Assembly (NCBI GenBank): GCA_023246355.1
Contig: JAHFIQ010000003.1
Location: forward strand, 85,018 to 149,017
Source: Candidatus Uhrbacteria bacterium
GTDB taxonomy: Bacteria; Patescibacteriota; Patescibacteriia; UBA9934; GWF2-40-263
DNA length: 64,000 nucleotides
Direction of reading: 5' to 3'
How positions within the stretch are numbered: position 1 is the stretch's first letter; each line of letters starts with the position of its first letter. Positions 1 through 64,000 of the stretch are shown piece after piece. The notes under the pieces were generated by a model, which saw only the letters and a list, made by a program, of their open reading frames with translations, did not search any database and was not told the DNA's origin. Made by a program: the position numbers and the translations under genes.

Positions 1-511
1 CTTTTCCGATCCAGATCAGCGACGCTTCCGCTGTCCCCGCATCACCTTCATTCCAAAGCTCAGGAAGTTCCAGGGTCGTAGCATTGGCAAGAGATTCACT
101 TCGTCTACTTCCACTCTGGATTGTCTCTTCGACCTCTGGCTCCGGGGCATCAGGCACTTCCTCCCCCACGGCTGTCTGCCCATACTCAGACTCGTATGCT
201 TCCCGTGCCGCGATCGACGCGGCGGTCTCTGTTTCTGTGGTAATGCTCCAGGTGAGAGAGACGGATGAACCAGGTGTCCACTCTGTGATGGCGATTGAAC
301 GCTCGTCGGCATCGCCACCAAAAAGATCGACAATTTTCCCTCCAAGTCCAAGCACCGTCGGCCGCAATACGATCTCGCTGCCAATGGCGAGATCGAGAGA
401 GGCAGCCGCTTGCTCTGGTGTGAGATCTGAAACAGCGACTCCCGTGCAGCCAAACCCAAAAAGCACGACAAGAAGAAGGTTCCAGAACGTGAGCTGTCGG
501 TGCTTTTGCAT
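1..511 (-). CDS. secreted/lipoprotein-like hypothetical protein (C-terminal part cut by window start)
   Basis: Frame absent from the ORF track because it runs off the window edge. Manual reverse-complement translation from ATG (RC of 509-511) gives MQKHRQLTFWNLLLVVLFGFGCTGVAVSDLTPEQAAASLDLAIGSEIVLRPTVLGLGGKIVDLFGG...ELWNEGDAGTAEASLIWIGK, open to position 1. N-terminal signal peptide with lipobox-like LFGFGC. The two track ORFs here (16..585 minus, 84..689 plus) are low-complexity and were not preferred. Confidence 0.45.
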   Translation of the reverse strand, partial: MQKHRQLTFWNLLLVVLFGFGCTGVAVSDLTPEQAAASLDLAIGSEIVLRPTVLGLGGKIVDLFGGDADERSIAITEWTPGSSVSLTWSITTETETAASIAAREAYESEYGQTAVGEEVPDAPEPEVEETIQSGSRRSESLANATTLELPELWNEGDAGTAEASLIWIGK

Positions 512-560
512 AAGACGAAAGACGCTTTTCTCTCATAGGAGAAATGAGCGTTCAAAAAAA

Positions 561-821
561 TTATCCTTTTTTCCCTGCCGCCCACTCACGGATTCTGTCC
601 TCGCTCGTGGCGCCACAGATAAAATCTTTTGTCTCGTCATTCCAGAAATACGGCACACCGCCGCACTTCCCACCGTCGGCTTTCTCTAGATGTTTTGCGT
701 TCTCCTCGTTATGCCAGGTCTCTCGCTTTTCGATGATGATTCCCTCCCCGATCAGTTTATCCACAAGAGGTAACATATGATGGCAGTGCGGGCATTCTTC
801 GCCGTAGTAGAAGTAGAGCAT
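561..821 (-). CDS. thioredoxin/glutaredoxin-like small redox protein
   Basis: 86 aa with CPHC active-site motif (YGEECPHCHHMLP) and thioredoxin-fold-like length. Confidence 0.6.
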   Translation of the reverse strand: MLYFYYGEECPHCHHMLPLVDKLIGEGIIIEKRETWHNEENAKHLEKADGGKCGGVPYFWNDETKDFICGATSEDRIREWAAGKKG

Positions 822-877
822 AATTTGGGTAGTCCCAGGCTTTAGCCTGGGCGTGATTTCAATGCTAGAATCTTAAC

Positions 878-1462
878 ATGTCGATTCGTATTCTCACAGT
901 TGTCTTGTGTCTCTCGGTCATGGGGCTGTTGGTACTCCAACGTTTTTCAGGTCCACCGGAGCTGACCGTCACAGTTGCGATGGTGAATGAGGAAAGCAAC
1001 TATCACACAGGGGAAGAACTAGAGCGTGGTGAGATGGTGACAACACAGAACGGCTTTCTCGAGTTCACCATTGGAGAAGACACACAGGTGTATCTCGCGG
1101 CACAGACGCAAGTTGAGCTTCATCGAATTTTTGAAGATGAGGTCGTGCTGAAACTCAAAAAGGGCAGAATCGTCGTTCGCACAGAATCCGAGATGCCTGT
1201 TGTCATCAAAACAAACAAGACAGAATCTCTCATTCACAAAAGCTCTGCCTCTTTTGTGAACTATGACTTTTTACAAACCGTGCATGTGATTCCACTGAGT
1301 GGATCCGTGCAGCTCACGATCGGCGATGAGAATCTGCTCACACCCGTTCCCTTCTCGATTCATGAAACGGATCCTATCAGCTATGAGACGCTCGAAGTGA
1401 ATCTTGAAGCCGGCGACGCCAAGGCGTTTTATGAGTGGACAGACCACGTCACTCGCGAGTGA
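878..1462 (+). CDS. hypothetical protein with N-terminal membrane anchor
   Basis: 194 aa ORF with a hydrophobic N-terminus (ILTVVLCLSVMGLLVL). No recognisable catalytic motif. Confidence 0.45.
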   Translation: MSIRILTVVLCLSVMGLLVLQRFSGPPELTVTVAMVNEESNYHTGEELERGEMVTTQNGFLEFTIGEDTQVYLAAQTQVELHRIFEDEVVLKLKKGRIVVRTESEMPVVIKTNKTESLIHKSSASFVNYDFLQTVHVIPLSGSVQLTIGDENLLTPVPFSIHETDPISYETLEVNLEAGDAKAFYEWTDHVTRE

Positions 1463-1523
1463 CGTGGCAGGCGTTTTGACGGATGAATAGATCCCATGTG
1501 GTTGTCCACAGACCTGCTTGACT

Positions 1524-2588
1524 TTAGTCGATGATCCCGCCGCCGAGGACTTTTTCGCCGTCGTAAAAGACAATCGACTGGCCTGGCGTGACTGCGCGTT
1601 GAGGATGGCTAAACTTGACTAAGACCCCATCACTCCCTCCCCCCTTGATCCCCCCTCGGGCAGGGGGGAAAACTTCACACTCTTGTAACGGCTGGCGGTA
1701 GCGAATCCTTGCCTGGCAGGAAAATGGAACGGTTGGTTTCTCAAACCAGTTGAGTTGTGATGCGGTTAGCTCTTTCTTAAACAACCCAGGATGGAAGTTG
1801 CTTCCAACCACCAGCTCTTTTGTCTCTGGGCGTTTTTCAATCACATAGTACGGCTCTCCCCCGCCGATCCCAAGTCCTTCACGCTGACCGATGGTGTAAA
1901 ACGCCAAACCCTCGTGCGTGCCGATGACTTTTCCGTCTGTGGTCACGACGTTTCCAGGATCCTTGGGAAGACGCTGCTGCAAAAACTTCCGCATTTCGAC
2001 TTCCCCGACAAAACAAATTCCTGTTGAATCTTTTTTCTCTGCGACTTCCAGTCCTGCCCTGCGTGCAAGATCACGAACCTCGGGTTTGGTCATCTCGCCG
2101 ATGGGAAACAGAACGTGCGGCAAAACCGAAGGTGGTATCGCCCAAAGGAAATACGATTGATCTTTGTTTGGGTCAAGGCCTGAGAGGAGGTTGTAGGGAG
2201 TACGTTGTAGGGAGGAGGGAGCCACTCGAGCGTAATGCCCTGTGGCAACAACATCACAGCCTAACCGATCCGCTTCCTGAACAAACCGATCAAACTTGAT
2301 AAATTTATTGCACAAGACGTCCGGATTTGGCGTACGGCCTGCTTCAAACTCCTCGAACATATTCTCGACAACCTTCGCCCGGTATTCTTCCTCAAAATCA
2401 AACGTCACAAATGGAATGCCAAGCTTTGCTGCCACACGCGTGGCATCTCGTTGGTCCGCACGCCAATTGCAGTCAGACCAGTTTTTCATGAACGCGCCAA
2501 TCACCTCATAGCCATCCTTCAATAACAAAACCCCGGACACAGATGAATCCACGCCTCCAGACATACCAAGAAGGACTTTTTTTGACAT
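1524..2588 (-). CDS. mnmA: tRNA-specific 2-thiouridylase MnmA
   Basis: PP-loop SGGVDSSV at N-terminus; conserved GLDPNKDQSYFL and C-terminal PGQSIVFYDGEKVLGGGII. Carries an 8-aa insertion (PARGGIKGGG) encoded by a C6/G6 palindromic element at 1639-1670. Confidence 0.95.
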   Translation of the reverse strand: MSKKVLLGMSGGVDSSVSGVLLLKDGYEVIGAFMKNWSDCNWRADQRDATRVAAKLGIPFVTFDFEEEYRAKVVENMFEEFEAGRTPNPDVLCNKFIKFDRFVQEADRLGCDVVATGHYARVAPSSLQRTPYNLLSGLDPNKDQSYFLWAIPPSVLPHVLFPIGEMTKPEVRDLARRAGLEVAEKKDSTGICFVGEVEMRKFLQQRLPKDPGNVVTTDGKVIGTHEGLAFYTIGQREGLGIGGGEPYYVIEKRPETKELVVGSNFHPGLFKKELTASQLNWFEKPTVPFSCQARIRYRQPLQECEVFPPARGGIKGGGSDGVLVKFSHPQRAVTPGQSIVFYDGEKVLGGGIID

Positions 2589-2593
2589 ACAGA

Positions 2594-3895
2594 TTAGCCC
2601 TTCAAAATTTTCTCAAACCTCTCGACATCCTCTCTCACCACAAACACATCCACAAATTTCAGCTTCTCGTTGTACTTCATCAGCAGATCTGAATATTCCA
2701 TCATCGGCATGATCCGCGAACCTGCCAATACCTTTTTTTCGACAAACACGTCATGTGACGCATCTGATCCCAAGGAGGTCAGTTCTTTGCCGGCAGAATG
2801 TGTGAACCAACGAATGTTGTTCATCTCACAGATCGACTTGATCCGCTCAAGCGTCTGTCTATCGTCGGCGACACTCTCTTGCAAACGCAAAATCCGTCGA
2901 GCCGGCAGACGAGCCATGATGTGATGCGACCAATACTGTTTCGGATCGCGCGCGGCGGCAAACAACTGCTCAATCACCGCACCATCATGCAAATCCGCAT
3001 AGACATGAGGATCGGTAGGAATCGTGAGAGGAACTTCTCGCGTGGCGATCGCTTGCTCAAGGTAATGTATGAACCCGGCCTTCGTTTTATGAAAATAGAC
3101 TTGATCAAACATGTGATAGCGCGCCAAGAGGAAGGCCTCAAAGGCTCGAACGCCATTTTCGGCGAGCGTTAGAACAAACCGACCGTCTTTCTCCTGTGCA
3201 CTCATGCTGGAAATCAACCAGTCTATATCAAAGGCGCCGTAGGCCACGCCACAAAAATAACTATCGCGTAGCAGATAGTCCATCCGATCGGCATCTGCTT
3301 CGCCTGAAATCAGCTGACGCATCAGCGGATGCAGCGATTCACATCTTGATGCGATGGTCTCAAACCCTTGCGAGGGTTTCACCCCAGCATGGACAAGTGA
3401 GGCCACATCCTGAGCCAGATGCATTTCAAGTGCGCCCTCCTTTGCCATGGTCTGAAGCAAGAGCACACTATAATCCTCGTGATGCGCTTGGCGATTCTCT
3501 GTATCACTCCACCAGGTCCAGTCCATAGGCAGCGCATGGCGCATGGGAAAAATAGACTCACACTCATGGGAGAATGGTCCATGTCCAATATCATGAAGCA
3601 GACCAGCGAGCCGAATCCTCTGGCGCAGCCCGTTGATTTCCTCGGGGGTAAATCTCTCAACAAGGTTTGGTGTTCCCTCAATCACTTTTCCAAAAAGTCG
3701 CCCAGCGACATGCATCGCTCCCAGTCCGTGCATAAACCGTGTATGAACAGCGCCGGGATACACGTACGTTTGCAAAAAAGAAAGCTGTGAAATAAAACGC
3801 AACCGTTGAAAAAACGGATGGTCAATTATCTTTCGTTCAAATTCATCAAAAGCGATGCGCTTGTGAATCGGATCCCGAATCTCGTAGGGCTGCAT
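2594..3895 (-). CDS. HD-domain phosphohydrolase (dGTPase-like)
   Basis: HD motif LLHDIGHGPFSH plus RFMHGLGAMHVA; 433 aa. Confidence 0.85.
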   Translation of the reverse strand: MQPYEIRDPIHKRIAFDEFERKIIDHPFFQRLRFISQLSFLQTYVYPGAVHTRFMHGLGAMHVAGRLFGKVIEGTPNLVERFTPEEINGLRQRIRLAGLLHDIGHGPFSHECESIFPMRHALPMDWTWWSDTENRQAHHEDYSVLLLQTMAKEGALEMHLAQDVASLVHAGVKPSQGFETIASRCESLHPLMRQLISGEADADRMDYLLRDSYFCGVAYGAFDIDWLISSMSAQEKDGRFVLTLAENGVRAFEAFLLARYHMFDQVYFHKTKAGFIHYLEQAIATREVPLTIPTDPHVYADLHDGAVIEQLFAAARDPKQYWSHHIMARLPARRILRLQESVADDRQTLERIKSICEMNNIRWFTHSAGKELTSLGSDASHDVFVEKKVLAGSRIMPMMEYSDLLMKYNEKLKFVDVFVVREDVERFEKILKG

Positions 3896-3936
3896 ACCTG
3901 CCTATCCTAGTATGCACAGGACTTGCTGGCAAACGC

Positions 3937-6039
3937 TCAATCAAACCGAATCGTCTGGCCTGAACGAACTGTCCCACTTGTTGCAGGTGCCGCCACAGGA
4001 CGGGGTGCAGGAGGAGGTGGAGGAGTCAGCGTTGATGTGGCAATCACAGGTGGTCTTGGAGCGCTCGGCTGCCCGATAGGAGATCGCTCTTCACCTGGTC
4101 CTGTGGATTTTTTTCCACGTCTGCGGCGTTTCTTTCTGAGAGGATCAGCGGATTCTGTCGATGGGCGTGGAGCAATAGGTGCTGGTGATACAGAGGGAGC
4201 CTGAGTCTGCTTGCGCGCCTCACGAATTTTTTTCAAACAATCCTCACAAAACGCTGGTCGTGAACGATCAAGCTTCACGTTCGTGGAAAAATCCTTTTTG
4301 CATTCTGAACAAGTGTATGTTTCCCTGGGAACCGCTGGAATCGCCGTGACCTCTCGCTTCGGGATCACAGGAACCTCTTGCCTTTGGATAACAGGAGCTG
4401 CTGGTGCTGGTGCTGGTGCGGACGCAGGTTTTACAGGAACAAGGGCCTCCAGTTTCACGGCGGGCTGCTCTGATATTTTTTCTACCGGTGTCCCCTCTGT
4501 TGGTTTGGGAACAGGAAGAGGTTCAACCTTCGCCACAAATGGTTTTGATTTTTTTCCTCCCTTGCGTTCCTCACGGACAATCTCAATACAATCATCACAA
4601 TAAATCGGTCGCGAGCGATCAAGCTCCACAGGCAAAATGACTTCCTTAGCACAGCGCGAGCACTTGTATTCAAATCGCGGTTTTTTGTTTTCCTTGGTCG
4701 CCTTCTTCTTCGCCTCAGCTGCCTCCAAAAGCGTGTCCATGTCCGCACCCTCCATGCCGCTCCACTGCAAAATCTTTTCTTCGATCACGCCACGAGGTTG
4801 AGCATATCGCTCCCTGGAAACTTTAATGACCTTTTCTTCAGAACCTGTCACCTGTGCAATCGGCGGCAGGGTGAGCGCAGAGAACGGCTGACTCGTCACC
4901 CCATCGATGAGCAACTTAATGTAGACGTTGTACTTGGGCAGATTGATGATGTCCTCAGGCGTGAACCGGGGCATGAACTCCGTTTCCATGAATGTCGCAT
5001 CAGGCGATCCCACTCGAAACGTAATGATGGTTCCCACGTTGCCAAACACCGCGTCGCGCACTTCTTCACTCAACTGTGCCACATACTGATGCGCCATCGT
5101 CAGACACAGCCGATACTTACGTGCCTCGGACAAAATACTCGCGAACGACTCCACGGCAAAGTTTTGAAACTCGTCGACGTAGAGATAAAAATCCTTGCGT
5201 TCACTTTCAGGAATTTCCACGCGCTCCATGGCGGCCAATTGCATCTTCGTGATCAGGAGCCCTCCCAGGAGTCGGGAGTTATCTTCTCCAATTCTTCCCT
5301 TTGAAAGGTTGATGATGAAGATTTTCTCGCTGTCCATGATTTCACGCACGTTGATGGTCGACTTCACTTGCGCGACGATATTGCGAATAACCACCGCGGA
5401 CAAAAACTGACCAATCTTGTTTTGAATCGGCGCCACGGCTTCTTGTGCGTATTTTTCATTGTACGAAGCAAACTCCACCAACCAAAACTGTTTGACCACG
5501 GGGTCCTTTACGTTCCCCACGATCCGTTTGCGAAAGTCCGCATCTGAGAGCATGCGATTGATTCCCAGCAAAGTCTGTCCGGGATTATCCAAAAGCGCCA
5601 AGAGCGTGTTATTCAAAATATATTCCATGCGGCTGGACCACATGTTCTCCCAAATTTTTTGAAAGACCCCCATCATGCCCGAGACCACAAGATGCTTATG
5701 ACTTTCACTCACGGCTTCCAAAATGTTGAAGCCCACAGGAAAATCCATGTCCGCCGGGTTGAAATACACCACGTCGTTCATCCGCCAACTCGGAATAAAA
5801 TTGATGAGACGCTCGGCGGTGTCGCCGTGAGGATCAACATACGCACAACCGTGCCCTGCGTAGATGTCCGACAAAATAAGATTTTCCAACAGTACGGTCT
5901 TGCCCATGCCTGTTTTTCCAATCACATACACGTGGCGGCGGCGGTCGTCGGTCTTAATGCCAAACTTCGTCATCTTGTTGCGAAAATTCGTTTTCGCAAA
6001 ATAGTTGACCTCATTGTCGTGATCGTGATTGTAACCCAT
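3937..6039 (-). CDS. TraD/TrwB/VirD4-like coupling ATPase (FtsK/HerA superfamily) with tandem C-terminal zinc ribbons
   Basis: Walker A VIGKTGMGKT, Walker B YLYVDEFQNF, and a T4CP-like block SEARKYRLCLTMAHQYVAQLSEEVRDAVFGNVGTIITF. C-terminus has two repeated CxxC-x17-CxxC modules (YKCSRCAKEV...CDDC and YTCSECKKDF...CEDC) separated by Pro/Ala-rich linkers. Confidence 0.65.
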   Translation of the reverse strand: MGYNHDHDNEVNYFAKTNFRNKMTKFGIKTDDRRRHVYVIGKTGMGKTVLLENLILSDIYAGHGCAYVDPHGDTAERLINFIPSWRMNDVVYFNPADMDFPVGFNILEAVSESHKHLVVSGMMGVFQKIWENMWSSRMEYILNNTLLALLDNPGQTLLGINRMLSDADFRKRIVGNVKDPVVKQFWLVEFASYNEKYAQEAVAPIQNKIGQFLSAVVIRNIVAQVKSTINVREIMDSEKIFIINLSKGRIGEDNSRLLGGLLITKMQLAAMERVEIPESERKDFYLYVDEFQNFAVESFASILSEARKYRLCLTMAHQYVAQLSEEVRDAVFGNVGTIITFRVGSPDATFMETEFMPRFTPEDIINLPKYNVYIKLLIDGVTSQPFSALTLPPIAQVTGSEEKVIKVSRERYAQPRGVIEEKILQWSGMEGADMDTLLEAAEAKKKATKENKKPRFEYKCSRCAKEVILPVELDRSRPIYCDDCIEIVREERKGGKKSKPFVAKVEPLPVPKPTEGTPVEKISEQPAVKLEALVPVKPASAPAPAPAAPVIQRQEVPVIPKREVTAIPAVPRETYTCSECKKDFSTNVKLDRSRPAFCEDCLKKIREARKQTQAPSVSPAPIAPRPSTESADPLRKKRRRRGKKSTGPGEERSPIGQPSAPRPPVIATSTLTPPPPPAPRPVAAPATSGTVRSGQTIRFD

Positions 6040-6044
6040 AAAAT

Positions 6045-7676
6045 TTATGTGGGAAGATTTGGTGGTACAAGATCGTCCTCTGGCTCTGCGGTCGGAGACG
6101 TGGGTGAAAGCGGTGTATTGAAATCCTCGTCACTGGTGGCCCAGACCGTGGATTTTTTTTCTGGGACATCGTCAGGTACGACCGCAGGAGTCGAGGCTGT
6201 TGGCGATGGTGGATGTGGAAGGGCCTCTGAAAGCGGCTCGTCAGATTCAGGCTCAGCAATACCAAATGGAGAGGCGGGTACTGTTTCTTCCTCGGCAGCC
6301 GAAATATCTGACGCTCCAGGCAAGGACTGCTCGGCAAAGGTGATGGGCAAGCCCACGGGCGGTTCACCACGTTTAGATTCGCTCTTTTTCACGAGTGGCG
6401 CCTTGATGGAGATGGCTGGGAAGTGCCAAAGGGTCGCAAGCTCTTCTGTGTTGAGGAAAACCGGATTCGCACCAATCCCCCAGTTGCGGGTTTTGTACGC
6501 CTTCATGAGCGTGTGCTGCTTTTTTGTGTACACCCAACGCATCCAAAAATAATCGTCCTTGGGAACCTGGGGAATAAACAGGGTAAATTTGTTCAAGTTC
6601 AAATTTGAGTACTGGTTCCAAATACCTTTGACAATACCTGTTCGTTCTACTTTGACGAACACATTTTTCTTGGCGATGTACACGACGCGGATCTTGGCGC
6701 CAAGTCCAACCTTGCTCGCTTTGAGGACAATCGCCTCAGCTTCCTGTTTTTGGACAGGCGAAATCTTAAACGCTTTCCAAATATCTTTTTCTTCTGCCGC
6801 AGCGCCAGGGGTGAGCAAACCGCTCAAGTCCACATCAAGTGCCTCTTTAAGCAGCTCATTTGGGAGAGTCAAAAGCGATTCACTCGCAGACTCGATCATC
6901 CCTTTTTTCTTTTTTTCTTCCACGCCGTAGGTGGCATTCACATACTTGATGCCCTTTTTCATCCAGTCGTTACTAGAAGGCTGGACAACAATCTGAATCC
7001 AAAAATGCTCACCTGGACGCATGGTCCCAAGTTGCTCAAGCGTGTATCCAAGAGGATCTTTTATTTCCTGAGAGATCCGATCCTCGAAATCCACATAGGT
7101 TCGAATCGGAAACATCGAGTCCCGATCCAAGGTCATTTCCCCACCCCACATTTCATATTCGGTATCCGGAAAATCCACAGGGAATGGCTTGGTATAATCC
7201 TCGACTTCAGAAATCTGGGCATCCGGGTAATGGGCGTAGATCCCAGCTTCGACCACATCGCGAAATCGCGTTTGCGTGCGAATCACAAATTGGATATAGC
7301 CTTCAGTGGAAACAATTTCAAAGGAAAAAACCGGGTGCAGTTTTCCGTCCATCCATGTTTCCTTCCAGGTGATGGTGGATTTGGTCCCGTAGAGGTTCGC
7401 AAAGAAATTCTCCATGGCCTTTGGTGTTTGTTCGGTCATGGAGGGAACATCCACAGCCAAGTAAGTGAACTTGAGTTTGGCCGAATACAAACCACGACGG
7501 TAATCGCGCCACAACTCGGTAAATCCCCAGGCCAGCGTGGCAGCAATCGGAATCCACCCAAACCAGATCAACAAATCAAAAAGAATAGCGTCAATCGGTT
7601 GATCAAAGTAGGAACTCGAGTGCGCCACAGCTGTTGTGGCTTGTGCCACAATCGGAATCGCAAAAAGGGGAAGCAT
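6045..7676 (-). CDS. membrane protein partner of the coupling-ATPase-like gene (hypothetical)
   Basis: 543 aa with an N-terminal TM region (FDLLIWFGWIPIAATLAWGF), a large soluble domain and an acidic/Pro-Ser-Thr-rich C-terminal tail. Stop lies 5 bp from the next gene start (same strand), so likely co-transcribed. Confidence 0.5.
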   Translation of the reverse strand: MLPLFAIPIVAQATTAVAHSSSYFDQPIDAILFDLLIWFGWIPIAATLAWGFTELWRDYRRGLYSAKLKFTYLAVDVPSMTEQTPKAMENFFANLYGTKSTITWKETWMDGKLHPVFSFEIVSTEGYIQFVIRTQTRFRDVVEAGIYAHYPDAQISEVEDYTKPFPVDFPDTEYEMWGGEMTLDRDSMFPIRTYVDFEDRISQEIKDPLGYTLEQLGTMRPGEHFWIQIVVQPSSNDWMKKGIKYVNATYGVEEKKKKGMIESASESLLTLPNELLKEALDVDLSGLLTPGAAAEEKDIWKAFKISPVQKQEAEAIVLKASKVGLGAKIRVVYIAKKNVFVKVERTGIVKGIWNQYSNLNLNKFTLFIPQVPKDDYFWMRWVYTKKQHTLMKAYKTRNWGIGANPVFLNTEELATLWHFPAISIKAPLVKKSESKRGEPPVGLPITFAEQSLPGASDISAAEEETVPASPFGIAEPESDEPLSEALPHPPSPTASTPAVVPDDVPEKKSTVWATSDEDFNTPLSPTSPTAEPEDDLVPPNLPT

Positions 7677-7699
7677 AACTCAAACTAGTATATCAAAAA

Positions 7700-7730
7700 A
7701 CTGGGGATGAACCCAGTTTGATGTCTGCTT
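7700..7730 (-). terminator. intrinsic terminator downstream of secF
   Basis: Minus-strand reading AAACTGGGttcatcCCCAGTTT followed by TTTTGATA, immediately after the secF stop. Confidence 0.5.
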
Positions 7731-8627
7731 CTATTTTTTTAGACGCTCTTCCCACTCAACCAGCGCCGGACTTGCAAAGAAAATTGAAGAGTACGTTCCC
7801 ACCAAAATGCCGATCATGAGCGCCAAGGCAAAGGGACGGGTAGATTCACCACCAAAGAAAAAGATAGCGGTGAGCGCTAACAGTGTCGTCATGGACGTAT
7901 TCACTGAGCGCACAAACGTTTGACGAATACTTTTTTCAACGACCTGAGGAAATAGCTCCCCGGTGTGATGCGCAAGGTTTTCACGTGTTCGATCAAACAC
8001 CACCACGGTGTCGGAAATCGAGTATCCCAAAATGGTCAGAATGGCCGCGACAAATCCAGATCCAACCTCCCAGTGATAGAAGTGTCCAAGCACGGCAAAC
8101 GCTCCTAAAGGAATAATCACATCATGCGCCGCACACAGAACCGTGATGAGTCCGTACTTCCAGGAGGCAATCGGATCTGAAACTTTTCGGAACGCCCAGG
8201 AGATATACAAACCAATCAGCAGAAGCGTGAGTCCCACACCGATCAAAGACGAACGACGCAATTCGTTTCCAACCGTTGGACCGATGGAATCAAATCGCAG
8301 CTCCGTAAAGTCCCCGAAGACCTGAGTGAGTGTGGTGAGCGTGGCTTGATGCGTGGCTTCGTCTTGAACTTCTGATCGAATAATTAACTTTTGATTTTCA
8401 TCGGCTGACTGGACAGAGACACTCGACAAGGATGTCAGGGCATCTCTCACATCTGTGGTGGAAGGCGCTCCCTGCGTAAACTCAAGCTCCATGAGCGATC
8501 CACCAGTGAAATCCACGCCAAACTTGAGACCAAACACGAACAGCGCGACGATGCTCGCGACGATCAAGACTCCGGAGAGCAGGAACCAGTATTTTCTCAG
8601 GTCAACAAAACTGAAAGAGGTCATCAT
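7731..8627 (-). CDS. secF: protein translocase subunit SecF
   Basis: SecF N-terminus (FVDLRKYWFLLSGVLIVASIVALFVFGLKFGVDFTGGS) and polytopic C-terminal half. 4-bp overlap with secD. Confidence 0.9.
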   Translation of the reverse strand: MMTSFSFVDLRKYWFLLSGVLIVASIVALFVFGLKFGVDFTGGSLMELEFTQGAPSTTDVRDALTSLSSVSVQSADENQKLIIRSEVQDEATHQATLTTLTQVFGDFTELRFDSIGPTVGNELRRSSLIGVGLTLLLIGLYISWAFRKVSDPIASWKYGLITVLCAAHDVIIPLGAFAVLGHFYHWEVGSGFVAAILTILGYSISDTVVVFDRTRENLAHHTGELFPQVVEKSIRQTFVRSVNTSMTTLLALTAIFFFGGESTRPFALALMIGILVGTYSSIFFASPALVEWEERLKK

Positions 8628-10699
8628 ACGTTTTTATGTCGAGTAATTCCGTAAAGGGCAGGACGCTGCAGAGCACGAACTCCACGAATATTTTTCATGT
8701 AGGTTCTGGTGACCGTAATGGCAGTGAACAGACTCAGCAGCACTCCCACAGCGAGCGTTAAGGCAAATCCACGTACGAAGCTCGACGTAAAGCTGTAGAG
8801 CACACAGGCAGAAATGAGGGTGGTGAGATGCCCATCACGAATCGGCGGCCAGGCACGCTTAAAGCCTTCGTCCATGGATGAGATGAGATCGCGACCACTG
8901 CGAAATTCGTCTTTGATGCGCTCAAAGATGAGCACGTTTGCATCCACGGCAATTCCCAACGACAGAATCAATCCAGCAATTCCCGAAAGGGTAATCGTCA
9001 CCCCAAACAAACGGTAGGCCGCCATGTTGAGAACCACGTACAAAATGAGCGCAGCCACAGCCAGGAGTCCAGGAAGACGATACAGAGCGATCATGAACAA
9101 CGCGACCAATAAGAATCCAAGATAAGCTGCCGTCAAACTCTTGTGCAAGGAAGCCAGACCGAGCGTCGGGCCGATGGTTTCTTGTGAGATCAGGTTGACC
9201 GGCACAGGAAGGGCACCTGCATTCAATCGTTGAGCAAGAATTTTTGCTTCCTCAAGGGTGAAGTCCCCTGTGATCACCGCCTTGCCGCCGTAGATGGCCT
9301 GTTGAACCATTGGTGTGGAGATGGGTGTGCCATCCAAGAAAATCGCAATCGGCTGTCCGACATACTCTTCGGTCAATTTGCCAAACAGGTCACCACCCTC
9401 AGCAGAAAACGTCAGCGCCACATACGGCGAGCCGGTGTTTTGATCAAACTGGACCGCCGCACGATCAAGATCTTTTCCCGAGAGTTCTGAATTCACCCAG
9501 GGCGAGGCCTCAGGAATGATGTCGTACATGTCAGAAAGCTCCATGAGGATGCGCTGGATTGTGTAGGTCGAAACGCTGCGCTCTTCTTGTTTGTAGATGA
9601 GATGGTAGCCAAAATCCGTTTCAACGATCTCAGAAATGCCACCCACGGGAAGCGCTGTGGCTGCCAGGCCAAAGGCTGGAACGTACTTGTCCGCCGTGGC
9701 AAACCCCAGGTCACCACTGTTGGTCGCTGCCGAAGGATCCGTAGAATTCTCAAGCGCAAGCTGCGCAAAATTTTCAGGCGTTGCTTGGTCTTTCAATTTT
9801 CCAATTTGGATGGATGCATCCAGTTGCGAGAGTCCAGTTGTACATCCAGTCTTTCCTTCAAAACAGATCAAGATGTGTGAAAGGTGCATTTCTGTTTTAT
9901 CCTCGTGGCTCACGTATTTGAAAATACTTACGCCATCCTCGTTTTCAAGAAGATTGTTGTAGAGCTGCCCTGGATTCATTCCGCGTTCAATCAAAATCGC
10001 GTATTCAGCAAAATACGAGTCATTGGTGATGCCGTCGATCACTCCCTTGGTCGTGTCTTTATTTTTTTCAATGCTGTTTTCTGCCACCAACGTATCAAAG
10101 TCCTCTCCAGCAAGGGCACGATTCAACACCGCGCGAGCCGCCGTGCGCTCTGCCTCGTTTGCGGTATCAAGCTGCGCTTGCTCTTCAGGAGTGAGGTCAC
10201 GATCAGTTTCCTTGCCAGGGGTTTTGAATTCAAGCACCGGCGTCTCGCCAATAAGCGCGATCGCTTCAGTGACATCCAGGACCCCGGCCAAATCAATAAT
10301 GACTCGATACGTTCCACCGGTCGTCGTTGTTTGTACGATGGGTTCAGAAACACCAAACGCGTTCACGCGCCGTTCAATCACATCTCGCACACCTTCCAGC
10401 GCCTCATTGCGGTCTGCTTCAGGAATCTGGCTCATGTCAGCTTCGTAGATCAGATGCGTTCCTCCTTGCAAATCAAGGCCGAGTTTGAATGGAATGTCAT
10501 TGATGGACGGAGGAGCCCAACCTGTTTGCGCTTGCACAAAGAGCGCACCGCGATTCCACAAAAACGGAAAATCATAGATACCAACTGCCACGGTCGCAAC
10601 CAGCAAAATAATGGCCGTGAGCCGCATTCCCCAAGGACTTTGTGAGGTTTTCTGCTGAGCTTTCTTCTTGAGCTTCCAGGTTTGCATAGGATCAAACAA
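8624..10699 (-). CDS. secD: protein translocase subunit SecD
   Basis: GLDLQGGTHLIY periplasmic-domain signature and a C-terminal SecD/SecF membrane domain; 691 aa. Confidence 0.9.
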   Translation of the reverse strand: MFDPMQTWKLKKKAQQKTSQSPWGMRLTAIILLVATVAVGIYDFPFLWNRGALFVQAQTGWAPPSINDIPFKLGLDLQGGTHLIYEADMSQIPEADRNEALEGVRDVIERRVNAFGVSEPIVQTTTTGGTYRVIIDLAGVLDVTEAIALIGETPVLEFKTPGKETDRDLTPEEQAQLDTANEAERTAARAVLNRALAGEDFDTLVAENSIEKNKDTTKGVIDGITNDSYFAEYAILIERGMNPGQLYNNLLENEDGVSIFKYVSHEDKTEMHLSHILICFEGKTGCTTGLSQLDASIQIGKLKDQATPENFAQLALENSTDPSAATNSGDLGFATADKYVPAFGLAATALPVGGISEIVETDFGYHLIYKQEERSVSTYTIQRILMELSDMYDIIPEASPWVNSELSGKDLDRAAVQFDQNTGSPYVALTFSAEGGDLFGKLTEEYVGQPIAIFLDGTPISTPMVQQAIYGGKAVITGDFTLEEAKILAQRLNAGALPVPVNLISQETIGPTLGLASLHKSLTAAYLGFLLVALFMIALYRLPGLLAVAALILYVVLNMAAYRLFGVTITLSGIAGLILSLGIAVDANVLIFERIKDEFRSGRDLISSMDEGFKRAWPPIRDGHLTTLISACVLYSFTSSFVRGFALTLAVGVLLSLFTAITVTRTYMKNIRGVRALQRPALYGITRHKNV

Positions 10700-10759
10700 T
10701 CAATAAAATCGGGGTCAGTGTAGACGAGAGGTAAAAGGAAGGCAAGTGGATAGATTTGG

Positions 10760-11986
10760 TCAGGACGTTGGACGAACAAGCGTCTTCTCGCCACCAACAG
10801 CAGCTGGAAGAGGTTCCTGGCTGTACATTCTTTTATCTGGCCAGTTGTTTCGAGAACGAATGAGATGCAGGTACGCCTCAGACTGCTTGTCGATTTCTGC
10901 ATCTCCTCCAGGCATGAACGAAAGACGATCCTTGATTCCCAACACGCGTGCCATGCCGTTCAAGGCTCGGGCATAGTTCAAACCATTCAGAAGATTATTC
11001 ACCTCGGAGGACGCGATCTGCGCAGAGGTCGTGAGTCTGTGCGCGGCATCTCGTGCTCCTGTCCATTCGTTGTCTGCAAACGGATCGACAATCAAGTACG
11101 TCCACTTCCCTTCTCCATTTTTGTACACACGGATATTTCCACCACCAGCCATATCAAGCATCTTGTTTGATGTTTGCGTAAACTCCATCATGCGCTCCAC
11201 AAGATCACGCAGAACATCTGCAAGTTCATCATCCACATAGGACTCCCCGAGCAGTCGTACGGTTCCCACATGCAAAAAGCTATACAGCAGGTTTGCATCA
11301 AACGGTTCCTTCTCACCAAACGCCATTCGATTTAATCGTTGATACTCGTCCAGAGGGACATCGAAACGCTCTGTATATCGAAACCCAAACGAGTGCATGT
11401 CAGGATTTTCTCCAGCTTCTTTTTTGAGCATCCTGGCGCGTTCAGGAAGAATTTCCTGATACCGAACAATCGTCGGGACTGAAACCGTTGACGCAGGAGC
11501 AAGATCCGTGAGATCACTGCGCTCGAGGATTTCACGGGCAACCTCGGGTGTCACAGGAACGTTACGAGTCACGGTGCGTGTCGAGAGAATATGATCAGCT
11601 GGAAACGCACGTCGCAGGGCTTTCACAAACTGTTCCTCACGTTCAATGGCCTGTTCCATTCGATCCGTATCATCTTCTTGTTCGGCCATGGCCCTGGCGC
11701 CTTCTCGGATCCGTGCTTCGTTGGTCGTGGCAAAGGGATGTGTTTCCCATCGCGTAAAGGCGTCGCGCATCAAACCTCGTTTCAAAAAATACATGTCAGC
11801 TTTCAACACCACCTTTCTGTGAGCTCCTTCTCGTCCTTCTTTTTGCTTCACCCGAAACACAACAGACTCCCCTCCGTGGCCGGCATATTCAAGCTCGCCA
11901 GGAAGAAGCGGATCAGCTTTGCGTTCCTGGACGTATCTCTCTGCGAGTCCTGGAACAGGATCAGATGGTGGGCGCTCATGGGGCAT
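10760..11986 (-). CDS. hypothetical protein (408 aa)
   Basis: Long ORF in the minus-strand gene run. Contains GHGGESVVFRV and LDMAGGGNIRVY...IVDPFADN segments but no confident family assignment. Confidence 0.45.
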   Translation of the reverse strand: MPHERPPSDPVPGLAERYVQERKADPLLPGELEYAGHGGESVVFRVKQKEGREGAHRKVVLKADMYFLKRGLMRDAFTRWETHPFATTNEARIREGARAMAEQEDDTDRMEQAIEREEQFVKALRRAFPADHILSTRTVTRNVPVTPEVAREILERSDLTDLAPASTVSVPTIVRYQEILPERARMLKKEAGENPDMHSFGFRYTERFDVPLDEYQRLNRMAFGEKEPFDANLLYSFLHVGTVRLLGESYVDDELADVLRDLVERMMEFTQTSNKMLDMAGGGNIRVYKNGEGKWTYLIVDPFADNEWTGARDAAHRLTTSAQIASSEVNNLLNGLNYARALNGMARVLGIKDRLSFMPGGDAEIDKQSEAYLHLIRSRNNWPDKRMYSQEPLPAAVGGEKTLVRPTS

Positions 11987-11994
11987 AGATTGAT

Positions 11995-12732
11995 TTATCG
12001 TTGAGGCTGTTGATTCAGCCAGCGAGCTGCAAACTGATCGGCAAATAATTCTTTAGGAAGGGATCGGTAGGCACGTTCTTGTATTTCTAGAAGCTGCTCA
12101 ATCGTCGTCACATCAAGCTGCAAAAGACGTTCTCTGGTTTTTGGCCGGTCATCTAAAAATGCATCAAGCGTTGGAAACGAAACAAGACTTGCCTTCAGCT
12201 CGCTGGGAGATAGACCGGGAACAGGCAACGTCTCCATCTGGCGAAAAAAGAAATCGCGCCAAACCATCGGCGCATTCTCCTGTCCGATCTCAGCGTCAGA
12301 GGCAACGTTGGAAAGATAATCGTACGCATGGCCAAGTTCATGGAGAAATATAGCGTTTTTTAATAGTCTTGGACTGAGATCCTCAAACGAAATTCCAAGA
12401 CTCTCAGCTGTGATCTGAGCTGCAACGCGTCTGTCTTGTTTAAGCTTTTCAAAATCCTTTTCATTTCCAGGTACAAGAATGATGGCTGGGTCTGGATACT
12501 CTTCATTGGGTAAAACAAACTCCCCTCCCGTAAACTGAAGGCGATGAACATCACTGGGCGTGATAATTTCCACGCGAGAGAGAATTGGATAACGTTCAAC
12601 AACCTGTATCCATAACTCAAATAGCTCAGGATCCGTTCCTTCCGGGGCTTCAACCGTTCTGGGATGTTCTGCTGAGAATCCAGAAAAATGACTCTCAGCA
12701 GAAGCATTGGTAGATGGGTATTCATGATTCAT
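11995..12732 (-). CDS. hypothetical HExxH-motif protein (putative metallopeptidase-like)
   Basis: 245 aa; contains IFLHELGHAYDY (HExxH). Confidence 0.45.
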   Translation of the reverse strand: MNHEYPSTNASAESHFSGFSAEHPRTVEAPEGTDPELFELWIQVVERYPILSRVEIITPSDVHRLQFTGGEFVLPNEEYPDPAIILVPGNEKDFEKLKQDRRVAAQITAESLGISFEDLSPRLLKNAIFLHELGHAYDYLSNVASDAEIGQENAPMVWRDFFFRQMETLPVPGLSPSELKASLVSFPTLDAFLDDRPKTRERLLQLDVTTIEQLLEIQERAYRSLPKELFADQFAARWLNQQPQR

Positions 12733-13589
12733 AGGACTGATAACTTACCTTTTGCGAAATACGTATCGACTACCTCCATCCATTTTTCAATGCGCTCTTC
12801 CCATCGATCGATTCCAATTTTGAGCACATCGAGCAACTCCTCATAAAAGACATCGTCCTTTGTGCCAGACAATTTTTCCATAGCCAACCGAAAAGGATCC
12901 TCACTTCCGGTTGCATACGCTTCGTTCACTGCACGAACAAGCGTCGGACGATCGGGTGCATGGTCAACCAGATACTGGATGTAATGCCGTTCAAGGTAAC
13001 CACTGGTTGAAACCTCCTCTTTTTCTTTTTCTGTCAGTATATCTTTCAGTGCTTCATCCGCCAGCCAGTCTGTCACGGCCTCCCAAAACAATGCGCGCTG
13101 GGCTGGTTTGTGCCTGAAATCAACCGACAGCGGATCCACTTCTCCTGTTTTCACAAACCGGCTATGTCGAAGTGGGCCAAGATACACAGAATAGACCTGC
13201 TCGTCTTCGTCACGCATATAATCGACAGCAACGTAGCTCTCGGGAGCCATCAGATGCGAGCCCTCATGAAGGAGTGTATGAAGTGTCTCCGCTCGTGAAG
13301 CACTGTGGAGTACAACGGCAGAACGGCGAACCTCATGCCCGTCTACCTGGTACCGGATCAATCCATCAGCGCCATCTTCTTTTGGATTTTCTTCACCCAT
13401 ACGATCTAGCTCCTGCCGTGTCACAAAAACCGTTTTCCTCAAAACACTCAGTCGACTCTCTAAAACTTCTGACGGAAGGACATCAGCAAACAACCCACGC
13501 AGCGTCCGCTCGGCCGTCTTTTTAAACTCGACTCGCTCGGCTTCGATCCGAGCAATTTCACGTTCAGCTGGGTTATCGTGTGAGGACAT
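12729..13589 (-). CDS. hypothetical HExxH-motif protein (putative metallopeptidase-like)
   Basis: 286 aa; contains LLHEGSHLMAPESY (HExxH); 4-bp overlap with the downstream gene. Confidence 0.45.
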   Translation of the reverse strand: MSSHDNPAEREIARIEAERVEFKKTAERTLRGLFADVLPSEVLESRLSVLRKTVFVTRQELDRMGEENPKEDGADGLIRYQVDGHEVRRSAVVLHSASRAETLHTLLHEGSHLMAPESYVAVDYMRDEDEQVYSVYLGPLRHSRFVKTGEVDPLSVDFRHKPAQRALFWEAVTDWLADEALKDILTEKEKEEVSTSGYLERHYIQYLVDHAPDRPTLVRAVNEAYATGSEDPFRLAMEKLSGTKDDVFYEELLDVLKIGIDRWEERIEKWMEVVDTYFAKGKLSVL

Positions 13590-13773
13590 AATCGAAATGA
13601 AGGGATAGCGCTTCGTTGAGATTATTTAATGCCTCCTTCCTTGTCTTTCCAAAACTCGACACATCAACATTCAAACATTGGGCAACGTAATACTTCCCTT
13701 CTTTCCAAACTTTCGTATTGTGGTCAGTACGATTCATACAGCCAAACAAGCTCAAGAAATCAAACGGATCCAA
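13573..13773 (-). CDS. HicB-like (UPF0150 family) small protein, orphan
   Basis: 66 aa; KYYVAQCLNVDVSSFGKTRKEALNNLNEALSLHF matches the HicB N-domain pattern (YxAxxPxLPGCxSQGxTxEEALxNxxEAIxLxLE). No HicA partner seen. Confidence 0.45.
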   Translation of the reverse strand: MDPFDFLSLFGCMNRTDHNTKVWKEGKYYVAQCLNVDVSSFGKTRKEALNNLNEALSLHFDYVLTR

Positions 13774-14329
13774 CCTCTTCTATCATCTTTTGAGTCTTTT
13801 CTTTCGGTAGCCCCATCAAACTCTCCATCTCGCCGTCAAAGTGAACGTACGGGAGAAATGATGGATGTTCGGCTGCCAGGCCGCCGGCATACTTCATGGC
13901 TTCTCCAGATTCAATAAAAGTTTTCACGTACTCGTCTGGGACGGGATCCATGGTCACCGTCACTTCGTCGATGGCACTGACGCGTTTACCTGTTGCGGTG
14001 TTGCAAACGACCGTGCACGAAGTTGCGGTCTGTGGTTTTGTAGAGAATGTTGAAAGAAATTCATAGGCTTCTTCTTTTGATCGAGGCTTCTCACGTACCT
14101 TGCCATCCACAACCATCACTTGATCAGACGTGATGACGATGGCATCTTCCTGAACCAATGCTAACACCGCGTCCATTTTCGCTTGGGCAATCGCCTCAAC
14201 CAACTCACGCGGATCTTCTTTTCGAATCGCCTTTTCGTCGATGTCCGGTGAGATCACCGTGAACACAAACCCCATGCTCGTAAGCACCGCCTTTCTGCTT
14301 GGTGAACTTGAACCCAAAATAATCTTCAT
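13760..14329 (-). CDS. maf: Maf-like nucleoside triphosphate pyrophosphatase
   Basis: N-terminal ILGSSSPSRKAVL Maf signature; 189 aa. Confidence 0.9.
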   Translation of the reverse strand: MKIILGSSSPSRKAVLTSMGFVFTVISPDIDEKAIRKEDPRELVEAIAQAKMDAVLALVQEDAIVITSDQVMVVDGKVREKPRSKEEAYEFLSTFSTKPQTATSCTVVCNTATGKRVSAIDEVTVTMDPVPDEYVKTFIESGEAMKYAGGLAAEHPSFLPYVHFDGEMESLMGLPKEKTQKMIEEVGSV

Positions 14330-14331
14330 AA

Positions 14332-14772
14332 CTATCGTACCCGCTGTCTCTCGTACTCAAACAATTTTTGATAGATCAACTCAATCCGATCTGGAACGAG
14401 TTTGTACCAGACATGTTCATCCAAAACGATTCCCAGACCTGAGTCGAAAGCTCTTTGCATCTTTTTCATCCATTGTTTCAAGAGATCGTCTGACGGATTC
14501 TGCACACGTTGAGCCACGCCTGAAATCTGTAAACCCTCATCTGGCATCTCAGGTCCCTGTGTCACGGCAATGGCGCCAGCAACGTGGTTGTGTCCATCAT
14601 CAATCGCCTTGGAATGCCGACGTTCGGGTTTGCTCATCCAGTAGAAATTCAAATCCTCGTCAAAAATATAAATCACATCCGCTGCCCACACGCCGTTGTC
14701 ATCTTGAACAGCGAGAGTCACCAGGTAGCCTCTTTGCAAAACCTCACGAGTAAGTTGGTTTAGGTCATGCAT
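14332..14772 (-). CDS. pyridoxamine 5'-phosphate oxidase-like FMN-binding protein
   Basis: 146 aa; split-barrel-like N-terminus (VTLAVQDDNGVWAADVIYIFDEDLNFYWMS). Moderate confidence. Confidence 0.5.
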   Translation of the reverse strand: MHDLNQLTREVLQRGYLVTLAVQDDNGVWAADVIYIFDEDLNFYWMSKPERRHSKAIDDGHNHVAGAIAVTQGPEMPDEGLQISGVAQRVQNPSDDLLKQWMKKMQRAFDSGLGIVLDEHVWYKLVPDRIELIYQKLFEYERQRVR

Positions 14773-14801
14773 AAAAATCAGCGAGTTAAAAGCGCCACGG
14801 G

Positions 14802-15239
14802 TTACGTAGCGCCAGAGTCCACGACTTCCTCTTTCTCATCTTCGATTTGCAGGAACAGGGTCATGGTGCCGATCGACTGGACACTCAGATCCAGTGACAG
14901 GAACGCTGAGGAGAACTGTCCATCGACTTTGAAGGAGAATCCTTCGATCAAGACGACACAGGCAAGGCTCGTGCCGTCGACCGTGACCCCTTCGATCGTG
15001 TTGTCTTCGTGCTCGATCACGAACCCGTGGATGTTCATCTTGCCATCGAAGTCAAGATCCGCCCACAGCTCGCGATCGTGCTCGTAGAACTCAATCTTGA
15101 ACGTCGAATCCTTGTCCAAGACCTGAACCCCATCGACCGGACTACCGTCCCCAGGAAATCCCAGGTAGGTTCCCTCAATGATGTCGATGGTCTCCCCGCC
15201 GCCTGTGCCAGCACAGGCAAGAAACAGAAGTCCGAACAT
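14802..15239 (-). CDS. hypothetical lipoprotein
   Basis: Signal peptide with lipobox MFGLLFLACAG; acidic mature region. Confidence 0.5.
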   Translation of the reverse strand: MFGLLFLACAGTGGGETIDIIEGTYLGFPGDGSPVDGVQVLDKDSTFKIEFYEHDRELWADLDFDGKMNIHGFVIEHEDNTIEGVTVDGTSLACVVLIEGFSFKVDGQFSSAFLSLDLSVQSIGTMTLFLQIEDEKEEVVDSGAT

Positions 15240-15310
15240 GAAGCACCCCCAAGTGATGCCTCCTCCGTACTCATCATACTCTGATTTTCTTCAAACAAAC
15301 AGAGAAACCA

Positions 15311-15331
15311 AAAACCACCGAGGGTGGTTTT
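15311..15331 (-). terminator. intrinsic terminator after secA
   Basis: AAAACCACCgagGGTGGTTTT directly downstream of the secA stop (symmetric A/T flanks). Confidence 0.55.
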
Positions 15332-15334
15332 GTT

Positions 15335-18019
15335 TCATGCTCCATGGCACTTCTTAAACTTTTTTCCTGATCCGCAATGGCAGGGTTCGTTGCGGCCGAG
15401 TTTTTCTTCTCGCATGCCTTCGACCCCCCTCATTCCCCCCTTGCCAAGGGGGGAAGCTTTCTGATTCCCCTCTACGGCTCCTTGCAGCACCACTCCTGCC
15501 TTCTGGAAGACAGATCGGCCGAGTTCCATTTGGACTTTCATGTCCACCGCGTGCTTGGCGTACTTAAAAAACGTATACGTAATTTCATGGTTGATTGATC
15601 CAAGAAGATTTTGGAACATACCAAAGCCTTCTCGTTTGTACTCAACCAGCGGATCGCGCTGACCGTAGCCTTGCAAGCCGATGCCGGTTCTCAGCGCACT
15701 CATCGCAGCAAGATGATCAATCCAGAGTGTATCGATCGATCGCAGAATCACCCCGCGCTCGATGTTGTAGATGCTCTTTTTGTCTTCGAAGACGTCGGCG
15801 AGCTGATCGTAGGTCTGGCGAACGACTTCCATGATTTTGATGATGACTTGCGTCCGATCTTGCGCCAGCCGCTCTCGCTCTTTTGTGGATGCTAGGTCAA
15901 GCGTTGTGAGTGAAGACTTCTGTGCATCCGTGAGCGGCACAATCGTCCCTACGGTCTCAACAATTTCTTTCATGTTCCATCCACCTTCTCCACCTTGTCC
16001 ACCCTCAGAACTATGAAACAACACGACCTGCTCCACCTCACCTTCGATCACATCCAGCACACGAGATCGAAGAGCTTCTGGTTCTTTTGCAAACAATTCA
16101 AGGATTTCCAAGCGTCTGGCATAGATGACTTCACGATGCTTGTTGAGCACGTCGTCATACTCGAGCAAATGTTTGCGTGAATCAAAATGATACCCTTCCA
16201 CGCGTGTCTGTGCCTTTTCAATTGAGCCGGTGATGAGTTTGTTTTCAATGGGCATGTCATCCGGAATTCCGAGGCGGTCCATCATGCCTCGCGCACGGTC
16301 TGAACCGAAGATCCGCATGAGTCCATCTTCCATAGACAAATAAAACTGGGTGGAACCTGGATCGCCTTGGCGACCTGAACGTCCGCGCAATTGATTATCG
16401 ATGCGCCGAGCGTCGTGGCGCTCCGTGCCGATCACATGCAATCCTCCAAGTTCTTTGACACGCGCTTCTTCCTCAGGCGTTGCTGGATTTCCGCCAAGCT
16501 TTATGTCGACTCCGCGTCCTGCCATGTTAGTGGCAATCGTCACCGCGTGAGTACGTCCTGCCTGGGCGATAATTTCCGCCTCGCGATCGTGATTTTTCGC
16601 ATTCAATACTTCATGCCTGACCCCCGCGTTTGTCAAAAGCAGGGACAGCACCTCATTTTTTTCCACGCTCACGGTACCCACCAAGACGGGTTGACCTTTT
16701 TCTTGAAGCGTCTGAATTTCTTTGACGACCGCCTCAAACTTTCCCTTTTCACTCTTAAAAATTTTGTCTCCTAAGTCAACCCGCTCCACAGGTTTGTTCG
16801 TTGGGATCTCTACGACTTCCAAATTGTAGATCTTGGAAAATTCTTCGGCTTCGGTTGCCGCGGTTCCGGTCATGCCTGACAACTTGTGATACAAACGAAA
16901 AAGATTCTGGAACGTAATGGTCGCAAGTGTTTGGCTCTCACGCTGGATCTGCACGCCTTCTTTTGCCTCGATGGCTTGATGAATCCCTTCGGAGAATCGG
17001 CGGCCCTGCATCAGACGTCCAGTAAATTCATCCACAATAATCACCTCACCTTCCTTGACCACATAATGGACGTCCTTTTGATAGTTGGCACGAGCTCGGA
17101 GCGCAGAATCAGCGTAGCGTTGATATTGTCCTTGATCGATCGCATAGAGATTTTCGATTCCAAGCGCTCGTTCAATATGTTCAATGCCTGTTTCTGTCAG
17201 CGTGGCCGCACGCATTTTTTCGTCCACATTATAATCTTCGTTCTCTTTCAACGAAGCCACGATCTGCGCAAACCGATAGTAGAGGTCATTGGATTTCTCC
17301 GCAGGTGCGGAGATGATAAGTGGTGTGCGAGCTTCGTCGATCAGGATGGAATCGATTTCGTCAACGATCGCGTAATGCAATTCGCGCATGACGCATGCCT
17401 CAATGCTCGGCGCCATGTTGTCGCGCAAATAATCAAATCCAAATTGATTGTTGGTGCCGTAGGTGATGTCCGCTTGGTAGGCTTCGCGGCGAGAGACCGA
17501 TCTGAGTCCATGCGAAGCCGCGGGATCAAACAGGAGTCCTCCTTCATGCTGAATCACACCAACACTCATGCCAAGCGCATGAAAAATTTGCCCCATCCAT
17601 GCGGCATCGCGACGGGCCAGATAATCGTTGACCGTCACCAGATGACAACCCTGACCACGAAGAGCATTCGCGTAGAGCGCAAGCGTTGAGGTGAGTGTTT
17701 TTCCCTCACCAGTACGCATCTCAGCTATCTGTCCACGATGGAGCGTGAGCCCACCAATGAGCTGAACATCAAAATGGCGCTGCCCAAGTGTTCGTTTTGC
17801 GACCTCTCGTACCACCGCAAAGGCCTCGTACACAAGATCATCAAGAGCCACGCCTTGTGCGAGGCGCGATTTAAACTCGGAGGTTTTTCCTTTCAGTTCA
17901 TCGTCCGTGAGCGATGCAATCGAAGGCTCGAGCGCGTTAATGCTCTCGATTTCACGAAACAGACTTCCGATGAGTTTCTTGTTTGGATCCCCAAAAAGAA
18001 GTTTCAAGACTCTGGACAT
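15335..18019 (-). CDS. secA: preprotein translocase ATPase SecA
   Basis: 894 aa; MRTGEGKTLTSTLALYANAL Walker A region and DEAD motor. C-terminal zinc finger CHCGSGKKFKKCHG. Linker contains an in-frame palindromic-element insertion at 15414-15445. Confidence 0.97.
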   Translation of the reverse strand: MSRVLKLLFGDPNKKLIGSLFREIESINALEPSIASLTDDELKGKTSEFKSRLAQGVALDDLVYEAFAVVREVAKRTLGQRHFDVQLIGGLTLHRGQIAEMRTGEGKTLTSTLALYANALRGQGCHLVTVNDYLARRDAAWMGQIFHALGMSVGVIQHEGGLLFDPAASHGLRSVSRREAYQADITYGTNNQFGFDYLRDNMAPSIEACVMRELHYAIVDEIDSILIDEARTPLIISAPAEKSNDLYYRFAQIVASLKENEDYNVDEKMRAATLTETGIEHIERALGIENLYAIDQGQYQRYADSALRARANYQKDVHYVVKEGEVIIVDEFTGRLMQGRRFSEGIHQAIEAKEGVQIQRESQTLATITFQNLFRLYHKLSGMTGTAATEAEEFSKIYNLEVVEIPTNKPVERVDLGDKIFKSEKGKFEAVVKEIQTLQEKGQPVLVGTVSVEKNEVLSLLLTNAGVRHEVLNAKNHDREAEIIAQAGRTHAVTIATNMAGRGVDIKLGGNPATPEEEARVKELGGLHVIGTERHDARRIDNQLRGRSGRQGDPGSTQFYLSMEDGLMRIFGSDRARGMMDRLGIPDDMPIENKLITGSIEKAQTRVEGYHFDSRKHLLEYDDVLNKHREVIYARRLEILELFAKEPEALRSRVLDVIEGEVEQVVLFHSSEGGQGGEGGWNMKEIVETVGTIVPLTDAQKSSLTTLDLASTKERERLAQDRTQVIIKIMEVVRQTYDQLADVFEDKKSIYNIERGVILRSIDTLWIDHLAAMSALRTGIGLQGYGQRDPLVEYKREGFGMFQNLLGSINHEITYTFFKYAKHAVDMKVQMELGRSVFQKAGVVLQGAVEGNQKASPLGKGGMRGVEGMREEKLGRNEPCHCGSGKKFKKCHGA

Positions 18020-18088
18020 ACGGCCAAGATTATGTCTCTTTTCCCTAAAAAAATCAAACGACGAGACCTCTGCCTCGCCGTTGCCTTA

Positions 18089-18448
18089 CTATTGCTTTCC
18101 TGGTCGTGTACCTTTTTGAGACCGATCCTGCAGCTTATCTTTGTATTCCTTAAGCTGCCGGCGTGTCTGATCGCAGGCCTGAGAGATCGCGTGATAGAGA
18201 TCTTCTTCTAGCGCCACGGATCGAATTTCTGTTCCACGCACATGTAATTGAAACTCCGCGGTGAAAAAAGGACCTTTGGAATGATGTTTGGTCGACTTGC
18301 CTACCTCGACTCTGAGCTCGGCCGCAGGTTCAAAACCAGCTGTGAACTTTTCGAGCATGGTGGCCTTGGATTCAACACGTGACTTAATGGCGTCTGTGAG
18401 CGGAAGGTTGGTGCCCTTGATGGAGACGATGTGCATAGAGAGAATCAA
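18089..18448 (-). CDS. hpf: ribosome hibernation-promoting factor (HPF/RaiA family)
   Basis: 119 aa; ribosome-associated inhibitor fold signature (LPLTDAIKSRVESK...FTAEFQLHVRG). Confidence 0.85.
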   Translation of the reverse strand: MILSMHIVSIKGTNLPLTDAIKSRVESKATMLEKFTAGFEPAAELRVEVGKSTKHHSKGPFFTAEFQLHVRGTEIRSVALEEDLYHAISQACDQTRRQLKEYKDKLQDRSQKGTRPGKQ

Positions 18449-19401
18449 AATCCTAAATAAGCTACTTCCTCTTCTAACTGTATCCCAAGTTCGTTCCGTG
18501 TGCGAGTTTTGACAAGTGCAACGAGCTGAACCACTTCATCGGCCGTGGCGTTTCCGAGATTCACCACAAAATTTCCATGCATCTGACTGATCATGGCCTG
18601 ACCGATCTTTGTGCCTTTGAGATCCAACTGGTCGATGAGCCAGCCCGCAGAGAGCCTGCGAGCTGACAACATCTCTGGTGGTATATCGAGTTTTTGAGAA
18701 AGTCGTTGCAGCTCAGTTTCATCCTGGATCTGATAATTTTTAAACAGACATCCTGCTGATCCGGCATCAAGCGGCTGAGAGGATTTGCGCTTCATAAGCT
18801 TATCATCGAGTTCGGCTTTCAGCTCTCGCGCATCGCCTTCTTCTAGTTCAAACGTAGCTGAGAGAACAATGTCGTCGGTGTGTTTAAGCACGGACTCACG
18901 ATAACCAAGCTTCAAATCCACCTTATCTACTTTTTCCACCTTCCCACCTCTTAAGACCTCAACACTCACCAACCGATCCTTCATCTCTCCACCAAAACAT
19001 CCGGCATTTCCACGCACGCCGCCGCCAACCGTTCCAGGGAGCGAAATCGCCCAGGTGAGTCCTTTGAGTCCGGCGTTTGCCGTGGCTCTGGCAAGCGCGG
19101 AAGACAAAACTCCTGCCTGCGCCACGACACGTGTGCCATGAATTTCGTAAGTTCGCATCGCGATTTTGATAACGATCCCATCAAATCCCGCGTCAGAGGC
19201 AAGCGTGTTTGAACCGCCACCAAAAACGACAAACGGAATCCTGTTTGTCTTGGCAAGATCAATAACCTGTTGAAGTTCCTCCATGGTTCGGACTTCGACA
19301 AACCACTTGGCTGGTCCACCGATCCGAAAGTTCGTGTGCTTTGAAAGCAGCTCGTTTTCAAGAACGCGTGAGCCAACGATGTGTCGCAGAGATTCTGTCA
19401 T
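18445..19401 (-). CDS. murB: UDP-N-acetylenolpyruvoylglucosamine reductase MurB
   Basis: FAD-binding HTNFRIGGPAKWFVEV and FVVFGGGSN motifs; 4-bp overlaps with hpf and murC. Confidence 0.92.
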   Translation of the reverse strand: MTESLRHIVGSRVLENELLSKHTNFRIGGPAKWFVEVRTMEELQQVIDLAKTNRIPFVVFGGGSNTLASDAGFDGIVIKIAMRTYEIHGTRVVAQAGVLSSALARATANAGLKGLTWAISLPGTVGGGVRGNAGCFGGEMKDRLVSVEVLRGGKVEKVDKVDLKLGYRESVLKHTDDIVLSATFELEEGDARELKAELDDKLMKRKSSQPLDAGSAGCLFKNYQIQDETELQRLSQKLDIPPEMLSARRLSAGWLIDQLDLKGTKIGQAMISQMHGNFVVNLGNATADEVVQLVALVKTRTRNELGIQLEEEVAYLGF

Positions 19402-20744
19402 ACGAGGTGGCGAGCAACCGCATCAATGTCTCCCGCTCCCATTATAAGCAAAACATCGTTTGGTTGCACACGTTCGCGGAGTTGAGATTCGGCGTTGGAT
19501 AGGTCAGAGGCATAGGTCAAATGGGTCCCATGGGACTTATTGACAGTCTCAACTAAATTGCGTGAGCTTATATCGTGTTCTTCATTTCTCCCTGCCACAT
19601 CATAAATCTCTGCCACAATCGTGAGATCCGCCAAGGGGAGAACTTCAACGAACTCATTGAACAACTTTTTTGTCCGGTCGTGTTGGTGAGGCTGGTAACA
19701 CAATACAACTCGACGACCAGGAAAAAATTCCCGCGCCGCTTGAATCGTCTGCTTCACAGCCGTGGGATGATGACCATAGTCAGAAATAACTTCAGCACCT
19801 TTGTACACACCGACACGCTCAAACCTTCGCCAAATTCCTGTGAAGTCTGCAAGCGTGCGACGGCATGTTTCAAATGGAACACCCAGCTCCATGGCAGCGG
19901 CCGTAGCAGAGAGAGCGTTCATCGCATTAAAGACGCCAGGAATTTTCAAAAGCAACTCCCCGTGGTTTGTGCTAACGATTTGCTCTCCTGGTTTGGTTTC
20001 GCGCCCCTCCAACACATAGGTCGCATTGGTCTTCTGTGACCCATAGTGCACCGATCTCTCTGCCGTTAATTTCATCGACACCGGGTCGTCCGCATTCAAC
20101 ACCACCAAGCCCTTGCTTTTCAGCTTATCGACAAACGTTTGAAACGTCGCCTGGATGTGATCGATGTCACGATAATAATCCAAGTGGTCTTCTTCAATGT
20201 TAGTGAGCACAATCATCTCAGGATCCAAGTGCAACATGTTCGCCCGATATTCACAGCCTTCCACGACAAAGAAACGCCCTTTCCCGATGCGCAGATTCCC
20301 GTCCTTGAAGCTCGGTACCAGAGAGCCGACCAATACCGTTGGATCATACCCAGCCGCCTCCAGAATCAATCCAAGCATGGCCGTAGTTGTTGATTTACCG
20401 TTTGTGCCTGAGACAACGATCGTTGAAAACTCGCGTGAAACTTCACCAAGAAATTCAAAATTTGAGAGCTCACGGATTCCTTGGTCACGTGCGGCCTCTC
20501 GCTCCACATTGGATTCCGGCGCAGCCGGTGTGTAGATGAGCAGATCAACCCCATGGTGGACTTGATCACTCTTATGACCCACGTACACCTTGGCCCCTCG
20601 TTCTTCAAGATCCTGTGTCATCTGACTTGCCTGAATGTCTGATCCACTTACCTTTACTCCCTCATGCAAAAACCACTTTGCCAGAGCGGACATGCCGATC
20701 CCACCGATCCCAACGAAATGGACGTGGTTGTATCTCTCAAACAT
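19398..20744 (-). CDS. murC: UDP-N-acetylmuramate--L-alanine ligase MurC
   Basis: HFVGIGGIGMSALA Mur ligase P-loop. Start assigned to MFERYNHVHF (ATG RC of 20742-20744); the track ORF extends further upstream through repeats. Confidence 0.9.
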   Translation of the reverse strand: MFERYNHVHFVGIGGIGMSALAKWFLHEGVKVSGSDIQASQMTQDLEERGAKVYVGHKSDQVHHGVDLLIYTPAAPESNVEREAARDQGIRELSNFEFLGEVSREFSTIVVSGTNGKSTTTAMLGLILEAAGYDPTVLVGSLVPSFKDGNLRIGKGRFFVVEGCEYRANMLHLDPEMIVLTNIEEDHLDYYRDIDHIQATFQTFVDKLKSKGLVVLNADDPVSMKLTAERSVHYGSQKTNATYVLEGRETKPGEQIVSTNHGELLLKIPGVFNAMNALSATAAAMELGVPFETCRRTLADFTGIWRRFERVGVYKGAEVISDYGHHPTAVKQTIQAAREFFPGRRVVLCYQPHQHDRTKKLFNEFVEVLPLADLTIVAEIYDVAGRNEEHDISSRNLVETVNKSHGTHLTYASDLSNAESQLRERVQPNDVLLIMGAGDIDAVARHLV

Positions 20745-20753
20745 ACATGCACG

Positions 20754-20762
20754 ATTGTAGCA
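20754..20762 (-). promoter_or_regulatory. extended -10 promoter (TGCTACAAT) placed for a leaderless murC mRNA
   Basis: Coding-strand TGcTACAAT followed by only 9 nt before the murC ATG. Confidence 0.45.
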
Positions 20763-20763
20763 T

Positions 20764-20866
20764 AGGTAGACAAGGTGGATTAGGTAGACAAGGTGGCAAG
20801 GAAATTTGAAATCCCTCATCCACCTGATCCACCTCTTCCACCTTATCTACCTCCTCAAAATGAAAA
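20764..20866 (-). repeat. AGGTAGACAAGGTGG direct repeats plus inverted CCACCT/CTACCT repeats upstream of murC
   Basis: aggtagacaaggtgg at 20764-20778 and 20782-20796 (18-bp period). Inverted copies atccacctgatccacctcttccaccttatctacct at 20811-20866. Confidence 0.6.
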
Positions 20867-20880
20867 ACGCCAGGCTAGGC

Positions 20881-22182
20881 CTAGCGCGTCGTTGTTGGCC
20901 TCAAGGGCCGTGCTTCTAGATGTGTGCGATCGATCCAGCGAAGGATCAAATCATCATGAACCGTGTTCCAGACGATCGAACCATCAGGGTGCTCGTGAAG
21001 GTTCCACGCGAGCGGCACAGCGGTGAGCCGACGTCCATGCACGATCGGCTTGTCCCAGACGCCATCGTGAACGATCACGGCTTCAATGGCACCTGCGTCG
21101 CTTACAAGAACCTCACGGACGACGACGCCCTCTGGAAACTCGCGATCCTCCACTGGGGTGACCAGATGCTCATGCCACTTCCCATCAAGCTTCACACGCA
21201 TACGAGCGGCAAAGGATGTCCCACTCTGTGACCAAAAAACATCTGGCCGTGCAAGCGTGAAAGCACCCTCATGGACGAGCGTCTGGTTGTTGAGCAGAAG
21301 TCTTCGTTCATCCCCCGCCGCGTCTCGAGGCCGCACAAGCGTGAGCAAACCCAAGTGGGTCGGTGAACTCCAGACCTCTTCAAGCTGTCCATCGATGGGA
21401 ACCAAGCGCGGCTTGCCGTCGACATGTTTCCCTGTCTCGATGAGAAGCGATCGGTACGGTGTGCGTGTGGCGAGCAGATGCTGACCCTGCCATCTCACGA
21501 AACGAATCGTGGGATCGATCGTACAAGGCGAAAATGGTTCGATGCCATCCTGACTGATCTCGTAGGCATACGAACGACCACCAAGTTCTTCCACCACGCA
21601 CAGTGTTTCATCTGCGTAGAGCTCAACCTTGGCTCCCGTGGCGATCGGCAGCAGTCCCCAGGGTGTGATGATCACGTTTTCCCCTGGAAAGGCAGCTTGC
21701 TCTCCCACAGGCATCCGCACGGCGCCATTTGTGTAGGAGCCGACCATGCGATTCATTGGGAAGAGATACTGACGCAGACCAGCTGCGATGAGCCAGACGC
21801 CAGGAGCATACCCACGCACCTGTCCCCAAACCAGAACATGGTTGTCATGGACACGCAGGATCCTCGTCCCGCCCTGGTCCTTCCCCACGAGCCGCTGAAA
21901 CACCATCCTGGCGTCAAAGCCACTGTGGAAGAGTTCTTCCTCCTGGTCGCGCGTCAGGATGATGGCCACATGGGAACCACTTGGCGTGCACGCAAGTTGA
22001 TCTCCGGCCATAAGCCGACGAAGCATCAGCGCACTTGGAGAGAGAGGAAGCTGACAGATCGTGTGCATCTCGCCCGAGAATCCGGGTTCAGACAAACGCA
22101 CGACGCTGCTTTGCGTCCTGGGAGTTGCGAGTGTGGTCACGGCAACCTCCTTGTTTTGCGTACACAGGATGCGTACGGTCAT
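20881..22182 (-). CDS. hypothetical protein (433 aa), moderately GC-enriched
   Basis: Long ORF with no recognised motifs and GC ~57%, above the local baseline. Several internal Met make the start uncertain. Confidence 0.45.
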   Translation of the reverse strand: MTVRILCTQNKEVAVTTLATPRTQSSVVRLSEPGFSGEMHTICQLPLSPSALMLRRLMAGDQLACTPSGSHVAIILTRDQEEELFHSGFDARMVFQRLVGKDQGGTRILRVHDNHVLVWGQVRGYAPGVWLIAAGLRQYLFPMNRMVGSYTNGAVRMPVGEQAAFPGENVIITPWGLLPIATGAKVELYADETLCVVEELGGRSYAYEISQDGIEPFSPCTIDPTIRFVRWQGQHLLATRTPYRSLLIETGKHVDGKPRLVPIDGQLEEVWSSPTHLGLLTLVRPRDAAGDERRLLLNNQTLVHEGAFTLARPDVFWSQSGTSFAARMRVKLDGKWHEHLVTPVEDREFPEGVVVREVLVSDAGAIEAVIVHDGVWDKPIVHGRRLTAVPLAWNLHEHPDGSIVWNTVHDDLILRWIDRTHLEARPLRPTTTR

Positions 22183-22207
22183 CTCAACCTAGCGAGAATC
22201 TTCCGGT

Positions 22208-22237
22208 TTGTCAATCACACAGGTGACCGAGTAGAAT
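22208..22237 (+). promoter_or_regulatory. sigma70-like promoter of glyA (TTGTCA-18-TAGAAT), near-leaderless
   Basis: TTGTCA at 22208 and TAGAAT at 22232. Only 9 nt between the -10 and the glyA ATG and no Shine-Dalgarno. Confidence 0.5.
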
Positions 22238-22246
22238 AGTGGGGCT

Positions 22247-23530
22247 ATGAAACTCAATGAAATCGACCTGGACGTTGCACGAGCCTTGAATCACGAACTT
22301 CTTCGAGAGCAGGAAGGCCTAGAAATGATTCCCAGTGAAAACTTCGTTTCCGAGGCTGTGCTTGAGGCGCTTGGTTCGATTGGCACAAACAAATATTCAG
22401 AAGGCTATCCAGGCCAACGCTACTATGGTGGCTGTGAATGGGTGGATGTGATTGAGAACCTGGCGCGAGATCGAGCAAAAGCTCTCTTTGGCGTCACGCA
22501 TGCAAACGTCCAGCCAGCCTCAGGATGCGCGGCCAACATCGCCGCCATGTTTGCCCTCTTGGAACCTGGAGACACGCTCATGGGCATGAATCTGTTCTAC
22601 GGCGGACACATGACCCACGGCCTGCCCGTCAACTTTTCAGGTCGCTACTACAAATCGATTCAATACACATCCACCAAGGACGGCTTCATGGATTTTGACC
22701 AAATGCGGTCGCTCGCTCTTGAACACAAACCAAAACTCGTGATCGTCGGAGCCACGGCGTATCCAAGAATCATCGATTGGCAGAAGGCGCGTGAAGTCGC
22801 CGATGCGGTGGGCGCCTTTCTGATGGCCGACGTTTCACATATTGCCGGGTTGATCGTCTCAGGAGATCATCCATCTCCTGTGGGAATTGCGGACGTGATC
22901 ACGACGACAACACATAAAACTCTGCGTGGTCCCCGAGGGGCCATGATCCTGTGCAATGGCAATCCCTCCACGCCGCTGAAAAAAGTCGATGTCACAAAAG
23001 AAAACATCCCCACACTCATTGATCGCGCCATCATTCCAGGTCTGCAAGGCGGGCCACACAATCACCAGACAGCCGCGATTGCAGTCGCTCTCAAAGAAGC
23101 AGCACAACCTGACTTCAAAGAATACGGTCATCAGATTGTGAAAAACGCAAAGACGTTGGCTGCTGCGCTGACACGCCAGGGCTTTGAGCTCATCACAGGC
23201 GGCACTGACAATCACCTCATGGTTGTAGATCTCACGAACAAAAATATCTCAGGGAAGCAAGCCGAACAGGCGCTCGGACTCGCTGGCATCACCGTGAACA
23301 AAAATACTATCCCCTTTGAACCCCGCACGCCGTTTGATCCATCGGGGATCCGTCTTGGCACGCCAGCTCTCACCACGCGAGGGATGAAGGAAGTTGAAAT
23401 GGAAACGATCGGCAGCTGGATCGATGAGGCGATCGTCAACTGGAACAACGAATCAAAACTTACCTCGATCAAGTCAGGTGTGAAAGAGATGACAGATCGA
23501 TTTCCTCTGTATCCAAACCTCCACTACTAG
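22247..23530 (+). CDS. glyA: serine hydroxymethyltransferase
   Basis: PLP-lysine region TTTTHKTLRGPRGAMI and glycine-rich GMNLFYGGHMTHG; 427 aa. Confidence 0.97.
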   Translation: MKLNEIDLDVARALNHELLREQEGLEMIPSENFVSEAVLEALGSIGTNKYSEGYPGQRYYGGCEWVDVIENLARDRAKALFGVTHANVQPASGCAANIAAMFALLEPGDTLMGMNLFYGGHMTHGLPVNFSGRYYKSIQYTSTKDGFMDFDQMRSLALEHKPKLVIVGATAYPRIIDWQKAREVADAVGAFLMADVSHIAGLIVSGDHPSPVGIADVITTTTHKTLRGPRGAMILCNGNPSTPLKKVDVTKENIPTLIDRAIIPGLQGGPHNHQTAAIAVALKEAAQPDFKEYGHQIVKNAKTLAAALTRQGFELITGGTDNHLMVVDLTNKNISGKQAEQALGLAGITVNKNTIPFEPRTPFDPSGIRLGTPALTTRGMKEVEMETIGSWIDEAIVNWNNESKLTSIKSGVKEMTDRFPLYPNLHY

Positions 23531-23533
23531 TCT

Positions 23534-24355
23534 ATGGCAATGATTCTAGATGGTAGAACCCTCGCACAAAACATCCGTGAAAAAATAAAAGCTCGCGTGT
23601 CAACACTGGCAACCAAGCCAGGCCTGGCCGTTCTTTTGGTTGGCTCAGATCCTGCCAGCCACACCTACGTGGCCCTTAAAAAAAAGGCCTGTGAGGAAGC
23701 AGGAATCCGTTTTGAACAGCATCTCTATTTTGCCAACGAGTCTGAAGAGACACTCATCAAAAAAATTCACGAGCTGAATGCGCGAGAAGATGTAACCGGC
23801 ATCCTCGTTCAACTCCCCTTGCCCACACAGGATGCTGACCGTGTGATCGCTGAAATAGATTCACTCAAAGATGTCGACGGTTTCCATCCGGCGAATCTTC
23901 AAAATCTGGAAGCAGGAAAACCATCCATCGCCTCGGCCGTGGCCCTGGGGATTATGAAACTGATCGGTGAGGCGAAAGGATCCCAGGCCCTCATCGTCTC
24001 TTCTCCCTTGTTTGCAAGACCTCTTCAAATTCTCTTGCGCGAACGAAAGATCTTCTCGACTGTTGTGCAGAGCCATGATCCCCACCTTGCTGAAAAAACA
24101 CGCGCGGCAGATATTCTCATCACCGCTGTTGGACAACCGGTTCTGATCACTGGTGACATGGTGAAACCTGGTGCGACCGTGATCGATGTGGGAACCACAC
24201 GAACGGAAGTTGGTCTCAAAGGTGATGTGGACTTTGATTCTGTCTCACAGATCGCCGGAGCGATCACGCCAGTTCCAGGCGGCGTTGGGCCCATGACCGT
24301 CGCGATGTTGCTTGTGAATATCCTAAAAGCGTACGATTTACAGCGTCGGCATTGA
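23534..24355 (+). CDS. folD: bifunctional methylene-THF dehydrogenase/cyclohydrolase FolD
   Basis: MAMILDGRTLAQNIREKIKARV and VGSDPASHTYVALKKKACEEAGI signatures. Confidence 0.95.
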   Translation: MAMILDGRTLAQNIREKIKARVSTLATKPGLAVLLVGSDPASHTYVALKKKACEEAGIRFEQHLYFANESEETLIKKIHELNAREDVTGILVQLPLPTQDADRVIAEIDSLKDVDGFHPANLQNLEAGKPSIASAVALGIMKLIGEAKGSQALIVSSPLFARPLQILLRERKIFSTVVQSHDPHLAEKTRAADILITAVGQPVLITGDMVKPGATVIDVGTTRTEVGLKGDVDFDSVSQIAGAITPVPGGVGPMTVAMLLVNILKAYDLQRRH

Positions 24356-24379
24356 CATTTCTGAAATTTCCTGTATCAT
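24352..24379 (+). promoter_or_regulatory. strong sigma70-like promoter (TTGACA-16-TATCAT) for the GC-rich gene at 24463
   Basis: TTGACA at 24352-24357 (overlaps the folD stop) and TATCAT at 24374-24379. Confidence 0.55.
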
Positions 24380-24415
24380 ACTCGACTCGTGAGCGTCCTG
24401 CTTGCGATTCGACCT

Positions 24416-24441
24416 GTCACGTCGGTCGCGACCGACGTGAC
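24416..24441 (+). promoter_or_regulatory. perfect 13-bp-arm palindrome/hairpin in the 5' UTR
   Basis: GTCACGTCGGTCGCGACCGACGTGAC lies between the promoter and an AGGAG Shine-Dalgarno 8 nt before the ATG at 24463. Confidence 0.5.
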
Positions 24442-24462
24442 CTGCCACAGGAGACTGGACCG

Positions 24463-24798
24463 ATGTTGCCTCTCAAGCATATCAGTGGTCAGCAGCGTGT
24501 CGCCGCTCACGTCTTCATCGAAGACGGAGAGCGCGCGGTGTGTGTCGTGCTCTACAGCCGAGAGACCTCCAAGGCCGTGGACGCCCTGAGGTTGGAGGAG
24601 CGAGACATCGAGGTCGCGACGACCGAAGTCCGTCGCTGGATCCGTCCGCGGTTTCTCGATCGTGAGAGCCTCGATGAACTCATCGCCTGGGTTCGCGAGG
24701 ATCACGAAACCTGGCTCGAAGTCCTCTCCGGCGGCAACCCCATGACCGCCTGGCTGGGCTCGCGAGGCCGTCGCAGGATCCCCCAGATCGAGGCCTAG
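24463..24798 (+). CDS. hypothetical protein (111 aa), high-GC (foreign-looking) gene
   Basis: ORF MLPLKHISGQQRVAAHVFIEDGERAV...RRRIPQIEA at ~63% GC with GC3-rich codons, preceded by its own promoter, hairpin and SD. The competing antisense ORF 24376..24816 was not preferred. Confidence 0.5.
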   Translation: MLPLKHISGQQRVAAHVFIEDGERAVCVVLYSRETSKAVDALRLEERDIEVATTEVRRWIRPRFLDRESLDELIAWVREDHETWLEVLSGGNPMTAWLGSRGRRRIPQIEA

Positions 24799-24846
24799 AC
24801 TTTGGGCCTTCGCCAATCACGCAGATCCTGATTCGCTACCAGGATC

Positions 24847-24901
24847 AAACCCGCCATATGACTCATGAGCAACCATGGGGATCTATGGCGGTTTTATTTT
24901 T
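24847..24901 (+). terminator. intrinsic terminator after the 24463 gene
   Basis: AAACCCGCCATA...TATGGCGGTTTT stem followed by ATTTTTG. Confidence 0.45.
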
Positions 24902-24906
24902 GCTGA

Positions 24907-25032
24907 GACCTCTGCAAAACTCGCGATCTTGCGTTTCACGGGCGCCCGTCGACCCCACTCTACATAGATAACCTACGTTTCGTGGGGCTCGACAGCCCGT
25001 TCAACGCAATCTCATCGAGTTTTTGAGAGGTC
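24907..25032 (-). repeat. MITE-like structured repeat, copy D (inverted orientation, diverged core)
   Basis: Termini GACCTCTGCAAAACTCGCGATCTTGCG ... CGCAATCTCATCGAGTTTTTGAGAGGTC match the reverse complement of copies A-C. The core has diverged. Overlaps the 3' end of CDS 25012-25419. Confidence 0.7.
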
Positions 25033-25419
25033 TCGTTTTGGTCGAGCTGCCGCAATCGCTCCAACGATAATCGCGACCACGTTGATCCAGTTGGCGTTGA
25101 TCACACCCCAATTCAAGATGCTGGACCAGCCAAGCCCATAGACAGGTCTCACAAGAACGATGGCTACCACGAACATGAGGATGATCCATCCAAAGGCGGT
25201 GACAAAACGCGCAGACCAGTTATTTTGAGCCCGACGAAAATAGAGATAACTGACTAGCAGGGTCCACAAAGGTGTAAAAATATTGACCGCAACATAGACG
25301 GCCGGATGTGCGGTCGCCTGATAAGCGCTCACCAGAAGAAACGAGACTGGATACCACACAAGAACGTACAGGAGAAAAAAGGCAAACCATCGCTTCGTGA
25401 AATAAAATGAGTCGTTCAT
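25012..25419 (-). CDS. small polytopic membrane protein (hypothetical)
   Basis: 135 aa with four hydrophobic segments. The last ~7 codons derive from repeat copy D. Confidence 0.4.
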   Translation of the reverse strand: MNDSFYFTKRWFAFFLLYVLVWYPVSFLLVSAYQATAHPAVYVAVNIFTPLWTLLVSYLYFRRAQNNWSARFVTAFGWIILMFVVAIVLVRPVYGLGWSSILNWGVINANWINVVAIIVGAIAAARPKRDLSKTR

Positions 25420-25425
25420 AGAAAA

Positions 25426-26580
25426 TTAGATACGTGTTTGAATGATCTCCAAAATAATTCCGATGAGAAATACCACCATAAGCATCCGAGTGAGTGGCGT
25501 GGGGAAGTTAATGCACTGTGGCTGCTTGCACAATCCTTTGCCTCGCATCACTTCATAGGAACGCGCGATCAAGATCGCCAAGATCCCTCCGAAGATACTT
25601 CCGACAAAACCAATGATCGTCATAAACTCCCGCACGCCAAAGGCAAAAAGGAATATCGGCACCAGAGTCGTGAGCAGCCACGCGTGAAGATGCGAGAGTC
25701 GGAAATCGAATTTGAAAATGTTTAAAAGTTCGATGCCCAGGATCAGATAAATCGAGATGACCGTGATGAGACCCAAGAGTGGTGCAAGAAAGCCGAACGT
25801 ATTTCCCAGAACTGTGAGCCCGTCAAAGGCAATGGGTGTGGTCGCGGACCCGGAGACCCCAACCACGGCCACACTAAAAAGACCGTACAAAACGCCAATC
25901 ACGGACATGGCGACGATGATGGCACGAGCTAATTCACGTTTATGCCTCACTCCAAGGACTTCTTTCATTTCCGGCACAATGCCAAACCCCGAAAGCGCAA
26001 ACAACAGAACACCGAAGGGAAAAAACCATTGCGAGGAATGCAACGTAAAAAGCGCGCTGGCTGAAATATGTGGAAGACTCGCAAAGATCACGAAGACAAA
26101 AAGGAACAAGAGAAGAATCACCACAAGCACCTCGATTCGTGAGGCGAGCCGCAGACCTCCCCAGATGAGCATAGAGGCGACAATGCCGATGACATAGGCA
26201 TGTTGGATCGCCGCGTCGCCAACGGCTCCGGTCATGAGCGAAAGAAACTGGCCACCCACCACCATGTAGGCCTGCATCGCTCCCCAAACCGCACAAGCCA
26301 TGCAGACCAAGGCTACCCATTTCGCGCGATCTCCAAGATACACATGCAGAGCGCTCACCAACCGGTGTCGACCTGGGGTTTGGACAATCACCTCGGCAAA
26401 CATGAGCTGAAGAATCGTCAGCGCGGCACAGAGCAACAACAATTCAAGCAGACCAAGCGCCACACCACTTTGCGCAAAAGCATACGGCAAGCCAAAAACG
26501 CCTACGCCAACAATGGCGCCAATCATGAGACCTACGGATCGTAAAAAGGGAACGTTTGGATGGACCACAGTTATCCTCAA
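25426..26580 (-). CDS. amino acid permease (aromatic/hydroxy amino acid transporter family-like)
   Basis: 384 aa, ~11 TM segments, with GLPYAFAQSG-type N-terminal motif typical of Trp/Tyr/Ser permease families. Confidence 0.75.
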   Translation of the reverse strand: MRITVVHPNVPFLRSVGLMIGAIVGVGVFGLPYAFAQSGVALGLLELLLLCAALTILQLMFAEVIVQTPGRHRLVSALHVYLGDRAKWVALVCMACAVWGAMQAYMVVGGQFLSLMTGAVGDAAIQHAYVIGIVASMLIWGGLRLASRIEVLVVILLLFLFVFVIFASLPHISASALFTLHSSQWFFPFGVLLFALSGFGIVPEMKEVLGVRHKRELARAIIVAMSVIGVLYGLFSVAVVGVSGSATTPIAFDGLTVLGNTFGFLAPLLGLITVISIYLILGIELLNIFKFDFRLSHLHAWLLTTLVPIFLFAFGVREFMTIIGFVGSIFGGILAILIARSYEVMRGKGLCKQPQCINFPTPLTRMLMVVFLIGIILEIIQTRI

Positions 26581-26593
26581 GTTTCACTCAGAT

Positions 26594-26621
26594 TATAACA
26601 TAAACGCGGCTTGCTTGTGCG
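26594..26621 (+). promoter_or_regulatory. putative dnaB promoter (TTGCTT-16-TAAGAT), short leader
   Basis: cTTGCTTgtgcggctcctcgtgcTAAGATgcacgacgttATG; about 10 nt between the -10 and the ATG. Confidence 0.35.
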
Positions 26622-26636
26622 GCTCCTCGTGCTAAG

Positions 26637-28127
26637 ATGCACGACGTTATGTCCAAAGATCGCATTCCCCCACACAACCTTGAGGCCGAGCAATCGTTGC
26701 TTGGCTGTTTGTTGATTGATCGCGACGCCATCATCAAGGTCGCCGATGGGGTGCATGGTGAAGATTTTTACCGGGAGGCGCATCAAAAAATTTTCGAGGC
26801 TGTGCTTCAATTATTTGAACGCCATGATCCCATCGATATCTTGTCCGTGGGCAATCGCCTCGAAGAGCAAGGTCTCACGGCTCGAGTGGGAGGTCGTGCG
26901 TATCTCGTTGAATTATCAAACATGGTACCGACGTCTGCTCATGTCGTGCATTACGGTGAGATCGTTCAAAAAAAAGCAACCCTTCGCCGTTTGCTTTCCG
27001 CGGCATCCGAAATCACCACCATTGGTTTTGACGAAGACGAGGATGTAGAAATGTCGATCGATGCTGCTGAGCGCGCGCTGTTCAATGTCTCGGAAAAATA
27101 TAACAAGCAGACCTTCGTTTCCATTCGCTCTGTCTTACACGACGCATTTGATCGCATCGATGAATTGCACAAAGGCCAAGGCAAGTTGCGCGGTGTGACC
27201 ACGGGCTTTCGTGAGCTCGATAACCTTCTCGCAGGACTCCAAAAATCTGACTTGGTGATTTTGGCGGCCCGTCCATCGGTTGGAAAAACATCGTTAGCAT
27301 TGGATATCGCACGGCAAATAGGTGTGGAAGCAAAAATTCCTGTTGGATTCTTTTCGCTGGAAATGTCCAAGGAACAACTCGTGGATCGCATGATTTGCGC
27401 TCAGGCGAACGTGGATCTTTGGAAACTGCGCACCGGAAGACTCTCAGATGCGGACGATGACTTTCCTCGCATCGGTCATGCACTTGGCGAACTTTCCGAA
27501 GCACCCATCTTCATCGACGACTCGGCAACTCTGAACGTCATGCAACTGCGTACCAAAGCCAGACGACTCAAAACCGAACATGGGCTTGGCATCATCATGG
27601 TCGACTATCTCCAGCTCATGGAAGGACGATCGCGCAAAGGTTCTGACAACCGCGTACAAGAGGTTTCCGAAATTTCTCGCGGCCTCAAGCAGATCGCCAA
27701 GGAATTGAACGTGCCTGTGCTTGCTCTGGCGCAGCTCTCTCGTGCCGTGGAACTTAACAAGCCTGCCATTCCTCGACTCTCCCATCTGCGCGATTCAGGA
27801 TCGATTGAGCAGGACGCGGACGTGGTATTGTTCATCTATCGCAAAGCCGCGGACCGAGGATTTCGCACGGAAGATATTCCACCTGAGGAAGCAAACATCG
27901 CTGAGATCCACATCGCCAAGCATCGCAATGGCCCCACCGGCATGGTCAGACTCTTCTTTGAAAAAAAACGCGCGTCGTTTTTGAACCTCGATACCAAACA
28001 CGGCGCGCCACCTCCACCCGCGGCCAAGGAATCAGAGGTCGGAGGATTCGCCCCGTTTGCGCAAGCCCCACAGCGCAACATTGCTCCCCCTCCTGTGGAT
28101 CCAAATCCTGGATTCTCACCCCCCTAA
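26637..28127 (+). CDS. dnaB: replicative DNA helicase DnaB
   Basis: Walker A ARPSVGKTSLALD, Walker B IIMVDYLQLM and an N-terminal DnaB helical domain, with an extra Pro-rich C-terminal tail. Confidence 0.95.
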   Translation: MHDVMSKDRIPPHNLEAEQSLLGCLLIDRDAIIKVADGVHGEDFYREAHQKIFEAVLQLFERHDPIDILSVGNRLEEQGLTARVGGRAYLVELSNMVPTSAHVVHYGEIVQKKATLRRLLSAASEITTIGFDEDEDVEMSIDAAERALFNVSEKYNKQTFVSIRSVLHDAFDRIDELHKGQGKLRGVTTGFRELDNLLAGLQKSDLVILAARPSVGKTSLALDIARQIGVEAKIPVGFFSLEMSKEQLVDRMICAQANVDLWKLRTGRLSDADDDFPRIGHALGELSEAPIFIDDSATLNVMQLRTKARRLKTEHGLGIIMVDYLQLMEGRSRKGSDNRVQEVSEISRGLKQIAKELNVPVLALAQLSRAVELNKPAIPRLSHLRDSGSIEQDADVVLFIYRKAADRGFRTEDIPPEEANIAEIHIAKHRNGPTGMVRLFFEKKRASFLNLDTKHGAPPPPAAKESEVGGFAPFAQAPQRNIAPPPVDPNPGFSPP

Positions 28128-28145
28128 TCCACCTTTTCCACCTCT
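28125..28145 (+). repeat. CCACCT repeat (TAATCCACCTTTTCCACCTCT) abutting the ybaB start codon
   Basis: Same CCACCT family as upstream of dnaK and murC. Confidence 0.5.
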
Positions 28146-28451
28146 ATGTTCTCAAAACTCAAACACATCCGCGATCTCAAAAAGCAAGGCAAGGACATGC
28201 AAAATGAACTCGCGACCATCGTCAACGAAGGCTCTGCTGCCTGGGGCAAAGTCAAACTGGTTGTGAATGGAAATCGCGAGCTCATGAGTGTGTCGATCGA
28301 TGACGAGATGATGAAGGACCGACCCAAGCTCGAGGAAGCCATCAAGAACGCATTCAAGGACGCCACGGGGATGAAGTTTCAAATGAAGCTCGCCAAGAAG
28401 ATGCAGGACATGGGAGGAATGGATATCCTGAAGAAATTTGGTGGTGAATAG
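28146..28451 (+). CDS. ybaB: nucleoid-associated protein YbaB/EbfC
   Basis: 101 aa; KLVVNGNRELMSVSIDDEMM YbaB signature. Confidence 0.92.
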   Translation: MFSKLKHIRDLKKQGKDMQNELATIVNEGSAAWGKVKLVVNGNRELMSVSIDDEMMKDRPKLEEAIKNAFKDATGMKFQMKLAKKMQDMGGMDILKKFGGE

Positions 28452-28457
28452 CGAACA

Positions 28458-28510
28458 GGCGGGTGGCACGGAACTGGTCTGCACCGTGACAGGACCCGCC
28501 TTATTTTTAT
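28458..28510 (+). other. hairpin with T-run between ybaB and recR (possible attenuator/terminator)
   Basis: GGCGGGT...ACCCGCC stem then TTATTTTTAT. The loop is large (29 nt) and the T-run overlaps the recR ATG. Confidence 0.3.
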
Positions 28511-29111
28511 GCGTAGGTTTCCCGAACCCATTACCAATCTCGTCGCGGCTTTTGCACGACTTCCTGGCGTGGGGCCCAAAACGGCTCTTCGCTATGTTTT
28601 TTATCTTCTGCAACAGCCCAAGGCAGATTTGGAAGTGATGGCACGCGCCCTTATCCAGTTAGGAGAACGCATCCAAACCTGTCCGCGTTGCTTCACCTAC
28701 ACCGAAGCTCAGATGTGCGAAATTTGTTTGGATCCAAAGCGCGACAGTAAACTCCTCTGTGTGGTGGAAGAAGCACGTGACATCGCAACAATCGAATCCA
28801 CGGGCGGATTCAACGGTCTCTATCACGTGATGGGAGGATCGCTCAACCCGATCGAAGGCATCACGCAAGACGTGATCCGTTTTCGTGAGTTGAAAAATCG
28901 TATTGAGACAGAGCCAGGCATCGAGGAGGTGATTCTTGCTCTTTCGCCGACCACGCAGGGCGAAACAACGATCCTCTTTTTACAAAAACAGCTCGCGCCT
29001 CTGGTGCGTTCTCTGACTCGCCTCGCCCGCGGCCTCCCCATGGGCGCCACCCTCGAGTTTGCCGACGAGGTGACCTTGGGAGATGCGCTCAAAGGAAGGA
29101 GGAAATTATAA
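28509..29111 (+). CDS. recR: recombination protein RecR
   Basis: HhH LPGVGPKTALRYVFYLL, C4 zinc finger CPRC...CEIC and Toprim domain. Confidence 0.95.
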   Translation: MRRFPEPITNLVAAFARLPGVGPKTALRYVFYLLQQPKADLEVMARALIQLGERIQTCPRCFTYTEAQMCEICLDPKRDSKLLCVVEEARDIATIESTGGFNGLYHVMGGSLNPIEGITQDVIRFRELKNRIETEPGIEEVILALSPTTQGETTILFLQKQLAPLVRSLTRLARGLPMGATLEFADEVTLGDALKGRRKL

Positions 29112-29116
29112 CGAGG

Positions 29117-29139
29117 CTCCCCCCTGCCCGAGGGGAGGG
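29117..29139 (-). repeat. C6/G6 palindromic element, intergenic copy
   Basis: ctcccccctgcccgaggggaggg; its reverse complement matches the mnmA-internal copy core CTCGGGCAGGGGGGA. Confidence 0.55.
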
Positions 29140-29209
29140 TTTCATAAAAGCAAGAGCGCACCCGACGGCGAGCCGAAGGGGGGCTCAAGCCGCGCGAGTG
29201 CGCAGAGGG

Positions 29210-29821
29210 TCATGTTGCCGTGGAAATGAGCCGCGGCTTCACGAACAGGATGAACATCATGGTGCTCTCGATGGCCAGGAACGTGATGGGCTGTGCTGCG
29301 TCATCGAGCGACCACGAGGGCACTGCCGCTACCGCGAGCAGACAGGAAATCCAGTACAGCGTCCAGGCCAACTTGTCTTCTTCCCCTGGCTTGCCCCAGG
29401 CATTCTGGAAGGTCGGCACGGAGCCGATGAACATCGCGGTCAGGCTGGTTGTCAATCCAATGGTCGGACTGTCAAACACCTGCCACAAGACGATGGCCAG
29501 AGCCGCGCACAAGAGACAGAACTTGTCGAGCCACGTCCATCCTGGCTTGCCGTATTTGAGCGCGAGTGTAGCCACCGTCCATGTGCCGATGACGGCGGCG
29601 GTGATCTGGCCGTTCACGGAGTGACGCGCGAACATTCCGGTGAACGTGATCGAGTCCAGAGCACCCCAGATGATCCAGGACGTCTTCTGCGGCCTCGTCT
29701 CACCGCGCACCACTGCACAAATGTAAGGGATGTACGCAATGATGAACACGATGGCGGAGAGAGTGGAGAGGATCTGCACGTTGACCTCCTGTCGTATGCA
29801 ATCGACTAATGATTCTAGCAA
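29210..29821 (-). CDS. polytopic membrane protein (hypothetical; possible PQ-loop-like)
   Basis: 203 aa, ~6-7 TM, with RGETRPQKTSW after the first helix. Start uncertain. Confidence 0.4.
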   Translation of the reverse strand: MLESLVDCIRQEVNVQILSTLSAIVFIIAYIPYICAVVRGETRPQKTSWIIWGALDSITFTGMFARHSVNGQITAAVIGTWTVATLALKYGKPGWTWLDKFCLLCAALAIVLWQVFDSPTIGLTTSLTAMFIGSVPTFQNAWGKPGEEDKLAWTLYWISCLLAVAAVPSWSLDDAAQPITFLAIESTMMFILFVKPRLISTAT

Positions 29822-29858
29822 AAAACAGGCCGTCTGTCAATCGATGGGCCTGTTTTTG
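29821..29858 (-). terminator. hairpin terminator after the ABC exporter gene
   Basis: AAAAACAGGCC...GGCCTGTTTTTG. Confidence 0.45.
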
Positions 29859-29865
29859 CTTGGAT

Positions 29866-31650
29866 TTACTGGATGAATCCACCGGCTTGGATCTCCCAAA
29901 GTTTTTTGTAGATGCCTTCGTCTTTTTTGAGAAGCTCCTCGTGCGTGCCAGTGTCAATGACTTTGCCTTTTTGGATGACCACGATTCTGTCCATCTTCAT
30001 AATGGTGGAAAGTCGGTGGGCAATGACGATGGTTGTCTTGTCACGCATCAGCTCTTCGAGCGCTTCTTGGATGAGGGACTCAGATTCTGAATCAAGACTG
30101 GATGTGGCCTCGTCCAGAACCAGGATCGGCGCATTCTTGAGGATCGCTCGAGCAATTGCAATGCGTTGGCGTTCACCACCGGACAACTTCACTCCACGTT
30201 CACCAACAAACGTCTCGTACTTTTGCGGCAGCTCTTCAATGAACTCATGGGCATGGGCTTTTTTCGCTGCCTCGATCACTTCCTCATCCGTGGCCTCTCG
30301 CCGACCATAGCGAATATTTTCCATCACCGATCGATGAAACAGAATCGGCTCCTGCGGCACAAGCGCGATGTTGCGACGCAGACTCTCCTGCGTGACCTTG
30401 GCAATGTCCTGATTGCCAATCAGAATCTGACCGCCTTCTAGGTCATGGAATCGAAACAGCAATTTCACCACCGTCGACTTCCCTGCTCCAGACGGTCCCA
30501 CCAATGCGACTTTTTCTTTTGGCTTGATGATGAGATTCATCTTACTGAGCACACGACGTGTCTTGTTGAAACTGAACGTGACATTCTTGAACTCAATCCG
30601 ACCTGATTGCACTTGCAACTCTTTGGCACGTCGTGCGTCCACCACCTCGTGAGGCATCTTCAAAATCTGTACCATTTCATCAGCATCAGCCAACGACGTG
30701 AAGACTCGGCGAATGGCTCGGCCAAAATCCCAAATTTTGAAAAAGATTCCCAGAAGCGATCCTTGAATAAGCGCAAAGTCACCGATCGTCAGCAGTCCCT
30801 TCTCCCACAGACGGATAGCCACGTACATGATGACAAACTCAATCAAGAACATGAACGAAGACTGAAACGCATCCATAAGCTCACCCAGTCTCCAGGTGAA
30901 CGTCTGGGCTCGACGCATTCTCTCTGTCACCTCGGCAAACAGTCCGTCCTCAAACAACCGTCCGGTAAACAACTGAACCGTTACCGCGTTGGATATTGAG
31001 TCAGCCAACACGCCTGTTGCCTCTGAGTCGATCGCCGCGCTCTTGAAGTCATACTTCAATTTCCAACGAGCATACACCACGTTGACAAATAGAAAAATAA
31101 AAATCCAGATCAGCAAGATTCCTGCCAGAACCGAACTTCGGCTGTAGAGAACCACTAAGTTTCCGATCAGCGTGAACGTGAGTGGAATAAAATGAAACTG
31201 GACTTGGTCGGCAAAATCTTCAAACGATCTTGCCAGACGTGTGACTTTTCTCACGAGTGCGCCAGCAAAGTTGTTCGAGAAGAATCGAAAGGAATGCTGG
31301 TGCAGGTATGACAGAGACGTCTGCTCCAGATCCGCCATCACGCGGGGCTGAAACCAGGAACTCATGAGTCCTGAGACGCGCCAGCCCAACCATTCCAATC
31401 CATGAAGAACCCCGATGATGACAATCGTCCCGATGAGCAGATGGGCGATCGTTTCTGTTCCTGGCGAGAGATCCCCAGACAGCAAATCGAAAAATCGTTT
31501 ATAAAAAACCGGCACAAGTACATCGATTGCATTGGCAAATGCAATCAACAACAGCATGAATAGGGTGCTGCCTTTGTACTTGGACACCTGTTCCCAAAAG
31601 ACCCTGAGAACATCACGCGTGTGAATTTTTTGTCTGGCGTGTTCATTCAT
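29866..31650 (-). CDS. ABC exporter, fused permease-ATPase (MsbA/type I exporter-like)
   Basis: 6-TM N-terminal domain followed by Walker A GPSGAGKST, signature LSGGERQRIAIARA and Walker B ILVLDEATS. Confidence 0.9.
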   Translation of the reverse strand: MNEHARQKIHTRDVLRVFWEQVSKYKGSTLFMLLLIAFANAIDVLVPVFYKRFFDLLSGDLSPGTETIAHLLIGTIVIIGVLHGLEWLGWRVSGLMSSWFQPRVMADLEQTSLSYLHQHSFRFFSNNFAGALVRKVTRLARSFEDFADQVQFHFIPLTFTLIGNLVVLYSRSSVLAGILLIWIFIFLFVNVVYARWKLKYDFKSAAIDSEATGVLADSISNAVTVQLFTGRLFEDGLFAEVTERMRRAQTFTWRLGELMDAFQSSFMFLIEFVIMYVAIRLWEKGLLTIGDFALIQGSLLGIFFKIWDFGRAIRRVFTSLADADEMVQILKMPHEVVDARRAKELQVQSGRIEFKNVTFSFNKTRRVLSKMNLIIKPKEKVALVGPSGAGKSTVVKLLFRFHDLEGGQILIGNQDIAKVTQESLRRNIALVPQEPILFHRSVMENIRYGRREATDEEVIEAAKKAHAHEFIEELPQKYETFVGERGVKLSGGERQRIAIARAILKNAPILVLDEATSSLDSESESLIQEALEELMRDKTTIVIAHRLSTIMKMDRIVVIQKGKVIDTGTHEELLKKDEGIYKKLWEIQAGGFIQ

Positions 31651-31656
31651 AAAAGA

Positions 31657-31685
31657 AAATCACCGCGTTAGGCGGTGATCTTTTC
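31657..31685 (-). terminator. intrinsic terminator overlapping the rplU stop codon
   Basis: ATCACCGCctaaCGCGGTGAT on the coding strand followed by TTTTC. Confidence 0.5.
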
Positions 31686-31988
31686 GATCTTGATTTTTGT
31701 AAATGGCTGGCGATGCCCGACATTGCGTCGATAACGAACTTTGGACTTGTACTTGATCACGGAAACTTTTTCCGCGCGTCCTTGTTCTTGCACCGTGGCC
31801 GACACCTTGGCACCGCTGACCAAAGGCGTACCCAATTGTGTGTTGCCCCCGTCTTCGTCACAAATGAGGAGCGCGTCAAAATGGACGCTGGCTCCAGATT
31901 CGTTTTCAAGTTTCTCAATCGCAAGGATCTGTCCTTCGTGGACGAGATATTGTTTTCCTCCTGTCTGAATCACGGCTCGTTGTGACAT
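31668..31988 (-). CDS. rplU: 50S ribosomal protein L21
   Basis: 106 aa; MSQRAVIQTGGKQYLVHEGQ L21 signature. Confidence 0.93.
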   Translation of the reverse strand: MSQRAVIQTGGKQYLVHEGQILAIEKLENESGASVHFDALLICDEDGGNTQLGTPLVSGAKVSATVQEQGRAEKVSVIKYKSKVRYRRNVGHRQPFTKIKIEKITA

Positions 31989-32059
31989 AGTATCATGACG
32001 CGGCTCCTTCCATCTATGGATGCAGTGTGCCAGCGACGATTAAGAATACGAGCGAAATC

Positions 32060-32572
32060 TTACTTGTCCCCAAGCTCTACGTCAAGAACATCCCCTACCT
32101 GCACGCCGTTTTGAGCCACAAATCCCGCTTGTACCTCAAGAACACGATCAACAGGCACTGGAGAATAATAAATCGTATGCACCGGATCTTCTAAAGGCGC
32201 GTCCTGTTGAAACCCCACAACCGTGTCCCCATCGATCCAAATGATGTCGATGGGAAACAGCATGTCCTTCATCCAAAACCCTTGAATTTCTTTCGTCTCA
32301 AACAGAAACAGCATTCCCTCATTTTCAAGAAGGGGCTCATGAAAAGACAACCCCTGAACGCGCTCAGCGGCTGTATCTGCGATCTCCACGTTCACTCTTG
32401 TTCCGTTGACAAACTCGACCGTTGGAGTTGGAAGTGAACGCTGTTCTCTCATATGAGAAAAAAGCGTTTGCGCATTCGGAAACCAAATCACGGCAAGTGC
32501 GATCAAGCACAGCATGACTCCCAGGAGCGTCCATGGCCGATTACCGTTGAGCATGTCGTTCTTTTTGTACAA
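32060..32572 (-). CDS. DUF192-family protein
   Basis: 170 aa with N-terminal TM and FPIDIIWIDGDTVV motif characteristic of DUF192/COG1430. Confidence 0.65.
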   Translation of the reverse strand: MYKKNDMLNGNRPWTLLGVMLCLIALAVIWFPNAQTLFSHMREQRSLPTPTVEFVNGTRVNVEIADTAAERVQGLSFHEPLLENEGMLFLFETKEIQGFWMKDMLFPIDIIWIDGDTVVGFQQDAPLEDPVHTIYYSPVPVDRVLEVQAGFVAQNGVQVGDVLDVELGDK

Positions 32573-33581
32573 AAAATAACGCGGTAAGCAGCATCACCAG
32601 ACACAGCACGATGAGCGCCACGAGTTTTTCACGGCTCTGAAGGAAAAGCGCGGTCACACCGAACGCTGCGGCGACCGCCACATACAAAATCACGATCCGT
32701 GTTTGTCCCCAACCGAGTGCGAGCAGCCGATGGTGAAGATGTTTTTTGTCGCCGAGAAAGACGCGAGCAATGCCGCCTTCGCGAAAACGCCGAGAGATCA
32801 CCCACAGAACATCCAAAAGGGGAATGCCCAGGACCAGCAAAGCGGTTGCGACTTTGCCGCCAGAGATCACCGCAAGGATTCCAAGCATGAATCCGACAAA
32901 CGTCGAGCCACCTTCACCCAAAAAAATCGAGGCAGGATGCACATTCCAAAACAAGAATCCGAGATAGGATCCAATCGTCACAGCTGAAAGCAGGGCAACA
33001 TCTGGTTGAAAATAAGCAGCGGTAAGTGACAGCAGCATGATCATCACGGCTCCAACGGAGGTGACAGAGGTCGCCAGTCCATCAAGCCCATCCAAAAATT
33101 TGGTCGTATACATGACCAGCATGAGCCAGACAAACACCAGGATGTCAGATTGCCAGCTCAAAAGCACGATCACCCCTCCAAACGGATTGGTCAGCTTATC
33201 CACTTCGATTCCAAACGCGATCACTGTGAGCGTGGCCAGGATCGGAGCAACGATCGTGGCGTGTGCAGGCAGATCAAAACGATCATCGAGGATCCCACCG
33301 ATCATGAGGATCAACCCTCCGATCAAGACGCCGATGTAGTGGGCGGTCACGATCTCTCCGGATGTGAGTGCCTCGCTGGTTGAGAGAATGCCAATCACCA
33401 CCGCGCTGACAGAAACAAAAATCGCCAGTCCTCCTAACCGCGCCACAGGCCGCGTGTGAATTTTCCGGCTGCTCGTCGGTTTGTCAACGACACCCATCAC
33501 CAGGGCGACACGCCGAATCAACACCGTCAAGAGGAACGAAAGGATGAACGCCAACAGTCCCCAGAGGATGAGCAAAGTCAT
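32541..33581 (-). CDS. glycosyltransferase family 4 polyprenyl-phosphate sugar-1-phosphate transferase (MraY/WecA family)
   Basis: Polytopic protein with GGILDDRFDL (DDxxD) and KHLHHRLLALGW (MraY-like HHH region). It could be the mraY that is missing from the ftsI-murF cluster. Confidence 0.7.
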   Translation of the reverse strand: MTLLILWGLLAFILSFLLTVLIRRVALVMGVVDKPTSSRKIHTRPVARLGGLAIFVSVSAVVIGILSTSEALTSGEIVTAHYIGVLIGGLILMIGGILDDRFDLPAHATIVAPILATLTVIAFGIEVDKLTNPFGGVIVLLSWQSDILVFVWLMLVMYTTKFLDGLDGLATSVTSVGAVMIMLLSLTAAYFQPDVALLSAVTIGSYLGFLFWNVHPASIFLGEGGSTFVGFMLGILAVISGGKVATALLVLGIPLLDVLWVISRRFREGGIARVFLGDKKHLHHRLLALGWGQTRIVILYVAVAAAFGVTALFLQSREKLVALIVLCLVMLLTALFFVQKERHAQR

Positions 33582-36196
33582 AGAGCGGCGGCTTCTTCTA
33601 TGCGAATCCCTCCTCCTGCCTCAAGCACAATCGTGTCACGTCGTTTCACTTTTCCTTCCAACAGAGCGTTGGCAATCGCGTTGTCAACTTCCTCCTGTAC
33701 CAGACGCCGCAGAGGTCGCGCGCCAAATTTTGGATCAAAGCCTTTTTGCGCGAGCTCGGCAATCGCCTCAGGAGCCGCCCGAAATCCGATGCCTTTTGGC
33801 TCCAACCGTTTTGCCACCTGGGCCATAAACAATTCTGTAATCGAAAGGACATCTTCACGTGCAAGAGGCTTGAACACAATCACCCCATCAAACCGATTCA
33901 AAAATTCAGGTCGATAAATTCCGCGCAATGCTTCTTCCAACAACTGCGTTTTCACACTCGCCAGATCTTCGCCACGTCCTACGGCATCTTGGATATACTG
34001 CGTGCCGGCATTGGAAGTCGCGATGATGATCGTGTTGGTAAAATCAACCGTGCGTCCTGCCGCATCTGTCAAACGTCCGTCATCAAACACCTGCAAAAAG
34101 AGATTCAAAATATCGGCGTTTGCTTTTTCAAGCTCATCCAACAGGACAATGGAAAAAGGATTTTTCCGCACGGCCTCGGTGAGCAACCCACCTTGTCCTG
34201 ATCCTGGCACACCGATCATCCGATGGATGCTCGAGGGATCTTGATACTCGGACATGTCCAGGCGAATCATCAGGTCCTCTGAACCGAAGTAGGTCTGTGC
34301 GACGGTTTTCGCCAGCTCTGTCTTTCCCACACCAGTTGGTCCGAGAAACAAAAACGTGGCGATGGGTCGAGCTTGGGAACGCAATTCTGTCCGTGCTCGA
34401 CGGAGCGCGGCGGACACGGCTGACACGGCTTCGTCTTGGCCGATCACGCGACCATGCATGCGGCTTTCAAGGGCCAACAACTTTTCTGTTTCATCGGATT
34501 GAACCGAAGTGGTTGGGATTCCCGTCTTGCCGGCGACGATCAGACTCACATCTTCCCCTGTCACCAACGCATCCTTACCTCTCGTCTTCGCCACCTGCAG
34601 CGCGGTCTCACGAGCAATTTCAATCGCCTTCTTTGGCAAGTAGGTTTCATGCATGTACCGATCGGTGAGTGTCACGGCCTTCTCCACGGCCTCGTAGCTG
34701 AACACCACGTGGTGCTCATATTCCATTCCACCAATTTTGGATTCAAGGATGTGAATGGCCGCTTTGTGATCGGGTTCCAACACATCGACCTTCTGAAATT
34801 CGCGACCGAGCACAGATCGCTCCACCACTTCGCTGTAGGCCTGTGGCGTGGTGGTGGCAATCGCGAATGTCCCGCTGCGTGAGAGAAAATCCACAAGCGT
34901 TGAGGCGAGATCGTTGGCCCCGTTTTGCGAAACGAGTTGATCGATGTCGGTGATCGCTAGAATAATATTGCGAGACTTGGCGACTTCCGAGAGCACAAGC
35001 AGCAACCTCTCCTGAGCCTCTGCCTCAGAGGCACCAGACACAAGATGAGGAATCGAAAGACGCACAAGACGTTTGTCTTGCAAAATCGTTGGCACACACT
35101 CTTCCACCATCAGCTCAGCCACACCAGCCACGATGGATGTTTTTCCTACCCCTTCAGATCCCACGAGGATCACACTTTGACGACCACCTTCGATCACGCG
35201 AAACAATTCTTCGATCTCGCTCTCGCGCTCAATCAGCATGGGCAATCTGCCGGACACGGCCGCGGTGGTGAGATCCTCAGAAAGGGCATCGAGCATGGGC
35301 GTGACCACGCTGGTCATTGATCGATTCATGGCGCCTGTGGGTTTGTAGAGCGCGGCTTTTTTAAAACGTTCGTAGCGCTCACGCATCTTTTCGTGAATGC
35401 CAAGCCACGCCACCATGTTCCAAAATTGATTCTCATCCACGTGGTTGTCCAAGAGGAGCTCCTGCAAAAAAGGATCTGCTTGATAGCTTGCCGCAAACAC
35501 CGCAAGCGCGGTCACGTGCTCTTGTTTTTCTCGCAGAGCCCCACGAAAGCCTTCCAACAGGACCCGCTCAGCATCCAAAGAAAACTGCGTGGGTTTACTC
35601 AGTGGCCGCGTTGAAAGCCGGCGTGTCAGAGGATCTTTCAGTACATCGACTGTCAACCCAAGACGATTAAACACAACATGCACGTTCACATCATCAAGCG
35701 CCCCGACAAAAAGATGAATCGGCTCGACCGTTGCGTGTCCGTAGGAATTTGCCAGCTCAAAGGCCGCCTCAACGGCTTTCTTGGCATCGGGTGAAAAGAA
35801 CGTTTCGATGTTGATCGCCTCGTTCACTGCATCCACCTCTTCCACCTTCCCCACCTCTTCTCCCACTGGCATCTTCACTTCACGATGCGCCACAAGACGC
35901 TTGTGATACCAAACAAACAACAGCGCGAGCCCTGTTCCCCAGACGAACACGAGAGTCCAAGAAGGCTTCATCCAAAAGGCAGATGTCAAAACACGTGTCG
36001 GATCTGTGATGAGCAACAGAAGGATCGCCACCGCCGCAAAAACGCAGGTCTTCACCACACTTAAGATAAACAACACCTGCATGGCTTTTTCGTGAGCTGA
36101 GCGATCCATCACGATTGCCTCGTCCAGGACCGCAGACCAGACATAGGTCTTGCCACCAAGTTGTACGGCGAGCTTTGGCATATCAGAAAAGGACAC
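33578..36196 (-). CDS. ClpA/ClpC-like double-AAA+ chaperone with an N-terminal transmembrane region
   Basis: Two AAA modules (GSEGVGKTS and GPTGVGKTE Walker A; DELEKA sensor region) about 255 aa apart (no ClpB M-domain). The first ~110 aa contain 2-3 hydrophobic helices. An alternative start at MPVGEEVG would remove them. Confidence 0.8.
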   Translation of the reverse strand: MSFSDMPKLAVQLGGKTYVWSAVLDEAIVMDRSAHEKAMQVLFILSVVKTCVFAAVAILLLLITDPTRVLTSAFWMKPSWTLVFVWGTGLALLFVWYHKRLVAHREVKMPVGEEVGKVEEVDAVNEAINIETFFSPDAKKAVEAAFELANSYGHATVEPIHLFVGALDDVNVHVVFNRLGLTVDVLKDPLTRRLSTRPLSKPTQFSLDAERVLLEGFRGALREKQEHVTALAVFAASYQADPFLQELLLDNHVDENQFWNMVAWLGIHEKMRERYERFKKAALYKPTGAMNRSMTSVVTPMLDALSEDLTTAAVSGRLPMLIERESEIEELFRVIEGGRQSVILVGSEGVGKTSIVAGVAELMVEECVPTILQDKRLVRLSIPHLVSGASEAEAQERLLLVLSEVAKSRNIILAITDIDQLVSQNGANDLASTLVDFLSRSGTFAIATTTPQAYSEVVERSVLGREFQKVDVLEPDHKAAIHILESKIGGMEYEHHVVFSYEAVEKAVTLTDRYMHETYLPKKAIEIARETALQVAKTRGKDALVTGEDVSLIVAGKTGIPTTSVQSDETEKLLALESRMHGRVIGQDEAVSAVSAALRRARTELRSQARPIATFLFLGPTGVGKTELAKTVAQTYFGSEDLMIRLDMSEYQDPSSIHRMIGVPGSGQGGLLTEAVRKNPFSIVLLDELEKANADILNLFLQVFDDGRLTDAAGRTVDFTNTIIIATSNAGTQYIQDAVGRGEDLASVKTQLLEEALRGIYRPEFLNRFDGVIVFKPLAREDVLSITELFMAQVAKRLEPKGIGFRAAPEAIAELAQKGFDPKFGARPLRRLVQEEVDNAIANALLEGKVKRRDTIVLEAGGGIRIEEAAAL

Positions 36197-36560
36197 CGAT
36201 CAAGGAACCAAAAAAACCAAACAGGGCAAGAGGAAAAGCAAAGATGTACAAAAAGAAAAGGAAGACGGCGACCAGAAACCAGGCAACCACTCCGAGACTT
36301 CGGATGACAATCACCGCCGAGCGCACACCGATGCTGATGAGTGAGCCAGCAATCGAATCATCACCATACATCGGCACAAACCAATTTTTCACCCAGACGT
36401 CGACACCAAAAAATTTCACTGATCCGCGGACGGAATTCAGCAGCCATAAGGATGTTTCGGACAAGCCTCGCGAGTACCACCACACAGGCCAAAACAACCC
36501 TTCCCGGATTCCTGTTCCTAAAAGCGTGCGAAAGACGAGTTGTCGTGAGGGCGTGATCAT
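36183..36560 (-). CDS. small membrane protein (hypothetical)
   Basis: 125 aa hydrophobic ORF overlapping the clp-like gene start by 14 bp. Weak support. Confidence 0.3.
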   Translation of the reverse strand: MITPSRQLVFRTLLGTGIREGLFWPVWWYSRGLSETSLWLLNSVRGSVKFFGVDVWVKNWFVPMYGDDSIAGSLISIGVRSAVIVIRSLGVVAWFLVAVFLFFLYIFAFPLALFGFFGSLIGVLF

Positions 36561-36577
36561 GCAGATAATCTTATCAC

Positions 36578-36604
36578 AAAAGCCGCCCAGTTAGGCGGCC
36601 TTTT
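36578..36604 (-). terminator. bidirectional hairpin terminator overlapping the tgt stop codon
   Basis: AAAAGCCGCCcagttaGGCGGCCTTTT. Confidence 0.5.
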
Positions 36605-37763
36605 CTATCCACTGACGTAAACGCTGCATCAGTGTCAGATAAAAATGAAGATTATGAATCGTGGAAAGACGTAGAGCTAAAATTTCGTTCACAGAAAAAA
36701 GATGGCGAAGATAGGCCCGAGACGTCGTCTTGCAGGTTTCGCAGGAACAGAATGGATCAATGCGGCCTTGGTCGAGTTGATATGTTTCGTTGGTTACGCG
36801 CAGCTTGTCATAAAAAGTCCGTAGTCCGACCTGACCCCATTCGATCGTTTCGGGTCGCTGGGTCCACACAAACAACGTTCCGTGTCTGGCATTGCGAGTC
36901 GGCAAAACACAATCAAACATGTCCACACCCATCTTCACATACTCCACAATTTCCTCTGGCATGCCGCCGCCCATGAAGTAGCGAGGTTTATCTTCCGGCA
37001 AAAGTTCGCAGACTCTGGAGGTTATCCTGTACGCATCTTCTCGAGACTCGCCCACGGAAAGTCCACCGATCGCATAGCCATCAAAACCAATGTCGACCAA
37101 TCCATTGACTGATCGCTCGCGAAGATCTTCGTGTATGCCGCCTTGGACGATACCAAACAGCTGAGCTGCCGCGTCGATATTGTCTCCGGGCCGCCGGACT
37201 GTCGCCGTCGTTCCCTCCGACAACATCGACGTGGCAGCTTTGTAAAACACATCTTTACATCGCCTCGCCCAACGTAAAGATCTCTCCATGGCTTCTTCGT
37301 ACCGCTCACGCGAGGAATCTCCCGCGGCCACATCATCAAATTGCATCGCGATATCAGATCCGATCGCGGATTGCATCTCCATGGACAGCTCTGGTGTCAG
37401 TGTGATGCGCGAGCCGTCCAGATGAGACTGAAAGATCACACCGTCTTCGGTCGTCTTATTCATCTTTGAAAGGCTGAATACTTGATAGCCGCCCGAGTCG
37501 GTTAAGATCGGCCCGTCCCAGTTCATGAATCGATGAAGTCCCCCGAGGGCTTTCATGTGTTCGAGTCCAGGGCGCAACAACAGATGGTAGGTGTTGGAAA
37601 GCAAGATCTGCGCGCCCAAATTTTTCATGTCAGCGCTCGACATCGTTTTAACCGCACCCTTGGTCGCAATGGGCATGAAAAATGGCGTCTCGATGATTCC
37701 ATGAGGCGTCGTGAGCTGCCCGCGTCGAGCACGGCCATGTGTTGTCTGCACATCCATTCCCAT
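36591..37763 (-). CDS. tgt: queuine tRNA-ribosyltransferase
   Basis: DSGGYQ catalytic region and zinc-site CSCETC; 390 aa. Confidence 0.95.
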   Translation of the reverse strand: MGMDVQTTHGRARRGQLTTPHGIIETPFFMPIATKGAVKTMSSADMKNLGAQILLSNTYHLLLRPGLEHMKALGGLHRFMNWDGPILTDSGGYQVFSLSKMNKTTEDGVIFQSHLDGSRITLTPELSMEMQSAIGSDIAMQFDDVAAGDSSRERYEEAMERSLRWARRCKDVFYKAATSMLSEGTTATVRRPGDNIDAAAQLFGIVQGGIHEDLRERSVNGLVDIGFDGYAIGGLSVGESREDAYRITSRVCELLPEDKPRYFMGGGMPEEIVEYVKMGVDMFDCVLPTRNARHGTLFVWTQRPETIEWGQVGLRTFYDKLRVTNETYQLDQGRIDPFCSCETCKTTSRAYLRHLFSVNEILALRLSTIHNLHFYLTLMQRLRQWIEKAA

Positions 37764-37786
37764 AGGTCCTATTGGTCTCAGACGAC

Positions 37787-38881
37787 CTATGTCTTCAGGT
37801 TAAGCTCTTCAAGCAATTTTTTCTGCTCGCGTGAAAGTCTCTCTGGTGTCTTCACTTCCACGGTCACGATTTGATCGCCACGACCACGATTGGATGGCAC
37901 GCCCTTACCGCGCAAACGAAACTGAGAACCAGATTGTGTTCCCGCAGGAATTTTCAAGTCGCCTTTGCCATCAACCGTTTCGATTTCGATCGTGTCGCCC
38001 AAGGCCGCTTGGGTGAAACCGATCGTCGACTGGCTATGGATGTGAATCCCATCGCGCTCAAAACGAGGATCGTGCTTGACGTGGAGTCTCACAAATAAGT
38101 CTCCGGTGCGGCCACCACGCACCGCTTCACCTTTTTCGCGAACGCGAAGCACGGCTCCGTCATCCACACCCGCAGGAATCCCAACGGACAGCCGTTCGCG
38201 TTTTCGCTCTACTCCCTCACCATGACAGGTCGAACAAATCTTGTTTGGAATCTCTCCTGTTCCCTGACAAACCTCGCAACTTCTCTTGCTCTGCATGGTT
38301 CCCAAAATCGTTCTTTGCATCGTGACCTGCACGCCGCTCCCCTTACACGTGTCACACGTCTTCATTCCAGACCCTGGTTCACCACCCGTGCCTGCACAGC
38401 GTTCACATGCGGCATTTTTTGTGACCTCGATGTCTTTATTCACGCCAAAAACAGATTCAGAGAACGACAGATCCGCATCGACTTGAATGTCACTTCCGCG
38501 TGGCTGACCTCGGCCACCTCCTCGACCACCGAACATGTCTCCAAACAAGTCACCCAAATCTTCAAACCCTCCCGCCTGTTGGAAACCGGAAAAATCCCAG
38601 GCGGAGCCTGGTCCGCCTCTGGAGGAAAAACCTCCAAAGCCTTGACTTCCCCCAAAGCCAGACGACCCATCAAAGGCGGCGGACCCAAATTGATCGTACT
38701 TCGCGCGCTTTTCCGGATCGCCCAAAACTTGGTATGCCTCATTGGCTTCCTTGAACTTCGCCTCATCGCCGCCAGCCTTATCAGGATGATACTTGTGCGC
38801 CTGAGTGCGAAACGCTTTTTTGATGTCGTCGGCCGATGCGTTTTTGTTGACGTTCAGTATTTTGTAATAATCTTTGGGCAT
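37787..38881 (-). CDS. dnaJ: chaperone DnaJ
   Basis: J-domain KDYYKILNV...HPDK, G/F-rich region and four CxxCxGxG repeats. Start set to MPKDYY (ATG RC of 38879-38881). Confidence 0.95.
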
Positions 38882-38888
38882 ACGGTGA

Positions 38889-38916
38889 GTAGACGGTAGA
38901 CAGTTGACAGTAGACA
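38889..38916 (-). repeat. GTAGAC repeat block (downstream flank of the four-helix-bundle gene, upstream of dnaJ)
   Basis: gtagacggtagacagttgacagtagaca; inverted relative to the block at 39275-39304. Confidence 0.6.
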
Positions 38917-38917
38917 A

Positions 38918-39271
38918 CTACCTTTGAGACTCGCGCAAGGAACACAATTTTTTCCAAAGGATATTGGATGAAGCATCCATTCGCGACCAAGTATCTTCGC
39001 TGATATAAGAAAGTTTTAAAGCGATTTTGAAAGCCGCATGAACTTCAACAAGAGAAGCAAGACCAATAGTAATGTATCTTGAGAATTCTTTTCTACTTCC
39101 ACGTGCAGAACCTTCAGCGAGATTAAGATAGATCGAGTAAGCCGCTCTACGAACCTGACTTGTTAATCCGTACTTCTCCTCAGGAGGAAAGGATGCGGTC
39201 GTTGCATGCACCGCATCAACGAAGGCAAGTATGTCCTTCCCGACCCTCAATTCTTCATATCGAAATCCCAT
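38918..39271 (-). CDS. four-helix-bundle protein (23S rRNA intervening-sequence protein family, TIGR02436-like)
   Basis: EEKYGLTSQVRRAAYSIYLNLAEGSARGSRKEFSRYITIGLASLVEV matches the family consensus (E.RYGLTSQLRRAA.SI..NIAEG..R...KEF..FL.IA.GSL.E). Confidence 0.9.
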   Translation of the reverse strand: MGFRYEELRVGKDILAFVDAVHATTASFPPEEKYGLTSQVRRAAYSIYLNLAEGSARGSRKEFSRYITIGLASLVEVHAAFKIALKLSYISEDTWSRMDASSNILWKKLCSLRESQR

Positions 39272-39274
39272 ATT

Positions 39275-39304
39275 CTGTCTACCGTCTACTGTTAACCGTC
39301 TACC
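39275..39304 (-). repeat. GTAGAC repeat block (upstream flank of the four-helix-bundle gene)
   Basis: Coding strand reads GGTAGACGGTTAACAGTAGACGGTAGACAG immediately before the ATG. Confidence 0.6.
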
Positions 39305-39768
39305 TTTTCAACAACGTCAACCACCGTCGGTTTCTCGATCGACAGATAGTCGCTGTACTTCATGTTGATCGAATCAGTGAGTGAACCCGCGTTGAAGTGT
39401 ATCACGTCATTCTCAGCAAGCCGACGGTCGACGTACGTTTTGAGTCCGATCACAGAACCAAACGGAGGTACGGATCCCTTCACGCAACCCGTGACGGCCT
39501 CGGGCTCAGTGGCAAAACTGATGTTCTCACCCAGAATGGCTTTTGCTTTTTTCCCATCCAACCGCAAATCCGCCGGCATCACAAATAAGACATGCTGCTT
39601 GGTCTTGCTCCCCCGCACCACCAACGCCTTAGCTCCAGCATGTAACGGCACGCCACGAATCCTGGAGGCATCTTCACTCGTATACGTCGGCTCGTGATGA
39701 GCGGTGTGATATTCAGTGCCAGAGGAATCCAGTAGCGATTTAATTTTTTCAAAGATGTGCGTCGACAC
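39292..39768 (-). CDS. YbaK/ProX-family aminoacyl-tRNA deacylase-like protein
   Basis: 158 aa; GCVKGSVPPFGSVIGL (GxVxPFG deacylase motif). Confidence 0.7.
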   Translation of the reverse strand: MSTHIFEKIKSLLDSSGTEYHTAHHEPTYTSEDASRIRGVPLHAGAKALVVRGSKTKQHVLFVMPADLRLDGKKAKAILGENISFATEPEAVTGCVKGSVPPFGSVIGLKTYVDRRLAENDVIHFNAGSLTDSINMKYSDYLSIEKPTVVDVVEKVDG

Positions 39769-39770
39769 AA

Positions 39771-41669
39771 CTATTCCTTCTTCTCTTGAAACTCCGCATC
39801 AATTGGCTCGTCTTTTTTTTCTTCCTGCCCACCTTCTCCACCTTGTCCACCTGTTCCACCTTGTCCACCTGCCGTTTGATACATCTTCGCACCCACTTTC
39901 TGTGCAGCGGTCGACAACTCGTCGGCGGCTTTCTTGATAGCTTCGTGATCATCACCATCCTTCACGGCCTTGAGCGCAGCAATCTTGTCTTCGATGTCTT
40001 TCTTTTCCTCAGGAGTGGCTTTTTCCCCAGCCTCTTTCATCATTTTCTCCGTTGTGTAAATCATGGTATCTGCTAAATTCTGATGCTCAACCTTTTCTTT
40101 GAGCTTCTTATCTTCCTCTGCATGACTTTCCGCGTCGCGCTTCATGCGTTCCACTTCGTCCTTGGAAAGTCCTGTGGATCCTTGAATGGTAATTTTCTGA
40201 CTCGTACCCGTGCCTTTGTCCGTGGCCGACACATTCAAAATGCCGTTGGCATCAATATCAAACTTCACTTCCACCTGAGGCACGCCGCGAGGTGCCATGG
40301 GGATGCCGGACAAAATAAATCGACCGAGCGTCTTGTTGCCAGACGCCACTTCACGTTCCCCTTGCAGCACATGAATCTCCACCGTTGTCTGGTTGTCTGC
40401 GGCTGTGGAAAAAATTTGTGACTTGCCAGCAGGAATCGTCGTATTGCGTTCAATCAGTTTCGTCATCACGCCACCGAGTGTTTCAATGCCAAACGAGAGT
40501 GGGGTGACATCCAACAGAAGCACGTCTTTCACTTCACCTTGAAGAACGCCCGCTTGCACCGCAGCGCCAAGGGCCACGACTTCGTCTGGATTCACGGTGA
40601 TGTTCGGCTTCTTTCCAAAAAAATCCTCAACGGTTTTTAAGACCAACGGCATGCGGGTCATCCCTCCGACCATGACGATTTCTTCGATCGCTCCCTTGTC
40701 GAGTCCCGCGTCTTTGAGCGCGGCCTTGAGCGGCACGAGTGTTTTGGCAACCAAGTCATGACACAGCTCTTCAAGCTTGCTGCGCGTCATGCTGAGCACC
40801 AAGTGCTTGGGGCCATTTGCATCAGAGGTAATAAACGGCTGGTTGATTTCCGTTTGTGCGGCTGTGGAGAGTTCGATCTTGGCACGCTCAGCCGCATCTT
40901 TCACACGTTGAAGCGCCAGAGAATCCTTGGACAGATCAATCCCCTCTTGCTTCTTGAACTCCTCCAAAATCCAATCAATGATCACGCGATCAAAATCATC
41001 GCCGCCCAGATGGGTATCGCCATTGGTGGATTTGACTTCGACGGTATCTTCAGAAACTTCCAGCACAGACACATCAAACGTGCCGCCACCCAAATCGTAG
41101 ACCACAATTTTCTGACCTTTCTTTTTATCGAAGCCGTAGGCAAGGGCCGCCGCTGTTGGCTCGTTGATGATGCGACGCACCTTGAGACCAGCAATCTCGC
41201 CAGCGGTTTTTGTTGCCGCGCGCTGTGCGTCATCAAAATACGCCGGTACGGTAATAATCGCTTCCTCGATTTTTTCGCCAAGTTTTTCCTCCGCATCCGC
41301 TTTCAATTTTTGCAGCACCATCGCGGAAATTTCCTCAGGCGTGTATTCCTTCTCTGCCATCTTGATCGCGACTCCATCGCCGCGTTTCACAATTTCAAAC
41401 GGCATGACCTTTTGGTCACGCATGACTTCCGCATCGTCAAAACGACGTCCGATCAATCGCTTGATGGAGTACAACGTATTTTTCGGATTGGTGACCGCTT
41501 GTCGTTTGGCTGACAAACCCACAGAGCGTTCACCAGCTTTGTTGACCGAAACCATCGACGGGGTGGTACGGGCGCCTTCTTTGTTTTCCAAAACCTTGGG
41601 CTGACCACCTTCGATGATCGCCACGCACGAGTTGGTTGTTCCAAGATCGATTCCGAGAATTTTTGGCAT
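39771..41669 (-). CDS. dnaK: chaperone DnaK (Hsp70)
   Basis: [21 protein letters not shown] and [10 protein letters not shown] signatures; Gly-rich [15 protein letters not shown] tail. Confidence 0.98.
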
Positions 41670-41764
41670 ATGGGAAAGGTATGTAAGGTAGACTAGGTAG
41701 ATGAGGTGGTAAAGAGGAATTGCACACCTCGGCCACCTTTTCCACCTTAACCACCTAAGTTGTT
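41670..41764 (-). repeat. AGGTGG direct repeats and CCACCT/CTACCT inverted repeats in the grpE-dnaK intergenic region
   Basis: Coding strand AGGTGGTTAAGGTGGAAAAGGTGG...CCACCTCATCTACCTAGTCTACCTTACATACC. The first repeat overlaps the grpE stop codon. Confidence 0.6.
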
Positions 41765-42217
41765 AATAATCACCTTCGCTGGACGGACAATGCGGTCACC
41801 GAGCTTCCAGCCGCGATGGATGACTTCCAAAATTTGATCATCGAGCGCGCTCTCATCCGTTTTTTCACCAACCGCTTCGCACGACGTGCTATCGAACAGC
41901 TCTCCGGCGTTTCCAAATGCCTCCAGTCCCAGATTTTTCAAAACACCTTCCAGACCCTGTCGTACATGCAGAATGCCTGCGAGCCATTTTTCTATTTCCG
42001 GTGAACCTCCTTCTGGTTTGTGCTTGAGTGCTTGATCGAAATGATCAATCGATTCGATCAGATCGTGGGCGAGAAATTCTTTTGTGCCTTCACGAATGGC
42101 CGTGCGCTCTTTGGCGAGATCTTTTTTGAGATTATCGTAGTCGGCCAAAGCGCGTTTCCATCCTGTGAGATACTCGTCACATTTCACACATGGGTCGATT
42201 GGTGTTTTATCACTCAT
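41747..42217 (-). CDS. grpE: nucleotide exchange factor GrpE
   Basis: Start set at MSDKTPIDP (ATG RC of 42215-42217). The track ORF extends to 42424 only because repeat copy A lacks stops in that frame. Confidence 0.88.
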
Positions 42218-42285
42218 AAGACATTTTTCAAAATAAGATGAGATCGGCTTGAACGGGCTGGCAGACGCTGAAAACCTACTCATGG

Positions 42286-42409
42286 GACCTCTGCAAAACT
42301 CGATGAGATTGCGATGCGCGGGGAAGCCAGCCTCCGAGACGTAGTGAAAACTACGTTGAGGAGGTGGCGGGGCCCCGCAAGTCGCAAGATCGCGAGTTTT
42401 GCAGAGGTC
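42286..42409 (+). repeat. MITE-like structured repeat, copy A (124 bp)
   Basis: GACCTCTGCAAAACTCGATGAGATTGCGATGCGCGGGGAAGCCAGCCTCCGAGACGTAG-tgaaaa-CTACGTTGAGGAGGTGGCGGGGCCCCGCAAGTCGCAAGATCGCGAGTTTTGCAGAGGTC. Terminal inverted repeats of ~17 bp. Lies in the hrcA-grpE intergenic region. Confidence 0.8.
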
Positions 42410-42410
42410 A

Positions 42411-43100
42411 CTATAGTTGTTCAATGACGTTACGCGCTGATTCGACCAAAGCTAAGTTTCGACGATAATTCATTCTGAGTGGCCCGGTGACACCGACAAA
42501 CCCTTCCTCACCACTGTGGATTTGGTAGCGCACCACGACCGTGGCCATCTGTGAACCAAAGGGATTTTCAGAACCGATCCACACATGCGGCTCTTGGCCT
42601 GCACGCGCAAACAATCCCATCAGGAGTTCATCAAATTGATCGATCACATCTGAAAGTTCCATGATGATTGCCAAATTCTGAAAATCCGGTTTGTGAAACA
42701 AATTGGCCACGCCTGAGTAATAGCTCCACTCATCATTGAAGGCGAGAATCGCGGTCTCTCCCGAAACTTCACCAAGCGTTTTGACCACAGACTTCAGCGC
42801 GCTTTGCGTGTTGTCCTCATCGGGAACCGGCAAGGCTTTCACAAGCGTGGAAACTTTTTTCTCCACCAAATGCTTCAGGTAATAAACGTACGCTTTTTCC
42901 GTTGGTACACGACCGGCCGAGGTGTGCGGGGCGACAAGATAGCCTTCGCCCTCAAGTACAGCCATTTCGTTTCGAATCGTGGCAGCGGAAACCCCCAAAT
43001 CAAATTGCTCGTTGAGGACCTTTGAACCAACCGGCTCAGCACAGCGGATGTATTCCTCAATCAGGATCTTTAAAATGAGTTCTTTTCTGGAATCCAGCAT
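42411..43100 (-). CDS. hrcA: heat-inducible transcription repressor HrcA
   Basis: wHTH N-terminus (ILKILIEEYIRCAEPVGSKVL) and HrcA C-domain. Start set at MLDSRKEL (ATG RC of 43098-43100). Confidence 0.9.
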   Translation of the reverse strand: MLDSRKELILKILIEEYIRCAEPVGSKVLNEQFDLGVSAATIRNEMAVLEGEGYLVAPHTSAGRVPTEKAYVYYLKHLVEKKVSTLVKALPVPDEDNTQSALKSVVKTLGEVSGETAILAFNDEWSYYSGVANLFHKPDFQNLAIIMELSDVIDQFDELLMGLFARAGQEPHVWIGSENPFGSQMATVVVRYQIHSGEEGFVGVTGPLRMNYRRNLALVESARNVIEQL

Positions 43101-43108
43101 AAAACAAA

Positions 43109-43135
43109 TTAGCACTCACCATTATAGAGTGCTAA
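43109..43135 (-). promoter_or_regulatory. CIRCE operator (TTAGCACTC-N9-GAGTGCTAA), perfect match
   Basis: ttagcactcaccattatagagtgctaa immediately upstream of hrcA. Confidence 0.9.
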
Positions 43136-43148
43136 ATAGGCTTGTCAA
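43121..43148 (-). promoter_or_regulatory. sigma70 promoter of the hrcA-grpE-dnaK operon (TTGACA-16-TATAAT)
   Basis: Coding strand TTGACAagcctatttagcactcTATAAT; the -10 sits inside the CIRCE spacer. Confidence 0.75.
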
Positions 43149-44095
43149 ATGGTGTGCACGACCGCGGCGAGATCACCGGCCTCAGCCCTGCCTGGCCGTG
43201 TGGTTTTTTTCCCAGCTTCATCATCGGCGGAGCGCTGAAGGACATCTTCCGCTTGAAGATCGTCCTGAAGAGTCGAAACCCAGTTTTGGATATCACGTGT
43301 GGTGAGATTGCTCTGCACGGTTCCGTTGACGATGACGAGTCGATCGCCTCTTTGCACATCATAGACATCGACCTCAGGCGTGATGCGTGTACTATTTCTT
43401 CCTGTCACTGAAACCACGTCATGGCGCAGAGGAAACAGTTGCTGATGCTCGTGTGAGAGCTCACTTGGGGAACGCGACTGGTCGATCTGTTCGAAATCCT
43501 CCGATGAAAGAAACCCTGCGTGCATCTGTTGAGTGAGCCCCGTGTCATCCTGAGTCATCTGTGTGAGACGTTCTCCACGAAGAAGATACACTCGAGCATC
43601 ACCCAGATGTGAGAGATATAATCGTTTACGTGCATGGGGAAGATCAACGAGCTTGGCGATCGACGCGCGAAGTCCCGCATGATCAAATTCTTTCTGCACC
43701 ACACTTCGTGACCTCACCTTGGCAATGGTCGGTAAAAAAATTTCCTTGAGTTTTGACTCAACGAGTGCATCGACTCTTGCGATTCGTTCATCCATGGAGC
43801 CTGCGGCGTACAGATTATTTTGAATCTGGCGATCGAGTGAGGCACCAAGATCCTGTGCCACTGTTGAAACCAAATCTTTCGCCACAAGCGAAGCAACTCT
43901 TTCTGATCCACGTCCCTCTGCGACCCCAAATAAGCCGTGTTCAGGATCGTTGAGTTTCGCGACTCCTGGGACGACTTTACGCTGTTCACTTCCTAACTCA
44001 ACACGTCCTTTGAACTCGGGCGCTCCTAAGTTGAATTCCGCTGATCCCCTTCGGTCCAGCGTCTCTTGAACATACGTCATGCCTTGTTCTCTCAT
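43145..44095 (-). CDS. PP2C/SpoIIE-like protein phosphatase domain protein (putative)
   Basis: Motifs LFGVAEGRGSE, LYLSHLGDARVYLL, MTQDDTG and GDRLVIVNGTV resemble PP2C blocks. Start chosen at internal MREQG to avoid an 80-bp overlap with kef. Confidence 0.45.
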   Translation of the reverse strand: MREQGMTYVQETLDRRGSAEFNLGAPEFKGRVELGSEQRKVVPGVAKLNDPEHGLFGVAEGRGSERVASLVAKDLVSTVAQDLGASLDRQIQNNLYAAGSMDERIARVDALVESKLKEIFLPTIAKVRSRSVVQKEFDHAGLRASIAKLVDLPHARKRLYLSHLGDARVYLLRGERLTQMTQDDTGLTQQMHAGFLSSEDFEQIDQSRSPSELSHEHQQLFPLRHDVVSVTGRNSTRITPEVDVYDVQRGDRLVIVNGTVQSNLTTRDIQNWVSTLQDDLQAEDVLQRSADDEAGKKTTRPGRAEAGDLAAVVHTI

Positions 44096-44117
44096 AGACT
44101 CCCAGTATACCAAATCC

Positions 44118-45773
44118 TTAAACTGTTTTTGTAAGCGTCTGCCAAGATCGCTTGACGGTCTTTTTTTCACGCAGCATCTCGGAAAACTTTTTTCCACTTA
44201 AAACAGGCGGCACAATCACATAGGTAGCACCAAGCTCATAGCAGCGTGCGGCCTCCTGTGCGCTGTGAGCTGAGACAATCACCACGCCCTTGAAGTGCCG
44301 AGCCCGCAGATACGAGAGCAGCGATGTACTGATAAGCACATTGGGAATGGTGGAGATGACCAACCGAGCTTTGGTCACACATAGCTCGTCAAGAAAACTC
44401 TCATCGCCGACATCCCCATACACGGCCGGTTCTTGTAGACTCGCCAGTTCGCGAATCGCCACAGGATCAAAATCCACAACCGTGTACGATTGTTTCATTC
44501 CACGAATCGTCTTTAAGAGCTCAGCGCCGGTCCGATGATACCCAAAAAGCAACACCTGTGTTGGCCGATGTTGAGCCTCCCTCTCCGCGTGCAACATCCT
44601 TCCTGGCTCAAGCCAACGCAAAAGCGGATGAAGGCGTTTGAAAATTCGGTCATTGTGTTCGATCAGAAATGAGCTGGCCGTGATGGTCACCAAACCCACG
44701 GCCGTGGCGAGAACCAGCGCATGTTCATTCACCTGTCCGGCGGCAATTCCGGCAATAATCACGATGAACGAGAATTCAGAAATTTGCGCCACGGTCGTGC
44801 CAGCCAGAAATCCGGTCCGTGGATGATAGCCCAGGAGCCGCATGATGATCATCATAATCAGTGGATTGCCGATGAGCACATAGAGACTCAGCACGATGGT
44901 TGGAATCAAAAGCGTACTCAGGTTTTCAAATCCCAGACGGGTGCCAAGCACGATAAAGAAGATAATAAGAAAAAAATCTCGCAAGGGTCGAATACGCGCA
45001 TTGATTTCCCTCTCGTACAAGGAACCCGAAAGCGTGATCCCAGCGATGAGCGCACCCATTTCGATCCCAAAGCCCAGAGCAACCAAGGCGCTCGCAAGTA
45101 AAAAGCACCAGGCAACAGCAAAAACGGAAAGCAGTTCCTGGGACTTGGCAACCTCGCGCAACAGAGGCGGCAGGATTTTCGTGGAAACAAGCCACAGGGC
45201 AGGAATAAGCAGCGCGACCTTCACAAGAGTCGTGGCGGTAACGGTTTCAAGGCTGGCACCCGTGTTGATGGTCGAGAGGCCCAGGAGGATGAGCATCGCG
45301 ATAAAATCTTGCACCAACAAAAATCCAACGCTGATACGGCCGTAGAGCGTGTCCAGATCCTGTTTGTCCATGAGGAGCTTCACGATGATGATCGTGCTGG
45401 AAAACGAAAAAGCAACAGCGATGTACAGACTCGTCATCGCATCAAACCCAAGCGATGCGGTGATCACAAACCCAACAATCGACGTCACGATGACCTGCGC
45501 CATGCCAGTGGCCAGCGCGATGCCCCCCACGTCACGGACGTTTCTCCAGTTGAGACCGAGCCCGACCGTGAACAACAAAAATGCCACACCGATTTGCGAC
45601 AGGACATCAAAAACGGCAGGTGAACGGGTGAGCGCAAAAACGCCTGGGCCAACCAAGATGCCTGTGATGATATAGGCGATGATGAGCGGCTGACGCAGTC
45701 GATGCACGATGAGTGCAACCGCTGCGGCGATGATCAAAATCACCCCGATCTCAAAAAAAAGTTCCTCCAGCAT
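44118..45773 (-). CDS. Kef-type monovalent cation:proton antiporter (CPA2) with C-terminal RCK/TrkA-N domain
   Basis: 12-13 TM helices and a GYHRTG Rossmann RCK domain. Start set at MLEELFFEIGV (ATG RC of 45771-45773). Confidence 0.85.
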   Translation of the reverse strand: MLEELFFEIGVILIIAAAVALIVHRLRQPLIIAYIITGILVGPGVFALTRSPAVFDVLSQIGVAFLLFTVGLGLNWRNVRDVGGIALATGMAQVIVTSIVGFVITASLGFDAMTSLYIAVAFSFSSTIIIVKLLMDKQDLDTLYGRISVGFLLVQDFIAMLILLGLSTINTGASLETVTATTLVKVALLIPALWLVSTKILPPLLREVAKSQELLSVFAVAWCFLLASALVALGFGIEMGALIAGITLSGSLYEREINARIRPLRDFFLIIFFIVLGTRLGFENLSTLLIPTIVLSLYVLIGNPLIMMIIMRLLGYHPRTGFLAGTTVAQISEFSFIVIIAGIAAGQVNEHALVLATAVGLVTITASSFLIEHNDRIFKRLHPLLRWLEPGRMLHAEREAQHRPTQVLLFGYHRTGAELLKTIRGMKQSYTVVDFDPVAIRELASLQEPAVYGDVGDESFLDELCVTKARLVISTIPNVLISTSLLSYLRARHFKGVVIVSAHSAQEAARCYELGATYVIVPPVLSGKKFSEMLREKKTVKRSWQTLTKTV

Positions 45774-45831
45774 GGCAGAAGTATACCATGGGTTGAAAAA
45801 CAGAAACGAATGTGATACATTTTGCGCCGTT

Positions 45832-47289
45832 ATGGGAGCTGGAAATGTCATCGTACGATTTGAAGATGTGTCCTTTGGATACCAACGCGAGAACCCCATT
45901 CTCGATGAGGCGAGTTTTTCGGTTCGCGAAGATGTGAAGCTCACGCTCATGGGACAAAATGGTGCGGGCAAAAGTACCATCTTCAAACTCATCACAGGGG
46001 AATTGAAAGCAGACAAAGGCAACGTTCATATCCTTCCTGGAAAGACCATCGCCACTGCCAAGCAAGTCATGGCGCGTGAACACCTGACTGAATCTGTCCG
46101 CGACTATTTTGGTCACGCGTTTGTTGACGTGCCATACAACCTCGATAAAAAAATCAAAGACGTTCTGGAGGTTGTGAATCTCACAGCCCCCCTTGAAAAA
46201 CCCGTCGGTGATTTTTCTGGTGGACAACAGGCGCGGCTGTTGTTGGCGTTTGCGCTCATCCAGGAACCAGACATCTTGCTCTTGGACGAACCTACAAACA
46301 ATCTGGATCGCGACGGCATCGATCATCTCACCATGTTTCTCATTCTCTATCCCAAAACCGTGCTCGTCATTTCTCACGACGCGGATTTCTTAAACAGCTT
46401 CACTGAAGGCGTGCTCCATCTGGATGTCTTCACAGGCAAAGTGGAAAAATACGATGGCAACTACACGGACGTGGTAGAAGAAATCGCTGCACGCGTTGAA
46501 CGTGACCGTGCAAAAAATGCCCAGCTTCTCAAAACCATTCAAGATCGAAAAGACAAAGTCAATTTTTTTGCACACAAAGGTGGCAAGATGCGTAAACTTG
46601 CAAGCAAACTTCGTGAAGAAGTAGCCGAGGCCGAAGAAAATATGGTCGATGTCCGCCGCGACGACCGAACGATCACAAATTTTACCATTCCCTGCCAGGC
46701 GTTCACTGAACCGATCGTCAAAATTACGGGAGTGAAAGTCATCCAAAACCACGAGCCGCATCACGTCAAAATCGATCTTGAACTCCGTCGCAGAAATCAC
46801 CTCCTGATCGCGGGCCCAAACGGGATCGGCAAAAGCACATTGCTTCGATCACTCGCCGAGGGAAAAAATCCTGACGCGGTCATCACACCAGGTGTGAAGG
46901 TCGGCTACTACAAACAGGATTTCTCTGGACTTGATTTTGCAAAAACGGCCTATGCTTCACTAGAGGAAGTCATGGATCAACCTGACAACGAAACCATTCG
47001 ACGCACGGGCGCACGATTTCTCTTGGACGGCGATGCTCTTGCCACACCAGTGGGCGCCCTCTCTGAAGGCCAAAAAGGATTGCTCTGCTTTGCACGATTC
47101 GTCCTGCAAGAACCAGGCCTGCTCATCTTCGACGAACCAACCAACCACATCAATTTCCGCCACCTCCCGGTTATCGCCCGCGCTTTGAACGACTTTGAAG
47201 GCTGCCTCATCGTGGTCAGCCACGCCGAGGATTTTGTGAAGCAGATTCGATTTGACCAGACGCTGGATCTCTCGTCCTTGATAAAATAG
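45832..47289 (+). CDS. ABC-F family ATPase (tandem ABC domains, no TM)
   Basis: Two Walker A sites (GQNGAGKST and GPNGIGKST) and two ABC signatures (FSGGQQARL and LSEGQKGLL). Start set at MGAGNVIVRF to leave room for divergent promoters. Confidence 0.88.
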   Translation: MGAGNVIVRFEDVSFGYQRENPILDEASFSVREDVKLTLMGQNGAGKSTIFKLITGELKADKGNVHILPGKTIATAKQVMAREHLTESVRDYFGHAFVDVPYNLDKKIKDVLEVVNLTAPLEKPVGDFSGGQQARLLLAFALIQEPDILLLDEPTNNLDRDGIDHLTMFLILYPKTVLVISHDADFLNSFTEGVLHLDVFTGKVEKYDGNYTDVVEEIAARVERDRAKNAQLLKTIQDRKDKVNFFAHKGGKMRKLASKLREEVAEAEENMVDVRRDDRTITNFTIPCQAFTEPIVKITGVKVIQNHEPHHVKIDLELRRRNHLLIAGPNGIGKSTLLRSLAEGKNPDAVITPGVKVGYYKQDFSGLDFAKTAYASLEEVMDQPDNETIRRTGARFLLDGDALATPVGALSEGQKGLLCFARFVLQEPGLLIFDEPTNHINFRHLPVIARALNDFEGCLIVVSHAEDFVKQIRFDQTLDLSSLIK

Positions 47290-47295
47290 TCGTGA

Positions 47296-47419
47296 GACCC
47301 CTGCAAAACTCGATGAGATTGCGGTGCGCGGGGAAGCCAGCCACCGAGGCGTAGCGATAGCTACGTTGAGGTGGTGGCGGGGCCCGCAAGCCGCAAGATC
47401 GCGAGTTTTGCAGGGGTCT
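47296..47419 (+). repeat. MITE-like structured repeat, copy B (124 bp)
   Basis: GACCCCTGCAAAACTCGATGAGATTGCGGTGCGCGGGGAAGCCAGCCACCGAGGCGTAG-cgatag-CTACGTTGAGGTGGTGGCGGGGCCCGCAAGCCGCAAGATCGCGAGTTTTGCAGGGGTC. Confidence 0.8.
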
Positions 47420-47461
47420 CTTGTATTGACAACATCACTACATCTGCTACCCTGGTATTAT

Positions 47462-47740
47462 ATGACAACGGTGCAAGTTCGTATTGATGAAAAAACAAAA
47501 CGCGAAGCCAAGCGTGTGCTGGACGGTCTTGGCATTGACATGAGTGGCGCCATCAAACTCTACCTCCGCCAAATTTCTCTGCACCGAGGGATTCCACTGC
47601 CTCTGAGAACAAAAAATGGGTTAACACCTCAACAAGAAGTTGAGATTCTCACCGCGTCAAGTGAGGCAAAAGAAGGAAAAAACGTTTCAAAAAAAATGAG
47701 TCCTCGTCAGGCTCTCGACTATCTGAATTCACTCTCATGA
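47462..47740 (+). CDS. dinJ: RelB/DinJ-family antitoxin
   Basis: MTTVQVRIDEKTKREAKRVLDGLGIDMSGAIKLYLRQISLHRGIPLPL matches the DinJ ribbon-helix-helix pattern; 4-bp overlap with the toxin gene. Confidence 0.85.
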   Translation: MTTVQVRIDEKTKREAKRVLDGLGIDMSGAIKLYLRQISLHRGIPLPLRTKNGLTPQQEVEILTASSEAKEGKNVSKKMSPRQALDYLNSLS

Positions 47741-48000
47741 AAATTCAGTTTCACAAACGTTTTGAAAAACGTTTCCAACGACTCCCACCGCACTTGAAGC
47801 ACAAGGCAACGGAAGCCATCAATCGGTTCATGACAGATCCGTTCCATCCACTTTTACGGAATCACGCTCTCACAGGACGCATGAATGGAAAACGTGCATT
47901 TTATGTTTCGGCAAACGTTCGAATCATTTTTGAGGAACTGGATGGTTACACGCTGATTCTTCTCCTTGATATCGGATCTCACGAGATGGTTTACCGGTAA
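47737..48000 (+). CDS. yafQ: YafQ/RelE-family mRNA interferase toxin
   Basis: 87 aa; KRFQRLPPHLKHKATEAINRF...HPLLRNHALTGRMNGKRAFYVSANVRIIFEELDGYTLILLLDIGSHEMVY. Confidence 0.85.
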   Translation: MKIQFHKRFEKRFQRLPPHLKHKATEAINRFMTDPFHPLLRNHALTGRMNGKRAFYVSANVRIIFEELDGYTLILLLDIGSHEMVYR

Positions 48001-48056
48001 AAGATTCCCTTGATCCGACTGGCATTGTTATGCTACGCTTCGCCGCACCAAAAGAC

Positions 48057-48131
48057 GGCCCCATCGTCTAACGGTTAGGACGGCAGGTTCTCATCCTGCA
48101 AACCGGGGTTCGATTCCCCGTGGGGTCACCA
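48057..48131 (+). tRNA. tRNA-Glu (anticodon CUC), CCA encoded
   Basis: Cloverleaf: acceptor GGCCCCA/TGGGGTC, D-arm GTCT-AACGGTTA-GGAC, anticodon arm GCAGG-TTCTCAT-CCTGC, T-arm CGGGG-TTCGATT-CCCCG, 3' ACCA. Confidence 0.85.
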
Positions 48132-48173
48132 ACTAAAACACCTGAGTTTTCTCGGGTGTTTTAGTTGGTGACC
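48124..48173 (+). repeat. 19-bp perfect inverted repeat that includes the tRNA-Glu 3' acceptor/CCA end
   Basis: GGTCACCAACTAAAACACC-tgagttttctcg-GGTGTTTTAGTTGGTGACC, followed at 48175-48215 by an inverted partial copy of the tRNA T-arm region (GTGGGGAATCGAAC) interrupted by the palindrome GCACATGCCctgcGGCATGTGC. Confidence 0.7.
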
Positions 48174-48291
48174 TAAGCACATGCCCTGCGGCATGTGCGT
48201 GGGGAATCGAACGCCGGAGCCATATGCGGCCAGCAGGCCGCATGGCGAGGCGGTGCCCAGCCCGAGCCGCTGCAGCGGCGAGAGGCGCGGG

Positions 48292-48312
48292 CGATTCCCC
48301 GTGGGGTCACCA
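48292..48312 (+). repeat. 21-bp direct repeat of the tRNA-Glu 3' end (att-like)
   Basis: cgattccccgtggggtcacca is identical to 48111-48131. The intervening 48216-48291 is ~70% GC and packed with palindromes (GCCGCTGCAGCGGC, CCATATGCGGCCagcaGGCCGCATGG). Confidence 0.7.
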
Positions 48313-48365
48313 CAAAAAGACGTACCCGTGATATGTTCGCTACCGATCACTCGTACGTCTTTTTG
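48313..48365 (+). other. 13-bp-stem hairpin (CAAAAAGACGTAC...GTACGTCTTTTTG) after the att-like repeat
   Basis: Perfect 13-bp arms with a 27-nt loop and flanking A/T runs. Possible bidirectional terminator. Confidence 0.4.
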
Positions 48366-48400
48366 TTTGTCTAAAAAGTCCGTAGTCGGACCTGACCCCA

Positions 48401-49366
48401 TTACTCCGGATACTCACTTACATACACCATGAAATACGAACCGTCGGCTAGCTCGGCGACGGCCATATCTTGGATGTAGCCGCTTCCGAGCGTGGAAGCC
48501 GCTGTGGCATCCAGGGCAATGTCGTCAGCCGTCCAGGTGGTTGCATCCGTTGTTGTGAACGAACGAATATTTGAATCAGGAAGAGAGAAACCAAATAGGC
48601 GCATCATGGAACCGTTAAACGTCGGATTAGAAATAATGTAGCCGCGCAGTGGAAGCTCAACGGTCGAAGGTGTCGTAAGGGTAAATGTTTTCCCGTCGGT
48701 TGAGGTTGCGTGATGTTGTTCCCCTGTCTTTTCATCCAACACAAACATATGCCACAGGCCATCAAAGAACATCGTGGAGGAATCGTTGAGATTATGTGTT
48801 GGGGATAGCGCAACACCTTTGTACGTAAACGCGATGCCGTCAGGACTCTCTGCATAGGCGATCCCCAGCGTGTTGTCCTGTTTCACGTTGGTCGTAAAAA
48901 ATAATCGGAAGGTTCCATCATCAAGCAAGACTATATCTGGATCACTTGGCGGGCGGTCAGACGTGGAAGGCCAATTGAGGCGCGTGGTGAAATGATAGGT
49001 CCACGTCTTCCCGTTGTCGCTTGAAATCGCCACAGGCATTGTTTCTTTTCCTTCTTCAATCCCTTGACCAATGTAGTACAGATAGATGGTTCCCTCGTCA
49101 GTCACTACCATGTCGGGAACGTTTCCCTGCTCGGTGAAAATCTCTCCCGTTGGTGTGAAATGAATCCCATCCGTGGAGGTTGCTGTAAGCAGTCGTCGTT
49201 CTCCTGCACTGGCAGGTGGTGGATTTTCTGCTTTTTCCGTTGGCGGAGTGAAATCACTCGTCTGTGTCTGTACGTCCGCATCACTCACGGACGATTCACT
49301 TGCCGATGAACAACCAAACCCAAGTATGACGATTCCCATCAGCACAAAAGATAGATATTTTTTCAT
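48401..49366 (-). CDS. BNR/Asp-box repeat lipoprotein (sialidase/glycosidase-like beta-propeller)
   Basis: Lipobox ILGFGCSS and Asp-box repeats SSDNGKTW and STDGKTFT; 321 aa. Confidence 0.6.
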   Translation of the reverse strand: MKKYLSFVLMGIVILGFGCSSASESSVSDADVQTQTSDFTPPTEKAENPPPASAGERRLLTATSTDGIHFTPTGEIFTEQGNVPDMVVTDEGTIYLYYIGQGIEEGKETMPVAISSDNGKTWTYHFTTRLNWPSTSDRPPSDPDIVLLDDGTFRLFFTTNVKQDNTLGIAYAESPDGIAFTYKGVALSPTHNLNDSSTMFFDGLWHMFVLDEKTGEQHHATSTDGKTFTLTTPSTVELPLRGYIISNPTFNGSMMRLFGFSLPDSNIRSFTTTDATTWTADDIALDATAASTLGSGYIQDMAVAELADGSYFMVYVSEYPE

Positions 49367-49419
49367 ATGAATAAAGTATACCTGAGTTTGCCTTTCTAGG
49401 TGAAAAAACGCTATCCTTC

Positions 49420-50448
49420 ATGTATATGAAAAAGTCTTTTTTCTTTTTGTCACTGTTACTCATGGGAGCCGGGTGCGCGAGCATCGAGCCTGCAGAATCT
49501 ATTCCTGAAACGAATTCAACCCAGATCGAGGATCCTGTTTCTGTGGATGTAGACGATGCACAAACTGAACCTGTTGTGCAGGACGAAACAGCCACATCTC
49601 AGGACTCTTCGGAGGACCAAACCGACACATCTTCTGTCCAAGTCGTCGACGACAACACCAATATTGTTGGTTCACTTTTTACAACGGCTCAGGGCGCTGT
49701 AGACACTCGTTCACTGTCCTCCCCTGCGCGCAATAGCCTCTACTCGTGTACCGCAACAAAAATGGGAACAGCTCTTGATCGATCCTGGGTGGGTGAAGAT
49801 GGCGTGATTGCGCTTGCCGATAAACCTGTGGTCGAAGGATCGATTGACTGGGAGAGTTCACTCAACGTCGCTGTAGATTCCGCTGTGCGCCTGATCACAG
49901 GCAACGGTCTCCCAGATCATAAAACTGGTGGATTTCCTGTGCGCCCAGGATCTGAGGCAAGCTCCTATGACCGCAATCCAAATCGTATTTCCAGCTACTC
50001 CCTGAGCTATGAAATTCCTGCGGACCCGGTGATCGCCGAGGAACCAGGCTGTCTCCCCATGGGACCGATCGGGGTGATGCTCACCGGAGCGGTTTTCTAC
50101 AACGCGCTGGATGCAGACAACCGCGATGCTGTCGCCAATGAAGTTTTCGATGCCTGCGAGGGACACCCACAGGATCGTGGTCAGTACCACTACCATCACC
50201 TCTCGTCGTGCATGGACTATGAAGATGGCATAGGACACTCTCCGTTGATCGGCTATGCGCTCGATGGCTTTGGCATCTACGGACCGTTTGGAGATGATGG
50301 ATCTGTGATCACGAATGCGGATCTCGATGAATGCCACGGGCATGTAGGGATGGTCGAAGATGAGAATGGCAGCATCCTAGAAATCTATCATTACCACGCC
50401 AACAACGAATTCCCCTACACGCTGGGCTGCCTCAAAGGCGAGAAATAG
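49420..50448 (+). CDS. YHYH-domain lipoprotein
   Basis: Lipobox LLMGAGCAS and motifs GQYHYHHLSSC...ECHGHVG...EIYHYHAN characteristic of the YHYH family. Confidence 0.65.
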   Translation: MYMKKSFFFLSLLLMGAGCASIEPAESIPETNSTQIEDPVSVDVDDAQTEPVVQDETATSQDSSEDQTDTSSVQVVDDNTNIVGSLFTTAQGAVDTRSLSSPARNSLYSCTATKMGTALDRSWVGEDGVIALADKPVVEGSIDWESSLNVAVDSAVRLITGNGLPDHKTGGFPVRPGSEASSYDRNPNRISSYSLSYEIPADPVIAEEPGCLPMGPIGVMLTGAVFYNALDADNRDAVANEVFDACEGHPQDRGQYHYHHLSSCMDYEDGIGHSPLIGYALDGFGIYGPFGDDGSVITNADLDECHGHVGMVEDENGSILEIYHYHANNEFPYTLGCLKGEK

Positions 50449-50462
50449 AAAAACGCCCCTGG

Positions 50463-51155
50463 TTAGGAGACGTCAAGAAGGAGTGCTGACGCATTTTCAA
50501 TTTGGCCATCCTCGTGCAGCAGTGCACGAAGGGCATCGCGGGCTTCGACCAGCGTTGGGCGATCAAGAAGAGCCGCGAGCGCTCGAGAGGTCATGAGATG
50601 ATCATCGAGCACACGCCAGACTTCGTCAGTGGCAAGCAGCACCCACCTGCCAGCATGAAGCTTGTCGATGATGCGAACCGTCGGGGTAGATGGAACGTGA
50701 GACGCTCGGTCACCGAGTGAACGCGTCAACCTTCCTTTGTATCCTTGATGATCCTCTGTGAGCTCAATCACGTGGTGTCTGGTGACAAGCGCGGCGCGCG
50801 AATCTCCGACATGCGCCACAACCACGCGATTCGGTGAATGGTCAAACATGACCAGAGTCGTTCCGCCTTTGTAACGGCGTTTCAGCTCCATGTCGATGAC
50901 CTCACAGGCATGCGTGAGAGACAGGATCGGACAGCCGGTCGCATATCCGTTTTCACGCAACAACACAGGCAGACGCCGGGAGGCGAACTCCGCGGCATCG
51001 TCTCCGTCTTCTCCGTGACCATCGGCAACAATGCCGATCACGGATCCTGAATGAAGCCAGTCATCTTGCACGTACAGTCGATCAGCCTGATGAGGCCGTG
51101 AACCCCGCATCGCAAACCCTGCCCAACGATCAGAGCGAATCAGCATGAACCGCAC
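50463..51155 (-). CDS. PP2C-family Ser/Thr protein phosphatase
   Basis: IGIVADGHGEDG, GGTTLVMF, VAHVGDSRA and VLLATDEVW blocks. Confidence 0.8.
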   Translation of the reverse strand: MRFMLIRSDRWAGFAMRGSRPHQADRLYVQDDWLHSGSVIGIVADGHGEDGDDAAEFASRRLPVLLRENGYATGCPILSLTHACEVIDMELKRRYKGGTTLVMFDHSPNRVVVAHVGDSRAALVTRHHVIELTEDHQGYKGRLTRSLGDRASHVPSTPTVRIIDKLHAGRWVLLATDEVWRVLDDHLMTSRALAALLDRPTLVEARDALRALLHEDGQIENASALLLDVS

Positions 51156-51205
51156 CTAAAGCTCGGCCGAAATAGTACCCGTTTTTACAAAATCGAACAA
51201 GGGAT

Positions 51206-52498
51206 CTATTCCCAGGCTTTTTCTTGACGTACGAGGAGGTCTTGCGCACGCAAGGGTTCTGCCATGACATCCTTCACCACCCGTTCCATGCGTGCGGACT
51301 GAGAGCCTTTGACCAAAATGATGTCGCCTTTTTTGATGTGTGGATCTAGCCAGCGACCCGCCTCTATTGCATCGGAAACATGTTGTGTGTGATCCTCCGG
51401 AATGCCGGACTCAATCGCGCCGCGCTGTGTGTGCAGCGACAACTCGCCAACCGTGATGAGCAGATCCACGCCAGCCTCGGCCGCGCGCATGCCCAGCATT
51501 CGGTGCTCACTCTCGCTCGCGGGTCCAAGCTCTGCCATGTGACCCAACACTGCGATGCGGCGACCAGGATCAACAGGGGTAAACTCCTTGAGGACCTCCA
51601 GAGCCGCGGCCATAGATGCGGGCGCGGCATTGTAACTGGCGTCCAAAATCAACGATCCTTTAATTCCTGGAATCGGGTTCATACGCCCAGGTTCAAGTTT
51701 GACCTCTGAAATCTTTGAAAGAATCTCATCATGGGTAAGCCCAAGGTGCTTGGCAATCGCGATCGCAGGAAGAAACGCACTGACATTTGCCTTTCCCAGG
51801 ATATTCACGAGCTCAAGTGCAAGTTGATCGTGATCGGTGGAGGTGACATCGACCTTGACCGTTGAAAATGTTTCCCCAGGTTCAAAAGAAAAATCCGTAC
51901 GCGTGGTCAATGTGTAGTTGCTTGCGTGGACCTGTGCAGATTCCGAAAAACCGTACGTGACCACAGGAGCCGCTGCGTGACCTGCTGTTCCCATCACAAG
52001 AGCATCATCGGCATTCAAGACACAGAGTCCATCAGGTGCTGTGCGCGAGAGAAGCACGGCTTTTTCCTCCGCAAGCGCTGGGATCGAGGGAAAAAACTCC
52101 GCATGCACCGGCGAGATTCGAGTAAGAACAGAAATGTTCGGACGCGCGATCTCACACAGATGCGCCATGTCGCCAGGATGATCGATCCCGTACTCGAGCA
52201 CAAAGACCTGCGGGACTTCGTGAGGTGTGGAAAGCAAAATCTTCAGCCATCCGAAAATAGATTTGCCTGGTGACATGACTCCCAAAATAGTGAGAGGGAC
52301 ACCAAACTCGTTGTTGTAATTTTTGATCGTCGAAGCGACCTGAAACTTTGCCGACAGAATCGTCGCAATCGCATTGCGAACGCTGGTTTTTCCAACTGAA
52401 CCTGTCACCGCGATGATGAGAGGCTTGTGCGCAGCAATAACCTTCTGAGCTTTTTTGGTGATCAAATTTTGGATGAATCGCTTCATAAAATTATTCAA
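51206..52498 (-). CDS. murF: UDP-N-acetylmuramoyl-tripeptide--D-alanyl-D-alanine ligase MurF
   Basis: IIAVTGSVGKTSV P-loop, NYNNEFGVPLT and Mur ligase C-domain. Confidence 0.92.
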   Translation of the reverse strand: MNNFMKRFIQNLITKKAQKVIAAHKPLIIAVTGSVGKTSVRNAIATILSAKFQVASTIKNYNNEFGVPLTILGVMSPGKSIFGWLKILLSTPHEVPQVFVLEYGIDHPGDMAHLCEIARPNISVLTRISPVHAEFFPSIPALAEEKAVLLSRTAPDGLCVLNADDALVMGTAGHAAAPVVTYGFSESAQVHASNYTLTTRTDFSFEPGETFSTVKVDVTSTDHDQLALELVNILGKANVSAFLPAIAIAKHLGLTHDEILSKISEVKLEPGRMNPIPGIKGSLILDASYNAAPASMAAALEVLKEFTPVDPGRRIAVLGHMAELGPASESEHRMLGMRAAEAGVDLLITVGELSLHTQRGAIESGIPEDHTQHVSDAIEAGRWLDPHIKKGDIILVKGSQSARMERVVKDVMAEPLRAQDLLVRQEKAWE

Positions 52499-54257
52499 TG
52501 CTTCTTACAGGAGGAACCTCGAAATACTGTAGCAGAAACTCGGCGATTTCCCCAAACAAGGGCGCGGCGGTCGATTCGGCCCAGACCACGTCTTTTGGAT
52601 TGTCGATGCGCACGATCATGGCAAATTTTGGATCCTCAACCGGACCAAATCCCGCAAAGGAGCCGATGGTATTGTCAGAGGCATACCCGATTCCATCCGT
52701 CCTTGCCACTTGAGCTGTCCCTGTCTTCCCACCGATATAGTACCCAGGGACGCCGGCACGCTTTCCATGTCCGTATTCCACCACCGAGACAAGCATGGCT
52801 GCCAGGGTCCTGGCGGTTTTAGAATCAATGACTTGCGCGAGATCTTTCGTTTCACGTTTTTCAACGCTTCCATCGGCATGGCGAATTTCATCCACAATGA
52901 GCGGCTGTTTTAACATCCCGCCATTGGCAATGGCTGCGTAGGCCATCACGATCTGCAAAGGCGTTACCGTGATGCCTTGTCCGAACGTCGCGGTGGCAGA
53001 ATAAATTTCTGATGCGTTATCCAACGAAGAGATATCCCCACTTGATTCTGTCTCAAGTTCAATCCCGGTTGGAGAGCCAAACCCAAACGCATGAACGTAC
53101 TGCTCAAACACGGTCATGCCCATCGCCCGCATGGCAAAAATCATGCCTGTGTTGATGGAGTCTTCCAAGACCTGCGTCATCCCGACCGTCCCGTACACTT
53201 TTCCTTCCGCGTTCCCGATCGGCTTGGGCCATCCATCCACCATCACAGATCCGGTGTCTGTAAACGTCGTGGTCGGCGTGACAGCCCCCACATCCACGGC
53301 CGCGGCCATGGTGATCGGTTTAAACACAGAGCCTGGCTCATAGGAACCAAAAATCGCTGGATTGTTAAACACGTCAATGGAATCCACCTCACCGTAGTGG
53401 TTGGGATCAAAGTCAGGCGCGCCACACATGGCTAAAATTTTTCCCGTGGCTGGATCGACAATAATAATGCTTCCTCCCTCAGCACCATGTTTCAATACCG
53501 CTGCCTGGAGCGTTGAGCAGGCTTTGTATTGAATGGTTCTGTCGATCGTGAGCACGACATCAGATCCATCAACCGCAGGAATAAGATCTTGGTCTGCCAC
53601 GGCGATCAAACGTCCAGCAATGTCGCGTTCTGAACGAAGTGAGCCTGCGCTACCTGTCAGCACGTCATTAAAATATCCTTCGATGCCGTACTTTCCCGAG
53701 ACGCTCCCATCTTCATTTGCGCCAACAAAGCCAAGCACATGTCCGCTCATCTCAGGCTCGGGATAGACTCGAGAAGACTCACGGACATACGAGATTCCAG
53801 GAAGATCAAGATCGAGAATCTTTTGCAAGGTTGCATCATCGACTTCCCTTTCGATCGGTTCATACGGATCTTCCGGTTGATCAAGACGTTCTTCCAGGAG
53901 GAGAATAGCTTCATCGTCATAGCCAAAAATTTCTCCAAGAGCCTCTGCGGTATCGTCTGGTTCATCCACGAGCCTTGGATCGGCCCAGATAAACGCCAGC
54001 TCTTCATTGGTGGCCACAGGCACGATCGTCTCGTCCTTGTAGTCATGCAAATAAATATCTCCGCGCTCGGGAATCAATTCTTGAAACAGCTCATGCTGGC
54101 CGCTGGCAAGGGCCTCATAATAATCGTGTTCCAACACCTGCAAGACAACGAGCTTTAACACAATCACCCCAGCAAACGCCACAAGCGCATATCGAAACAC
54201 CTCCAGACGAATGTCCAGATCTCCACGCGCTGATGGTCCCCATCTGCCTCGTTTCAT
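52491..54257 (-). CDS. ftsI: penicillin-binding protein 2/FtsI-type transpeptidase
   Basis: N-terminal TM, SxxK (GSVFKP), SxN (DSINTG) and KTG (GKTGTAQ) motifs. Confidence 0.9.
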   Translation of the reverse strand: MKRGRWGPSARGDLDIRLEVFRYALVAFAGVIVLKLVVLQVLEHDYYEALASGQHELFQELIPERGDIYLHDYKDETIVPVATNEELAFIWADPRLVDEPDDTAEALGEIFGYDDEAILLLEERLDQPEDPYEPIEREVDDATLQKILDLDLPGISYVRESSRVYPEPEMSGHVLGFVGANEDGSVSGKYGIEGYFNDVLTGSAGSLRSERDIAGRLIAVADQDLIPAVDGSDVVLTIDRTIQYKACSTLQAAVLKHGAEGGSIIIVDPATGKILAMCGAPDFDPNHYGEVDSIDVFNNPAIFGSYEPGSVFKPITMAAAVDVGAVTPTTTFTDTGSVMVDGWPKPIGNAEGKVYGTVGMTQVLEDSINTGMIFAMRAMGMTVFEQYVHAFGFGSPTGIELETESSGDISSLDNASEIYSATATFGQGITVTPLQIVMAYAAIANGGMLKQPLIVDEIRHADGSVEKRETKDLAQVIDSKTARTLAAMLVSVVEYGHGKRAGVPGYYIGGKTGTAQVARTDGIGYASDNTIGSFAGFGPVEDPKFAMIVRIDNPKDVVWAESTAAPLFGEIAEFLLQYFEVPPVRSIE

Positions 54258-55447
54258 AATCCAAGTCCAAAACTAAACAACGATCCCTTTCCTCGTGGAT
54301 TTTTTCCTGAACGCACCTCATCCCCATCACTCACCCCATCGCCGTCCGTATCAGCGCGGCCTCGATCTGTTCCATAAAACGCTTCCAAAATATCATCGAG
54401 TCCATCGCCATCTTGGTCATCGGATGCTTCGACAGTGGTGACGGGCAAGCGCGCAGTCTGCTCATCCAAGAGTGTAGCCTCGCCCAAACTTAGACTCGCT
54501 CCCGCAGACTCAGGAAACACGGCATGCAAAATATCCACAAACGAAATGGCATCAGAAGGCGCGGCGATGTCGCTCATCTCGTTGAACTTGGAAAAATCCA
54601 CGCGTGCATCAACCGGAATCAGATCCGTACTCCCCTCCTGTACAAATCCACCGGCCGCCTGCACTCGATACAGAACGTGGTCATCCATGCCGATCCAAAA
54701 CCGAAGCGTGAGTCGTGCGAGTTGCTTGGCCTGCGTGTGAGCAAGAATTCGATCTGTATCTTCTGGTTCCTTTCCTTCTTTGGCGCGAACAGCATCGAGC
54801 AGGAATGCTTCTGTTGCATCTTGATCAAACCTCCCGTCAATGATGTGGGTGTTGGTGCCATCGATGATCTCGGTAAGACCGTTATACTCGGCCACGACGA
54901 TATCGGTCAGCGCCAGCATGTAGCGAAGTCGAGTGATCGCGGCGGGATTCCAACCCGTCAGCGGCGTGATGAAGGTAAGCGGCGCCTGAAGCCCAGGCAC
55001 GATCTCACCCCAGCCTTCTATCTCTCCCTCATCAAAGACCACCCAGGTGTCACCATCAAATGACACACCTGGCACAGCAGGTCCAGGCACAGCGTAAGTC
55101 AGATACGTTTTTTCACCGATCGTCTTTACTTCACCTGAGAGATCTGTGTAATCATCGTTTTTGGAAATATGAATCACGCGAAACTCTGTATCCTGTTCTA
55201 GATTCTCGTCCTCATCAGCCTGCACATTGCCTGAGGCATACAAAGTCGTGCTCACACGTTCCCCGCCTTGCTCGCGGCTCCAGCTAAAACCGTCGTCATG
55301 GGAAAAACTCGAGAGACTCGCCATGGCAATGGCCATGCGCCGCATCTCAACCTCAGGTCGAAACTTGGTGAGCACCACGTAAGCAGCAAACGTCAAAGCC
55401 ATCACGACCACCACGCCAAGGGTTATAAATGTCAATAGGTGTTTCAT
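54254..55447 (-). CDS. membrane-anchored hypothetical protein with C-terminal calcium-binding-like DxDxDG repeats
   Basis: Start set at MKHLLTFITLGVVVVMALTF (ATG RC of 55445-55447). C-terminus DQDGDGLDD...DTDGDGVSDGDE. The track extension to 55552 runs through repeat copy C. Confidence 0.5.
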   Translation of the reverse strand: MKHLLTFITLGVVVVMALTFAAYVVLTKFRPEVEMRRMAIAMASLSSFSHDDGFSWSREQGGERVSTTLYASGNVQADEDENLEQDTEFRVIHISKNDDYTDLSGEVKTIGEKTYLTYAVPGPAVPGVSFDGDTWVVFDEGEIEGWGEIVPGLQAPLTFITPLTGWNPAAITRLRYMLALTDIVVAEYNGLTEIIDGTNTHIIDGRFDQDATEAFLLDAVRAKEGKEPEDTDRILAHTQAKQLARLTLRFWIGMDDHVLYRVQAAGGFVQEGSTDLIPVDARVDFSKFNEMSDIAAPSDAISFVDILHAVFPESAGASLSLGEATLLDEQTARLPVTTVEASDDQDGDGLDDILEAFYGTDRGRADTDGDGVSDGDEVRSGKNPRGKGSLFSFGLGL

Positions 55448-55450
55448 ACA

Positions 55451-55574
55451 GACCTTTGCAAAAATCGATGAGATTGCGATGCGCGGGGAAGCCAGCCGCC
55501 GAGACGTAGGTAATCCTACGTTGAGGTGGTGGCGGGGCCCCGCAAGTCGCAAGATCGCGAGTTTTGCAAAGGTC
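55451..55574 (+). repeat. MITE-like structured repeat, copy C (124 bp)
   Basis: GACCTTTGCAAAAATCGATGAGATTGCGATGCGCGGGGAAGCCAGCCGCCGAGACGTAG-gtaatc-CTACGTTGAGGTGGTGGCGGGGCCCCGCAAGTCGCAAGATCGCGAGTTTTGCAAAGGTC. Confidence 0.8.
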
Positions 55575-55612
55575 TATAACAAAAGAGACAGCGTTTGCTG
55601 TCTCTTATTCTA

Positions 55613-56056
55613 TCAAAGTTCGGTCACATCGTCTTCTGAAACATACCTCCCCAGGTAGACCAGATTCTCCCCTGTTTCCTCGTTGCCGATGATTCTCAAA
55701 ATTTCACCTTCTGCTGTTTGATAATCGCTCACGAGAAACGTGTCGTCGACTTCGGCCACGGATTCACCGTTGGTGTCCATGACCGTGCCAGCTTCCTCAG
55801 AGGTGAATTCGTATTCCTTCTCTTTGAGCGTGACCGTGTCGCCTTCTGGCTCGATTTCGTCGTCGATCTCTTTGAAGAAAATAAGCTCTTCGTCTTTGAG
55901 GGACACAGAGAACAGATTTCCCTCGTCATCATAGAACCAACGCAGCTTTGCGCCGTCGTCGATTTCGATTTGCGCGTGACCAACGTAGGTAAACGGATCC
56001 GTGCCAATTTTGAGTGCGTCACCTAAATGTAGTCTCCAAAGGTCTTTGATCGTCAT
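55613..56056 (-). CDS. hypothetical acidic protein (147 aa)
   Basis: ORF rich in D/E (EIDDEIEPEGDTV) with no recognised catalytic motif. Confidence 0.45.
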   Translation of the reverse strand: MTIKDLWRLHLGDALKIGTDPFTYVGHAQIEIDDGAKLRWFYDDEGNLFSVSLKDEELIFFKEIDDEIEPEGDTVTLKEKEYEFTSEEAGTVMDTNGESVAEVDDTFLVSDYQTAEGEILRIIGNEETGENLVYLGRYVSEDDVTEL

Positions 56057-56133
56057 AATGGTTCCTCCTTAAAAATACAGGAGGATTAAAACACGCCAAC
56101 GCTTTTGTGTCTACTCCTCTAGTTTTCCCCACC

Positions 56134-56158
56134 CAAGTTGGGAGCCTGGCTCCCAACT
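56134..56158 (+). promoter_or_regulatory. 25-bp perfect palindrome AAGTTGGGAGCC-T-GGCTCCCAACTT followed by a T-run
   Basis: At the low-GC/high-GC boundary. Could be a terminator-like hairpin or a dimeric protein-binding site. Confidence 0.4.
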
Positions 56159-56182
56159 TTTGGCTTATTTTAGCTACGTACC

Positions 56183-56211
56183 CTTGACAAAACCGTCAAA
56201 ATATGATATCT
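56183..56211 (+). promoter_or_regulatory. sigma70-like promoter (TTGACA-17-TATCTT) for the high-GC gene at 56306
   Basis: cccTTGACAaaaccgtcaaaatatgaTATCTTac; TTGAC...GTCAA also forms a small palindrome. Confidence 0.45.
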
Positions 56212-56305
56212 TACTCGCCTCAGAATGTGGCGGGTTATCTGAGTGACGGACAGAAGTCACTGAGACCACCCGCTGCTTCTGCAGCACTTTTCCCAGGAGT
56301 ACATC

Positions 56306-56986
56306 TTGTCTGTTCCCCAACTCAAGCCGCCGTTCGCGCGCGTCTTCCTGATGATCCGCATCAACCCGCGGAAGGTCAGCCGCTTCGAGCAAGCCGGCAT
56401 CCGTATCGTCCGGCGCACGGCCGAGCGTGACGAGGCCATCCGTGCGAGGCATGCCGAGCAGGTCGGCGAGGAGAAGTACGAACGGTTCGGACTCCGGCAG
56501 GACGCGGAGGGCAACCTTCGCGGCCACTCGGGAGAACCCGTGTTCGGCTTCAACCGCAAGGGCATCCCCCACGAAGCGATCAAGCTGTTCCACCTCCACG
56601 ACGACCTCCAGACGGCCGGCTACAGGCTGATCCGGATGGAGATCGTGATCAAGCCGCGCACGGAGGAGAACAAGCTCGAGAAGAAGCCCGACATGGGCGT
56701 GCTGGTCCTGGCCTACGAGCAGGAAGGCACGGAGGTCGCCCTCACGCAGCTTCAGCTCCAGATGCTCGGCAACGAGCTCTCACGCTACTTCCAACACGTC
56801 CACGTCTGGGACAACAGGGACGCCGACGGCTCTGCCGCGGTGAACCCGTCCCACGTGGTCGAGGAGAAGGACGAGGGGAAGCTCACCGACCCGCGCCTGC
56901 TGCGCCTCCAGATCCTCGACAGCGGGGAGCCGGAGTGGATCAACGAGCCCGAGGCGGCCCCTGCCGCGATGGCCGCCAACGGCTAG
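56306..56986 (+). CDS. hypothetical protein (226 aa), high-GC (~65%) island gene
   Basis: ORF with strongly GC3-biased codons (CTG, GGC, GAG, AAG, GAC), unlike the core genes. No family assigned. An alternative start exists at MIRINPRKV. Confidence 0.5.
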   Translation: MSVPQLKPPFARVFLMIRINPRKVSRFEQAGIRIVRRTAERDEAIRARHAEQVGEEKYERFGLRQDAEGNLRGHSGEPVFGFNRKGIPHEAIKLFHLHDDLQTAGYRLIRMEIVIKPRTEENKLEKKPDMGVLVLAYEQEGTEVALTQLQLQMLGNELSRYFQHVHVWDNRDADGSAAVNPSHVVEEKDEGKLTDPRLLRLQILDSGEPEWINEPEAAPAAMAANG

Positions 56987-57005
56987 CAACGCACTGCCCC
57001 GTGCG

Positions 57006-57070
57006 AAGAAGAGTCCCCGCGTGATTTCGATCACCGGAAACGAGACTCGACTTCGCGCGGGGCTCTTCTT
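57006..57070. other. 15-bp perfect inverted repeat (AAGAAGAGTCCCCGCG ... CGCGGGGCTCTTCTT) between convergent island genes
   Basis: Stem with a 34-nt loop. Possible bidirectional terminator. Confidence 0.4.
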
Positions 57071-57081
57071 ATCCAAAAAAT

Positions 57082-57627
57082 CTACCGTCGATACAAAAAG
57101 ACATTCGGCTGACCTTGTGCCATATCGATGACGTCATCTTCCCAACCATCGATCGGCCAAACATAACTCACGACTCTGGCTCCTGGTTTCAATTCCGCTT
57201 CCAGCTTTGGACGGATTTTTTTGTAGGCCGCGGGCATGAGAAATAGATAAACCACGTCGTAATCTGAGAGGGGGTGCTTGAATACATTTCCAAGGACGAT
57301 TTCAGGAAAAGTGACGATCGCAAAATTTTGAAACTTTTTTTGCGATCGCAAAAAGGCCACCTGCATTTTTGCGATCGTCCACTGGAGCAGGGACAACTCC
57401 ACTCCCACGATCCTTCCTGCCTGAGTCGTTTGTGCTAGATGCCGACAGACGCGTCCATTCCCACAGCCAAGCTCCACAAACATTTCCCCTGGTTGCAGAG
57501 CTACCAACCGCTCGATTCGTTTCAAATCCTTCTTCCACGTCGGCACCCACGGCGCGCCTTGGGTACTGGCATAAGCAACAGAGGCAAGAAGAATCAACCC
57601 GAGACTCAACAAAATATTTGGAACCAT
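57082..57627 (-). CDS. class I SAM-dependent methyltransferase with N-terminal signal/TM segment
   Basis: Motif I VELGCGNGRV. Start set at MVPNILLSLGLILLASVAYA. High GC. Confidence 0.65.
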   Translation of the reverse strand: MVPNILLSLGLILLASVAYASTQGAPWVPTWKKDLKRIERLVALQPGEMFVELGCGNGRVCRHLAQTTQAGRIVGVELSLLQWTIAKMQVAFLRSQKKFQNFAIVTFPEIVLGNVFKHPLSDYDVVYLFLMPAAYKKIRPKLEAELKPGARVVSYVWPIDGWEDDVIDMAQGQPNVFLYRR

Positions 57628-57659
57628 ACGACAACAAGTATAACAAAAAACCGCCGCGA

Positions 57660-58610
57660 CTACTCGCGACGGATGACGTTGACGTCGAACCCGAAGATGT
57701 CTCGTTCTCCTCGTGTGGCAGCGATGCCATCCTCGTCTGCAACCGCCGTCACGCAGTGCCACAAAGGGCTGCCCTTGTCTGCGTGGAAAATGCCCAGACC
57801 TGGGGTAAGTGTGAGATCCAGCAAGTGCGTCTGCTTGTCGGCTCCGGTGATGTAGCTCACTCCACCGACCACTCCTTCTCGCACCACAACGAGTGCTGAG
57901 ACGATGTAGTCGGCGCCGTCTTGATGCAATCCCTCAGGCGCATTGCTGCGCGCTTCACCAGGTCGAGCCAGAAGCCCCATCTGATGAAACGTGATCTCGA
58001 GGTCTTGAATGACGCGGCCTTGATCCCCCTCGGCATCCTCGGTCATCTCAGCAACAGCGATGACGAGACGATGAAACTCGACATGCTCCACCAGCTCGGC
58101 AGCCGTGGGATCGAAGATGCGTTCGATCGTGCGAGGATCGCTTCCACCCACCTCTTGGGTAAACCCGTGACACTCGGTTCTGACCACATGCCACTGCGCA
58201 TCCCAGTTTCCCGTCGCCCGGTTGGTGAGATGAAATCTCGCGATCGACCGTCGTCGATAGGAACGAATCCGCTCGAAGCGAATCTGATCCTGCGTTGGCA
58301 GTCGACGGAAGTACGGAATGAGGTCAATGACGTTTCCCTCCTGTGCAAAGTAGCTGGGGAGGAAACGGTCAAACCACGGCGCGTCAGCAGGAAAACGTTC
58401 CCGAAGAAACGCGACCTGCTCACGTTTCACATCATAGAGATCCCACGAAAGCCTTTGAAAGCTTGGCGCGAGATCTCGGAGAAACCGCTCAGGGTGAACC
58501 CCGATGCCTTCCAGGTTGAACACGCGAATGGGATGTGTGATCACCACGCCGCGTGCTCTTGCAATCTCTTCCTCTGTCAGCACGTACCTGATCCCAGATT
58601 GGCGTTCCAT
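57660..58610 (-). CDS. 2OG-Fe(II) oxygenase-like/cupin-type protein (putative)
   Basis: HQDGADYIVSALVV (HxD) plus downstream WHCV His, suggesting a 2-His-1-carboxylate facial triad. Start set at MERQSGIRYV. Family assignment tentative. Confidence 0.4.
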   Translation of the reverse strand: MERQSGIRYVLTEEEIARARGVVITHPIRVFNLEGIGVHPERFLRDLAPSFQRLSWDLYDVKREQVAFLRERFPADAPWFDRFLPSYFAQEGNVIDLIPYFRRLPTQDQIRFERIRSYRRRSIARFHLTNRATGNWDAQWHVVRTECHGFTQEVGGSDPRTIERIFDPTAAELVEHVEFHRLVIAVAEMTEDAEGDQGRVIQDLEITFHQMGLLARPGEARSNAPEGLHQDGADYIVSALVVVREGVVGGVSYITGADKQTHLLDLTLTPGLGIFHADKGSPLWHCVTAVADEDGIAATRGERDIFGFDVNVIRRE

Positions 58611-58618
58611 GATTCCTC

Positions 58619-60568
58619 CTACCTCGGCGCGCGGCCATCGAGTTCCATCTGGCGGATCTCGGCCATCCATTTCACCTTGAGGGCTTTGGCCTCTGCCTTG
58701 GTCATCTCAGTACCTCCTGGCAGCAAGGCCTTCACCGTACAGTTCACCAGCGCCTGAAGCGTCTGGTAGCGACGAGTGTCCTCGATGTCAGAAGGAAGTC
58801 GGTCTTCTATGAGTCCGATCACCTCTTCCACCGTGAGCCCGTCTTCGTCGGCGGCGGCAGTGAGATCCGCACGCAGCGAACCGAAGTCGGCTGCTGAGTA
58901 TCCTTCCGTGGCCGCACACAGCGCTTTCCACGGCTCCCCATGCATGGCGATCTCCGGGAGAACCGGCTTGATCGCCCACAGGATGAATGCATCCCGATCT
59001 GCGCCTACCGCATCCAGCACAGGAATGATGAGATCACCGGCGCGTCCAGGTCGCCGCATGTCTGGCGACAAGTCCTGGATCCGTGCCGTCATGAGGCACC
59101 ACACGACTTTTCCACGCAGCTTGGGATCGCTCATCCACTTCTGGAATTCACCGGTGAGCCGACGTTCGGTCTCGTGGGTATCAGCACCAACGCCACCAAA
59201 CACCGTGTCAGCTTCGTCCACAAACGGCATGGCACGATCGAGACTCGTGAGAACCCGGTACAAACGCTCCAGCATGATGTCGGTTTCCCCGAACCACTTG
59301 CTGCGAAGGTTGCCCAGCTCCAGCACGACCATTCCCAGTTCAGCCGCGAACGCCTCGAAGATGAAGCTCTTGCCACCGCCGATGGGACCTGAGACCCCGA
59401 AACCTGAGATCGCCTTTTTTCCTCCCGCCTTGATGCGCGGGAGAATTTTCGTGGTCAAAAACACGACCAAATCCGTTGCCCCAACCACATCCTTCAGTCG
59501 ATGCGCCGGCTTCTTGAACTTCACGACGCCTTCGCCCAACTGCGAGATGATGTAGGCCTCCACACGAGAGAGCACATGAGAAGGATCGAGGATCTGACCG
59601 TCGTAGACGTTGCCCATCAACATCTGCCGCAGAGCATGGATCGTGAGACCCGCAGAGAGCTCCGAGAGTTCTGCCTGTGTCCCCCAAAGCTTGATCTTGT
59701 TTCCTTCCTCCTGGTTACGGTTGAACCAGGTGATGAAGTGGCTTCGCGCTTCGGTGTTGGGACTGGGAATCGCCACACGCAAGACTTGCGGCAGCTTGAC
59801 CACGCGATGATTCACGCTTGCAGCTGACTCGGCGATCAAGACCACGGAGTCCTGTGCATGGAGAAACTCCGGATCCGAGAACCAGCTTTGGCAGATCATC
59901 ACTCGATGACGATCCGCCTCGTTGAGACTCGTGATCTGTCCTTCAGGAATGATCGTGTCCGCGCGCTCGATCAGAATCACCAGTCGCCTGCCATACAAGG
60001 CATCGCCCTGCACGGCCGCACGAGAAACCTTGCACATCTCGGCAAGCAGGGTGAGAGCCACCGCAGGTTTGCCCATTACGCGGGTGAGGTACTCGTCGAA
60101 TTCTGGTCCGGACGCCGCGAGCTTCTTGGCCTCTTCGCCGTGAGAGAGCATGCGCCGAATCGCCAGATCATCCGCGGATAGCCCGGTCTGCTGCTTCACC
60201 CAATCAGTCCTCATGGCCTCACGGTCGCTTTCGCGAGCAAATCGGATGGGACCATTGAGACTATAGGTCAGAAGCACCACACTCTCGGGCTTCCCCCAAT
60301 GCGCCCTGAGATTGTCGGCGATTGGGACGTAGCGCCCGAACTCGCTGTCTTGAGACAGGGTGGGTGGAAGCCAGAACAGGTCCTCGACATTGCCGGTGAG
60401 CACAATCGTGCGGGCAGAACCCGCATTCAAGATGTCCGCCGCCTCGCGACGCCAGGGGTATTCCAGATGGGGAATGGACATGAATCCTCCAGAGAACTTG
60501 TCTTCGGACGACGAATCATTCGTCGTCCAGAGAAAAGGGTCGATGTGAAATCGACCGGTGAGCGACAC
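58619..60568 (-). CDS. classic-clade AAA ATPase with a ~370-aa N-terminal domain of unknown function
   Basis: C-terminal module GVSGPIGGGKSFIFEAFAAELG...LRSKWFGETD...PFVDEADTVFGG...TARIQDLSPDMRRPGRAGD follows the CDC48/FtsH-type AAA consensus (Walker A/B, SRH-like, Arg finger). Confidence 0.8.
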   Translation of the reverse strand: MSLTGRFHIDPFLWTTNDSSSEDKFSGGFMSIPHLEYPWRREAADILNAGSARTIVLTGNVEDLFWLPPTLSQDSEFGRYVPIADNLRAHWGKPESVVLLTYSLNGPIRFARESDREAMRTDWVKQQTGLSADDLAIRRMLSHGEEAKKLAASGPEFDEYLTRVMGKPAVALTLLAEMCKVSRAAVQGDALYGRRLVILIERADTIIPEGQITSLNEADRHRVMICQSWFSDPEFLHAQDSVVLIAESAASVNHRVVKLPQVLRVAIPSPNTEARSHFITWFNRNQEEGNKIKLWGTQAELSELSAGLTIHALRQMLMGNVYDGQILDPSHVLSRVEAYIISQLGEGVVKFKKPAHRLKDVVGATDLVVFLTTKILPRIKAGGKKAISGFGVSGPIGGGKSFIFEAFAAELGMVVLELGNLRSKWFGETDIMLERLYRVLTSLDRAMPFVDEADTVFGGVGADTHETERRLTGEFQKWMSDPKLRGKVVWCLMTARIQDLSPDMRRPGRAGDLIIPVLDAVGADRDAFILWAIKPVLPEIAMHGEPWKALCAATEGYSAADFGSLRADLTAAADEDGLTVEEVIGLIEDRLPSDIEDTRRYQTLQALVNCTVKALLPGGTEMTKAEAKALKVKWMAEIRQMELDGRAPR

Positions 60569-60579
60569 GGGATCCGTGT

Positions 60580-61527
60580 CTATGAGCGAGGGGCGAGAAC
60601 CCCCTCGGCTTGGCCTTGTGCAACCGTTTCCCAGAACGTGCGGTGTTCATGGGGATCGAGATCCCGCCCATCGAAGACGATCTCGTAGAGCTCCTCAGCT
60701 TGGTGCGTGATGCGACCGTTCCTGATCGGATCAGACGCGTGGAAGACGGGCGCGGCCTTGTCGTAGACCACACGCGCTCCTCGACCATCTCGTCCCTTCC
60801 AATGCTTGGAAAGGCCGATCACACGATCGCCGACATGCACAGCTTCTTCCAATTGATGGGTGACCATGATGACCGTGTGCGGAGGTTCCCCTCCTTCCTG
60901 AACAGCCTTCATGTTTTCGTCATAGAGATCCAGCAAGACCCGACGTGCGTCGTGGCGCGTTTCCTCGTCGAGGGCTCCGAAGGGCTCATCCAGAAGCAGA
61001 ATCTCCGGCTGCATGATGAGTGCCCTGGCAATCGCGACACGTTGCCGCTGACCACCAGAGAGCTGATGGGGAAACTTGTGCGTATGGCCTGCAAGACCAA
61101 GGCGCGCAAGCATCGCTTCACTTGCTTCCAGTTGTGCTTTGCGTGCCCGACGCCAGGAGCCGGTGATCGATCCCACCAGCCTTGCGGGAATGGTTGTGCT
61201 CCCCAGCATGAGGCCCAGAGCCACATTGTGAAGCGCACTCAGATGCGGGTACAGCGAGTACTCCTGGTACACCATGCCGCGGTCCGGTCCATGGCCCTGC
61301 ACCTCGTAGCTCTCTCCGGCTCGCGTGAGTAGGATTCTCCCGGACGTGGGTTCATGCGTCCCAACGATCATGTTGAGCAGCGTGGACTTTCCACAGCCGG
61401 AGGAGCCGACCATGGCCACGATCTGACCGCGAGCGATCTTCACGTTGATGCCGGTGAGCACCTGCGTGGCTCCAAATGCCTTGTGAACATCCACACAATC
61501 CAGGGCGACCTGGTAGCGAGCTTCCAT
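60580..61527 (-). CDS. ABC transporter ATP-binding protein (NitT/TauT-type importer)
   Basis: GSSGCGKST Walker A, LSGGQRQRVAIARAL signature and LLLDEPFGALD Walker B. Start ATG overlaps the permease stop (ATGA). Confidence 0.9.
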   Translation of the reverse strand: MEARYQVALDCVDVHKAFGATQVLTGINVKIARGQIVAMVGSSGCGKSTLLNMIVGTHEPTSGRILLTRAGESYEVQGHGPDRGMVYQEYSLYPHLSALHNVALGLMLGSTTIPARLVGSITGSWRRARKAQLEASEAMLARLGLAGHTHKFPHQLSGGQRQRVAIARALIMQPEILLLDEPFGALDEETRHDARRVLLDLYDENMKAVQEGGEPPHTVIMVTHQLEEAVHVGDRVIGLSKHWKGRDGRGARVVYDKAAPVFHASDPIRNGRITHQAEELYEIVFDGRDLDPHEHRTFWETVAQGQAEGVLAPRS

Positions 61528-62366
61528 CACTGTCCCTCCCGGACATACCAGGGGCAGAGCAGCCGCTGGACTTGGTTGAAAAACACTTGGATCCCGATTC
61601 CCATGAACCCGAGGGCCATGAGATACGGAATCACCACGTCCATGCGAGCCGATCGGTACAGACGCAGGAAGCGATAGCCATAGCCCGCCTGTCCTGCAAC
61701 CCATTCGGTTGCGACCAGCAAGATGAGGGCCAGCCCCACACTTGCTCGAATGGCATCGATGATCTGGGGAAGCACCTGCCAAAACAGGATGCTCCAGACA
61801 ATCTCTTGGTTGCTGGCGCCAAGCGTCTTGGCACTGAAGATGTGTTCGTCGTGCACTTCGCGCACCGCGGCGTAGACCCTGCCGGCAATCACTGGCAAAA
61901 TCCCGAACACGATGACCGCGGCAAACATCTTGAACTCGAACCCGAACAGGGTGATGAACACGACCATGGCGACATTGGGAACGATGTTCTCCTCGAAGTT
62001 GAGAAGGCGTCCCCACATGCTTTCGGCCGCGACATAGGTTCCCATGTAGAGCCCCAGCACCACTCCCAGAACACTGGCGATCCCGATCGCTGGCACGAGC
62101 CGGGCGTAGGAATCGATCGTGTCCTTCAAGAGGACATAGTCACCGCTCTTGGGATCCTTCCACATCTCGCCCACGCCGTGGAACAACTTGCCCCACGTCG
62201 GAATCAGCGTGTTGTCGCCCAGGTAGGCCAGAGCCGTGTAGGCGGTAAGGATGAGGAGAATCGCCAGGGCGAAGTAGCAACGAGAGAGCCAGGCAGGCAG
62301 ACTCTCGCGCATGGTGAAGGTGGCGCGAATGTAGTCACGCCAAGAGCGCGTACGAATCTGGTCCAT
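61527..62366 (-). CDS. ABC transporter permease (NitT/TauT family)
   Basis: 6-TM binding-protein-dependent permease with an EAA-like loop region. Start set at MDQIRTRSW. Confidence 0.8.
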   Translation of the reverse strand: MDQIRTRSWRDYIRATFTMRESLPAWLSRCYFALAILLILTAYTALAYLGDNTLIPTWGKLFHGVGEMWKDPKSGDYVLLKDTIDSYARLVPAIGIASVLGVVLGLYMGTYVAAESMWGRLLNFEENIVPNVAMVVFITLFGFEFKMFAAVIVFGILPVIAGRVYAAVREVHDEHIFSAKTLGASNQEIVWSILFWQVLPQIIDAIRASVGLALILLVATEWVAGQAGYGYRFLRLYRSARMDVVIPYLMALGFMGIGIQVFFNQVQRLLCPWYVREGQ

Positions 62367-62471
62367 GGTGGACTCCGTGGAAAAAACGTCTCTTCGGATG
62401 ACGACCATCGTCATCCAGAGAAAAGGGTCGACGCACCTGGCTTCAAGAGCCAGGGGTCGACCTGAGTGCGG

Positions 62472-63653
62472 CTAGCGCACGAGCGACGTGTCGAAGCGCA
62501 GCAGCGCGGTGGGAGCGGACTCCTTCGTGCCCCAGGCCATGGGGATCGCGTCCACGGAATCCACGAGCTTGTGGACGACCGAGAACTCCTGCACGAGCGG
62601 CATGTTGGCGCGGAACGTCGGCGAGTCCAGCACATCCGCGTCGTTGGGACCCATCATGTGGGTCAGCTCCATGGAGCGGCCGATTGCGCCGTTGTCCAGG
62701 TCGTTGAACTGCGGGCTGATGGCCCGGTAGGTCTGTGCCTGCTGCGAGGGATCCCGACTGCGAGCGGTCATGCTCTGCATGGCCAGCCCCAGGACCCGCA
62801 CACCTTCACGTCCGCCGGCTCGATCGAGCGCCTTCTGGCCCACCACCAACATGTCGGTGATCTCGTAGTCCTGGAGCATCGAGCTGTTGAACAGGTCGCG
62901 CACATCGTCGGCTTTGTCCTCGTTGCCGTTTCGGGTATCCAGGACCGTGAAGGTCTCCGGACTCCATCCACCGAAGGCGCGCAGCGCCGGATCTTGGCGA
63001 CCCGCGAACTGCGTGGAACCCACGACCGGGTCGAGGTTCACGAACGTGTAGTCGGATCCGTAGCGGCCGGCCACGTTGTTCACGGTGCAGGCACGCCAGT
63101 ACAGGTACTGGGTGACCGAGAACTCGGCGCCGTGCACGGGCACGCCCGCGAGGTCTGCCCAGGTTGCGATCTCATCTTCCACGAGGATCTTGTCCGCGCC
63201 GTCCGACCAGGAGGTCGGAAACACGGCCACGGTTGCGTCCCCGCTGCTCTTCTTGCGCTCACCGGCAACCGCGAAGGCGTCGGTGTTGGTGATGAGCAGC
63301 GCGTCCACGGTCCCGGCGCCGTACACGCCGAAGGACTGCACGTAGTCCATGCGCTGGAGCACGACATCCACGCCGTTGTCCCGTTCGAACTGGCCCTGCC
63401 AGCCCTGCCGGTTGTCGATGTAGCCGAAGGCCTCGGCACTCGCCAGAGCCGACCACGAGGTGTAGGGCGACCAGGCGAGCGTGAAGACCGGCGTCCCTGC
63501 GGGCGCTTCGGTCTTCTGCGCGAGAGGATTGGCCGCGCTGCTGGGCTGAACGGTCACCTCCGGAGGGGAACCGATTCCGTCACTGGGACCCGAATTGCGG
63601 TTGTCCTGGCTGGCGCAGGCGATGAGCATGATGAGAGGAACGAGGGGAAGCAT
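62472..63653 (-). CDS. ABC transporter substrate-binding lipoprotein
   Basis: Signal peptide with lipobox LIMLIACASQ. Periplasmic-binding-protein-size mature domain. Start set at MLPLVPLIML. Confidence 0.75.
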   Translation of the reverse strand: MLPLVPLIMLIACASQDNRNSGPSDGIGSPPEVTVQPSSAANPLAQKTEAPAGTPVFTLAWSPYTSWSALASAEAFGYIDNRQGWQGQFERDNGVDVVLQRMDYVQSFGVYGAGTVDALLITNTDAFAVAGERKKSSGDATVAVFPTSWSDGADKILVEDEIATWADLAGVPVHGAEFSVTQYLYWRACTVNNVAGRYGSDYTFVNLDPVVGSTQFAGRQDPALRAFGGWSPETFTVLDTRNGNEDKADDVRDLFNSSMLQDYEITDMLVVGQKALDRAGGREGVRVLGLAMQSMTARSRDPSQQAQTYRAISPQFNDLDNGAIGRSMELTHMMGPNDADVLDSPTFRANMPLVQEFSVVHKLVDSVDAIPMAWGTKESAPTALLRFDTSLVR

Positions 63654-63775
63654 CTGACGTCTCCGTGTTGAACGGCTCGCAAGCGAGCCTTGGGTGATCA
63701 CTCTTTCCGGGTTTCCCCGGTCAGGGTGGTGAAAAGTCACGTCGGTATGATCGACGTGACAGCTTGTGCGAAGCG

Positions 63776-64000
63776 CTAGCTCAGCTTCTCTGCAGCGGCC
63801 GCCGGCGCATCCGGTACCCTGGTCTTGGTCTCGACCTGCTCGGCCAGGCCCAAGAGCGCCGCGAACTCGATGGACGCTTGGGCTTCGTGAGCAGAGGCGA
63901 GGTACTGCGACTCGCTGACAGCCGCATCCGTTCCCGCGAGCTCGGAGGAGACACGCGCTTCGGCTTCGGCCTGACCCACGACCTCGCGAATCGAGGAGAG
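63776..64000 (-). CDS. possible 3' part of a gene continuing beyond the window end
   Basis: High-GC minus-strand ORF (GTG start in the track; may extend upstream past 64000) ending ...LGLAEQVETKTRVPDAPAAAAEKLS. Weak. Confidence 0.2.
   Translation of the reverse strand, partial: LSSIREVVGQAEAEARVSSELAGTDAAVSESQYLASAHEAQASIEFAALLGLAEQVETKTRVPDAPAAAAEKLS

Follow-up and report, generated by a model that had tools for sequence, protein, structure and literature searches.

Repeats of the REP/REPIN kind are GC-rich imperfect palindromes of 20-40 nt that are dispersed in their host genomes, lie mostly downstream of genes and form inverted doublets (PMC3116915, PMC3733652). Some are intragenic, occasionally residing in frame in loops or linkers, with hosts that include tRNA-modification and other housekeeping genes (PMC3116915, PMC3733652). 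A REP is defined by a GTAG (or CGTC) tetranucleotide at one end (PMC3733652). The palindromic elements of Rickettsia (RPEs; Ogata et al, 2000) are described as ~100-150 bp long and found in Rickettsia only, with conserved peptide families, a fixed frame and a CGTC end (PMC10969869, PMC3733652). In the mitochondria of Nematomorpha, GC-rich hairpin repeats persist in protein genes as translated coding palindromes (PMC6649704). These last offer an analogy only: they belong to organelle genomes and have other sequences and sizes than the element described below.

The SDRs of Nostoc, a subject of work by Elhai and colleagues in 2008, are reportedly hairpin repeats of 21-27 nt with nested insertions and no encoded enzyme, and eight families are said to have been published; to our knowledge, they have been reported from a subgroup of cyanobacteria only. 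MITEs have terminal inverted repeats around an internal region of at least ~50 bp, and target-site duplications. Genomes of the CPR/Patescibacteria, at ~1 Mb, are thought to be poor in selfish DNA. Our search of the literature on Patescibacteria and in-frame palindromes found no paper, and a search by the element's sequence string returned HIV polypurine-tract papers only. The first-pass annotation of the DNA considered here had called its palindromic element undescribed for such genomes. This stands in so far as we found no description from Patescibacteria, but viral contigs and at least eight other phyla also have the element's signature.

We analyzed a 64,000-nt stretch of DNA from a Candidatus Uhrbacteria bacterium (the window), which is part of a contig of at least 168 kb. 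The copies of the element, E1 to E4, and their surroundings are as follows:

1..511, minus strand: N-terminal part of a hypothetical gene (318 aa), whose continuation past the left edge of the window hosts E4
1524..2588, minus strand: mnmA (tRNA 2-thiouridine synthase, 354 aa), host of E1
1639..1670, minus strand: E1, full element in mnmA; sequence CCCCCCTTGATCCCCCCTCGGGCAGGGGGGAA, sense TTCCCCCCTGCCCGAGGGGGGATCAAGGGGGG, peptide FPPARGGIKGG
15335..18019, minus strand: secA (894 aa), host of E2
15424-15455, minus strand: E2, full element in secA; core CCCCCCTCATTCCCCCCTTGCCAAGGGGGGAA
15416..15455, minus strand: E2 core plus its 3' flank TCGAAGGC, which is common to E4; sense TTCCCCCCTTGGCAAGGGGGGAATGAGGGGGGTCGAAGGC, peptide SPLGKGGMRGVEG
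28509..29111, plus strand: recR, with its TAA stop codon at 29109-29111, 6 bp ahead of E3
29118..29140, plus strand: E3, truncated intergenic copy, TCCCCCCTGCCCGAG / TCCCCCCTGCCCGAGGGGAGGG

The position first given for E1 in mnmA was confirmed, as was the start of E3 6 bp after the recR stop; E2 had been placed at 15414-15445, which is off by 10, and lies inside secA as claimed. E4 is a C5/G5 copy that sits in frame 130 nt past the left window edge (L002 12717-12747); L002 is identical to the window over a 2,588-nt overlap and extends leftward. Its in-frame reading is CTC CCC CTT GCC AAG GGG GAG TCA GAG GGG GTC GAA GGC (LPLAKGESEGVEG). The best database matches of the mnmA ORF are MnmA proteins of Patescibacteria / Candidatus Uhrbacteria (76-83% identity), and its match to solved MnmA structures has an E value of 1e-98.

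The unit that the copies have in common is ~31 nt long (31-32) and can be written T-C6-T(T)-loop-(A)A-G6-A-NNN-A-G6, which equals the longer palindrome C6-N5-C6...G6-N5-G6 less one of its four runs. E1 and E3 have an exact 18-mer in common (TCCCCCCTGCCCGAGGGG), the non-palindromic loop GCCCG included, after which E3 runs on as AGGG; E3 equals E1 minus one G6 unit and is placed between the convergent genes recR and ORF 29210-29821. E2 and E4 are alike at 29/39 nt, are read in the same frame and both carry the flank GTCGAAGGC. Overall, four copies were seen in ~72 kb of this genome, three of them intragenic, and on the sense strand the C run lies 5' of the G runs in 4/4. Copies come in C5 and C6 variants, whose spacers differ in length so as to compensate.

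A pattern search that the first-pass annotation had proposed was run on the window as CCCCCC-T-NNN-T-CCCCCC-T-NNNNN-A-GGGGGG-AA. In 100 dinucleotide-preserving shuffles, neither this full pattern nor the E1/E3 18-mer had a single match, and the likeness of E1, E2 and E3 is not chance. C6 runs are depleted in the window (11 observed vs 23 expected), and E1 and E2 account for 6/11. R1, a covariance model based on 50 copies, scored 45.9 bits on E1 (E=2e-9), 50.3 bits on E2 (E=2e-10) and 40.9 bits on E4, and gave a weak match to E3 (E=0.9); run over the whole window with filters off, it detected no further or degenerate copies. Homopolymer-rich sequences from a metagenome assembly might suggest chance low-complexity similarity or an assembly artefact, but this explanation carries a negligible probability: in addition to the absence of shuffle matches, the identical sequence is present in at least seven independent contigs or assemblies, and related copies are found in other projects' assemblies (L001, L124, L127) and in complete cyanobacterial genomes and plasmids. 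Moreover, exact MnmA and SecA proteins recur on several ENA, NCBI and Logan contigs, so the assembly is reproducible.

E1 is read as TTC CCC CCT GCC CGA GGG GGG ATC AAG GGG GGA (FPPARGGIKGG), and E2 as TCC CCC CTT GGC AAG GGG GGA ATG AGG GGG GTC (SPLGKGGMRGV). The two element frames are one base apart, contrary to the initial proposal that MnmA and SecA use the same one. Within the Uhrbacteria, all three sense frames are used: one by E2, E4 and the secA copy of relative L124, one by E1 and the mnmA copy of L001, and the third by the secA copies of L127, L200 and L201, so that the same DNA motif yields peptides as different as FPPARGGIKGG, SPLGKGGMRGV and RPPSQGGPQGV. Comparing mnmA between the window and L001, 10/11 third-codon positions of the element are identical, vs 55% in the rest of the gene; for secA between the window and L124, the figures are 11/11 and 41%. 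Element synonymous positions in these orthologue pairs are thus 91-100% identical, vs 41-55% in the gene remainder. In the secA pair, all nine element codons that specify the same amino acid use the same codon (9/9), vs 45% elsewhere. Because of this third-position identity, the three frames and the untranslated copy E3, the comparison shows that the conserved object is a DNA or RNA motif, not a peptide.

Between the conserved MnmA anchors RIRYRQ and RAVTPGQS there are 45 aa in the window vs 37 in relatives without the insert, and between conserved SecA anchors 47 vs 39, in agreement with the ~8 extra residues originally estimated. The assignment of both inserts to surface loops or linkers in which orthologues are shorter also holds. 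MnmA of Bacillus subtilis and of Streptococcus pneumoniae, both with solved structures, are 9 residues shorter at the insert point. In an AlphaFold (AF2) model of MnmA (mean pLDDT 86), residues 308-321 form a low-confidence coil (pLDDT ~50-60) between strands 302-307 and 322-331 of the C-terminal barrel; on this model, the element is predicted to add its 8 residues to a beta-turn of that barrel. In SecA, the 8 added residues fall in a length-variable linker that leads from the helical C-terminal region to the zinc-binding domain, and the element ends 8 residues upstream of the C-terminal zinc-binding segment, which matches solved SecA zinc-finger peptides. The SecA linker ahead of the zinc finger is flexible. 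All intragenic copies, including those with nested inserts, leave the ORF open, and the inserts are therefore most simply taken to be translated. They are probably near-neutral for MnmA and SecA.

That both inserts are exposed, flexible and kept in several lineages could also mean that a Pro/Gly-rich peptide has been selected as an adaptive extension of a loop or linker in MnmA and SecA, to which the palindrome is incidental. However, the frames yield different peptides from the same DNA, synonymous positions are conserved, intergenic E3 is untranslated, and the insert is missing in many orthologues; we consider selection for the peptide very improbable.

For the orthologous sites of other Uhrbacteria, we used DNA of the contigs that encode these proteins together with the results of a SecD-anchored metagenome scan. 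L001 (82% aa identity) has, at the mnmA site, the exact arms, loop and spacer of E1, with a 30-nt palindrome, CCTGTCCGCCGAAGCCTTGGCGAAGGCGGA, nested in the loop, and L129 and L131 carry the variant CCCCCCTCCTTTTTAAGGAGGGGTTGGGGG. The site is thus filled in the window, L001, L129 and L131; it holds an unrelated hairpin repeat, TTGCGAGGAGCCGAAGGCGACGAAGCAATC, in L196 and L197, and is empty (37 aa between anchors) in L128, L130, L135, L136 and L146. At the secA site, L124 (78% identity) has the canonical element TCCCCCCTTTCCAAGGGGGGACAGAGGGGGG in the frame of E2, while L127, L200 and L201 (71-89%) have C5/G5 or decayed versions in the third frame. SecA identity among the element-bearing Uhrbacteria is 70-89%. 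L125 and L131 have another unrelated hairpin repeat, CCCAGGCTTCAGCCTGG, in place of the element, and L130 and L146 have no hairpin. The insertions are not unique to this genome, as the mnmA and secA sites of other Uhrbacteria also hold the element. The orthologues of the E4 host gene in L001 and L197 lack E4.

Several of these sites have received additional palindromes. In secA of L127 and L201, a second palindrome of the same kind is nested in or adjoins the element, and in secA of L131 a palindrome is nested in the loop of the CCCAGGCTTCAGCCTGG hairpin. Nesting was seen three times, with a TCCGCCGAAGCCTTGGCGAAGGCGGA-type palindrome in the loops of L001 mnmA and L127 secA and a similar one in L131 secA. 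In addition, an intergenic region of L124 (8444-8520, between murC-like and murB genes) contains an inverted doublet of a CCCCTCC variant with a fold z of -3.2; the window contains no inverted doublet.

Beyond the Uhrbacteria, we scanned one genome per species for TCCCCCCT-N(5-35)-AGGGGGGA-NNN-AGGGGGG, a signature with 23 fixed bases for which our own estimate, made under uniform composition, predicts at most 0.5 chance matches. The scan gave at least 120 loci, and those listed include none from Patescibacteria; the number indicates breadth, not abundance. Matches were found in many filamentous cyanobacteria (Nostoc, Scytonema, Rivularia, Tychonema and others), in Phycisphaerae (Planctomycetota), Nitrospirota, Nitrospinota, and Anaerolineae and Thermoflexus (Chloroflexota), and also in Ignavibacteria, Calditrichia, Aminicenantes and delta- and gamma-proteobacterial MAGs. 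The exact signature is present in at least eight other phyla, where it recurs hundreds of times, and 35 viral contigs bear the motif. It is abundant in Nostoc and its relatives, including on a Nostoc punctiforme plasmid.

Among the matches listed, the cross-phylum consensus is TCCCCCCTT-NNN-AAGGGGGGA-NNN-AGGGGGG, and many have a fourth run upstream that completes a long palindrome. The C6/G6/G6 signature and its flanking T/A are kept across phyla, unlike the loops, which vary; the pair that closes the loop is T:A in most cases, occasionally C:G or G:C, and some lineages have an extra GC hairpin in the loop that varies in sequence and keeps its pairing. Some genomes among the matches listed have multiple loci, for example at least five in one Thermoflexus MAG. 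Most cross-phylum copies are intergenic; by a crude gene call among the matches listed, these prefer convergent (22) or tandem (27) gene pairs and are much rarer between divergent ones (7). Stop-to-stop ORFs of at least 250 codons hold 35/141 copies among the matches listed, in both orientations and various frames. Hosts confirmed by Pfam are a type I PKS with copies in its KS-AT and AT-DH linkers, a hybrid histidine kinase with a copy between HisKA and HATPase, a TamB-like protein with three copies, and a Ser/Thr kinase. In annotated plasmids of cyanobacteria, the motif is covered by CDSs such as those for a PKS, an N-6 DNA methylase, PglX and a CHAT-domain protein, and no repeat feature is annotated at the motif on these plasmids. 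When all ORFs from 100 aa upward at 120 loci with the motif were clustered, no recurrent neighbor such as a transposase or RAYT emerged; the only genes recurring near the motif encode histidine kinases, response regulators and ABC ATPases.

The secA linker is occupied across much of the Uhrbacteria, and its occupancy could therefore reflect one old insertion instead of recurrent mobility. More generally, the hairpins may be old, non-mobile structures born in place by template switching or homopolymer slippage, their likeness owed to convergence or occasional gene conversion. Consistent with this idea, many Uhrbacteria have C-run/G-run hairpins in the secA linker within orthologous flanks such as SNGSSER, the C5/C6 variants with compensating spacers are what slippage would give, and we found neither a mobilizing enzyme among the 10/59 window ORFs scanned, transposases and RAYTs included, nor target-site duplications or flanking direct repeats at E1-E4. 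Against it, the 18-mer of E1 and E3 with its loop GCCCG and the common flank of E2 and E4 point to copying from one locus to another, recurrence of the identical 23-base signature in unrelated phyla far exceeds chance expectation, and the same second palindrome is nested at three independent places. We consider an origin in place quite unlikely.

The missing direct repeats also separate the element from MITEs, a class we rejected for what is a single short hairpin. E2 folds as a perfect 10-bp hairpin and E3 also folds as a hairpin, with stems of 8-10 bp across element copies. When folded in a 61-nt context, E1 and E2 do no better in energy than shuffles, and thermodynamics alone is therefore not evidence. 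In Rfam searches of the window, only one tRNA exceeded its gathering threshold, and the element gave sub-threshold matches only. Whalefall-1 (RF01762) is loosely alike in architecture, with a pyrimidine-/purine-rich hairpin followed by a second purine-rich segment; we rejected it as a family at 14.8-18.4 bits vs a gathering score of 37, and we regard the weak Whalefall-1 and miRNA-like matches obtained at permissive thresholds as generic hairpin matches. We also rejected an intrinsic terminator: a simple scan of 28900-29400, around E3, gave no terminator-like site or T-tract, and E1 and E2 lie within ORFs.

Conservation at synonymous sites and across phyla, as described above, would also be expected of a functional cis-element, and to that extent it argues against mere spread. 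The element could be a selected cis-acting signal, whether an RNA 3'-end or stability determinant, a pause element or a protein-binding DNA site with two G6 runs 11 nt apart, with the peptide as its by-product. In line with this, synonymous sites are near-invariant in the element, the signature and flanking T/A are kept across phyla while loops vary, internal hairpin extensions change in sequence and retain pairing, all four copies in this genome have the same sense orientation, the stop codon is located ~90-115 nt downstream of both E1 and E2, and intergenic copies favor positions downstream of genes. However, a hairpin is not required at these sites, because many orthologues, such as those of L130 and L146, have none, and the sites can carry unrelated hairpins instead. 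In other phyla, either orientation is found, and the host proteins are unrelated, with the motif in arbitrary linkers. Finally, no Rfam family matches, with Whalefall-1 at 14.8 bits falling far short of its threshold, and neither E1 nor E2 folds better in context than shuffles do. Such a signal is an unlikely but credible explanation.

The anatomy and distribution of the element are REP-like: its copies are paralogous and polymorphic for presence/absence, inverted doublets occur, gene 3' sides are preferred, and some copies reside in frame in loops and linkers. As in REPs and REPINs, the unit is a small GC-rich palindrome (31-32 nt, stem 8-10 bp), with an inverted doublet in L124 and four-run palindromes in other phyla. 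It differs from them in that a GTAG or CGTC tag is absent in or beside E1-E4 on both strands, and in that no RAYT was seen among 10 window ORFs or the neighbors at 120 loci. Three of the four copies observed here are intragenic; REPs are predominantly extragenic, and across phyla so are most copies of the motif. REP families are normally species- or genus-specific whereas the C6/G6 core is common to many phyla. SDRs reportedly resemble the element in small size, nesting and lack of an encoded enzyme, and the C6/G6 motif is abundant in Nostoc; SDRs are reportedly confined to cyanobacteria, whereas the C6/G6 motif crosses phyla and includes CPR bacteria.

The first-pass annotation had compared the element to RPEs, and the comparison holds for its behavior: these are palindromes at unrelated loci, in frame in essential proteins. 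Like RPEs, they look selfish, reside in a small-genome bacterium and take surface positions compatible with the fold. The element is nevertheless not a member of the RPE family, being 31-32 nt long, without CGTC, read in all frames, and without sequence similarity to RPEs.

Overall, we favor as the probable explanation a short, non-autonomous palindromic repeat of the REP/REPIN, SDR and RPE kind, dispersed in the genome as a tolerated passenger. Because the motif is a dispersed repeat in many phyla, we read it as such a REP- or RPE-like passenger and not as a lineage-specific oddity. Copies would be scattered to terminator-like intergenic positions and into genes, and those within genes would survive, and be translated, only if the frame is kept and the site is a flexible linker or a turn at the surface. 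The C6 and G6 runs read Pro-Pro or Gly-Gly whatever the frame or strand, and any in-frame copy therefore becomes a Pro/Gly-rich flexible loop; this accounts for the persistence of a frame-free element in essential genes and for the use of all three frames. Additional small palindromes appear to insert preferentially into the hairpin itself. Since occupied sites attract nested palindromes and can be replaced by other hairpin families, occupied loops may act as hot spots.

We propose that the copies arose by a transposition-like spread, for example through a single-stranded hairpin intermediate. Spread could depend on a trans-acting enzyme that works on hairpin DNA, such as an HUH/Y1 (RAYT- or IS200-like) protein, or on an RNA-mediated route, as has reportedly been proposed for SDRs. 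Counting against such spread are the small number of copies seen (four in ~72 kb), the lack of a GTAG/CGTC tag and of target-site duplications at E1-E4, and the absence of a mobilizing gene among the 10/59 window ORFs scanned and as a recurrent neighbor at 120 loci. A bolder and unlikely reading is that all copies belong to one cross-phylum, ultra-small mobile or structured family that has its own trans-acting machinery or host factor, prefers hairpin loops and, reading as Pro/Gly in all six frames, is a recurrent source of protein loops and linkers. If this is true, its hosts would range from essential genes of CPR bacteria to the PKS linkers of cyanobacteria.

The kind of element is already known; we found no report of it from Patescibacteria, and its core, common to many phyla, is an unusual trait. 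The same surface loops of SecA and MnmA are home to several families of tiny hairpin repeats, which turn over between lineages; this may account for many odd, lineage-specific Pro/Gly-rich inserts in CPR proteins. For annotation and structure prediction, the warning is that DNA repeats are the source of such inserts, which also offer a natural map of insertion-tolerant sites. A 31-nt signature that crosses phyla is unusual for REP-like repeats, and if a common mechanism underlies it, the spread of the smallest 'mobile' repeats would become testable.

The linker before the zinc finger of SecA, where the C6/G6/G6 hairpin repeat lies in frame in the window, is occupied in related Uhrbacteria by a second hairpin repeat family. 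The hairpin of this family (CCCAGGCTTTAGCCTGG) is in frame in the SecA linker of loci L125 and L131 and of many database SecA sequences, where it encodes the peptide SPRLQPG. The window itself holds an intergenic copy, together with three palindromes that may represent another small repeat, operator or terminator family:

834-850, second hairpin repeat family, intergenic copy CCCAGGCTTTAGCCTGG
1444-1467, related palindrome CCACGTCAC...GTGACGTGG, at the end of ORF 878-1462
24416-24441, perfect palindrome with the common sequence GTCACGTCGG...CCGACGTGAC
63736-63760, perfect palindrome with the same common sequence

A third palindrome family, comprising TCCGCCGAAGCCTTGGCGAAGGCGGA and variants, is repeatedly nested inside the loops of other hairpin elements and encodes the peptides RRSLGEGG, STEALAKAE and PTYAEASAG. 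Hairpins seem to be its target. Its sites in other Uhrbacteria loci are:

L001, 4037-4066
L127, about 500-525
L131, secA linker
L201, secA linker

The C6/G6 motif itself occurs outside Uhrbacteria, in a cyanobacterial type I PKS (L103, 808-7998). The KS-AT and AT-DH linkers of this protein hold two oppositely oriented copies, and further along there is a segment resembling GGIKGG. One of the encoded peptides, SPLSKGGQRGV, is found identically in SecA of the Uhrbacteria locus L124.

The last 8 kb of the window (56000-64000) has a GC content of 57-62%, versus about 50% elsewhere, and may be an acquired island. Its ORFs include two that had no Pfam match, and also:

57660-58670, 2OG-Fe dioxygenase ORF
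58619-60568, AAA ATPase ORF
60580-62016, ABC ATPase ORF

Over the whole 64 kb, GC skew is negative. The minus strand carries the majority of the genes; there is no rRNA, and the sole tRNA gene is that for Glu-CTC (48057-48131).

An alignment of MnmA orthologues (A1) revealed two more sites that are hot spots for insertion in Uhrbacteria, one following NWS and the other following ATGHYAR (alignment columns about 114-177 and 262-310). The peptides inserted there resemble translated hairpin repeats, such as CHLDRG..EIPRLAKRLARDD in the MnmA sequence P0062, and L131 carries a C8...G7 hairpin with a nested hairpin there (19480-19531). The C-terminal turn that holds the C6/G6 repeat in the window's mnmA is filled in L196 and L197 by a fourth hairpin repeat, TTGCGAGGAGCCGAAGGCGACGAAGCAATC, encoding SLRGAEGDEAI; its motif is also widespread across phyla. 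Finally, immediately 3' of the mnmA stop codon, L131 contains a C6...G6 hairpin followed by TTTT (20348-20386), which looks like a terminator. This suggests that C/G-run terminator hairpins and the C6/G6 repeat form a continuum.

Follow-up and report, generated by a model that had tools for sequence, protein, structure and literature searches.

Type IV coupling proteins (T4CPs) such as TrwB of R388, VirD4, TraD and DotL are P-loop ATPases of the FtsK-HerA superfamily that carry an all-alpha insertion and a TraG-D_C motif, and TraD and DotL recruit partners through C-terminal extensions. A literature search for PF10412 (TrwB_AAD_bind) found plasmid studies only. The Patescibacteria, whose cells live attached to others and which may account for a large part of bacterial diversity, possess a type IV secretion system (T4SS) that has proved essential in the only species examined for this, S. 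epibionticum. According to a 2025 survey this T4SS descends from monoderm conjugation systems, and 2,918 of 3,035 Patescibacteria genomes (96%) carry a VirD4-type homologue, more than the 2,417 genomes with VirB4; only 148 of 5,713 T4CP homologues lie near virB4, relaxases are almost absent, and the authors themselves raised the exaptation of these T4CP homologues (PMC12102498).

In S. epibionticum the T4CP homologue was scored non-essential, as was comEC. The published T4SS cluster of this species holds no recognisable coupling protein or relaxase, and the Cell paper on S. epibionticum does not mention VirD4 by name in its main text. Across CPR, ComEC, DprA and ComFC are given as the conserved com genes, ComFA not being among them. 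A literature search for DUF8128, the second family treated here, found no paper by that name.

Two adjacent genes beside secDF

The two genes, called A and B, are co-oriented on the minus strand of a 64-kb window (the whole stretch of Candidatus Uhrbacteria DNA that was analysed), B lying 5 nt upstream of A (Table 1). The initial annotation had described two such ORFs, of 700 and 543 aa, with native GC and in a housekeeping run between an HD hydrolase and secDF, and this description proved accurate, the GC content of A and B being 0.49-0.52, like that of the flanks. Farther upstream, at a distance of 7.7 kb and in the same orientation, lies secA, and mnmA is also among the neighbours. Genes for VirB4, VirB6, pilin, relaxase, integrase and methyltransferase are absent from the vicinity of the pair. 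The entire window contains no VirB4-like or relaxase gene and no further T4SS component, every ORF of at least 473 aa having another assignment, and A and B each occur in it once. Neither in the window nor in the related loci examined does a com or division gene adjoin the pair.

Table 1. Coordinates of the two genes, their parts and their neighbours in the window.
Feature	Position	Strand	Basis
HD hydrolase	2594-3895		profile matches
Gene A, soluble VirD4/TrwB-type coupling ATPase (putative), 700 aa	3937..6039	-	ORF, profiles
A, terminal peptide SGxxRSGQTIRFD	3940-3978	-	conserved
A, basic Pro-rich disordered tail	3940..4203	-	net charge, terminal motif conservation
A, KKRRRRGKK patch in tail	4108-4134	-	
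A, zinc ribbon 2, CxxC-x17-CxxC, aa 577-601 and flanks	4204..4332	-	diverged duplicate of ribbon 1
A, zinc ribbon 1, CxxC-x17-CxxC, aa 460-484 and flanks	4561..4683	-	motif, sub-threshold profile matches
A, ATPase core, aa 1-430	4750..6039	-	motif positions, homologue alignment
A, SEARKYRL...AHQYVAQL...GNVGTIITF block, aa 304-341	5017-5130	-	motif position, conserved
A, Walker B, FYLYVDEF, aa 284-291	5167-5190	-	motif position
A, Walker A, GKTGMGKT, aa 41-48	5896-5919	-	motif position
Gene B, membrane-anchored DUF8128 protein, 543 aa	6045..7676	-	ORF, PF26449 label
B, terminal peptide VPPNLPT	6048-6068	-	P538, L541, P542 invariant (alignment)
B, acidic Pro/Ser/Thr disordered tail	6048..6341	-	net charge; pLDDT <50
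B, predicted cytoplasmic DUF8128 domain, conserved, aa 68-445, VirB4 (TrwK)-like fold	6342..7475	-	
B, weak hydrophobic stretch (aa 1-18) and TM helix (aa 30-56, WFGWIPI), then RDYRRGLYSAKLK	7509..7676	-	hydropathy scan, alignment
Terminator-like hairpin and T-run, secF-B spacer	7698..7719	-	consensus scan only
secD (with PPIase insertion) and secF, upstream neighbours	7731..10699	-	Pfam and NCBIfam

Gene A encodes a putative coupling ATPase

The Walker motifs, the SEARKYRL...GNVGTIITF block and the two CxxC modules attributed to A were all located, and a hydropathy scan detected no hydrophobic window of TM-helix length, in line with the claim that A has no TM helices. The Pfam models TrwB_AAD_bind (44.1 bits, cut-off 20.5; aa 27-343 of A on profile positions 8-310 of 387) and TraG-D_C (26.2 bits, cut-off 22) both match above their cut-offs. 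By sequence the only significant PDB matches are TrwB and DotL, in whose alignments with A the Walker A and Walker B regions follow in the same order. These matches support placing A in the TraD/VirD4 family of coupling proteins, as the initial annotation had suggested from the sequence. That annotation had also named FtsK and HerA/DUF87 as profiles to search, with FtsK as an example of a housekeeping family to which A might turn out to belong; FtsK_SpoIIIE (16.9 bits, cut-off 24) and DUF87/HerA (17 bits, cut-off 23.2) fall below their cut-offs and match the P-loop region only. No match to CagE_TrbE_VirB, AAA_10 or P-loop_TraG was found on A or B in the Pfam scan. The PADLOC mad8 model matches the core of A at aa 33-375 with 65.8 bits. 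An AlphaFold2 (AF2) model of A built with 37 close homologues reached a mean pLDDT of 52, too poor for a fold search; aa 112-236 are modelled as helices only, with low pLDDT.

Ribbon 1 stands out from the rest of this poor model with a pLDDT of 81-86, and its motif is present in 36 of 37 aligned homologues of A. The homologues carry one to three ribbons, ribbon 2 being found only in a subset. Ribbon 1 is matched by Pfam zf_Tbcl_2 and NCBIfam TIGR04272, and ribbon 2 by Zn_ribbon_8 and TIGR02605, in each case under the curated cut-offs; the zinc-ribbon peptide has no significant relative among solved structures. The two ribbons are identical at 21 of 40 positions without gaps. The DNA duplication of ~330 bp reported at 4200-4700 shrinks on inspection to a 69-nt core of 72% identity (4210-4278 against 4561-4629, spacing 351 nt), which corresponds to the zinc-ribbon coding modules. 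The tail that follows has a net charge of +19 (median +13 among 34 homologues) and ends in a GQ[ST]IxF[DE] motif that is kept among the homologues.

Gene B is a DUF8128 protein with a VirB4-like fold

As the initial annotation had it, B is anchored at its N-terminus, by a single clear TM helix at aa 30-56, and bears an acidic Pro/Ser/Thr tail, with a net charge of -18 over 98 aa (median -14 in 41 homologues). The positive charges that follow the helix place the large domain, by the positive-inside rule, on the predicted cytoplasmic side. What that annotation missed is the identity of B, which corresponds to the N-terminal half of this coupling-protein class, split off as a protein of its own, with a DUF8128 domain of VirB4-like fold. 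The identical 543-aa protein of the source contig carries a precomputed PF26449 (DUF8128) label, and so do all of 120 B homologues, among the matches listed. The alignment shows no P-loop in B.

The fold of B matches TrwK (VirB4), and within VirB4 it is probably the N-terminal domain to which the DUF8128 fold corresponds. Searches of the PDB by sequence, with B singly and as a profile, returned nothing meaningful. With hhalign, too, the B profile showed no signal against a VirB4-like protein of Streptomyces (E 0.54), so that the link between B and VirB4 is a structural one. B has no PADLOC match, and tblastn of B against plasmids gave no matches.

The pair is linked and conserved across Patescibacteria

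Of 75 usable loci, ~70 show A downstream of B in the same orientation, with frames that, taken from stop to stop, mostly abut or overlap; none of the 70 Patescibacteria loci with both genes has a B-A fusion. The pair is thus tightly linked in other genomes, where the initial annotation had allowed that the membrane protein might prove unlinked. Upstream of B-A, 58-60 of 80 related loci carry secD and secF in the same orientation; these loci come from several Patescibacteria lineages. Among the loci that keep the secD-secF-B-A order, secF is within ~400 nt of B in 38 and other DNA (0.4-4.7 kb) separates the two in 22. The fetched stretch of another 20 loci has no secF, some of these contigs beginning too near B to tell.

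Most columns of the A core are invariant in an alignment of 37 homologues. Compared with the window over 39 shared loci, the A core has a median identity of 71% and SecD/SecF one of 53%, and MnmA reaches 60% in 19 of these loci. The pair ranks with the best-conserved genes of these loci. The tails of A and B are oppositely charged in all aligned homologues except for one A tail, whose net charge is 0. Three features are specific to Patescibacteria: the chromosomal linked pair, the conservation of the A core above that of SecD/SecF, and the oppositely charged tails with their end peptides.

Relatives outside the Patescibacteria

Relatives in which the two modules are fused, as well as archaeal ones, were found via A only, not via B. 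In ~118 of 120 Streptomycetaceae homologues PF26449 and PF10412 occur in one protein of ~800 aa, in which B corresponds to aa 32-393 (hhalign E 6e-4) and the A core to aa 410-778 (hhalign probability 100%, E 3.5e-48). The fused genes lie between those for a VirB4-like ATPase and Replic_Relax, with T4SS pilin, PrgI and cell-wall hydrolase genes alongside, and these T4SS clusters are flanked by integrases. On a haloarchaeal plasmid (Halomontanus rarus, locus L087) a T4CP-like gene begins within a B homologue (hhalign probability 94.7%, E 6e-8). Every relative outside the phylum with an informative context is in a T4SS cluster. The 921-aa SEML1_0293 of S. epibionticum has its TrwB domain at aa 402-719, and this length and domain position suggest a fused form in Saccharibacteria; Tn-seq reads for this gene drop about four-fold in the course of the experiment.

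Discussion

Based on these data we propose, with a probability of roughly 0.6, that B and A are one T4CP made in two pieces, and that in Patescibacteria the pair is a vertically inherited module of the core genome under very strong purifying selection. B would contribute the membrane anchor and the cytoplasmic DUF8128 domain, and A the P-loop ATPase of VirD4/TrwB type with a predicted all-alpha insertion; in the ICE-like clusters of Streptomycetaceae these modules form a single polypeptide, and on the haloarchaeal plasmid an adjacent gene pair. In Patescibacteria both proteins would have acquired tails, A a long basic one bearing one to three zinc ribbons and B an acidic one. The lack of TM helices in A would be explained by the anchor half being a separate protein, B, which in Streptomycetaceae is fused to the ATPase. 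We suggest that a ring of A is docked by B to the membrane on its cytoplasmic side, that the basic zinc-ribbon tail may capture a nucleic acid or nucleoprotein cargo, and that ATP hydrolysis would drive this cargo into a membrane channel, most likely that of the Patescibacteria T4SS encoded elsewhere in the genome.

The devices that the initial annotation had put forward, a pared-down T4SS or competence-like module or a chromosome-partition ATPase, are conceivable. Counting against a coupling to the T4SS are the absence of T4SS genes near the pair, the small fraction of T4CP homologues located close to virB4, the larger number of genomes with a T4CP than with VirB4, the rarity of relaxases, and the non-essential T4CP homologue of S. 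epibionticum, a species whose T4SS is essential. It is conceivable, although we hold it to be a minority prospect, that the pair is a near-universal housekeeping translocation motor of Patescibacteria without a T4SS role, the zinc-ribbon tail gripping nucleic acid and B tethering the ring at the membrane, and that it drives DNA or another polymer through a channel other than a T4SS, for example ComEC, or works beside Sec. Rather unlikely, in our view, is descent from a T4CP followed by exaptation as a T4SS-free housekeeping DNA motor, serving for instance ComEC uptake in place of the missing ComFA, or chromosomal DNA at division. Exaptation would fit T4CP homologues that outnumber VirB4 and almost never adjoin it, the conservation of the A core above the Sec proteins, the basic, zinc-ribbon-bearing tail, the omission of ComFA from the conserved com genes, and the shared dispensability of comEC and the T4CP homologue in S. 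epibionticum. However, com and division genes are missing beside the pair, the informative relatives from other phyla all belong to T4SS clusters, and the excess of T4CP over VirB4 could partly reflect incomplete genome bins.

The gene order shared with secD and secF in most loci, often at short distance, and the nearby secA might indicate that the pair is an ATP-driven accessory acting with SecDF and SecA in protein export. We consider this improbable, as the terminator-like hairpin separates secF from B, the two are interrupted or secF is not seen in many loci (some on contigs that begin close to B), the fused and archaeal relatives sit in T4SS clusters away from sec genes, and the synteny would follow from inherited gene order in small genomes. 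Moreover, we know of no T4CP that works with Sec. The mad8 match and the relatives on ICE-like elements and plasmids could point to a remnant of an integrated conjugative element or to a MADS-type phage defence with a mad8-like ATPase; this is very improbable, being contradicted by a fixed position amid housekeeping genes in dozens of species and by conservation above that of SecD, SecF and MnmA, in addition to the GC content, the lack of integrase, relaxase and methyltransferase nearby and the lack of a PADLOC match for B. That A is FtsK or HerA proper and B unrelated, for which only the weak P-loop matches speak, is refuted by the profile scores, T4CP models passing their cut-offs where these two fail, and by the linkage of B to A and its fusion to an A-type ATPase in other lineages, and we give it almost no credence.

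As T4CP homologues were already reported by the 2025 survey (PMC12102498), the two-piece coupling protein proposed here sharpens a known picture and does not add a new category. What is new is a candidate coupling protein that would need a second gene, DUF8128, to which no role had been assigned; DUF8128 would provide anchoring and docking, as one half of a T4CP class common to Actinobacteria, Archaea and Patescibacteria. The zinc ribbons, the oppositely charged tails and the terminal peptides offer handles for tests on the protein.

Comparison with known systems

Gene A shares with TrwB, VirD4, TraD and DotL the superfamily and the TraG-D_C motif, and may share the all-alpha insertion. Canonical T4CPs, however, have two N-terminal TM helices of their own and no DUF8128, whereas the anchor of A is on the separate B, and they are mobile, have relaxase and T4SS genes alongside, and carry no zinc ribbons in cis. 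FtsK/SpoIIIE and HerA were rejected as the identity of A on their scores. VirB4 (TrwK) resembles B in fold, with no sequence similarity detected, and A matches VirD4-type and not VirB4-type models; VirB4 membership was rejected for both proteins, neither having a VirB4 profile match. EccE of the mycobacterial ESX (type VII) system is a much weaker match, with a smaller domain and in a different machine. Mad8 of MADS resembles A by its PADLOC profile, but the other genes of the eight-gene mad operon, one of which encodes a methyltransferase, are absent and the neighbours (secDF, HD hydrolase, mnmA) are housekeeping genes, and MADS membership was likewise rejected.

The haloarchaeal locus resembles the pair in having a B-like gene that overlaps the start of an A-like gene, and differs in its identity of 26-29%, in an ATPase protein of 1,026 aa with a different extension, and in its place on a plasmid next to a large 'conjugal transfer protein'. 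The Streptomycetaceae proteins, annotated 'type IV secretory system conjugative DNA transfer family protein' and ~31% identical to the A core, are one polypeptide without a zinc ribbon or long charged tails and lie in ICE-like T4SS clusters, whereas the Patescibacteria form is two proteins, chromosomal and beside secDF; in both, the TM helix, the basic residues, DUF8128 and the TrwB-type ATPase with TraG-D_C follow one another in the same order.

Results

Gene A is, as judged from its sequence, a VirD4/TrwB-type coupling ATPase without the usual N-terminal membrane domain, since it scores above the cut-off with the Pfam families TrwB_AAD_bind (44.1 bits over aa 27–343; cut-off 20.5) and TraG-D_C (26.2 bits; cut-off 22) of type IV coupling proteins (T4CPs), and a sequence search of the PDB returned significant matches to TrwB and DotL only. 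The Walker A (GKTGMGKT, aa 41–48) and Walker B (FYLYVDEF, aa 284–291) regions follow the same order in A and TrwB, and the T4CP-like block SEARKYRL...GNVGTIITF, which the initial annotation had pointed out together with the Walker motifs, spans aa 304–341. Scores with FtsK_SpoIIIE and DUF87 were both under the cut-off, and the proposed coupling-protein assignment holds. A hydropathy scan of A found no hydrophobic window of the length that a membrane helix requires, as had been stated for its N-terminus. Of the tandem zinc ribbons described on a ~330-bp DNA duplication, the two modules are present (21/40 identical to one another), but the DNA repeat comprises only a 69-nt core of 72% identity at a spacing of 351 nt.

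Features of the B-A region and of a related locus (nucleotide positions in the window unless stated)
Feature	Position	Strand	Remarks
HD + HD_assoc_2 protein	2594-3895	-	weak dGTPase-like matches, including the PADLOC dGTPase model (25 bits)
Gene A	3937-6039	-	ORF call
Zinc-ribbon modules of A	aa 460-484 and aa 577-601		C-x2-C-x17-C-x2-C; motif positions
A tail	3940-4749	-	
Gene B	6045-7676	-	ORF call; 5 nt from A
B tail	6048-6341	-	
Terminator-like hairpin	7698-7719	-	8-bp GC-containing stem, then T-run; in the 54-nt secF-B spacer
SecD	8624-10699	-	parvulin-type PPIase insert at aa 258-375 (Pfam Rotamase, Rotamase_3)
Three ORFs without Pfam match	10760-13589	-	408, 245 and 286 aa, consecutive
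secA	15335-18019	-	
Second A paralogue	L013:9393-10808		directly after A; 471 aa, ~40% identity, no zinc ribbon

Gene B, separated from A by the short gap claimed for it, begins with a weak hydrophobic stretch, a single clear transmembrane helix (aa 30–56) and a run of basic residues; a conserved domain then extends to around residue 445, and the protein ends in an acidic tail rich in Pro/Ser/Thr, in line with the anchored, acidic-tailed protein first described. On the source contig (168,750 bp), the protein identical to B carries the precomputed label PF26449 (DUF8128), as do 120/120 of the B homologues listed; a literature search found no paper mentioning DUF8128. Modelled with AF2 from 42 sequences, B has high confidence over most of aa 40–250 and 300–420 (block means ~80–95) and is disordered from aa 425 on, and the best six Foldseek matches of the model are chains of TrwK, a VirB4 homologue. 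The model shows a VirB4-like fold for the B domain. As B has no P-loop, and no P-loop ATPase other than TrwK is among the fold matches listed, we infer that the modelled domain matches the N-terminal domain peculiar to VirB4. Profile comparisons found no link between B and VirB4 at the sequence level.

A pattern scan of GTDB species genomes with B yielded at least 591 relatives, of which 80 loci were fetched; many of these genome records are titled 'uncultured Gammaproteobacteria bacterium', which looks like a labelling artefact of bulk submission. The close homologues are all from Patescibacteria, chiefly Candidatus Uhrbacteria. Profiling across these genomes upheld the pairing: where the locus has room for it, A comes next after B in the same orientation in ~70 of 75 cases, the stop-to-stop frames mostly abut or overlap, and no B-A fusion occurs among the ~70 Patescibacteria loci with both. 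In one of the five exceptions (L059) A is located 7 kb downstream; in the other four (L056, L077, L078, L080) it was not found in the fetched stretch. Two of these four (L077:9446-14936, L080:9449-15230) have, in place of A, genes for a GT4 glycosyltransferase, a DUF4012 protein and a DUF11 surface-type protein after B, and one for a sigma-70 region-4/HARE-HTH protein ahead of it. In 58–60 of 80 loci, secD-secF precede B in the same orientation; the distance from secF to B is at most ~400 nt in 38 loci and 0.4–4.7 kb in 22. Across the 39 loci in which A, B, SecD and SecF are all encoded, identity to the window has a median of 71% (A core), 47% (B core) and 53% (SecD and SecF); for MnmA, encoded in 19 of these 39, the median is 60%. 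The B-A pair is a conserved core-genome module of Patescibacteria. Nine loci carry a second, shorter A paralogue without zinc ribbon, absent from the window; besides L013 it occupies the equivalent position in L011, L014, L016, L021, L023, L025, L029 and L030. This fits the approximately two T4CP homologues per genome reported previously (PMC12102498).

In the window the minus-strand order is secA - short ORFs - secD - secF - B - A - HD/dGTPase-like hydrolase - mnmA, and the GC content of the A/B region equals that of its flanks, bearing out the housekeeping setting and native GC noted at the outset. Between secA and secD lie three ORFs without Pfam match, two to which the gene calls of the source contig assign no Pfam family, and a Maf-like ORF; of the three tabulated, only the first has relatives in related loci, and in three loci only. 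The PPIase insert of SecD is positioned between SecD_1st and the P1 head, and such an insert falls within the SecD span in 52/58 related Patescibacteria loci. The HD protein also follows A in 17 related loci. No VirB4 is encoded in the 64-kb window, since all ORFs of at least 473 aa other than A and B were assigned to other families (SecA, ClpB, DnaK, DnaB, ABC transporters, PBP, Mur ligases, Na/H exchanger, AAA protein). Because a hairpin and T-run occupy the secF-B spacer, B-A may be transcribed separately from secDF.

In some lineages outside the phylum the two genes are found as one protein. Searching plasmids with the A core (tblastn) recovered Embleya and Streptomyces genes of ~800 aa whose A-like part begins at about residue 410, and using the Embleya protein as query in a protein search gave 120 Streptomycetaceae proteins, ~118 of which carry PF26449 and PF10412 (TrwB_AAD_bind) together. 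In profile-profile alignments, aa 32–393 of the fused proteins match B aa 21–447 (E 6e-4, 355 columns, transmembrane helix included) and their aa 410–778 match A aa 24–390 (probability 100%, E 3.5e-48). The surrounding clusters are ICE-like monoderm type IV secretion systems (T4SSs), with the order PrgI (VirB3) - XF1762 family protein - VirB4-like ATPase - fused T4CP - Replic_Relax - NlpC/P60 hydrolase in Embleya, and T4SS pilin - 550-aa protein without Pfam match - PrgI - VirB4-like ATPase - fused T4CP - Replic_Relax - SLT/NlpC_P60 hydrolase in Streptomyces, where a resolvase and integrases flank the cluster. A B homologue (hhalign probability 94.7%, E 6e-8) also occurs on a plasmid of Halomontanus, as an ORF of 391 aa that overlaps the start of a T4CP-like gene. 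The closest PLSDB relative of the A core outside Patescibacteria, 41% identical, is a stand-alone 395-aa ATPase on a Sulfitobacter mediterraneus plasmid (L081:6953-8140), surrounded by transposases and with no B-like gene annotated there.

Discussion

Our data show that B and A each encode one half of a single T4CP, which explains the "large membrane protein" of the initial annotation as the detached DUF8128 half. We propose that the B domain, predicted to be cytoplasmic from the basic residues after the transmembrane helix, would hold A, as a ring, against the membrane, that the basic zinc-ribbon tail of A would bind nucleic acid or nucleoprotein cargo, and that ATP hydrolysis would drive this cargo into a channel. 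For this channel the Patescibacteria T4SS, which derives from the same monoderm lineage, is the most economical candidate; in the class ABY1, comF, recG and radA are frequently part of its loci, and it was proposed that it may import DNA or other macromolecules (PMC12102498).

The pair may instead have a role independent of the T4SS. VirD4-type homologues outnumber VirB4, being present in 2,918 of 3,035 Patescibacteria genomes (5,713 proteins, only 148 of them near virB4) as compared to 2,417 genomes with VirB4, and relaxases are lacking, being found in only 103 genomes; the S. epibionticum VirD4-type homologue is not essential and the authors allow for exaptation (PMC12102498). The fixed place beside secDF and the extreme conservation likewise leave room for such a role. 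That same place could suggest a part in the Sec pathway, a reading weakened by the terminator-like hairpin separating secF from B and by the T4SS setting of all extra-phylum relatives with informative context. An origin in a mobile element or in defence is contradicted by synteny, GC content and conservation, even though A matches the profile of mad8 (the ATPase of the MADS anti-phage system).

From the fused Streptomycetaceae proteins and the Halomontanus pair, the DUF8128 and ATPase module is therefore a T4CP class common to Actinobacteria (fused), Archaea (split) and Patescibacteria (split). The S. epibionticum T4CP homologue SEML1_0293 (921 aa, TrwB domain at aa 402–719) was scored non-essential, with normalised reads of 5,817, 2,940 and then 1,372 (Cell 2023 supplement), and the N-terminal extension of 400 aa may be a fused DUF8128. 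In Patescibacteria, one to three zinc ribbons are present in 36/37 aligned A homologues, whose basic tails (median net charge +13, median length ~300 aa) carry a KKRKRKRKK-like patch and end in the conserved peptide GQ[ST]IxF[D/E], and the acidic B tails (median net charge -14, ~100 aa) end in a conserved peptide of their own, VPPNLP[VTIF]. The disordered tails of A and B are of opposite charge in all aligned homologues except for one A tail of net charge 0. Unlike the Patescibacteria pair, the one Embleya fused protein examined has neither zinc ribbon nor long charged tail, and the zinc ribbons, basic A tail and acidic B tail appear to be additions specific to Patescibacteria.

Follow-up and report, generated by a model that had tools for sequence, protein, structure and literature searches.

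Introduction

Genes of the four-helix-bundle (4HB) family have been known mainly from a few intervening sequences (IVSs) in 23S rRNA genes. In Coxiella burnetii, the 23S IVS is closed by a 28-bp terminal stem and carries tandem heptamers before an S23p open reading frame, namely two to three GACAGAT units and one degenerate unit, and it is excised by RNase III in vitro, with the ends mapped (PMC4990558). Production of S23p from the Coxiella IVS could be detected only once a ribosome-binding site had been engineered in, and IVSs with an S23p ORF have also been reported from Leptospira, Xanthomonas and Brucella (PMC4990558). The family member XCC0516 is a homopentamer (PMC4990558). PF05635 is regarded as an Avd-like family, and the 4HB family is homologous to Avd (PMC10053308), the accessory protein of diversity-generating retroelements (DGRs).

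Tandem heptamers are also known as the STRR sequences of cyanobacteria. STRR heptamers reportedly occur inside the RNase P RNA gene, a structural RNA, as the title of a 1997 paper by Vioque has it. For the STRR heptamer hairpins at hupS|hupL, an influence on the stability of the transcript or on translational coupling has been proposed (PMC2670836). In the searchable literature, a scope that leaves subscription journals and curators' database notes outside, we found no description of repeat-flanked 4HB cassettes at operon junctions; besides the papers on the Coxiella IVS, on DGRs and Avd and on STRRs, that literature yielded a mention in a figure legend of a CRISPR survey. Here we describe such a cassette in a Candidatus Uhrbacteria bacterium, where it lies among the genes of a heat-shock operon.

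Results

A 4HB gene between inverted heptad arms in a heat-shock operon

The window, by which we mean the whole 64-kb stretch of DNA that was analysed, carries on its minus strand hrcA (42411-43115), grpE (41747-42424), dnaK (39771-41669), a YbaK/tRNA_edit-like gene (39292-39768), a 4HB gene encoding 117 aa (38918-39271) and dnaJ (37787-38881, ATG at 38881). All were assigned with Pfam, and the 4HB gene with TIGR02436 as well. Together with dnaK of the same operon, the YbaK-like gene between dnaK and dnaJ and the dnaJ gene directly downstream are the host genes of the cassette. A promoter scan of hrcA-grpE-dnaK-ybaK-4HB-dnaJ returned one credible promoter only, upstream of hrcA (promoter region 43109-43148, minus strand), where a sigma-70 promoter of perfect consensus (43148->43121) overlaps a perfect CIRCE operator (43109-43135). 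The scan gave no further promoter signal between this CIRCE promoter and dnaJ, and none in the cassette arms. Within the window the 4HB cassette lacks both a promoter and a terminator, so that transcription of the 4HB gene and of dnaJ must come from the operon promoter. The 64-kb window contains no rRNA gene, the neighbours of the 4HB gene being the YbaK-like gene and dnaJ, and a signature search of the same window found no RNase III (rnc) gene, a result that applies to these 64 kb and not to the genome at large. The lack of a Shine-Dalgarno sequence at the 4HB gene and dnaJ was considered as a sign of special translation and dropped, as only 4 of 45 long ORFs of this genome have one.

The 4HB gene is enclosed by two arms of four heptads each (period 7), with the consensus GTAGACN in the 5' arm and NGTCTAC in the 3' arm. 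On the minus strand, the 5' arm (39303->39276) reads GTAGACG, GTTAACA, GTAGACG and GTAGACA, and the 3' arm (38916->38889) reads TGTCTAC, TGTCAAC, TGTCTAC and CGTCTAC. Both are 28 nt long, are 86% complementary and have a perfect 16-nt core in common; the inverted-repeat score of the flanks is 16, against a 99th percentile of 11 for 562 control ORFs, which bears out the claim of the initial annotation that the gene lies between inverted GTAGAC arms. The 5' arm ends 4 nt before the ATG of the 4HB gene. The 3' arm begins 1 nt past its stop codon (TAG 38920-38918) and ends 7 nt short of the dnaJ ATG, and the 36-nt spacer ahead of that ATG is wholly 3' arm plus 7 nt (TCACCGT). Two details of the initial annotation needed correction. 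The downstream block opens with TTGTCTAC and not with CTGTCTAC, and it does not reach into the 4HB stop codon but starts one base past it. The stop codon that is overlapped belongs to the YbaK-like gene (TAA 39294-39292) and falls in the second heptad of the 5' arm, which supplies the C-terminal residues KVDG of the YbaK-like protein together with this stop.

Tandem GTNNACN blocks occur in the 64 kb only as the two cassette arms. GTAGAC itself is found 22 times in the window against 10.3 expected, a count that none of 100 shuffles reached, and 6 of the 22 copies sit in the arms. In the minimum free energy fold the arms are paired around the ORF (z = -3.4), and the computed fold of the arm stem alone has 25-27 bp and about -40 kcal/mol. 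The sense fold was more stable than the antisense fold in 6 of 7 Uhrbacteria-type elements. Ribosomes translating the YbaK-like gene would open part of this stem, since the stop of that gene sits in the 5' arm, and this counts against the reading proposed in the Discussion.

Hairpins of related units without an ORF

Two further hairpins of period-9 units, both without an ORF, are present on the minus strand of the window. One occupies the grpE|dnaK spacer (41675-41756; z = -4.7), with AGGTGG-type units x3-4, a loop and CCACC/CTACC units x4; the grpE stop codon falls in its first array, and the same spacer measures only 2-34 nt in relatives. The other lies upstream of a murC-like gene (X|murC, 20760-20852; z = -8.5), with AGGTAGAC/AAGGTGG units against CCACC/GTCTACC, and folds to -59.7 kcal/mol in sense and -43.3 kcal/mol in antisense, with 6 and 0 G-U pairs, respectively. 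Nine-nucleotide units related to the heptads are also found in some coding regions of the window. A generic species-wide motif had been named in the initial annotation as a finding that would refute it. Within 64 kb the GTAGAC heptad arms proved unique to the cassette; given the hairpins of related units at two other operon junctions, however, the repeat design is not exclusive to the 4HB gene.

Cyanobacterial STRR sequences are the closest match to the two ORF-less hairpins and to the arm design, in that they too are tandem 7-bp units forming hairpins in the spacers of co-transcribed genes (hupS|hupL); the likeness is one of design. Like them, the cassette arms (period 7) and the ORF-less hairpins (period 9) form hairpins at operon spacers. 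STRR hairpins differ in their units and phylum, their descriptions mention no ORF in the loop, and the readable STRR texts draw no link to PF05635 genes.

Insertion history among relatives

The initial annotation held that two genes interrupt dnaK-dnaJ. In all four Uhrbacteria relatives examined, the YbaK-like gene is present between dnaK and dnaJ, and on this comparison it is ancestral there in Uhrbacteria and not an insert. In one relative (L011) the site is empty, the YbaK-like gene overlapping dnaJ with nothing in between. A 4HB homologue of 78% identity (P0002) lies at ybaK|dnaJ, and another of 67% (P0003) lies after rpoC, not at dnaJ; both have GTAGAC heptads on both sides. The comparison of dnaK-dnaJ loci thus sustained one of the two proposed inserts: the 4HB gene with its arms is a discrete, lineage-specific cassette that travels with its own repeats.

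The distribution of the cassette is also incongruent with host phylogeny. The closest relative, the cassette-free L009, whose DnaK is 92% identical to that of the window's organism and whose locus is visible for 467 nt past ybaK, where the contig ends, is nearer to the window's organism than the cassette-bearing organism of L004/L005, which has a DnaJ of 66% but a 4HB protein of 78% identity. The junctions of the window, L005 and L066 show no target-site duplication, and the window's cassette contains no transposase. Since neither a target-site duplication nor a mobility enzyme was found, we call the cassette mobile solely for its distribution.

These loci also bear on the simplest reading, that the gene order is ancestral and the repeats are a generic promoter or operator motif of the species that has nothing to do with the 4HB gene. 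In its favour, the YbaK-like gene is ancestral at the locus, and 9-nt units of a related kind occur in the window both at two further junctions and within some coding regions. However, heptad arms surround only the 4HB gene in 64 kb, the same heptads flank the homologue after rpoC in another organism, the site in L011 is empty, the promoter scan was blank in the arms, and arms are cassette-specific throughout the family. This reading is largely refuted, and we regard it as very improbable.

The 4HB protein

The 4HB protein matches Pfam PF05635 (23S_rRNA_IVP) with 89.2 bits against a cut-off of 33.8, the match spanning 103 of the 106 positions of the profile, and TIGR02436 with 82.9 bits (cut-off 24). 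Residues 5-113 match XCC0516 of Xanthomonas campestris (2GSC_A, E = 7.6e-18), a direct sequence homologue that folds as a four-helix bundle in a homopentameric ring; for XCC0516 (PDB 2GSC) there is a structure alone, without an assigned function. The gene is under purifying selection (pN 0.15-0.21 against a saturated pS of 0.76-0.81), and the arm units are kept over the same divergence. PADLOC gave no match at E <= 0.01 for the 4HB or the YbaK-like protein, and a defence reading was rejected.

The PHROG entry "Avd protein of DGR" is matched weakly (E = 0.0033), which raises the question of whether the 4HB protein is a DGR accessory protein. Avd binds nucleic acid, and membership of the same superfamily of four-helix-bundle pentamers suggests a similar capacity here. 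The weak match and the Avd-like character of PF05635 (PMC10053308) are what this reading can draw on. Within 6 kb on either side of the 4HB gene there is no reverse transcriptase and no template or variable repeat, and the called neighbours in that range are of housekeeping type or without a Pfam match. The sampled operon-junction loci likewise lack a reverse transcriptase and template or variable repeats, and inverted unit arrays such as those flanking the 4HB gene are absent from DGR anatomy. That the gene belongs to a DGR can therefore hardly be credited.

4HB loci across the family

PF05635/TIGR02436 is a very large family, with 11,504 clusters (50% identity) within reach of a single-sequence search. 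We surveyed 154 related loci, of which 85 formed a first set and 69 a replication set; the query of the genome scan was an alignment of 7 sequences, and the replication set consisted of metagenome scan matches, all of <=47% identity and none a close GTAGAC-type relative. Measured against the 562 control ORFs, the flank inverted-repeat score lay above the 95th percentile in 63 of the 85 loci and above the 99th in 52, and the replication set behaved alike, with 52 of 69 loci exceeding the 99th percentile. The best repeat period over the 154 loci was 7 in 106, 8 in 40 and 9 in 8, with about 4 units per array (IQR 3-5, range up to about 17). Co-orientation with both neighbours was seen in 58 of 85 loci, as called by a longest-ORF heuristic that misassigns some high-GC loci, and the median gaps to the neighbours were 72 and 46 nt (85 loci). 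The Pfam-verified junctions include atpD|atpC, accB|accC, ahcY|metF, pheS|pheT, trpE|trpG, glmU|glmS, ilvN|ilvC and metK|ahcY. At L066 a 4HB gene is again found at dnaK|dnaJ (Pfam-verified), within a perfect 31-bp inverted repeat, and L085 is a groES|groEL junction (groEL Pfam-checked, groES read from sequence). Among 80 genome loci that carry related 4HB genes, not one lay in rRNA, and the statement that such genes are classically found inside 23S rRNA misleads for the family as a whole. Typically, a 4HB gene is found in sense orientation at a gene junction within a housekeeping operon, with an inverted array of about four 7-8-nt units on either side, and the window's cassette is an ordinary member of this class.

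Some junctions recur: accB|accC is occupied in Dokdonella, Luteimonas and Rhodanobacter, and ahcY|metF in four Proteobacteria. Such recurrence across genera would fit a domesticated element of operon processing or regulation, whose stem would uncouple the stability or translation of dnaJ from that of dnaK and so set subunit ratios, and likewise at groES|groEL, atpD|atpC and accB|accC. Many of the junctions divide genes needed in unequal amounts, and the STRR hairpins at hupS|hupL, with their proposed effect on stability or coupling (PMC2670836), would be a parallel. Against it, relatives lack the cassette at the same junction, and the conserved ORF in the loop is left unexplained; we think this explanation quite unlikely. 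Nor do the observations call for the co-opted regulatory role that the initial annotation suggested.

Where several cassettes share a contig, their units differ, the arms are matched within each, and the proteins are divergent. The similarity of units tracks protein identity: where the proteins are more than 80% identical, 95% of pairs differ by no more than one mismatch per unit, at 60-80% identity 51% do so, and below 50% the similarity is near random. Purines predominate on the coding strand of the 5' arm (37/49 and 26/40 loci). Stops in at least two frames were found in 31 of 49 5' arms and 16 of 49 3' arms; a purpose of the 5' arm as a set of all-frame stop codons was rejected, given that 13 of 49 have none and that the bias follows from purine richness.

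Given this coupling of units and proteins, one tentative possibility is that each protomer of the 4HB pentamer binds one unit of the protein's own arms, as RNA or single-stranded DNA, the arms being putative sequence-specific sites and more than just a stem. Such a recognition module would control its own translation, the cleavage of the stem or propagation, and it is compatible with the IVS-type cassette proposed below. Besides the tracking of protein identity and the differing units of co-resident cassettes, it would account for units that persist from one cassette to another despite saturation at synonymous sites, for about four units per array (IQR 3-5) beside the homopentameric XCC0516 and for the purine-rich 5' arm, and it agrees with the homology of the family to Avd (PMC10053308). 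However, common descent of whole cassettes would likewise produce the unit-protein correlation, arrays reach about 17 units, and S23p went undetected from the Coxiella IVS unless a ribosome-binding site was engineered (PMC4990558).

Two family-wide strand tests were null. In the arm cores, 47 sense G-U and 54 antisense G-U mismatches were counted (p = 0.55), and the whole-flank duplex energy, an uninformative measure swamped by spurious extended pairing, did not differ between sense and antisense (p = 0.30). These null results leave room for a strand-symmetric role of the arms at the DNA level. The cassette could then be a MITE-like transposable element, the arms serving as terminal inverted repeats for a transposase or recombinase acting in trans and the 4HB gene as cargo. 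The lack of a family-wide G-U bias agrees with this, as do the patchy distribution, the differing sites of the same cassette type, the empty site and the ORF-less versions with related units in the same genome. Like MITEs, REP/BIME sequences and integron cassettes, these cassettes are small, dispersed, often intergenic and bounded by inverted repeats, and integron cassettes also carry promoterless ORFs. In contrast to those elements, a conserved ORF of one particular family is present here, no target-site duplication was seen at the window, L005 or L066, and the arms are tandem arrays of variable copy number with cassette-specific units, unlike the target of a single host transposase; nor is there an integrase or a single site of attC type. 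That the cassettes so strongly share the direction of host transcription, and that their purine polarity is fixed, suggests a constraint at the transcript level, and the X|murC hairpin has six G-U pairs in sense only. A DNA-level element of this kind is unlikely in our judgement.

Discussion

The anatomy of the cassette is that of a 23S IVS in several respects. The protein family is the same, terminal inverted repeats enclose the ORF in a stem of about 28 bp, and the ORF is closely preceded by heptamers, which read GACAGAT in Coxiella and GACAGTA/GACGGTA (in shifted register) here. Both elements are sense to a strong host transcript, sporadic in distribution and have an ORF without a good ribosome-binding site. 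They differ in their host, which is here the ybaK|dnaJ operon junction and not a 23S rRNA helix, and the cassette arms here directly adjoin a stop and a start codon. In addition, the Coxiella ORF is reported to be decaying, whereas the 4HB ORF here is under purifying selection, and RNase III excision is demonstrated for the rRNA IVS and inferred for the window's cassette.

On balance, we consider it probable that the 4HB gene with its arms is a promoterless IVS-type cassette that was inserted in sense at ybaK|dnaJ in one Uhrbacteria lineage, its stem likely being an RNase III site. The host is the HrcA/CIRCE-controlled operon, on whose transcript the cassette would be carried. In that transcript the arms would pair into a 27-bp double-stranded stem around the ORF, as in the Coxiella 23S IVS. 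By analogy with that IVS, RNase III would likely cut the stem, so that the cassette RNA is set free and the dnaK-ybaK message is parted from that of dnaJ. Such removal at the RNA level would explain why cassettes are tolerated in essential operons and in rRNA.

A wider proposal is possible, and we put it forward with considerable reserve. The rRNA IVSs may be a special case of a much larger and hitherto undescribed class of promoterless cassettes, with ORF-less STRR-like derivatives, that colonise junctions in highly expressed units (dnaK|dnaJ, groES|groEL, atpD|atpC, accB|accC, rRNA). Each pentameric 4HB protein would recognise its own arms and, with RNase III, make up a self-contained module of intercistronic RNA processing and propagation.

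For annotation, the arrays call for some care, as they can give upstream genes their stop codons and may be taken for CRISPR-like arrays. For the family, PF05635/TIGR02436 has been without an assigned function outside DGRs and known mainly from a few rRNA IVSs, whose origin and purpose have been a question since about 1990. Cassette-specific inverted arrays, sense insertion at the junctions of essential operons and an IVS-like anatomy make this problem testable, and they may link the rRNA IVSs, the cyanobacterial STRR hairpins and the Avd-like proteins.

A repeat-flanked four-helix-bundle gene in the heat-shock operon

Pfam and NCBIfam searches of the window placed on the minus strand, in transcription order, hrcA (42411–43115), grpE (41747–42424), dnaK (39771–41669), a tRNA_edit/YbaK-like gene (39292–39768), a gene encoding a four-helix-bundle (4HB) protein of 117 aa belonging to the "23S rRNA IVS" (intervening sequence) family (PF05635/TIGR02436; 38918–39271), and dnaJ (ATG at 38881). 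The source names attached to near-identical proteins point to a Candidatus Uhrbacteria (Patescibacteria) genome, and an identical copy of this locus is contained in several samples. The 4HB gene is preceded by a 5′ arm (39303 to 39276) that reads, in mRNA sense, as the heptads GTAGACG, GTTAACA, GTAGACG and GTAGACA, and is followed by a 3′ arm (38916 to 38889) composed of TGTCTAC, TGTCAAC, TGTCTAC and CGTCTAC. These arms, each 28 nt long, are 86% complementary with a perfect 16-nt core in common, and no other tandem GTNNACN blocks exist in the 64-kb window, where GTAGAC occurs 22 times against 10.3 expected (a count reached by 0 of 100 shuffles).

The layout at the ybaK–dnaJ junction is very compact. 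The YbaK-like ORF extends into the 5′ arm, with its TAA stop inside the second heptad, while 4 nt lie between the 5′ arm and the 4HB ATG, 1 nt between the 4HB stop and the 3′ arm, and 7 nt between the 3′ arm and the dnaJ ATG. The repeat-flanked 4HB gene described in the initial annotation was thus confirmed, except that one base had been misread and that it is the YbaK-like stop codon, not that of the 4HB gene, that falls within an arm. When 38870–39320 was folded as RNA, the arms paired around the entire ORF (z = −3.4); folded alone, they form 25–27 bp at about −40 kcal/mol.

Upstream of hrcA, a perfect 27-nt CIRCE operator (43109–43135) overlaps a perfect consensus sigma-70 promoter, TTGACA-16-TATAAT (43109–43148 together), an arrangement that represents textbook HrcA control in a CPR genome. 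Since no further credible promoter or terminator was found between the CIRCE promoter and dnaJ, the 4HB gene and dnaJ are most likely transcribed as part of the HrcA-controlled transcript, and dnaJ most likely needs read-through across the cassette, that is, the 4HB gene with its two arms. The absence of a Shine-Dalgarno sequence at the 4HB gene and dnaJ is uninformative because this genome makes little use of it, with GGAG, GAGG or AGGA present at −18 to −4 in just 4 of the 45 window ORFs of at least 250 aa.

Comparison of the dnaK–dnaJ interval among relatives

The gene order in four Uhrbacteria relatives is hrcA-grpE-dnaK-ybaK-dnaJ, with variable sequence on both sides of ybaK. This makes the YbaK-like gene an ancestral host gene of the clade, outside any insertion, and the earlier proposal that two genes interrupt dnaK–dnaJ stands only for the 4HB cassette. 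An empty site of the cassette is seen in L011, a relative whose ybaK-like and dnaJ reading frames overlap at the dnaJ start and leave no intervening sequence. In the closest relative, L009 (DnaK 92%, YbaK 90%), the 467 nt that separate ybaK from the end of the contig are unrelated in sequence and lack heptads. A 78%-identical 4HB gene with GTAGAC heptads on both sides occupies the same junction in a more distant organism (L004/L005; DnaJ 66%, YbaK fragment 63%), and on another contig rpoC is followed by a homologue of 67% identity that has these heptads too. Taken together, these loci show that the 4HB gene and its arms move as one, and that the distribution of the cassette is incongruent with the host phylogeny.

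Between the window gene and its 78% and 67% homologues, pS was 0.76–0.81 (saturated) and pN 0.15–0.21, showing that purifying selection acts on the 4HB protein. Over this divergence both arms have retained the GTAGAC unit, which is incompatible with neutral drift.

In L009, L010, L011 and L014 the dnaK–dnaJ interval is also a hot spot, where small and unrelated insertions (DUF3467, a 114-aa ORF, a 213-aa ORF, Virulence_RhuM, and a HAD hydrolase with an unknown gene) flank the conserved YbaK-like gene on one side or the other, and a DUF559-like remnant, read by eye, may be present in L009. The 3′ flank of the 78% homologue (L005 540–625, equivalent to L004 372–457) carries three successive GTCTAC-unit blocks, the first two ending in degenerate dnaJ start contexts, TGATCGTAAGTCC then TCACCGTAAGCCC, and the third at the real start, TTACTTATGCCC, a pattern suggestive of several rounds of slippage, or of duplication, that involved the arm and the junction together.

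ORF-less hairpins of the same design

Two minus-strand hairpins in the window contain no ORF, one in the grpE–dnaK spacer (41675–41756; fold z = −4.7) and one in the spacer upstream of a murC-like gene (20760–20852; z = −8.5). Both consist of period-9 units (5′ AGGTGG/AGGTAGAC, 3′ CCACC/GTCTACC) and have a GGTAGAC core in common with the cassette arms. The former is arranged as three to four AGGTGG, a loop and four CCACC/CTACC in units of about 9 nt, with the grpE stop codon within the first array; the latter sets AGGTAGAC/AAGGTGG against CCACC/GTCTACC. Because the grpE–dnaK spacer of relatives is only 2–34 nt, the hairpin there is a lineage-specific insertion. The heat-shock operon here holds two insertions of one design, one with and one without a 4HB gene. 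Cyanobacterial STRR elements, in which 7-bp units repeated in tandem fold into hairpins in the spacers between co-transcribed genes, for instance hupS and hupL (PMC2670836), come closest to an ORF-free version of the arm design.

The AGGTGG units themselves resemble a Shine-Dalgarno sequence. In addition, GGTGG/GTAGA units of 9 nt occur in frame within long ORFs (39829–39869, 35833–35855, 15981–16003 and 18918–18948, minus strand), encoding Gly/Val/Asp/Lys-rich linkers such as the DnaK tail and EEVGKVEEVD of a clpB-like gene; these may be absorbed arrays or ordinary low-complexity coding sequence.

Family-wide survey of 4HB loci

The 4HB family is very large, with 11,504 clusters at 50% identity within E ≤ 0.001. 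A genome scan yielded 80 named loci from many phyla and a metagenome scan a further 80. Scored against 562 control ORFs out of the same loci, the flank inverted repeat reached at least the 95th control percentile in 63 of 85 4HB ORFs and at least the 99th in 52, and 52 of 69 loci of the replication set were above the 99th percentile. The best unit period was 7 in 106 loci, 8 in 40 and 9 in 8, with about 4 units per array (IQR 3–5), and the 5′-arm unit differed from the complement of the 3′-arm unit by 1.71 mismatches within a locus versus 3.28 between loci. The picture of such genes as classically located inside 23S rRNA was not borne out, as none of the 80 genome loci lies in rRNA.

In 58 of 85 loci the genes on both sides run in the same direction as the 4HB gene, at median gaps of 72 and 46 nt. 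Pfam-verified junctions include dnaK|dnaJ (L066, a Burkholderiales MAG), atpD|atpC, accB|accC, ahcY|metF, pheS|pheT, trpE|trpG, glmU|glmS, ilvN|ilvC and metK|ahcY; at a groES|groEL junction (L085), groEL was assigned by Pfam and groES read from the sequence. The dnaK|dnaJ locus of L066 repeats the anatomy of the window with different units (GTGAAAC); its inverted repeat of 31 bp is perfect and mirrors even the variant unit. Cassettes on the same contig have different units and proteins 37–53% identical, with matching arms within each; therefore the arms are specific to the cassette rather than a host-wide signal, which argues against a generic species-wide motif. Unit similarity declines with protein identity, being kept to about 60% and random below 50%.

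Several loci vary this arrangement. Consecutive junctions of one operon are filled by two or three 4HB cassettes, each with its own units, in L022, L029, L154 and L017 (the gene between two cassettes in L022 and L154 looks thiolase-like, by eye from terminal residues), and L114 contains a recent tandem duplicate, 97.5% identical with units in common. The ORF of a 53% homologue after xseB (L008 5880–6420) is immediately preceded and also followed by TGAACA units (period about 9), with TGTTCA units at a greater distance on its 5′ side, so that a hairpin lies upstream and a direct repeat spans the ORF. In L037 (1369–1445), L041 (1415–1491) and L072 (1390–1461), ahcY has a SAH riboswitch in front of it, so the cassette between ahcY and metF is inside a riboswitch-controlled transcription unit.

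Possible mechanism of the cassette

The anatomy of the window cassette agrees point for point, location excepted, with the Coxiella 23S IVS, which has a 28-bp terminal stem, tandem heptamers (GACAGAT) directly before the S23p ORF and a poor ribosome-binding site, and which is excised by RNase III in vitro with mapped ends (PMC4990558). The XCC0516 pentamer (2GSC) is a clear homologue of the window 4HB protein, and Avd, the DGR accessory protein, resembles it weakly; the 6 kb on either side of the 4HB gene contain no reverse transcriptase, and a PADLOC search returned 0 matches. A large CRISPR survey names "23S rRNA IVP" among CRISPR-associated proteins in a figure legend (PMC10910872), and it may be speculated that unit arrays beside 4HB genes were counted there as CRISPR-like arrays. 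Our search of the openly accessible literature found no description of 4HB genes with inverted unit arrays at operon junctions.

The arms could act on the RNA or on the DNA. A family-wide strand test on the arm cores was null (G-U-type mismatches 47 sense vs 54 antisense, p = 0.55). For 6 of 7 Uhrbacteria-type elements the sense strand gave the more stable fold, with a usual margin of about 3 kcal/mol; the margin was large for the murC-side hairpin, at −59.7 vs −43.3 kcal/mol with 6 vs 0 G-U pairs. On the coding strand, a purine-rich 5′ arm is seen in 37 of 49 and 26 of 40 loci, and the reverse in only 2 per set. This constant polarity, together with the shared direction of cassette and host transcription, likewise suggests a constraint that acts on the transcript; a DNA-level role of the arms is conceivable too.

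At this operon junction, the 4HB gene and its arms constitute an inserted promoterless cassette of the IVS type. Judging from this anatomy and the published precedent, the arms would most likely pair within the operon transcript and then be cleaved by RNase III, with a cognate protein–repeat interaction as a plausible addition. The window cassette is unremarkable for its class, which appears widespread yet has received little description.
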